DNA of 13,241 bases, taken from positions 1-13,241 of the forward strand of contig JAYSSO010000026.1 in NCBI GenBank assembly GCA_043720495.1, given 5' to 3'. Positions 1-13,241 of the stretch are shown one piece after another; position 1 is the first letter of the stretch; each line of letters begins with the position of its first letter. This stretch comes from Candidatus Lloydbacteria bacterium. GTDB taxonomy: Bacteria > Patescibacteriota > Minisyncoccia > Phycocordibacterales > UBA6899. A program made the position numbers and the translations under genes. The notes beneath the pieces are model-generated. The model was not told the DNA's origin and ran no database searches. It saw only the letters and a list, made by a program, of their open reading frames with translations.

Positions 1-65
1 GAACCTCCACGTCTTTCGACACATGCACCTCAAGCATGCCTGGCTACCAATTACAGCACCTGGGC
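1..65 (-). tRNA. tRNA-Leu(GAG), 3' part truncated by the window edge
   Basis: The reverse complement reads GCCCAGG-TG-CTG-TAATTGGTAGC-CAG-G-CATGC-TTGAGGT-GCATG-TGTCGAAAGACGT-GGAGG-TTC. This is a class II cloverleaf with a 3-bp D stem, anticodon loop TT-GAG-GT and a long variable arm (GTC-GAAA-GAC). The rest of the T arm and the 3' acceptor strand lie outside the window. Confidence 0.85.
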
Positions 66-75
66 GATTTCTTAA

Positions 76-84
76 CTTATACCA
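76..84 (-). promoter_or_regulatory. Possible extended -10 promoter (TGgTATAAG) for tRNA-Leu
   Basis: The minus strand reads gaTGgTATAAGttaagaaatc followed directly by the tRNA 5' end at 65. No convincing -35 hexamer is present. Confidence 0.3.
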
Positions 85-245
85 TCTCCAATAAACCTCT
101 CCGCACCAAGTCCGATAAATTTCGGCTCTGTCATTCAGAAAATATGAAGTCCTATCTCGATAGGTCATCATATTTTCCAAATGCCCCACTCGAAATTTCT
201 TCGGACTTATGCGGAGACCTTACTTGTCGATGGTATCATGAAAAC

Positions 246-274
246 ACTATACAGAAGGGTTCCTATTTTTTCAA
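246..274 (-). promoter_or_regulatory. Sigma70-like promoter TTGAAA-17-TATAGT reading toward tRNA-Leu
   Basis: On the minus strand, TTGAAA occupies 274-269, a 17-nt spacer follows, and TATAGT occupies 251-246. The predicted start near 239 lies about 175 nt upstream of the tRNA-Leu 5' end. Confidence 0.45.
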
Positions 275-282
275 GCTCAGCT

Positions 283-313
283 GACATTAAACCAAAAACG
301 GGTTGCCCCGTTT
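283..313 (-). terminator. Intrinsic terminator downstream of rplS
   Basis: A 7-bp stem AAACGGG/CCCGTTT (296-302 and 307-313) with a 4-nt loop is followed on the minus strand by TTGGTTTAAT. It begins 7 nt after the rplS stop. Confidence 0.6.
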
Positions 314-319
314 TGTGTG

Positions 320-766
320 CTATTCCTCAGCCTTTGTTTCTTCAACCTCAGACTCTACTTTGGTTTCAAAATCTTTTGTAGACCCACCACCCATGCGTGT
401 CTGTTTCATCTTGCGACGTACATCACGGACAGCCTTCTCGCGTACATAGTAAAGCTTTGAGCGGCGAACGGTTGAGCGTTTAACCAGCTCGATCTTGTCG
501 ATCATTGGAGTATAGAGTGGAAAAATGCGCTCCACGCCTACGCCACTTGCGACTTTGCGTACAGTAAACGTAGCGCCAGTCTCTTTGCCATGCTTTCTGG
601 CAAGTACGAGGCCTTCAAATGCCTGAAGTCGATACTTCTTTTTTTCAGCATCCTCAAGGACCTTGACCCAAACACGGACCGTATCTCCGGTGCGGAATTC
701 GAGCTGGCGACGGGATTCGACGTCGACTGGTGAGAGTGTGAACTTAGTGTGTAGTGTTGAATTCAT
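320..766 (-). CDS. rplS: 50S ribosomal protein L19
   Basis: The 148-aa ORF contains the L19 core [13 protein letters not shown]...[15 protein letters not shown]...[45 protein letters not shown]. It carries an acidic/lysine C-terminal extension. Confidence 0.95.
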
Positions 767-840
767 AGTGGAGACAATCTAGCACAACCCCTTTTATCGT
801 GCAACCATACTATGTTTTGCAACATATTTTCACCACTTTA

Positions 841-861
841 TGTCAAGGAGAGTCCTTGACA
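841..861. repeat. REP-like palindrome, copy 1 (TGTCAAGGA-gag-TCCTTGACA)
   Basis: A perfect 9-bp stem with a 3-nt loop (11 bp if a840/t862 are included). It is the exact reverse complement of the 21-mer at 1573-1593. Confidence 0.85.
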
Positions 862-890
862 TGAATGCGTAGTTGGAGGAGAATGGGTTT

Positions 891-1562
891 ATGCAACGTA
901 CGACTGCTTTTGCGCCGGGTGAATATTACCACCTCTACAACCGTGGGACTGAGAAGCGGATCATCTTTCTGGACGAAGAAGATCACAACCGATTTGTCTC
1001 GCTGCTCTATCTTTGCAACAGCGGAATTCCCATTCATCGCAGTGACTACCGCACGAACTCACTGCGAGGCCTCTTTCTCATCAACAGAGAGACAACGCTG
1101 GTCGATATTGGCGCATATTGCCTGATGCCAAACCATTTCCACATTCTCCTGCGCGAACACGCCGATGGCGGAGTAAGCATGTTTATGAAAAAACTGCTTA
1201 CTGCATATGCGATGTATTTCAATAAAAAATACGAGCGGACCGGCACGCTCTTTGAGGGGCCATTTCGCTCGCGACATGTAAGCAGGGACGAATACTTGAA
1301 GTATCTCTTCGCATACATCCACCTCAACCCTATCGGGATTATCGATGCAGGGTGGAAGAAAAAGCGCATTGGGAACAAGGCGGCTGCTAATCGATATCTC
1401 AATGAATACGAGTACTCCAGTTTTCTTGATTATGCAGGAGGGGTCGCTCCTCGGTGGCAGTCGGCGATACTGAATAAATTGGCTTTCCCTGAATATTTTG
1501 AGAAGCGAAATGACTTCGAAATCTATCTCAAAGACTGGATGACAGGGGTGGAGGAGGAATAG
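891..1562 (+). CDS. IS200-like / REP-associated tyrosine transposase (RAYT, HUH Y1 family)
   Basis: The HUH motif sits in YCLMPNHFHILL and the catalytic-Tyr helix motif in FAYIHLNPIG, giving the typical ~220-aa Y1_Tnp architecture. The ORF opens at a TTG at 873, but the first ATG at 891 is preferred (GGAGGA at 875-880). Confidence 0.85.
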   Translation: MQRTTAFAPGEYYHLYNRGTEKRIIFLDEEDHNRFVSLLYLCNSGIPIHRSDYRTNSLRGLFLINRETTLVDIGAYCLMPNHFHILLREHADGGVSMFMKKLLTAYAMYFNKKYERTGTLFEGPFRSRHVSRDEYLKYLFAYIHLNPIGIIDAGWKKKRIGNKAAANRYLNEYEYSSFLDYAGGVAPRWQSAILNKLAFPEYFEKRNDFEIYLKDWMTGVEEE

Positions 1563-1572
1563 TTGCGACCAA

Positions 1573-1593
1573 TGTCAAGGACTCTCCTTGACA
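1573..1593. repeat. REP-like palindrome, copy 2 (TGTCAAGGA-ctc-TCCTTGACA)
   Basis: It starts 10 nt after the transposase stop. It has the same 9-bp stem as copy 1 with the loop complemented, so it is an inverted copy. Confidence 0.85.
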
Positions 1594-1616
1594 CAAAAAA
1601 TGGGGGTATTTATATG
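1588..1616 (+). promoter_or_regulatory. Candidate promoter TTGACA-17-TATATG for the thioredoxin-like gene
   Basis: The -35 hexamer is the right arm of palindrome copy 2 (1588-1593) and the -10-like TATATG lies at 1611-1616. An alternative is TTGCAA (1618-1623)-17-TAGGAT (1641-1646). Confidence 0.35.
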
Positions 1617-1679
1617 CTTGCAAGGGATGGGAGAATGTCTTAGGATTATCTTGGCTATTTCTTTTTATAGAGGATTGAA

Positions 1680-2429
1680 ATGAACAGTGGACTTCCGAGA
1701 GATTATACCCTTGCCGACCTGCTTCGTGTTGACCCGATTGGAAAGCTCAATGCTGGGGTCACAGCGTCACTTGAACAATTCAACGCTACTCACCCTCTGG
1801 ATCATGAGCTCTATGTGAGTGTAATCATGAAACAAATAACCCTCCGGGCAACTGATCCCGAAAAAATTGCAGAACTCGAGAATCATGACAGAGAAAGTGC
1901 TGAGGGAAAGCGTGCGATTACCACGATACTCAACATTTCACCGGAAGATTTTGAGCGAGTAGTCAGACACCAGAATGACAGAGCGGGCGCGATGAAGGAT
2001 GCCCACCCCGAAAAAACACTCATTCGTTCATGGAGAGCACTCAAACATCGTGCGGGAATTCTTGATGTGGGGCCGGATAATTTCCCCACAGCACTCACGA
2101 GACCGCTACTTGTCCTCTACTCGGCAGACTGGTGTCCCCCGTGTAGAGTAATGAGGCCGACATTTGCTCGACTGCGTCATTTTTTTGATAAAGCAGATGT
2201 GAGCTACTGTCACGATGATGAGTGGCGACGGTCACGGGGTATCGAATTCATTCCGCAATTTGTTGTGTACTTCCCAAGCGGGGCTGAGGTATCAAGCGGT
2301 GTCCCTGGTACTACACAGGATCTCTGGGCTGTAATGAATAATCTTGTCACGCTTGGACAATCATTCGATGGAAAAGGCGTGCTCGAATGTACGGATGAAA
2401 AATGTGAGATAGTTCCTGTTGCGAAATAA
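1680..2429 (+). CDS. Thioredoxin-fold protein with an uncharacterised N-terminal domain
   Basis: The C-terminal half carries LLVLYSADWCPPCRVMRPTFARL (a CxxC active site in a Trx-like context) and ...FIPQFVVYF. The ~130-aa N-terminal region is not recognised. GAGGA lies 5 nt before the ATG. Confidence 0.75.
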   Translation: MNSGLPRDYTLADLLRVDPIGKLNAGVTASLEQFNATHPLDHELYVSVIMKQITLRATDPEKIAELENHDRESAEGKRAITTILNISPEDFERVVRHQNDRAGAMKDAHPEKTLIRSWRALKHRAGILDVGPDNFPTALTRPLLVLYSADWCPPCRVMRPTFARLRHFFDKADVSYCHDDEWRRSRGIEFIPQFVVYFPSGAEVSSGVPGTTQDLWAVMNNLVTLGQSFDGKGVLECTDEKCEIVPVAK

Positions 2430-2434
2430 AAACG

Positions 2435-2461
2435 ACCGCCCAGCATATGGGCGGTTTTTTT
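2435..2461. terminator. Bidirectional intrinsic terminator between convergent genes
   Basis: The stem CCGCCCA/TGGGCGG (2436-2442 and 2448-2454) has the loop GCATA. It is followed by a T-run on the plus strand and by TCGTTTTTATT on the minus strand. Confidence 0.8.
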
Positions 2462-2477
2462 GTTTTTTATTGTTGTT

Positions 2478-3200
2478 TTATCGTTCTTGAAAAAGTCTTT
2501 GGGCGATTTGGAAGTCTTCGGGGAGGGGGGCGGTGAATGTTTTTTGTGCTCCTCCTGGGAGTTTTACTTTTATGGACAGTGCGTGGAGTGCAAGACGAGT
2601 GAAGCCAAGTCCTGCTGGTGAATCATATCGGGTATCACACAAAATGGGGTGACCAAGGGCGAGCATGTGCACGCGGAGTTGGTGTGTGCGGCCAGTCTTT
2701 GGCGTCAGTTCAACAAAAGAAAATTTTTCCCGGGATTCGAGCACGCGATAGTGTGTGGATGCATCACGGAGGGTACCGCGCGCATCCTCCCCTGTCGTCC
2801 ACCTGCGGAAGTCACTGCGACTGCGACCGATGGGTAGCACAATATCTCCCTCGGGGGGTTGTGGTGTACCGTGCACGAATGCGTTATATGCCTTTACTAT
2901 GGTGTGGTCGAGAAATTGGCGCTGGAAAAAATAAAAGGTCTCGTCGTCTTTCGCGATAAGTATTACCCCTGATGTTTCGCGGTCGAGACGATGTACTACG
3001 CCATACCGTGCAACATATCGCCCACCATCCAAGGTATGAAGACCTCCGATATCCTGGCTTTCGGGATATTTGCTATGCACCCACTCTACGAGCGACGGCT
3101 CTACCGTGCGACCGTCAGCATGCACCACCAGACCCGCTGGTTTTGCAACTGCGAGCATGTGCGCATCTTCATGGAGTATGATCGGTTCTGGTTGACTCAC
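2478..3200 (-). CDS. RluA-family pseudouridine synthase
   Basis: It has the motifs ILHEDAHMLAVAKPAGLVVH and HRLDRETSGVILIAKD (catalytic Asp), plus THQLRVHM. The ORF is open to a GTG at 3269, but that start would overlap the divergent gene, so a GTG at 3200 (or TTG at 3209) is preferred. There is no S4 domain. Confidence 0.85.
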   Translation of the reverse strand: MSQPEPIILHEDAHMLAVAKPAGLVVHADGRTVEPSLVEWVHSKYPESQDIGGLHTLDGGRYVARYGVVHRLDRETSGVILIAKDDETFYFFQRQFLDHTIVKAYNAFVHGTPQPPEGDIVLPIGRSRSDFRRWTTGEDARGTLRDASTHYRVLESREKFSFVELTPKTGRTHQLRVHMLALGHPILCDTRYDSPAGLGFTRLALHALSIKVKLPGGAQKTFTAPLPEDFQIAQRLFQER

Positions 3201-3250
3201 TGTATTCAATAGGTTAACGTACTTTGAGACGGTTTGAAAGGAATATAGAA

Positions 3251-3583
3251 ATGAGTAATATGCACGCACAGCAGAGTGGACGCGCCTTTACTAAAAAACA
3301 AGCACAGGCCATGCTTGAGAAAATCTACCCACAGCAATTCAAGGCACGTCGTGTACGCAATATAGTGCGTCGCACAATGGGAAAAACCAAAACGAAGGAA
3401 TTCACGAGCCAGCTCGATGCAGTACTTTCGGCGGTAGAACGTGTGCACGACCTCGATGACCAGCTTTTTGCAATGAATCCGCGTCTACACAAAGGACAGA
3501 GGGATGGGACTATTGCCCGCGAGCGCAACGACGCGATAACGCACCTCCTCGCTGTGTGGACAGAACTCGTCTCGCTCGTCTAA
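3251..3583 (+). CDS. Hypothetical protein (110 aa)
   Basis: The ATG is preceded by AAGGA at 3238-3242 with an 8-nt spacing, and a terminator follows directly. No family is recognised. Confidence 0.55.
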   Translation: MSNMHAQQSGRAFTKKQAQAMLEKIYPQQFKARRVRNIVRRTMGKTKTKEFTSQLDAVLSAVERVHDLDDQLFAMNPRLHKGQRDGTIARERNDAITHLLAVWTELVSLV

Positions 3584-3589
3584 CCTGCC

Positions 3590-3620
3590 ACTACGCCACA
3601 CTGCGTAGTTTTTTATTTTC
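3590..3620 (+). terminator. Intrinsic terminator
   Basis: The stem ACTACGC/GCGTAGT (3590-3596 and 3603-3609) has the loop CACACT and is followed by TTTTTTATTTT. Confidence 0.75.
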
Positions 3621-3624
3621 ATTA

Positions 3625-4320
3625 TTACTTCCCTAGGCGGCGTCCACGCTCGCTATAATTTTTGAGTATTGCGTGAAACTCTTCTTTGGTAAAATCTGGC
3701 CATAACGTGTTGGTAAACACGAGCTCGCTATATACACTTTGCCACGGCAAAAAATTTGAGAGCCGTTCTTCCCCACTCGTGCGAATAATGAGGTCGGGGT
3801 CATGCAATTCTTTTGTCCACAATAATTGAGAAAATTCGGCTTCAGTAATTGTTGTGCGCTTGCTTTCTGGTATGCGATGAATGGCATCAATAATCTCAGT
3901 GCGACCACCATAGGAAAGCGCAACGGTATAGCAAAATGAACGGAAATTTTTTGTTTGTTCCTCTGCATGCTCTATGGTGCGTACAATATCTTCTGCGAGG
4001 TGTGTGCGTTCGCCAATAAAAATTATCCGCATGTCGTCCCTTACTGCGTCTTCAACCACCTTATTAATCACTTCGCGAAATAAATTCATTAGATACCCTA
4101 CTTCTTCCTTGGTGCGATTCCAATTTTCTGTCGAGAATGCATAGACGATAATTTCTTTTACGCCTGCCTCCATCGCCCAGGTGCGAAATTCACGGAGTTT
4201 CTCGTATCCCGCGCGGTGCCCGAGCAGTGGGGAGATGCCTTTTTCTTTTGCCCACCGCCGGTTGCCATCCATAATGACACCTATTGCTGTGGGCACTGTC
4301 GATTCCATTTGGTTGCTCAT
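3625..4320 (-). CDS. uppS: Undecaprenyl diphosphate synthase (cis-isoprenyl transferase)
   Basis: It has the motifs IGVIMDGNRRWAKEKG, GHRAGYEKL, AFSTENWNR and IRTSGEERLSNFLPWQSVYSEL. The start is set at the ATG at 4320 (MSNQMEST...), 4 nt after the acyP stop; the ORF-track N-terminal extension overlaps acyP. Confidence 0.93.
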   Translation of the reverse strand: MSNQMESTVPTAIGVIMDGNRRWAKEKGISPLLGHRAGYEKLREFRTWAMEAGVKEIIVYAFSTENWNRTKEEVGYLMNLFREVINKVVEDAVRDDMRIIFIGERTHLAEDIVRTIEHAEEQTKNFRSFCYTVALSYGGRTEIIDAIHRIPESKRTTITEAEFSQLLWTKELHDPDLIIRTSGEERLSNFLPWQSVYSELVFTNTLWPDFTKEEFHAILKNYSERGRRLGK

Positions 4321-4324
4321 GTGT

Positions 4325-4603
4325 TTAGTCAAATCGGATGGTAAAATTAGTGTAAGAATTTTTCGCAGGAAAGAGGAGTACTTCGACTCCTTCCACGCGT
4401 GCAAGGAGCGACCCACGCTCCAGGCGGTTGACGAATAGTGCGATCACCTCTTCATCCCCTTCTGCGATAACCGACACAGTGCCATCTTTGTTGTTCCATA
4501 CTTCCCCCACAACACCAAGTTTCTTTGCACTCCGTGTCACAAAATCACGGTACATAACCATTTGTACACGTCCAGTCACTAGGCATTCGATTCGCTTTTG
4601 CAT
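4325..4603 (-). CDS. acyP: Acylphosphatase
   Basis: The 92-aa ORF has the acylphosphatase pattern VTGRVQMVMYRDFV...A..LGV.G.V.N..DGTV...AEG. Confidence 0.85.
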   Translation of the reverse strand: MQKRIECLVTGRVQMVMYRDFVTRSAKKLGVVGEVWNNKDGTVSVIAEGDEEVIALFVNRLERGSLLARVEGVEVLLFPAKNSYTNFTIRFD

Positions 4604-4638
4604 TACTTATGCTAACTCGCTCTGGGTGCGAAATATGC

Positions 4639-4667
4639 TTGACATAATCGTAAATATACTATATGAT
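4639..4667 (+). promoter_or_regulatory. Near-consensus sigma70 promoter TTGACA-17-TATGAT
   Basis: TTGACA lies at 4639-4644, followed by a 17-nt spacer and TATGAT at 4662-4667. No protein-coding ORF follows. Confidence 0.6.
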
Positions 4668-4674
4668 GGAAACG

Positions 4675-4868
4675 TAGAACTTCCGCAATCTCTGCGCACA
4701 CTCGTTGCTCGCTCAGATTGCGGCGGAGGCGCTATCCTAACAAGGAAGCCGGTCTACTAATCGGGGAGACTCGAATGGTATCCAGAGCTGTGGCGGCTCT
4801 ACCTCGAAGACGGAGGTTCCGTCGCAATCAACACTCGTCGCCGGCACACCGGCGATTTCCTTTTTTTC
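4675..4868 (+). ncRNA. Candidate structured small RNA (~190 nt), class unassigned
   Basis: It is bounded by the promoter at 4639-4667 and the terminator at 4838-4868. It contains a 9-bp hairpin (4683-4691/4715-4723), a possible long-range 9-bp helix (4677-4685/4811-4819) and further local hairpins. No credible ORF is present (ATG GAA ACG TAG). Confidence 0.4.
4838..4868 (+). terminator. Intrinsic terminator
   Basis: The stem TCGCCGG/CCGGCGA (4838-4844 and 4849-4855) has the loop CACA and is followed by TTTCCTTTTTTTC. Confidence 0.75.
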
Positions 4869-4894
4869 TCAATGATTTTAGCGTAAGCTAAATA
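4866..4894 (+). promoter_or_regulatory. Possible promoter for the tRNA-Arg/tRNA-Val pair (TTCTCA-17-TAAATA)
   Basis: The hexamers lie at 4866-4871 and 4889-4894. The predicted start is about 10 nt before tRNA-Arg. The match is weak. Confidence 0.3.
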
Positions 4895-4910
4895 TGTGCT
4901 TATGTAGAAT

Positions 4911-4982
4911 GTCCCCGTAGTTTAATGGATAAAACAGAAGCCTTCTAAGCTTCGGATCGTGGTTCGATTCCACGCGGGGGCA
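4911..4982 (+). tRNA. tRNA-Arg(UCU)
   Basis: Acceptor GTCCCCG/CGGGGGC (one G-U pair), D arm GTTT-AATGGATA-AAAC, anticodon arm GAAGC-CT-TCT-AA-GCTTC, 4-nt variable loop, T arm CGTGG-TTCGATT-CCACG, discriminator A. CCA is not encoded. Confidence 0.9.
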
Positions 4983-5048
4983 TAATTGTTTGCGTCGAAG
5001 TAGAAAATGTTCTATTGTACGAGAGTTCGATGGATGTGCGCTTCATGC

Positions 5049-5124
5049 GCGCGATTAGCTCAGTTGGTAGAGCAGCGCTTTTACACAGCGAAGGTCGCAG
5101 GTTCGAATCCTGCATCGCGCACCA
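5049..5124 (+). tRNA. tRNA-Val(UAC)
   Basis: Acceptor GCGCGAT/ATCGCGC, D arm GCTC-AGTTGGTA-GAGC, anticodon loop TT-TAC-AC, T arm GCAGG-TTCGAAT-CCTGC, discriminator A. CCA is encoded. Confidence 0.92.
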
Positions 5125-5149
5125 AAAAAACCACCTTCGGGTGGTTTTT
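5125..5149. terminator. Bidirectional terminator (A-run, CCACC-TTCG-GGTGG, T-run)
   Basis: The hairpin at 5131-5144 is flanked by A6 upstream and T5 downstream. It serves the tRNA pair (+) and the convergent pil operon (-). Confidence 0.75.
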
Positions 5150-5234
5150 GCGCGATAGGACTCAACTGCTTGAGTCCGCAAGGATTCGAAAGATTGGTGA
5201 TGTTTTGTCTTCAAAGCCACCAATCCACGCGCCG

Positions 5235-5642
5235 TCAGCGAGAAACTCCTGCAGGAGGCACAGGCACCACAGTACCCGACTCATTAATGAGTTCAGCGGG
5301 AACGTCAGTGATGTCACCCTCTGCGCCATATGCGCCGCCCAAGTTTGGGGCCTGAGGACGCCGGCCGACGAGTGTTTCAAAGCGCGTTTGTTTTGCTTGA
5401 TACAGATCAAGCGCAGTGCGTATCTCCTCTCGCGTTACGACGTTGCGATCTTTTTTAGTGGGGGTAACCGCTGGGGCAGAATGTGACGCCCACAAATAAG
5501 AAAGGAAGCTAATCACACTGATAACGGTCGCGAGAATTGCCACCAGAGAGAGGACTACTCTCCACATAAGATCGGGATTAGAAATAGCAGAAGTTATCCC
5601 GAAAATTGAAAAGTGTGACAATTGCAGTCGTAATTTTTCCAT
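5235..5642 (-). CDS. Hypothetical single-pass membrane protein, last gene of the pilMNO operon
   Basis: The ATG lies 2 nt after the pilO stop. There is one hydrophobic helix (VVLSLVAILATVISVISFLSYLW) and a Pro/Gly-rich C-terminus. No family is recognised. Confidence 0.6.
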   Translation of the reverse strand: MEKLRLQLSHFSIFGITSAISNPDLMWRVVLSLVAILATVISVISFLSYLWASHSAPAVTPTKKDRNVVTREEIRTALDLYQAKQTRFETLVGRRPQAPNLGGAYGAEGDITDVPAELINESGTVVPVPPAGVSR

Positions 5643-5644
5643 AA

Positions 5645-6163
5645 CTATTTTTTAGAGCTCCGTAAGCTGAGTAAATCGATTTTGATGACACCTGCCCACT
5701 GGCCATTTTGCTCTTCCTTGACATCAATCTTTGTGATGACGATACGCGCAGGAAACTCCTCGATAAGCCGGATAACATGAAAAATCTGTGGCCACGTTCC
5801 CTTCAGAGAAAAATCTCCTGAAAAAACACCAGGCTTGCTACTGTTCAGACTGATAGTTTCAACCACTGCTCCCGTAGTCGAAGTGCCCAAGTGCTCAATA
5901 AGTGTAATAAACTTAATCTGATCCTCATCACTGGGTTGAAAAATAAATTGGGAAAGTGCTCGTCGATCTGCCTCTGTGGACGTGAGTACACGCTTGAGGG
6001 CAACCGCTTTGTCATTTTCGAGTTCTTCACCAAGTAATTCCTGGCGCAAGACGACTTCATTCTGTTTTTCTTCCTGTAGTGCGATGGAGCCGTACCACAA
6101 GGCACCGATACCGATGAGGTCGATGGCGAGGAGGGTAAAGAAAATGGTGTGGAGTGATTTCAT
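5645..6163 (-). CDS. pilO: PilO-like type IV pilus assembly protein
   Basis: It has an N-terminal TM helix, a coiled-coil segment and then a ~90-aa globular domain, and sits immediately after pilN with a 1-nt gap. The call rests on architecture and synteny rather than a strong motif. Confidence 0.6.
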   Translation of the reverse strand: MKSLHTIFFTLLAIDLIGIGALWYGSIALQEEKQNEVVLRQELLGEELENDKAVALKRVLTSTEADRRALSQFIFQPSDEDQIKFITLIEHLGTSTTGAVVETISLNSSKPGVFSGDFSLKGTWPQIFHVIRLIEEFPARIVITKIDVKEEQNGQWAGVIKIDLLSLRSSKK

Positions 6164-6164
6164 G

Positions 6165-6698
6165 TTATTTCATGATCAACATTATCGAAAAAGATATATT
6201 CGTTTTTTTGATGATGTAGTCGCCTGACTTTGGTTTTTCAAAAAGTGGATCTTTGCCGAGCTCGTTTTTATATACGAGAATGTCATCACGATGTGCAGCT
6301 ATTCCTGAGAGTTGGATATTGATGAGCTCTCCCACGCGTGCATACGAGATATTGTTCACGGTGATGCCTCGCGGTTTGACCTTGATGATTTGTTCGAGTA
6401 GGGCAGAGGGTATTGTGTCGGAGGTTTTTACCCCTGGACGCAGAAGATCAAGATCGTTGCGTATCGTTTTCACCTCTTCAGTGGTTGTTTTGTTTTGCTC
6501 AGGAGACTGCAACTTGCTCTGTTCTAAATCGTGCGCAAGCCCAGTGGTGATGGATTTCACCGAATAAAAAACGGGTAAAAAAAGCGCTGCCGTAAAAAGT
6601 TCGAGCAATCCAATGGACACAAAAAGTATTGCGCCAAGACGCATCAGATATTGCTTCACCAACTTATGTTTTGCATGTGCGGAGAGAAGGTTAATCAT
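6165..6698 (-). CDS. pilN: PilN-like type IV pilus assembly protein
   Basis: The N-terminal MINLLSA matches the PilN INLLP PilM-binding motif. A single TM helix and a periplasmic domain follow. It lies directly downstream of pilM. Confidence 0.7.
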   Translation of the reverse strand: MINLLSAHAKHKLVKQYLMRLGAILFVSIGLLELFTAALFLPVFYSVKSITTGLAHDLEQSKLQSPEQNKTTTEEVKTIRNDLDLLRPGVKTSDTIPSALLEQIIKVKPRGITVNNISYARVGELINIQLSGIAAHRDDILVYKNELGKDPLFEKPKSGDYIIKKTNISFSIMLIMK

Positions 6699-6706
6699 TT
6701 GTTTTT

Positions 6707-7780
6707 CTACTCTGGTGAGAAATTACGTAACGCGAGACCGATAGCGGCAGTATACCCGTGTGCTTCATGGAGAGAAAGTGGGGGGATATATTCTTCAAAA
6801 GAGCAGACGTTTACCCACGGGTTGGCGATGACTACTTTCACCTCAAGGCCCATCGAAAGGTACTCCGTAACACCTTTTAAATTGGCACCTCCTCCGGTGA
6901 TAAAAACGCGTTCGATGTTCCCTCCAACTTTCTCGCCGTGGTGCGTCTGCCAATACGAAAAGTGGCGGAGGATTCGGGTGCGGAGATCAGCCATGACCGG
7001 TGCGAGTGCCCCGCGCACTGCGTCGGACTTTCCTCCACCCACAAGTCCATGCTCAACCTTCAGCAACTCGGCTTCTTCGTAGGTAACTTGCATCGCCTTT
7101 TCTATCGCCTGGGTCATATAATATCCACCAATATCGAGAGATGCCGAAAACTGTACGACGCCATTTGCGCTGACGAAAATGTCCGTGACCATCTTACCAA
7201 TGTCGACCACAAGAAAAGTGCCGTTATCGCCCTTGGGAACAATTGCGCGAGCCATTGCCTGGGACTCGAACTCAAACGCTTTAGGCACAATACCGGTTCC
7301 GGAAAAAATATCGAGATACTCATCGACAACTACGCGCGGGAGTACTGACACCACAACGTCGACCATTTCTTTTCGTCCTACTGCACGATCGGAAACGACG
7401 ACATAGTCGAAAATTGCTTCGGACCCGGAAATGGGGACATGTTCTTCGAGACGTAGCTCAATGGCGTCGCGCAATTCCGCTGTTGCTACGCTCGGAATGC
7501 GGATGTTTGCGAGGTATGCTTGCTCTTCAGGGAGAGCGATATGTGCAAACGTTAGATCAAACTCACTCGCCAAAATTGCGAGGACGTCTTGGAGTTTCTT
7601 TTTCTCACGGACGTGGCCATCAGCAATGATGCCTAAAGGGAAATTTCGTGATGCATAACGCACAACCCGCAACTGGCCATTTCCGTGCTCTTCAAGTTCA
7701 ATAAAGCGCACTGCATCGGCAGATATGTCGAGACCTATTGCCGGCATAGCCAAAAATTTCGGTGCTGTAAATAAGCGCAT
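6707..7780 (-). CDS. pilM: Type IV pilus assembly ATPase-fold protein PilM
   Basis: It has actin-like ATPase-fold motifs (IGLDISADAVRFIEL, VVDIGKMVTDI, FITGGGANLKG). The start is set at the ATG at 7780 (alternative 7747); the longer ORF-track start at 7906 overlaps the upstream gene. Confidence 0.85.
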   Translation of the reverse strand: MRLFTAPKFLAMPAIGLDISADAVRFIELEEHGNGQLRVVRYASRNFPLGIIADGHVREKKKLQDVLAILASEFDLTFAHIALPEEQAYLANIRIPSVATAELRDAIELRLEEHVPISGSEAIFDYVVVSDRAVGRKEMVDVVVSVLPRVVVDEYLDIFSGTGIVPKAFEFESQAMARAIVPKGDNGTFLVVDIGKMVTDIFVSANGVVQFSASLDIGGYYMTQAIEKAMQVTYEEAELLKVEHGLVGGGKSDAVRGALAPVMADLRTRILRHFSYWQTHHGEKVGGNIERVFITGGGANLKGVTEYLSMGLEVKVVIANPWVNVCSFEEYIPPLSLHEAHGYTAAIGLALRNFSPE

Positions 7781-7787
7781 CAAAGTT

Positions 7788-7816
7788 ATTATACTTGAGG
7801 AAATTGCACTGCGCAA
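7788..7816 (-). promoter_or_regulatory. Candidate promoter TTGCGC-17-TATAAT placed for a leaderless pilM mRNA
   Basis: On the minus strand, TATAAT occupies 7793-7788 and ends 7 nt before the pilM ATG at 7780. TTGCGC lies at 7816-7811. No Shine-Dalgarno sequence is present. Confidence 0.4.
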
Positions 7817-7832
7817 AAGGAATCTTCCCCCG

Positions 7833-8243
7833 TTAGCGTAATTTGCTACCTGGAGGAACTTCTTTTTCTGGATGGAGGAGCATTGCACCGCCTGATTCCA
7901 GTCCAACTGCGAGAATCATGCCATAACTGGTGAGTCCGCGCATGGTGCGGGGCTCCAAGTTCGTGATAAAGGGACATTGTTTACCAATAAGATCTGCGGG
8001 TTGGTAATATTCACGAATACCGGAGAGAATTTGGCGTATATCCTGCGTTGGTCTAGCCTCATCCGCACAGGCTGGTTCGTCTTCTATTGAGAGGCCCTCC
8101 CCTTTCTGTTCTATTTGGGGGGTTGCGAGTGGCCCAAAGTCGACGGTGAGTTTCAGTAGCTTGTCTGCTCCCTCGATAAACTCGACAGTGAGAATCGTGC
8201 CAATTTTCATTTCTATTTTTGCAAAATCTTCGATTGAGGCCAT
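7833..8243 (-). CDS. tRNA-binding domain protein (CsaA/Trbp111/EMAP-like OB fold)
   Basis: FAKIEMKIGTIL...ADKLLKLTVDFG...RQILSGIREYY.P.DLIGKQ...TNLEPRTMRGLTSYGMILA matches the tRNA_bind domain. A ~27-aa acidic insert follows the VDFG motif. Confidence 0.8.
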   Translation of the reverse strand: MASIEDFAKIEMKIGTILTVEFIEGADKLLKLTVDFGPLATPQIEQKGEGLSIEDEPACADEARPTQDIRQILSGIREYYQPADLIGKQCPFITNLEPRTMRGLTSYGMILAVGLESGGAMLLHPEKEVPPGSKLR

Positions 8244-8318
8244 ATGAAATTAGTGAGTAGTAACTAGTAAATAGGGAGTAAGAATAAGAATGCTTTTTCT
8301 CAGCGTTCGCTCGGAATT

Positions 8319-8334
8319 GAAAATTATAATTTTC
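8319..8334. repeat. Perfect 16-bp palindrome GAAAATTATAATTTTC flanked by direct TTCGCTCG repeats
   Basis: The palindrome contains TATAAT on both strands. TTCGCTCG lies at 8306-8313 and 8337-8344. It sits in the 155-bp spacer upstream of the tRNA-binding protein gene. Confidence 0.6.
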
Positions 8335-8398
8335 GATTCGCTCGCTCACTTGAGAATAGGTAAATGCAAATATCAAATCAGGATAACATGACCAACTA

Positions 8399-8806
8399 TC
8401 ATTCGTCATCCAGAGAGTCGACAGGTGGATTCACAGAATCAAGGTAACTTTGGAGGACGATGGTGGCGGCGGATGCGTCATTCATTGCGTTGTCACCCTG
8501 AAGATGTGTGGCTTCCCGCGATGAGAGGGCTTCGTTCATAAAGATGATAGGGAGACCAGTTGCCACTTTCAACTCCTCCGCAAAAGGAGTGATCCTTTTC
8601 ATTAGTGGATTAGGTTGGTTTTGAAAATTGAGCGAATGTCCAATAACGATTGTGCCCACCTTTTCCACTCGACAGATGGCAGTAATGTCATCGACGAGTG
8701 TTGATGAGAATGGAATTACCCGCAACGGAAAGGCAAGCGTCCCACCGTCTGGTGAGGTCGCAAGGCCGACGCGTTTTGTGCCATAATCGATACCAAGATA
8801 TTTCAT
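8399..8806 (-). CDS. ruvX: Putative pre-16S rRNA nuclease / Holliday junction resolvase-like protein YqgF
   Basis: MKYLGIDYGTKRVGLA...IVIGHSLN...E.LSS..A is the YqgF/RuvX signature. The start is set at the ATG at 8806, because the 60-aa upstream extension in the ORF track is basic junk sequence. Confidence 0.88.
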   Translation of the reverse strand: MKYLGIDYGTKRVGLATSPDGGTLAFPLRVIPFSSTLVDDITAICRVEKVGTIVIGHSLNFQNQPNPLMKRITPFAEELKVATGLPIIFMNEALSSREATHLQGDNAMNDASAATIVLQSYLDSVNPPVDSLDDE

Positions 8807-8841
8807 ATGTGCAGTGTAACAGAGGTGACGTTTCCTTTTTC

Positions 8842-8870
8842 TTGACTTTATCGTTGCTACATGGTACTGT
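8842..8870 (+). promoter_or_regulatory. Candidate promoter TTGACT-17-(TGg)TACTGT
   Basis: TTGACT lies at 8842-8847, followed by a 17-nt spacer, and TACTGT at 8865-8870 is preceded by TGg. It precedes the AGGAG at 8885-8889. Confidence 0.45.
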
Positions 8871-8895
8871 TTTTTTAGACAAACAGGAGTTTCAT

Positions 8896-9849
8896 TTGAC
8901 AAACGACTACGGTTTTGGATTATTGCGTCTTGGCGTCTCCGTAGACGTTTTGGAGCACAACGACAAGCTCCTCGGGGCACTGACACTTGGCATCGAAGTC
9001 ACAAAGGAAGAGCTCGCAAGGCGCTGTGGCCTTGGCAACGTGGACCCGCAACACGTGCGGGGTGGAGGAAATTCGTCGGCTATTGAAGAGGCACTGTGCT
9101 ACCCCCTACCACCCGCAGGAGCGATGCTCGTGACAATTCGTCCCGACCAGGACTCGATTGGGGCGATGGCGATTTTCTACCTCCGAGCAATCGGAAAAGA
9201 GCAAACGATCGACAAGGCGCTGGTGGTGCGCATTGGCGCGGTAGACCGGCTTGGTCTCCGTGGTGCGCACGACGCCTATGCATCCACAGGTGGACTTCCC
9301 GGCACGCAACGTGAAGCTGATGCCATTCAAGTGATCGTCAGTAGCGATGACCCGACACTCACGCTCGAAGACAAGGTGGTGAGCATAAGCCAGATTATCG
9401 CCGGTGAGATGTCACTCCAAAAACTCCAAACAATCGCTGGCATGAAGGTGCGGAGTCAGCGTGAATTTATTGTGGTGATGGAGTTGGGAGTTCCCCTTAT
9501 CGAAACGCGTGGTGGCTACAAAGAAGCGCGCAGTATGATCAACAAGGACTACCCAGTGGGTGTGGTCATTGATTCTGCCTATGCTGGGCAAAACGGCGGG
9601 GAGTATCGCTTTACCGTGGTGCGTAAGCCGGGGTACTTTGATCGGTGGGGCTTTGATGCAGAAATCAATGCGGAAGAAGCCAAGGAGCGGGGAATATCTC
9701 GGGAGGAACTCGAGCGCCGGATGTGTGGCTGGGGAGGAAACAACAACATCGTGTCCTCTTCAGAAGGCTTCGGATGCGAGACGGTGCTCCCCAAGGAACG
9801 AATTCTTACTCTGGTGCGGAACCATTCACGGTCGGGAATCGTGTCCTGA
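8896..9849 (+). CDS. Hypothetical protein (317 aa) with a weak DHH-motif-I-like segment
   Basis: The start is inferred at the in-frame TTG at 8896, 6 nt after AGGAG; the longer ORF would overlap ruvX and no ATG is available. RPDQDSIGAMAI resembles DHH motif I, but the DHH triad position reads IDSAY. A strong terminator follows. Confidence 0.6.
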   Translation: MTNDYGFGLLRLGVSVDVLEHNDKLLGALTLGIEVTKEELARRCGLGNVDPQHVRGGGNSSAIEEALCYPLPPAGAMLVTIRPDQDSIGAMAIFYLRAIGKEQTIDKALVVRIGAVDRLGLRGAHDAYASTGGLPGTQREADAIQVIVSSDDPTLTLEDKVVSISQIIAGEMSLQKLQTIAGMKVRSQREFIVVMELGVPLIETRGGYKEARSMINKDYPVGVVIDSAYAGQNGGEYRFTVVRKPGYFDRWGFDAEINAEEAKERGISREELERRMCGWGGNNNIVSSSEGFGCETVLPKERILTLVRNHSRSGIVS

Positions 9850-9867
9850 ATTTTTGTTTTTTGTATG

Positions 9868-9893
9868 AGCGCCTCACGAGAGGCGCTTTTTTT
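9868..9893 (+). terminator. Intrinsic terminator
   Basis: The stem AGCGCCTC/GAGGCGCT (9868-9875 and 9880-9887) has the loop ACGA and is followed by T7. Confidence 0.85.
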
Positions 9894-9938
9894 ATGTACA
9901 AATTTTCAGATAGCTGCATCGCAGGCTTTTTTCAAAAA

Positions 9939-9947
9939 TGGTAAAAT
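9939..9947 (+). promoter_or_regulatory. Extended -10 element TGgTAAAAT, 8 nt before the ATG at 9956
   Basis: TG lies at 9939-9940 and TAAAAT at 9942-9947. There is no SD sequence, and the spacing implies a leaderless or near-leaderless mRNA. Confidence 0.4.
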
Positions 9948-9955
9948 AGCCTTAC

Positions 9956-10387
9956 ATGCAAAAAATAAAAGTAGAAACAATCGTGCCTGCTGACGTCAAA
10001 AAAGTCTGGCAACACTGGAATAATTCCGAGAGTATCAAGTGTTGGGCATTTGCGAGCGACACCTGGGAGTGCCCGTATGCAGAAAATGATTTACGAGTTG
10101 GTGGGAGGTTTTTAACAAGAATGTCTGCCAAAGATGGGAGCGCCTCTTTTGATTTTACGGGTACATATACTGAGGTTGTGGAGTTGAGTTCTATTACATA
10201 CCTAATGGACAAAGCGGACGGCGAACTGGAGCACCGAGAATGCGCGGTCGTATTTACCGACTTGGGAAACGGCACGACTCAGGTAACGGAGGAATTCACT
10301 CCTGAAGTTGAAAATAGTGAGGAACTGCAAAAAACTGGATGGTCGGCAATACTTGAAAACTTTAAAAAGTTCGTAGCAGATAATTAA
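9956..10387 (+). CDS. SRPBCC/AHSA1 (Aha1-like START-fold) domain protein
   Basis: The 143-aa ORF has the pattern I.A....VW..W...E....W.........D.R.GG.F.......DGS..F.F.G.Y.E......I.Y....R......F......T.V...F...........GW..IL.N.KK, typical of the AHSA1 family. Confidence 0.75.
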   Translation: MQKIKVETIVPADVKKVWQHWNNSESIKCWAFASDTWECPYAENDLRVGGRFLTRMSAKDGSASFDFTGTYTEVVELSSITYLMDKADGELEHRECAVVFTDLGNGTTQVTEEFTPEVENSEELQKTGWSAILENFKKFVADN

Positions 10388-10395
10388 TCAAAAAA

Positions 10396-10827
10396 ATGAA
10401 AAAAACCAAAACAGCTCAGTCCAAACTACCAACCGTTAGGGAATATAATAATTCACAAACAGTCGCCATGAAAAAAGTTTGTGAATTTTTGGCACTACAC
10501 ATAAACAAAAATTTAAAAAACAGCGAGTCGAAAATATGGCACCGTAGCCCGGTGTGGTTTATCGCCGGCAACCCAGTAGTGTCGTACACCGTGCGGAAAA
10601 GTATAGAAAAGGGTGCTAGAGTTTCACTTATGTTTTTCAGTGGCCAAAGCTTTGGGGAGGCAGACTTAATACCGGGAGGGAGCTTCAAGGCGGCGGAAAT
10701 ATTTTATACAGATACAAAGGAAATCAAAATTGCTTACCTCAAGCGGTGGCTACAGAAGGCAAAAAAAATACAGTGGGACTACAAGGATATTGTGAAAAGA
10801 AAGGGCGTGTTGAAAAAAATAGTGTAG
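10396..10827 (+). CDS. DUF1801 (YdhG-like) domain protein
   Basis: The 143-aa ORF has ...KIWHRSPVWFIAGNPVVSY... and the C-terminal LKRWLQKAKKIQWDYKDIV, characteristic of DUF1801 proteins. It starts 8 nt after the upstream stop and is very AT-rich. Confidence 0.65.
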   Translation: MKKTKTAQSKLPTVREYNNSQTVAMKKVCEFLALHINKNLKNSESKIWHRSPVWFIAGNPVVSYTVRKSIEKGARVSLMFFSGQSFGEADLIPGGSFKAAEIFYTDTKEIKIAYLKRWLQKAKKIQWDYKDIVKRKGVLKKIV

Positions 10828-10864
10828 CAAAGAGCTAACTCCGTTCACGCGCAAGCAAAGAGAA

Positions 10865-10880
10865 GGTGGGATTCGGACAC
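10865..10880 (-). repeat. Degenerate direct copy of the tRNA-Ser T-arm/3' region
   Basis: Plus-strand GAAGGTGGGATTCGGACAC matches tRNA-Ser GGAGGTGAGATTCGAACTC (11083-11101) at 15 of 19 aligned positions, in the same orientation. Confidence 0.5.
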
Positions 10881-10925
10881 GAGTTAGCATTTAAAAATCT
10901 TTATTCTTTTTACTACAATCACTGG

Positions 10926-10936
10926 GGTGAGATTCG
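10926..10936 (-). repeat. 11-nt exact direct copy of the tRNA-Ser 3' half (GGTGAGATTCG)
   Basis: It is identical to 11085-11095 inside tRNA-Ser and in the same orientation. It is immediately followed by the hairpin GCTGAT-TAC-ATCAGC. Confidence 0.55.
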
Positions 10937-10990
10937 CTGATTACATCAGCAGGTACTTTTCGGACTCCCTGAATCGTCATCGAAAAGTCT

Positions 10991-11039
10991 TTCGGAATCT
11001 CACACGAAAGTGCTGCCGAGCACTTTCTCTCCTCCGCCC
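10991..11039 (+). repeat. Inverted, interrupted copy of the tRNA-Ser 3' end
   Basis: TTCGGAATCTCAC (compare the tRNA's TTCGAATCTCAC) and CTCCTCCGCCC (acceptor 3' strand, discriminator and trailer) lie in opposite orientation to the tRNA. They are split by a 25-nt insert whose core is the hairpin GAAAGTGCT-GCCG-AGCACTTTC. Confidence 0.6.
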
Positions 11040-11040
11040 A

Positions 11041-11065
11041 ATAAAATAACCGCTTTGCAAGCGGT
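11041..11065 (-). terminator. Terminator-like hairpin downstream of tRNA-Ser
   Basis: The stem ACCGCTT/AAGCGGT (11049-11055 and 11059-11065) is followed on the minus strand by TATTTTATT. It forms the centre of a 57-nt near-palindrome at 11029-11085. Confidence 0.55.
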
Positions 11066-11077
11066 ATTTTATACGGG

Positions 11078-11164
11078 CGGAGGAGGTGAGATTCGAACTC
11101 ACGATACCGTTTCCGGTATGGCGCATTTCAAGTGCGCTGGAATAAACCACTATCCGACTCCTCC
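11078..11164 (-). tRNA. tRNA-Ser(UGA)
   Basis: The reverse complement reads GGAGGAG-TC-GGAT..TTCC-A-GCGCA-CT-TGA-AA-TGCGC-CATACCGGAAACGGTATC-GTGAG-TTCGAAT-CTCAC-CTCCTCC-G. This is an 87-nt class II tRNA with a 6-bp variable-arm stem and discriminator G. CCA is not encoded. Confidence 0.92.
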
Positions 11165-11647
11165 GTATTTTATAGTTTTTCTCAACCAACTTTTTTCTAA
11201 AAAATGCTCTTCGTAATGACAATTCGGGCAGATAAGCTCAAGGTTCTCTATCTGATTATCATCATGATTTCGATTTTTATGATGCACGTGCAATATCTCA
11301 TATTTACCATACGCACATCGCTCACACTTTTTTCCTCGAATATCGAGGAGGCGCATTTTGAGCGCACGCGCAGATACCACCTTATCCCTTGGTCTATTTA
11401 TTTTATATTGAATACCTGCCCGATGCTTGTTTGCACAACTTCTACTGCACGTCTTTTTATGGAGTCCAGCTAAAATTAGCTTTTGACAAACAACGCACGG
11501 TACTTCTTTTCTACAAGCAATACCATAACACCGCTGTCCGCAGTAAGCACGTCCACCGCTCAACTCCTGCTCACCAGGTCGGCGGTATACTGGGGTTTCA
11601 CAAACAGCACACTTTGTATTGGGATTTCTTTTATGTAACTCAGTCAC
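11150..11647 (-). CDS. HNH endonuclease with N-terminal zinc-ribbon repeats
   Basis: The HNH core is CERCAYGKYEILHVHHKNRNHDDNQIENLELICPNCHYEEH. Two N-terminal CxxC...CxxxC modules are present (CAVCETP...YCGQRC and CVVCQKL...TCSRSC). The start is a GTG at 11647, and the last 5 codons plus the stop lie inside tRNA-Ser. Confidence 0.8.
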   Translation of the reverse strand: MTELHKRNPNTKCAVCETPVYRRPGEQELSGGRAYCGQRCYGIACRKEVPCVVCQKLILAGLHKKTCSRSCANKHRAGIQYKINRPRDKVVSARALKMRLLDIRGKKCERCAYGKYEILHVHHKNRNHDDNQIENLELICPNCHYEEHFLEKSWLRKTIKYGGVG

Positions 11648-11765
11648 TCATCCACTCTACCACATGGAGTAAGCTTACGCATCACTATACTGAATTATGA
11701 AAAAAAGACAAAAAACGCTTTTGTGTGGCCATGCTGTGGGAGACTGAGTTGCCCATGAAAAATTC

Positions 11766-11794
11766 TTGACATTATGTTTAATCTGTGATAAACT
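11766..11794 (+). promoter_or_regulatory. Promoter TTGACA-17-(TGa)TAAACT for the high-GC gene
   Basis: The consensus -35 lies at 11766-11771, followed by a 17-nt spacer and an extended -10 (TG at 11786-11787, TAAACT at 11789-11794). Confidence 0.55.
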
Positions 11795-11819
11795 TATATC
11801 AGCGTGATCCTTGAATTTG

Positions 11820-11874
11820 TTGTGATCACCTCAGTGTTTGTAAGGGAAATCCACAAATAGTGAGGTGATCACAA
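11820..11874. repeat. 14-bp perfect inverted repeat (long hairpin) carrying two GTGATCAC palindromes
   Basis: TTGTGATCACCTCA (11820-11833) and TGAGGTGATCACAA (11861-11874) form the outer stem. An inner 5-bp helix TTTGT/ACAAA (11837-11841 and 11853-11857) closes an 11-nt apical loop. The structure lies in the 5' leader of the CDS at 11910. Confidence 0.85.
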
Positions 11875-11909
11875 TCGTGACACTACAACCCCTCCTAGGA
11901 GACGCATCC

Positions 11910-12659
11910 ATGAACACCGCCACCCTGACCCGCCCGCAAAACAACGTCAACCAGAACCAGGGCTTCGCGCCCTCGCCGTTCGTCATCGACATGAAGGGCC
12001 GCATGGCCCGCGCAGGCGAATCGTTCGGCTGCTGGCAGTTCGTCGTGGACGCGCTCACGGAGAAGAAGTTCTCCCCGGCCGATTTGGTCAAGGACTTCGT
12101 CCGCGACTGCCCCTTGCCGGATGTGAAGCAGAGCCTCCTCGGTCGCCAGCGCGAGTTCATCCTCGCACTCGCGCCCAAGGAACTCCCCCAGAACGAAGGA
12201 CGCTTGGGCACGTTCGTGACGACCTCGTCGCTCTGCTCGGCGAAGGATTTCCTGAAGGCGGCGAATTTGCTGAAGGAGATCTACGACACCATCAAGGTAC
12301 CGATGCCGAAGGAGCTGATGGGTCGTATCAGTGCATGCAATCGGGTGCATGTCTCCGAAGAAGGCGGTGGCTACAACCACGCGGACCTGGTCGGCGCCGG
12401 CTACGAGAAGCGTGTCGTCAACAATCGGGAGGCGTACATTCACCTGGTGAGCGGTGACGTGATCATCCTGCCGGGTGCCAAGAAGCTGACGGGTGGCGCC
12501 TTGCTCTCGCCCGAGGAGATCGCCAAGCGGCAAGCCATCAACGCCGAACTGCGTGCCAAGGGCAAGGCGGCCCGCGTGAAGGTCGTCGTGAAGACCCCCA
12601 AGGTCGACAAGAAGGCGAAGAGGGCCGAAGCCGAAGCGGCGAAGAACAAGCGCAAGTAA
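11910..12659 (+). CDS. Orphan hypothetical protein (249 aa) with extreme GC3 and a Lys/Ala-rich basic C-terminal tail
   Basis: The ATG lies 8 nt after TAGGAG (11896-11901). Of the first 30 codons, 29 end in G/C. The C-terminus reads AKGKAARVKVVVKTPKVDKKAKRAEAEAAKNKRK. No family is recognised. The ORF-track start at 11865 lies inside the leader hairpin. Confidence 0.75.
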   Translation: MNTATLTRPQNNVNQNQGFAPSPFVIDMKGRMARAGESFGCWQFVVDALTEKKFSPADLVKDFVRDCPLPDVKQSLLGRQREFILALAPKELPQNEGRLGTFVTTSSLCSAKDFLKAANLLKEIYDTIKVPMPKELMGRISACNRVHVSEEGGGYNHADLVGAGYEKRVVNNREAYIHLVSGDVIILPGAKKLTGGALLSPEEIAKRQAINAELRAKGKAARVKVVVKTPKVDKKAKRAEAEAAKNKRK

Positions 12660-12684
12660 GTTGCAAGAGTCGACAAGTTCGACA

Positions 12685-12709
12685 AGGGTCCCACACGGGG
12701 CCCTTTTTT
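12685..12709 (+). terminator. Intrinsic terminator
   Basis: The stem AGGGTCCC/GGGGCCCT (12685-12692 and 12697-12704, one G-U pair) has the loop ACAC and is followed by a T-run. Confidence 0.8.
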
Positions 12710-12751
12710 ATTTATCAAAGTGCCCATCCCTCCAACATGATGACGTTGTGG

Positions 12752-12780
12752 TTGAGCACCTCCCACACTCGTGATATCAT
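12752..12780 (+). promoter_or_regulatory. Candidate promoter TTGAGC-17-(TGa)TATCAT
   Basis: TTGAGC lies at 12752-12757, and TATCAT at 12775-12780 is preceded by TGa. The -10 ends 11 nt before the ATG at 12792 and no SD sequence is present. Confidence 0.4.
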
Positions 12781-12791
12781 TATATGCATCT

Positions 12792-13241
12792 ATGGAATGG
12801 AGCATCCTTGAGCACGAATATACGGAAAAAACCAACGACTGGTATGCGTCGGTCATTTTGATTGCTGGAGCGCTTATTGCTGTGGAATTTCTGACCAACA
12901 ATTTTCTCCTTATTACGCTGACGTTTATAGGAACGGCGACATTCATTTTGCTCTCTGCACGGAAGCCAGAAATGATGCATGTAGAAATTCTCAAAAAAGG
13001 TATTCATGCCGGCAACGTGATGTATGCGTATCACTCGCTCGATGCCTTCGCAATTGTCGAATACCACCATGAAAATAGACTTCTCCTTGAGTCCAACAGA
13101 CACCTCATGCCACTCATTGTGATTCCCATTCCTCATGACGTCGACCCGGATGATATACGGGAAGTATTGACTGAGTATTTGGATGAGAAGGAGTTGCATG
13201 AGTCGTTTGCACATCTGCTACTCGAGCGTCTCGGCTTCTAG
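12792..13241 (+). CDS. Hypothetical membrane protein (2 predicted TM helices)
   Basis: The 149-aa ORF runs from the ATG at 12792 (the ORF opens at a GTG at 12771). Hydrophobic segments are WYASVILIAGALIAVEFL and FLLITLTFIGTATFILL. The TAG stop falls exactly at the window end. Confidence 0.65.
   Translation: MEWSILEHEYTEKTNDWYASVILIAGALIAVEFLTNNFLLITLTFIGTATFILLSARKPEMMHVEILKKGIHAGNVMYAYHSLDAFAIVEYHHENRLLLESNRHLMPLIVIPIPHDVDPDDIREVLTEYLDEKELHESFAHLLLERLGF

Follow-up and report, generated by a model that had tools for sequence, protein, structure and literature searches.

The window analysed here, the whole 13,241-nt stretch of contig JAYSSO010000026.1 (C26), is part of a 1.10-Mb Candidatus Lloydbacteria assembly of 144 contigs, with 46.8% GC and a completeness of about 88%. 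An intact gene for a Y1-type HUH protein lay between rplS and a thioredoxin-like gene, and it was bracketed by two copies of a short palindrome. The locus contained the following features.

320–766, minus strand: rplS, the upstream neighbour of the Y1 gene
811–840, minus strand: outward tail of the left hairpin copy, matching the tail consensus of the dispersed copies of two related genomes (G014 and G019) at 20 of 28 positions
841–861, no strand: 5' hairpin, probably cognate, with a 9-bp stem (10 bp counting positions 840 and 862) and the loop GAG on the plus strand
856–884, plus strand: sigma-70-type promoter-like site of the Y1 gene, consisting of TTGACA (the 3' arm of the hairpin), 17 nt and GAGAAT, then 6 nt to the ATG
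891–1562, plus strand: intact class-2 Y1/HUH gene, RAYT/TIRYT-like, with an ATG start and 223 aa
1573–1593, no strand: 3' hairpin, probably cognate, with the stem of the 5' copy and the loop CTC on the plus strand, starting 10 nt past the stop codon
1594–1625, plus strand: outward tail of the right-hand hairpin, degenerate and agreeing with the tail consensus at 7 of 28 positions, a weak assignment
1680–2429: thioredoxin-like gene, the downstream neighbour, followed by rluD

The sequence-only reading had described a 21-nt hairpin at 841–861, its exact reverse complement at 1573–1593, an intact Y1/HUH gene with HFH and YIHLNP motifs between them, and rplS and a thioredoxin-like gene as neighbours; all of these were confirmed at the positions listed. 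Each hairpin was composed of a perfect 9-bp stem and a 3-nt loop. The left copy was TGTCAAGGA-GAG-TCCTTGACA and the right copy was TGTCAAGGA-CTC-TCCTTGACA. Since the stem is self-complementary, the two 21-mers differ in the loop alone and are therefore exact reverse complements of each other. A 21-nt inverted match was not obtained by chance in any of 200 dinucleotide shuffles, even with three mismatches allowed. The inverted repeat could be extended beyond 21 nt, to 26 nt at 96% identity (837–862 and 1572–1597). As single-stranded DNA, the left hairpin had a folding energy of −9.2 kcal/mol (z-score −6.8) and the right one of −8.3 kcal/mol (z-score −5.2). The whole Y1 unit was single-copy, and no second DNA-level copy was present in the genome.

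The 223-aa protein scored 33 bits against the Pfam Y1_Tnp model, for which the cut-off is 23. The HUH motif was formed by residues N81-H82-F83-H84 (HFH at nt 1134–1142), and the tyrosine motif by residues Y142-I-H-L-N146-P147 (nt 1314–1331). Both motifs were invariant in 34 homologues, with residues N81, H82, H84, Y142, N146, and P147 unchanged throughout, and residues S176-S177 were likewise invariant; the catalytic residues were thus all in place. The spacing from HuH to the tyrosine was 60 aa, inside the class-2 range of 58–67. Proteins of class 2 TnpA_Y1, the RAYT/TnpA_REP side, carry Y---NP, and IS200 TnpA carries Y---Q (Quentin 2018, PMC6006769). The signature of subclass 2.1 is NH[YF]H, FQ/W[EQ], Y[IV]HLNP, a downstream SS, and a length of about 238 aa (Table 1, PMC6006769). 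Subclass 2.1 (PMC6006769) is equivalent to group 1 of Bertels, the most IS-like RAYT group (PMC5581495), and to most TIRYTs of Di Nocera 2013 (PMC3733652). The present protein had NHFH, F-E (F121-E122, with FQ in paralogue C71), YIHLNP, S176-S177, and 223 aa. By these motifs it fits the subclass 2.1/TIRYT type.

In the NCBIfam search, the sole match was the RAYT model NF047646 (REP_Tyr_transpos) at 38.3 bits, below the curated cut-off of 80, and the IS200 model NF033573 was not matched. Paralogues in the same genome scored 48 and 27 bits on NF047646. Subclass 2.1 proteins are also characterised by an HTH-like domain at the C-terminus. The AlphaFold (AF2) model of the present protein had a pLDDT of 90 and contained helices at residues 163–218; no C-terminal domain was recognised by Pfam. 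The best fold match of this model in the PDB was the complex of E. coli RayT and a REP hairpin (4er8), with an E-value of 2.4e-6, and the ISDra2 and IS608 TnpA folds were matched with E-values of about 5e-4. When the family profile was aligned by hhalign with E. coli RayT, 96 columns covering HUH, Y..NP, GW, and SS/ST were aligned (E 0.007), as compared with 48 columns for IS200 TnpA (E 0.08). When the PDB was searched by sequence, neither the protein on its own nor a profile of 34 sequences gave a Y1 structure at a significant E-value, and the family is therefore distant from every characterised enzyme. The link to known Y1 structures runs only through the predicted fold and hhalign. The class was assigned from the motifs, the scores on curated HMMs, the predicted fold, and comparisons with E. 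coli RayT and with the IS200 of this genome. On these comparisons the protein is RAYT-type, as the sequence-only reading had proposed, and not an IS200 TnpA, and by its sequence it is a distant relative of proteobacterial RayT.

True IS200 elements were found in the same genome. Four intact TnpAs of 144–150 aa, with DHIH and YVxNQ motifs, scored 120–124 bits on NF033573, and fragments were also present. The elements were about 590 bp long and multi-copy, and two copies shared 96% nucleotide identity over 586 bp. The hairpins at the two ends of these elements differed in their stems, shared one loop, and lay in direct orientation. The end hairpins of IS200/IS605 elements are recognised as single-stranded DNA. 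IS200/IS605 TnpA (subclass 1.1; IS608, ISDra2) resembles the present protein in its Y1 HUH fold, and a hairpin just upstream of the gene, overlapping the promoter region, is another common feature. An ordinary active insertion sequence of the IS200/IS605 family would also account for the Pfam Y1_Tnp match and for hairpins near both ends of the gene, in a genome where IS200 elements are present. However, this explanation is already contradicted, and it was judged extremely improbable. The tyrosine motif was Y...NP rather than Y...Q, NF033573 was unmatched while the genome's IS200 TnpAs reached 120–124 bits on it, and the Y1 unit shared none of the traits of the IS200 elements. IS200/IS605 proteins are about 150 aa long and their genes occur in multiple near-identical copies, whereas the Y1 unit was single-copy and syntenic between species.

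Three further paralogues of the Y1 protein, one of them frameshifted, were identified in the genome. The four paralogues shared 42–58% identity, and each was flanked by its own distinct 3-nt-loop hairpin. The hairpins of the other three were CCAAGGT-TCC, CATACGGAAGG-CTG/CAG, and TTTGGAAGC-TAA/TTA. Few copies per genome with low mutual identity, as found for these four, is a class-2 trait. The association of gene and hairpin was also observed in 78 CPR homologues, which represented many lineages and had enough flanking sequence. One hairpin was common to both flanks in 46 of the 78, as compared with 1–3 in shuffled pairings. Perfect hairpins of at least 8 bp occurred upstream in 59 and downstream in 58 of the 78; in equally sized distal windows, the corresponding counts were 3 and 6 of 62. 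The upstream hairpin was mostly located 45–60 nt before the start codon, and the downstream hairpin at or just past the stop codon.

Among the 46 homologues with a shared hairpin, the apex of the stem just below the loop was strongly conserved (A in 40, G/A in 44, and G in 42), and the lower stem varied. A conserved apex with a variable lower stem suggests a constant contact combined with a variable part that provides specificity. The loops of the 46 pairs were inverted in 27, direct in 16, and different in three, where orientation is defined by the 3-nt loop alone. The inverted arrangement emphasised by the sequence-only reading therefore holds for this locus (loops GAG and CTC) and is not a fixed feature of the family.

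When 24 TGTCAA-type copies (17 distinct) were compared, all cells paired and the three apical pairs covaried, with a score of 0.21 vs 0.075 for shuffled copies; the outer six pairs were fixed by the pattern used to collect the copies and the inner three were free in the search. By manual count, the inner triplets were fully complementary in about 70 of 75 listed TGTCAA-N9-TTGACA sites. The GTAG tag was absent from the foot of the hairpins, with TTTA and CCAA preceding the stem at the two flanks and none in the 17-copy consensus. Since the protein fell below the curated RayT equivalog cut-off and the hairpins are without GTAG, the system lies outside the classical proteobacterial REP/RAYT family. 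The TIR motif GGGGWSAS was also absent from the flanks; some TIRs lack it, and the motif is hence not obligatory (Di Nocera, PMC3733652). A scan of the region against Rfam gave one match with an E-value of 0.096, far below gathering.

The sequence-only reading had raised the possibility that the palindrome is dispersed genome-wide, and this was borne out for related hairpins and not for the exact 21-mer. The exact 21-mer occurred only as the two flanks of the gene, and no extra exact hairpins, half-hairpins at contig ends, or tails were found in this assembly of 144 contigs and about 88% completeness. Nine related hairpins of the form TGTCAA-N9-TTGACA were located elsewhere in the genome, four with AGT-TAA, three with GGT-CAG, one with GGC-CAG, and one imperfect, and exact cognates were found in sister species; further copies of the palindrome family thus exist. 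In total, 100 perfect hairpins with an 8-bp stem and a 3-nt loop were counted genome-wide, as compared with about 17 in shuffles. For paralogue C114 alone, 19–22 copies of its hairpin were present on 13–16 contigs.

The number of TGTCAA-type copies was 5–13 in nine genomes with the rplS-linked gene and 0–1 in ten without such a gene; the compared genomes are related, so this association overstates independence. The apparent exceptions, G005 with seven copies and G016 with five, carried a paralogue elsewhere that was flanked by TGTCAAGGC-GAC hairpins. Another genome, G008, had 12 copies, and its rplS locus was unassembled. In the sister genomes, the scattered copies were mostly the same as the flanks of their own gene, and the identical copies amounted to 8 of 9 in G019, 12 of 13 in G014, and 8 of 9 in G007. 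Scattered copies that match the flanks of their own gene are the hallmark of a cognate REP–RAYT pair. Since the GGA-GAG variant had no further copies in the present genome, either the present enzyme left no surviving copies or the assembly misses them. The scattered variants in this genome look like older inherited copies.

TGTCAA-type hairpins were also present in frame within the housekeeping genes for ArgRS, Tgt, MgsA/RarA, a MurD-like ligase, and Dus (imperfect), all of which retained full-length Pfam matches. In Tgt, the palindrome was located inside a 14-aa insert that was missing from most orthologues. The palindrome of MgsA formed a 6-aa insert, and a GGT-CAG variant was found at the same place in G006. 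In ArgRS, the palindrome took the place of a variable loop. The ArgRS of G017 contained the orthologous palindrome with compensatory changes, GGT/ACC vs GAC/GTC, and the encoded peptide differed accordingly (MSRSDLDM to MSRLSLDM). These compensatory changes with an altered peptide indicate that pairing was kept even at an amino-acid cost, which suggests that the DNA structure itself is maintained at the in-frame hairpins of essential genes. The inserts were 21–31 nt long (about 6–14 aa) and of the hairpin type that flanks the Y1 gene, unlike Rickettsia palindromic elements (RPEs), which are far longer than 21–31 nt. They resemble RPEs and intragenic REPs (PMC3733652) as short palindromes that lie in frame in housekeeping genes and add or replace a few residues in variable loops.

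The promoter-like site at 856–884 matched 10 of 12 consensus positions. In 7 of 10 orthologues, a box of the GAGAAT, GAATAT, or TATATT type was located exactly 17 nt past TTGACA and 6–9 nt before the ATG; G006 had a weak −10 box only. We infer that the −35 box of the Y1 gene lies inside its own upstream hairpin. The GGAGG of this genome was not conserved among the orthologues, and the Y1 mRNA may be leaderless. Since a hairpin arm doubles as the −35 box, binding or extrusion of the hairpin could throttle Y1 expression.

In G014 and G019, a tail of about 30 nt accompanied the dispersed copies on one side, and the two tails flanking the gene pointed outward. In the window, the left tail (811–840) separated the hairpin from the native rplS promoter, TTGCAC-17-TAGATT. 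The right tail (1594–1625) was entered solely because the right-hand copies of G014 and G019 bear a good tail at that place. Two functions for the hairpins and tails were considered and rejected. An intrinsic terminator was rejected because neither stem was followed by a T-run, and the tailed copies had a T-run before and an A-run after the stem. An outward sigma-70 promoter formed by the stem TTGACA and the tail was rejected because of its spacing, the nearest TAnnAT being about 28 nt away. The proportion of tailed copies facing downstream genes, about 9 of 12 in G014, could not be told apart from chance on the basis of crude ORF calls.

The palindromes could in principle be regulatory DNA or RNA, such as a bidirectional −35 element, the operator of a dimeric repressor, or terminators, and be functionally unconnected with the Y1 protein. 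TTGACA corresponds to the −35 consensus in either direction, the −10-like box follows the inward copy at 17 nt in most orthologues, and intergenic positions are common among the dispersed copies of G014 and G019, all of which would fit. However, the flanking hairpins of the paralogues and of most CPR homologues do not contain TTGACA, and the central bases remain complementary up to the 3-nt loop by compensatory changes, which a duplex operator does not need. The order of T-runs and A-runs around the stem is the reverse of that in an intrinsic terminator, and there was no Rfam match. Furthermore, in-frame copies lie within the ArgRS, Tgt, MgsA, and MurD genes, and the dispersed hairpins are confined to genomes that have a hairpin-flanked Y1 gene, with 0–1 in the others. 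A purely regulatory role was accordingly considered very unlikely.

The order rplS–hairpin–gene–hairpin–(trx)–rluD was found in nine Lloydbacteria species, including this one, and in one Logan contig. The Y1 proteins of these syntenic orthologues shared 61–91% identity. A perfect TGTCAA-type hairpin was present on both flanks at 9 of the 10 syntenic loci. The 5' hairpin was located 49–57 nt before the start codon in nine of the 10 orthologues (−93 in G018), and a perfect 3' hairpin was located 6–54 nt past the stop codon in nine (the downstream copy of G017 was imperfect). The apical pairs shifted in a compensatory manner among the orthologues, as GGA/TCC, GGC/GCC, GGT/ACC, and GAC/GTC. An empty site, which the sequence-only reading had suggested looking for in related genomes, was found in 11 relatives (10 congeneric species and a sister genus), where rluD lay directly beside rplS with a gap of 55–200 bp and no hairpin. 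Two relatives had another gene in the slot, a methyltransferase and a 301-aa ORF, respectively.

In a tree of rplS and rluD, 8 of 9 occupied genomes were grouped in one clade with support of 97/93, and two changes were sufficient to explain the distribution. The dN/dS of the Y1 gene was 0.18 when compared with an orthologue of 91% identity. The clade pattern and the dN/dS value indicate one or two gains of the unit, after which it was retained as a functional gene. These comparisons show that it entered the rluD–rplS spacer in an ancestor of one subclade of Candidatus Lloydbacteria and has since been inherited there under purifying selection. A tree of the Y1 proteins from the syntenic loci was poorly resolved, and their identities did not follow the ranking seen for rluD, so there may have been some exchange within the genus.

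These observations bear on another explanation, in which the hairpin–gene–hairpin unit has stayed mobile as an autonomous element of low copy number, a TIRtron that moves in one piece, with the hairpins as its ends and the gene not domesticated. The presence or absence of the unit between rluD and rplS inside one genus points in this direction, as do the TGTCAA-flanked gene at another locus in G005 and G016, the several divergent paralogues with their own hairpins in every genome, and the disagreement between the Y1 identity ranking and rluD. The IS-like character of Bertels group 1/subclass 2.1, the most pronounced among RAYTs, would also be in line with it. On the other side, the unit is without a second DNA-level copy in the genome, orthologues with identity as low as 61% still occupy the same slot, and solo hairpins are 5- to 10-fold more numerous than gene-bearing units. 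In addition, a dN/dS of 0.18 over a long divergence fits a maintained host gene. Whole-unit mobility was therefore regarded as unlikely, though it deserves serious consideration.

The preferred interpretation is that the gene at 891–1562 encodes a domesticated class-2 (RAYT/TIRYT-type) Y1 HUH single-stranded DNA nuclease/transposase, that the 21-nt hairpins are its cognate recognition elements, and that together they form a unit resembling a REPtron or TIRtron; we consider this probable, with good confidence. When compared with the REPtron formed by E. coli RayT (TnpA_REP, subclass 2.2) and REP/BIME (PDB 4er8; PMC3479197, PMC2817692), the unit shares a single-copy Y1 HUH gene with Y...NP, cognate hairpins in opposite orientation on both flanks, and, as observed in the sister genomes, scattered hairpins identical to these flanks. 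Vertical inheritance, the closest solved fold, and the hhalign motifs (HUH, Y..NP, GW, SS/ST) are further points of agreement. Unlike E. coli RayT, the CPR protein reaches 38 bits against the RAYT cut-off of 80, and at 223 aa it has a longer C-terminal part. The CPR hairpins are unlike E. coli REPs in being short and perfectly paired, with 3-nt loops and no GTAG tag, bulge, or mismatch. The copies also differ in number, with 2–13 per genome (tens, not hundreds), and the host has a 1.1-Mb CPR genome.

The TIRYT/TIRtron systems (PMC3733652; subclass 2.1, PMC6006769; group 1, PMC5581495) match the unit in their motif set and in a length near 238 aa. Their genes are bracketed by inverted repeats, some of the TIRs are self-complementary, and some belong to small repeat families. 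However, the TIR consensus GGGGWSAS is absent here, and the CPR genes are flanked by genuine hairpins with perfect stems, in which A-(G/A)-G is conserved at the apex. In the published survey, no REP-like secondary structures were found beside subclass 2.1 genes (Quentin 2018, PMC6006769). By analogy, the CPR unit would work like a REPtron and like TIRtrons.

In the proposed mechanism, the Y1 protein would bind the hairpin in single-stranded DNA, such as that at the replication fork, and would then cut and rejoin the strand beside the hairpin by means of Tyr142 and a metal site formed by His82 and His84. Such cutting and rejoining would lead to hairpin elements being copied or moved, and some of the moved hairpins would land in frame within housekeeping genes. 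At the same time, the promoter of the Y1 gene would take its −35 box from the 3' arm of the upstream hairpin.

Among replicators that persist within genomes over long periods by vertical inheritance, REP/RAYT systems are the best example, but they have been studied almost exclusively in Proteobacteria with large REP families. In a literature search of incomplete coverage, no paper on REP/RAYT in CPR was found. On a wider scale, we put forward tentatively, as a plausible proposal that falls somewhat short of being probable, that a large family of Y1 enzymes resembling subclass 2.1 co-evolves across the CPR with short perfect 3-nt-loop hairpins (apical A-(G/A)-G). These enzymes would spread the hairpins through very small genomes, including in frame into ArgRS, Tgt, MgsA, and MurD, where the palindrome would then be kept by compensatory changes. 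In the same proposal, the promoter of the enzyme gene would have its −35 box within the hairpin and might drive a leaderless mRNA, and the system would be the first of the REP/RAYT type for both the CPR and the subclass.

This would extend the logic of REP/RAYT to CPR genomes of about 1 Mb, with a single-copy Y1 gene, flanking cognate hairpins, and lineage-specific scattered copies. A very small and tractable system, with 2–13 hairpins per genome, would thereby be gained. The family-wide signature, an apical AAGG with a variable lower stem, would make the specificity testable, and evidence for REPs would be provided in a Y1 subclass believed to lack them. For annotators of CPR genomes, the small palindromic inserts within genes call for caution.

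The spacer between rluD and rplS (window 767-840; loci L018-L022 and L039-L046) was a variable slot in Lloydbacteria. It was empty in 11 genomes and contained the Y1 unit, the RAYT/TIRYT-like gene with its cognate hairpins, in 9. A thioredoxin-like gene was added to this unit in the source genome (G000), G007, G017, and the syntenic metagenome (Logan) contig. The spacer of G012 was occupied by a methyltransferase, and that of G021 contained a 301-aa ORF with CAAGGT-CGG hairpins nearby. The native rplS promoter, TTGCA(A/C)-17-TAGATT, was kept throughout the compared loci.

The dispersed TGTCAA hairpins of the relatives G014 and G019 carried a conserved, A-rich tail of ~30 nt on one side, including AAAAAGGnTGAAAATATGGCTTAAAATAT. 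The loop orientation tracked the tail side in 11 of the 13 G014 copies. The tailed hairpins of the two relatives, and the corresponding tail in the window, were located as follows:
L159-L178, G014 and G019
Window 811-840, left tail

Most Lloydbacteria genomes additionally encoded a second family of Y1_Tnp proteins, which was more distantly related and had open frames 214-243 aa long. Its members were seen among the relatives (G002-G021) as matches to query residues ~62-148 with 34-41% identity, and no copy was detected in G000. The source genome also contained true IS200/IS605-type elements of ~590 bp, encoding a TnpA of 144-150 aa. The copies on C60 and C45 were 96% identical, and the end hairpins shared the loop TCTCTG in direct orientation.
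C39, C60, C45, C25: intact elements
C27, C134, C89, C78: fragments

REP-like palindromes were also found in frame inside five housekeeping genes of G000. The ArgRS gene contained three hairpins, including two tandem TCCAAAGG-CAG copies, and a MurD-like ligase gene was likewise affected. The palindrome in Tgt belonged to an insert of 14 aa, that in MgsA/RarA to one of 6 aa, and that in Dus was imperfect. Orthologous palindromes with compensatory changes were found in the ArgRS of G017 and the MgsA of G006.
Intragenic palindromes, G000 (loci L026, L127, L128, L129): C125:5690-5710, C125:4422-4460, C125:14582-14602, C119:15201-15221, C70:8200-8220, C123:3048-3068

Three further Y1 genes of G000, paralogues of the gene in the window, were each associated with a distinct hairpin:
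C71:7753-7799 and 8449-8471 (locus L023), hairpin copies
C50:7534-7572 and 8231-8269 (locus L024), flanking hairpins
C114:18428-19105 (locus L025, C114:17500-20000), Y1 gene with a YINLNN motif

Immediately 5' of the C71 gene, two inverted copies of its hairpin formed a 47-nt REPIN-like double palindrome, and one further copy overlapped the last eight codons. The C50 gene was frameshifted into two frames with an internal stop, and both flanks still carried perfect 18-bp hairpins with inverted loops (CTG/CAG); a third copy was located on C133. The C114 hairpin, TTGGAAGC-TAA/TTA-GCTTCCAA, occurred in five copies around its gene, and one copy lay in frame within the coding sequence (18624-18642). 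Since 19-22 copies, mostly intergenic, were distributed over 13-16 contigs, this hairpin represented the largest REP-like family of G000.

Follow-up and report, generated by a model that had tools for sequence, protein, structure and literature searches.

A GC3-rich gene for an undescribed basic protein in a conserved slot of a Candidatus Lloydbacteria genome

The GC-rich unit and its expression signals

A stretch of 13,241 nucleotides from a Candidatus Lloydbacteria assembly (contig JAYSSO010000026.1), referred to here as the window, was analysed around a GC-rich coding sequence at 11910-12659 on the plus strand. This coding sequence, which encodes a 249-aa protein of a class designated A-type, is called the X gene, as are its homologues in other loci. 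The features of the unit and its two landmarks are as follows.

11075-11165, minus strand: tRNA-Ser(TGA), the upstream landmark of the slot (ARAGORN and Rfam)
11766-11794, plus strand: promoter with TTGACA, a 17-nt spacer and a TG-extended -10 element TAAACT (TGTGATAAACT); 10/12 matches plus the TG in a consensus scan
11820-11874, plus strand: conserved 5'-UTR hairpin with arms at 11820-11841 and 11853-11874, a 22-nt inverted repeat with 91% complementarity
11897-11901, plus strand: ribosome-binding site (RBS) AGGAG, 8 nt 5' of the ATG, read from the sequence
11910-12659, plus strand: X coding sequence, 249 aa, A-type, GC3 0.86, a member of a family of 19 representatives (17 members aligned in A3)
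11970-12359, plus strand: lineage-variable N-terminal helical domain, residues about 21-150, seven helices in the AlphaFold2 model
12381-12656, plus strand: C-terminal module, residues about 158-249, delimited by hhalign of B-type against A-type sequences
12684-12715, plus strand: intrinsic terminator with a 9-bp G+C-rich stem (12684-12705), a 4-nt loop and a T-run, found by scan
12792-13241, plus strand: gene for a 149-aa protein with two transmembrane segments (2-TM), with its own promoter, the constant downstream neighbour of the X gene

The GC content of the X coding sequence is 0.623, that is about 0.62 against a background of about 0.46. Its GC1 (0.60) and GC2 (0.40-0.41) lie within 1 sd of the background values (0.56 +/- 0.06 and 0.38 +/- 0.05), while its GC3 of 0.86-0.87 stands 7 sd above that of the 18 other ORFs in the window, which range from 0.34 to 0.58 (mean 0.474, sd 0.055). 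Recounting the first 30 codons again gave 29 ending in G or C; the GC3 of about 95% given in the sequence-only reading holds for these 30 codons only, the figure for the whole gene being 86-87%. The shift is abrupt on both sides, as had been described, with a 300-nt profile passing from 0.41-0.47 to 0.59-0.63 and then to 0.44; in 40-nt windows the rise begins at about 11860-11900 and the fall at about 12640-12700, and the GC content of the adjacent non-coding flanks is not raised. The product uses amino acids in host-like proportions (Lys 10.4% against Arg 6.4%). Only synonymous sites carry the GC excess, in a codon-specific pattern. The antisense ORF at 11895-12533 (212 aa) was rejected as a gene, being an expected by-product of high GC3; in the related locus L249 a gene caller had miscalled the equivalent antisense ORF.

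An assembly join at the boundaries, which had been raised as a possible source of the compositional step, was not borne out. Both junctions recur in an independent Logan contig (L003), identical to the window over both boundaries, and in a locus from a second sample (L002), which spans the tRNA, the cassette and the 2-TM gene. The GC-rich unit is not an assembly chimera.

The description of a self-contained monocistronic unit, with its own promoter, structured leader, RBS and terminator, was confirmed, and promoter, RBS and terminator are conserved across all homologous loci. The TTGACA...TGnTAnnnT arrangement was found 5' of the homologous gene in L002, L004, L001, L246, L247, L249 and L252, with only the TG-extended -10 element visible in L248, which begins within its promoter. 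An (A)GGAG stands at a similar short distance from the ATG in all homologous loci, and an equivalent terminator lies 3' of the X gene in every one. The start at 11910 is preferred over a GTG at 11865 because of this conserved RBS; the GTG falls within the leader hairpin, and the homologues align from the ATG at 11910.

The hairpin occupies the start of a 5' UTR of about 108 nt. The segment 11800-11925 folds at -42.2 kcal/mol (z = -5.1), with no shuffled sequence folding as well, and 6 of the 22 hairpin pairs are kept through compensatory changes on both sides across 5 loci; in L002, G.U pairs are possible solely in the plus-strand transcript. Rfam gave no match at its gathering threshold besides the tRNAs, and within 11650-12000 the matches were at chance level alone (E >= 0.17). 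A scan of genome and metagenome contigs with the 16-nt leader motif TGAGGTGATCACAATC, too short a pattern for collections that large, returned new matches that were all attributable to chance, none of them with the 5' hairpin arm. These conserved elements (strong promoter, 5' hairpin, RBS and terminator) suggest that the X gene is probably highly expressed.

The protein and its family

The X gene encodes an undescribed basic protein (pI 9.7), in which no signal peptide or transmembrane segment is visible. With the 17-sequence alignment, AlphaFold2 modelled residues 21-150 with pLDDT above 90. The C-terminal module of about 90 aa comprises an AGY motif (aromatic-Gly-Tyr/Phe), a beta-hairpin, an 'LSPEE' element, a basic helix and a Lys-rich tail. 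The Lys-rich tail noticed in the sequence-only reading is real: residues 201-249 (49 residues) are basic and of low complexity, Lys/Ala-rich, with a K+R fraction of 0.35, a net charge of +11 and a pI of 10.6. A helix is predicted at 201-224, and pLDDT is about 50-56 beyond residue 220, dropping below 50 in 226-233 only.

No known family was recognised for the product from the letters alone, and the searches agreed: Pfam, NCBIfam, PHROGs, PADLOC, PDB sequences and Foldseek against PDB and BFVD gave no match. Pfam and NCBIfam returned nothing at E <= 1 for the 249-aa protein and the 17 family members, a PDB profile search gave composition-level matches only (E >= 0.017), and Foldseek found no fold match at E < 0.1 in PDB or BFVD. 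Literature searches on Lloydbacteria, or on lysine-rich proteins in Patescibacteria, found nothing relevant. The label "orphan" is therefore apt in that no curated family matches, but not otherwise, as an exhaustive HMMER search yields 19 cluster representatives. A find-homologues search with the 17-sequence profile had returned 3 proteins only, its candidate list being swamped by low-complexity tail words. In the collection searched, the exact 249-aa product was present in Logan only, and the products of the neighbouring genes came from NCBI. One apparent member, P0008 (4480 aa, 23 weak stretches), was discarded as a spurious match to a repetitive adhesin-like protein.

In the A-type alignment C67, H178 and D183 are nearly invariant. 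The idea of a Cys-His(-Asp) enzyme was set aside, as the B-type module carries no His or Cys where these residues would fall and Met takes the place of Cys in one A-type member.

The slot in relatives and the persistence of the codon bias

The gene order L19, RluD, UppS, AcyP, PilMNO and RuvX, followed by tRNA-Ser, X and the 2-TM gene, is common to the window and Lloydbacteria MAGs, and the synteny of the X slot is conserved in at least eight distinct relatives. The same tRNA-Ser(TGA) usually precedes the X gene, as in L002, L004, L249 and L252. The 2-TM gene lies directly 3' of an A-type X gene in the window, L002, L001, L246, L247 and L248, where the A-type homologues share 22-88% identity, and directly 3' of a B-type X gene in L249-L251 and L252-L254. 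Six relatives with a family gene directly 5' of the 2-TM gene are named Candidatus Lloydbacteria or Paceibacterota, and the 115 clusters of the 2-TM protein carry source names of Candidatus Lloydbacteria, Paceibacterota and Patescibacteria. The X/2-TM pair also occurs in other contexts, preceded by a PRPP synthase gene in L001 and L246 and by an HTH_38 gene in L247. In the more distant L255 and L256 the 2-TM gene is present and X is absent from the slot. Conservation at the locus in relatives was thus found, although the family conserved there is not a well-characterised one. An IS200-like Y1 transposase ORF is located at 873-1562, far from the X unit. The HNH gene beside the unit is the real nearby insertion, because in L002, L004, L249 and L252 no HNH gene separates the tRNA from the cassette.

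What occupies the slot is modular. Where the window protein has its N-terminal domain, the L004 and L249 proteins from the same locus have an unrelated body, and the smallest form in relatives has almost no N-terminal domain (167 aa in total). The B-type bodies of close relatives (309-345 aa, GC3 0.77-0.84) stand behind the same promoter and leader hairpin and carry the same C-terminal module; hhalign of B-type (A5) against A-type (A3) gave a probability of 96.4% and E 1e-9 over 88 columns, corresponding to the C-terminal module only. By blastn, the window aligned with L004, a B-type variant in the same slot, only in the tRNA, an upstream box, the promoter plus hairpin, the tail and the terminator. 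Tail types recur across body types: the 'VVKTPKxDKKAK' tail of the window protein is shared with a B-type protein (P0004), and an 'AQPSKGxGG...GGKK' tail is found on A-type (P0013, P0017) and B-type (L249, L252) proteins. Close relatives with 87% identity between their 2-TM proteins have A-type and B-type bodies in the one slot, and body types differ between close relatives and also within one sample (SRR23617227). An exchangeable body between such conserved flanks suggests a site of natural allele replacement.

At every homologous locus the X gene has the highest GC3 among the called genes (0.59 to 0.90, against 0.34-0.55 for its neighbours). The X proteins of the window and L002 share 88% aa identity, with 50 synonymous and 28 non-synonymous differences among the differing codons. 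Third positions differ at 63 of 232 sites (27%), 36 of them by exchange of G and C, and the two genes have GC3 values of 0.86 and 0.90. The bias is therefore actively maintained, since GC3 stays high although so many third positions have changed, more than half of them by G/C swaps. Identity between the two genes varies in a mosaic fashion: a stretch of 102 nt about the ATG has no differences (P = 2e-8 if the rate were uniform), followed by 73% identity and then by about 90% in the tail.

Codon counts were pooled from the four most GC3-rich X genes at the slot (1119 codons). Lys is encoded by AAG in 94% of cases, Glu by GAG in 56% (P = 1e-9 under uniform GC3) and Gln by CAG in 58%; for Gly, GGC makes up 64%, GGT 26% and GGG 6%; for Arg, CGC makes up 57% and CGT 22%, and AGA, ATA, CTA and TTA do not occur. 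The GC-independent preferences (CGY, GGY, no ATA) are common to the ribosomal protein genes L19 and S20. However, ribosomal protein genes have a GC3 of 0.48-0.61 (L19 0.48, S20 0.51-0.54), and ordinary translational selection cannot be the whole cause because the GC3 shift of X is absent from these two genes compared. The four-codon families of X move from A-ending to G-ending codons, a shift that runs against the preference of U34 tRNAs and looks GC-driven, and tRNA-Lys(UUU), the sole Lys tRNA seen in the loci, does not obviously favour AAG.

We lean towards the view that the unit 11766-12715 is native to its genome, which is Candidatus Lloydbacteria-like (Patescibacteria/CPR), and that this slot has been inherited vertically and encodes a modular, probably highly expressed, basic protein. 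Selection would be the likeliest force behind the sustained GC3 excess, acting on the codons or the mRNA of a gene with very high expression; the X mRNA would gain stability from the 5' hairpin, and AAG over AAA would avoid slippery A-runs in a Lys-rich protein. A different cause for the same native gene, which we think rather less than likely but deserving of weight, is GC-biased gene conversion at a recombination hot spot. Alleles or N-domain types would be exchanged between the flanks (the leader hairpin on the 5' side, the tail and terminator on the 3' side), and repeated conversion would drive weak-to-strong substitutions at unconstrained sites. The two body types in one slot of close relatives, both reaching a GC3 of 0.77-0.90, the shuffling of tail types relative to body types, the mosaic identity between the window and L002, the unshifted ribosomal protein genes and the move to G-ending codons in four-codon families would all fit this. 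In contrast, a weak-to-strong drive acting uniformly should affect Lys, Glu and Gln codons equally, which the AAG, GAG and CAG frequencies do not reflect; GGG also stays at 6% while GGT and CGT persist, and neither GC1, GC2 nor the adjacent non-coding flanks are raised in the window.

Possible roles and likeness to known systems

Under the preferred reading of a native, highly expressed gene, X would be abundant and basic, and perhaps nucleic-acid-binding: its polyanionic ligand, bound via the basic helix and tail, would most likely be DNA or RNA, and the variable N-terminal domain would give oligomerisation or partner specificity. A core nucleoid protein normally keeps its N-terminal domain and is present in the slot, and the swapping of this domain in X, together with the absence of X from L255 and L256, argues against a nucleoid role. 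A bolder version, which we consider unlikely, is that the slot holds a clade-specific, extremely abundant nucleic-acid-coating protein whose N-terminal domains are swapped between strains by hairpin-tail recombination and whose very high GC3 is held by selection at the nucleic-acid level. Selection might then keep the gene's own DNA or mRNA from binding or silencing by an AT/AU-preferring product, or, alternatively, high GC3 might shield the X mRNA from AU-directed RNases. If true, this would be a single-gene compositional island made by selection in an otherwise unbiased, slow-growing CPR genome.

Two other roles were considered. X might be a secreted or host-delivered effector, with the variable N-terminal domain as payload and the conserved, positive, disordered C-terminus as export signal. 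Such a protein would explain a variable N-terminal domain beside a conserved C-terminal module and the polymorphism among close relatives and inside sample SRR23617227; the organisms are probably episymbionts, the window has type IV pilus genes (PilM), and L255 encodes a protein with a T4SS-pilin domain nearby. However, there is no type-specific immunity gene, the downstream 2-TM protein being the same for every body type; the searches found X homologous to no known effector domain or secretion signal; L255, the very locus with the T4SS-pilin gene, lacks X; and a strong constitutive promoter with codon optimisation is unusual for effectors. We regard this role as improbable. Still harder to sustain is a membrane-associated scaffold, in which the polybasic tail would lie on acidic phospholipids and X would work with the always-adjacent 2-TM protein. 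Their adjacency is indeed kept in the differing contexts of L001, L246 and L247, but the two genes have separate promoters with a terminator between them, the 2-TM gene occurs without X in L255 and L256, and no amphipathic membrane-targeting motif is present.

The least probable explanation, and one already contradicted, is that of the sequence-only reading, a cassette recently acquired from a high-GC donor or mobile element and inserted next to tRNA-Ser and the HNH endonuclease gene: the raised GC with its sharp boundaries, the closeness of the tRNA and HNH genes and the lack of matches in annotated families are what such an import would leave, but X or a modular variant stands at the same place in relatives, foreign composition is belied by host-like GC1, GC2 and amino-acid usage, GC3 has not decayed toward the host (no amelioration) between the window and L002 despite their third-position divergence, the AT-rich promoter and leader are homologous between loci with different bodies, no direct repeat brackets 11766-12715, and phage, plasmid and IMG/VR relatives were not found. 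All 19 family representatives share the same architecture, none with evidence of a high-GC host, and no integrase was recognised among the window ORFs (Pfam on six ORFs, the rest named by synteny with annotated relatives).

X runs clearly counter to the rule that a tRNA with atypical GC beside it signals horizontal transfer: a seven-sigma GC3 excess can persist for long in a native gene while its neighbours, including ribosomal protein genes, do not show it. Island-prediction tools would misclassify X, and gene callers already mishandle it, as the antisense call in L249 illustrates. The gene also points to a modular family of basic proteins, undescribed and probably abundant, in Lloydbacteria (CPR), to our knowledge tiny bacteria with no cultured members, for which learning the most abundant cellular proteins would be useful.

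Several known systems resemble parts of this picture. Genomic islands linked to tRNA genes, and horizontally acquired genes of unusual composition, likewise combine atypical G+C, sharp boundaries and a tRNA gene with an HNH endonuclease nearby. In contrast to these, X is atypical at the third codon position only, lies in conserved synteny, lacks att-like direct repeats and a recognised integrase, and has a bias that is maintained and not ameliorating. Effectors offer a second likeness. T4SS substrates carry Arg-rich C-terminal signals (VirB/D4), the Bartonella Beps have a positively charged tail, and the Xanthomonas X-Tfe effectors have a variable N-terminus and a conserved C-terminal XVIPCD. 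X-Tfe/XVIPCD proteins and Beps share with X an exchangeable N-terminal body and a conserved positive C-terminal module; X, however, has no homology to them, and neither a cognate immunity gene nor linked secretion genes.

Nucleoid-associated proteins with histone-H1-like Lys/Ala-rich tails include Chlamydia Hc1/Hc2, mycobacterial HupB/MDP1, and Pseudomonas AlgP and PhaF. Like X, they are strongly basic, with a disordered Lys-/Ala-rich C-terminal tail and expression signals typical of an abundant protein. They differ from X in that it has no family match at E <= 1 (linker histone, Hc1, HU with tail or AlgP repeats) and no fold match, its tail lacks regular KPAA/AKKA repeats, its folded domain is an unrelated seven-helix bundle with a small sheet, and its N-terminal domain is exchangeable between close relatives.

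In E. coli, ompA and lpp are monocistronic, highly expressed and strongly biased in codon usage, and a stabilising stem-loop lies at the 5' terminus. As in X, a promoter close to consensus, a UTR that opens with a long hairpin, a strong RBS and an intrinsic terminator are combined with avoidance of rare codons (AGA, AGG, CGA, ATA, CTA, GGG). In contrast to ompA and lpp, the bias of X adds a large general shift to G/C-ending codons that is absent from the ribosomal protein genes of the same genomes.

Composition and anatomy of the X transcription unit

The coding sequence at 11910-12659, here termed X, encodes a 249-aa protein and has a GC content of 0.623, with GC1 at 0.60, GC2 at 0.40-0.41 and GC3 at 0.86-0.87. 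GC3 in the 18 other ORFs of the window ranges from 0.34 to 0.58 (mean 0.474, sd 0.055), placing X about seven standard deviations above them. A sequence-only reading had described an alien, recently acquired orphan cassette. Its count of 29 G/C-ending codons among the first 30 was confirmed by computation, but its GC3 of about 95% applies to those codons only and not to the whole gene. Sliding windows reproduced the abrupt shift on both sides, with GC rising at ~11860-11900 and dropping at ~12640-12700, and all the signals expected of a self-contained unit were located. These signals and neighbouring features are as follows.

873-1562, + strand: IS200-like Y1 transposase ORF, named by the PF01797 match of its counterpart in L252/L253
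11075-11165, - strand: tRNA-Ser(TGA), 74-79% identical to the copies of L004, L249 and L252
11150-11647, - strand: HNH endonuclease ORF, 165 aa; GC3 0.34, the lowest in the window
11766-11794: X promoter, TTGACA-17-TAAACT with a TG extension
11800-11925: segment holding the X leader; fold -42.2 kcal/mol, z = -5.1
11820-11841 / 11853-11874: leader inverted repeat (hairpin arms)
8 nt 5' of the ATG: X ribosome-binding site, AGGAG
12684-12705: X terminator, followed by a T-run

An assembly chimera at the cassette boundaries was excluded, as both junctions recur in independent contigs: L003, a Logan contig identical to the window over both boundaries, and L002, from another sample, which runs from the tRNA through the cassette to the downstream gene. 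Long antisense ORFs arise from the high GC3 (window 11895-12533, - strand; relative L249 8819-9856, - strand, against X at 8963-9892, + strand). The L249 antisense ORF (345 aa) is annotated in place of the real 309-aa gene, which is called correctly in L250, a contig of the same sequence. The exact 249-aa product occurs in the protein collection from Logan only and neighbouring proteins come from NCBI, so that the NCBI record probably carries a different call or none.

A clade-restricted family at a conserved, modular position

The X protein matched no family in Pfam, PHROGs, NCBIfam or PADLOC, and a word-indexed search returned three relatives and one match restricted to the tail. The label 'orphan' thus stands for curated libraries but fell to an exhaustive HMMER search, in which an alignment of those relatives as query gave 19 cluster representatives, mostly of 241-311 aa and of a single common architecture; the exceptions were two truncated calls, a member of 190 aa and P0008, a spurious match. 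In a 17-sequence alignment W42, Y165 and H178 never vary and C67-P68, A163-G164, R139 and others hardly vary; a Lys-rich tail closes every member. No X relatives were found in phage, plasmid and IMG/VR searches, and literature searches found nothing on X.

Adjacency was scored for all family members with a contig available. An X-family gene lies directly 5' of the gene for a 149-aa two-TM protein in the window, L002, L001, L246, L247 and L248. This 2-TM protein begins MEWxxLEHxYxEKTNDWYASVILIAG... and forms 115 clusters, with Candidatus Lloydbacteria, Candidatus Paceibacterota and Patescibacteria as source names. The gene order shared by the window and the long, Lloydbacteria-type contigs is L19, a Y1-transposase-like gene, RluD, UppS, AcyP, two tRNAs, PilO/N/M, a tRNA-binding protein, RuvX, a variable stretch, tRNA-Ser(TGA), X, the 2-TM gene, a response regulator, S20 and RuvA, which identifies the window as part of a Lloydbacteria-like CPR genome. 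The claim that the cassette is new to the locus is contradicted by relatives in which the X slot is occupied at the same position, upstream of the 2-TM gene; on gene order, the cassette is part of the conserved backbone of such a genome. The Y1 transposase ORF occupies the same position, between L19 and RluD, in the window, L252 and L253, which suggests a fixed or domesticated copy and not an active insertion.

Two stretches near the slot vary among relatives. Between RuvX and tRNA-Ser, the window (8698-10827) carries orf383, an AHSA1-like gene and a DUF1801-like gene, L249 (5066-8107) a 356-aa ORF, an aminotransferase and a DsbA-like gene, and L255 (8363-9565) one 400-aa ORF, while L252 is empty. 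orf383 has the second-highest GC3 in the window (0.58), and GC peaks locally at 0.60 over 9001-9300. On the other side, tRNA-Arg(GCG), 3' of the 2-TM gene, appears to be an island insertion point: the L249 island (10518-19376) holds HTH genes, a HATPase protein, an M78 peptidase and a Multi_ubiq/ThiF/BubE (ubiquitin-like, defence-type) cluster, and that of L256 (10651-12245) a serine recombinase followed by many small ORFs.

The slot itself is modular. In the closest long-contig relative (L249-L251), whose 2-TM protein is 87% identical to that of the window, it holds a 309-aa protein with a different body (B-type, against the A-type of the window). A 345-aa relative of this protein (P0004) occurs in L004 and L005, the former from the same sample as a window-identical contig, and Candidatus Lloydbacteria MHLM01 (L252) has a 167-aa B-type version. 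Profile-profile comparison of the two types found in common only a C-terminal module of ~90 residues (probability 96.4%, E 1e-9), comprising an aromatic-Gly-Tyr/Phe motif, a beta-hairpin, the sequence 'LSPEE', a basic helix and the Lys-rich tail. Nucleotide alignment of the window with L004 is confined to the tRNA, a box 5' of the promoter, the promoter and hairpin, the tail and the terminator; their X bodies are unrelated. Tail subtypes are shuffled against body types across X proteins. The promoter, ribosome-binding site and terminator are present again in every homologous locus. The long 5' hairpin, which matched no Rfam family, is retained in five loci, with 6/22 pairs changed on both sides and still paired, and the G.U pairs of L002 are possible only in + strand RNA.

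The HNH ORF, a putative free-standing homing endonuclease, is the genuine recent insertion at this locus. Its insert of ~480 nt lies between tRNA-Ser and a conserved 'CATCCACTC...CACTATACTGAA' box, and in L002, L004, L249 and L252 the X promoter follows the tRNA with no such insert. The HNH stop overlaps the 5' end of the tRNA-Ser gene by ~15 nt. The tRNA-Ser copies of L004, L249 and L252 and the partial copy of L002 are nearly identical to each other (by eye, unscored); the window copy differs by paired changes in the D, anticodon and variable arms, its acceptor and T arms being identical, and may have been replaced by a foreign one, perhaps in connection with the adjacent HNH gene, or have diverged unusually fast. 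An inverted repeat at 11029-11085 (27 nt, 78% complementary) surrounds a terminator-like hairpin and includes the 3' acceptor end of tRNA-Ser together with its inverted copy. Such repeats had been described as resembling integration scars, but a similar arrangement 3' of tRNA-Ser in L255 and L256 indicates that they are apparently native. L255 and L256 lack X; at 9740-9900 they have, between tRNA-Ser (+ strand) and the 2-TM gene, a degenerate tRNA-like fragment (GGGCGGAGGAAGC...GGTTTCGAATCTCACCGGGC), which may be a remnant of slot rearrangement or deletion.

Source of the GC3 excess

Among called genes, the X-family gene has the highest GC3 in each homologous A-type locus (0.59 in L001 and L246, 0.73 in L247, 0.76 in L248, 0.86 in the window and 0.90 in L002; neighbours 0.34-0.55). 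B-type values differ by clade: the 309-aa gene of L249 is an extreme outlier (0.84 against 0.33-0.56) although locus GC in L249-L251 is 45.5%, the L004/L005 gene reaches 0.77, and the 167-aa form of L252, at 0.63, is near the top of its locus, with one small ORF higher at 0.66. Origin from a high-GC donor is contradicted by host-like GC1, GC2 and amino-acid usage, with Lys exceeding Arg. Between the window and L002, 63/232 third positions of X differ, 36 of them by G<->C swaps, and GC3 stays at 0.86-0.90. Synonymous sites turn over and yet the bias stays, the opposite of amelioration, and the enrichment is persistent, codon-specific and confined to synonymous sites.

In a pool of four high-GC3 X genes (1119 codons), AAG makes up 94% of Lys codons, while GAG accounts for just 56% of Glu (P = 1e-9) and CAG for 58% of Gln, a codon-specific pattern that rules out uniform GC pressure. 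Gly is encoded by GGC (64%), GGT (26%) and GGG (6%) and Arg by CGC (57%) and CGT (22%); AGA, ATA, CTA and TTA are absent from the pool. The GC-independent preferences (CGY, GGY, no ATA) are common to L19 and S20 in three genomes, an indication of selection for optimal codons. Both ribosomal protein genes lack the overall GC3 shift of X, and in four-codon families of X A-ending codons are replaced by G-ending ones; therefore more than ordinary translational selection acts on X. Of two candidate causes, the codon specificity leads us to favour mRNA-level selection in a gene of exceptional expression. The other, GC-biased gene conversion in a clearly recombining slot, may also contribute: the window and L002 are identical over 102 nt around the ATG (P = 2e-8), and their identity follows a gradient of 97%, 73% and 90%. 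The tract (window 11861-11962) comprises the 3' arm of the hairpin, the ribosome-binding site and the first 17 codons, which encode a disordered N-terminus that the wider family does not conserve; elsewhere in the gene ~16% of sites differ. The identity points either to recent gene conversion or to a constraint at the RNA level on the region of translation initiation.

Predicted function and comparison with known systems

AlphaFold2 with the 17-sequence alignment modelled the X protein at pLDDT 81 (>90 at residues 21-150), with seven helices, a sheet of three strands (165-186), a long basic helix (201-224) and a Lys-rich end of low confidence. Foldseek of this model against PDB and BFVD gave no match under E = 0.1, and a PDB profile search gave composition-level matches only, to Lys-rich ribosomal proteins. 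The protein has a pI of 9.7, no signal peptide or TM segment is apparent, and the Lys-rich tail previously noted was borne out, with a net charge of +11. What the family conserves as its core is the C-terminal module, to which the 167-aa form adds little. Together, these features and the expression signals are most economically read as an abundant basic protein whose basic helix and tail would bind a polyanion, DNA or RNA, with the exchangeable N-domain adding oligomerisation or partner specificity. X might instead be a secreted effector whose C-terminal signal is positively charged, a less supported reading, as there is no type-specific immunity gene. Also less supported is a membrane-associated partner of the 2-TM protein, since the two genes form separate transcription units and L255 and L256 have the 2-TM gene without X.

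The cassette is thus a real and unusual feature, but its headline reading as alien and recently acquired was wrong: X is an undescribed, clade-restricted, modular basic-protein gene. It cautions against calling horizontal transfer from composition, and marks a probably abundant protein of CPR bacteria without a described family. The X unit showed none of the hallmarks of a horizontally acquired island that were tested. To nucleoid proteins with H1-type tails its product is alike in composition only, and neither sequence nor fold tests extended the likeness. In its design the X unit would appear to resemble classic high-expression monocistronic genes such as ompA and lpp, in which a strong promoter and codon bias accompany a stabilising stem-loop at the 5' end.
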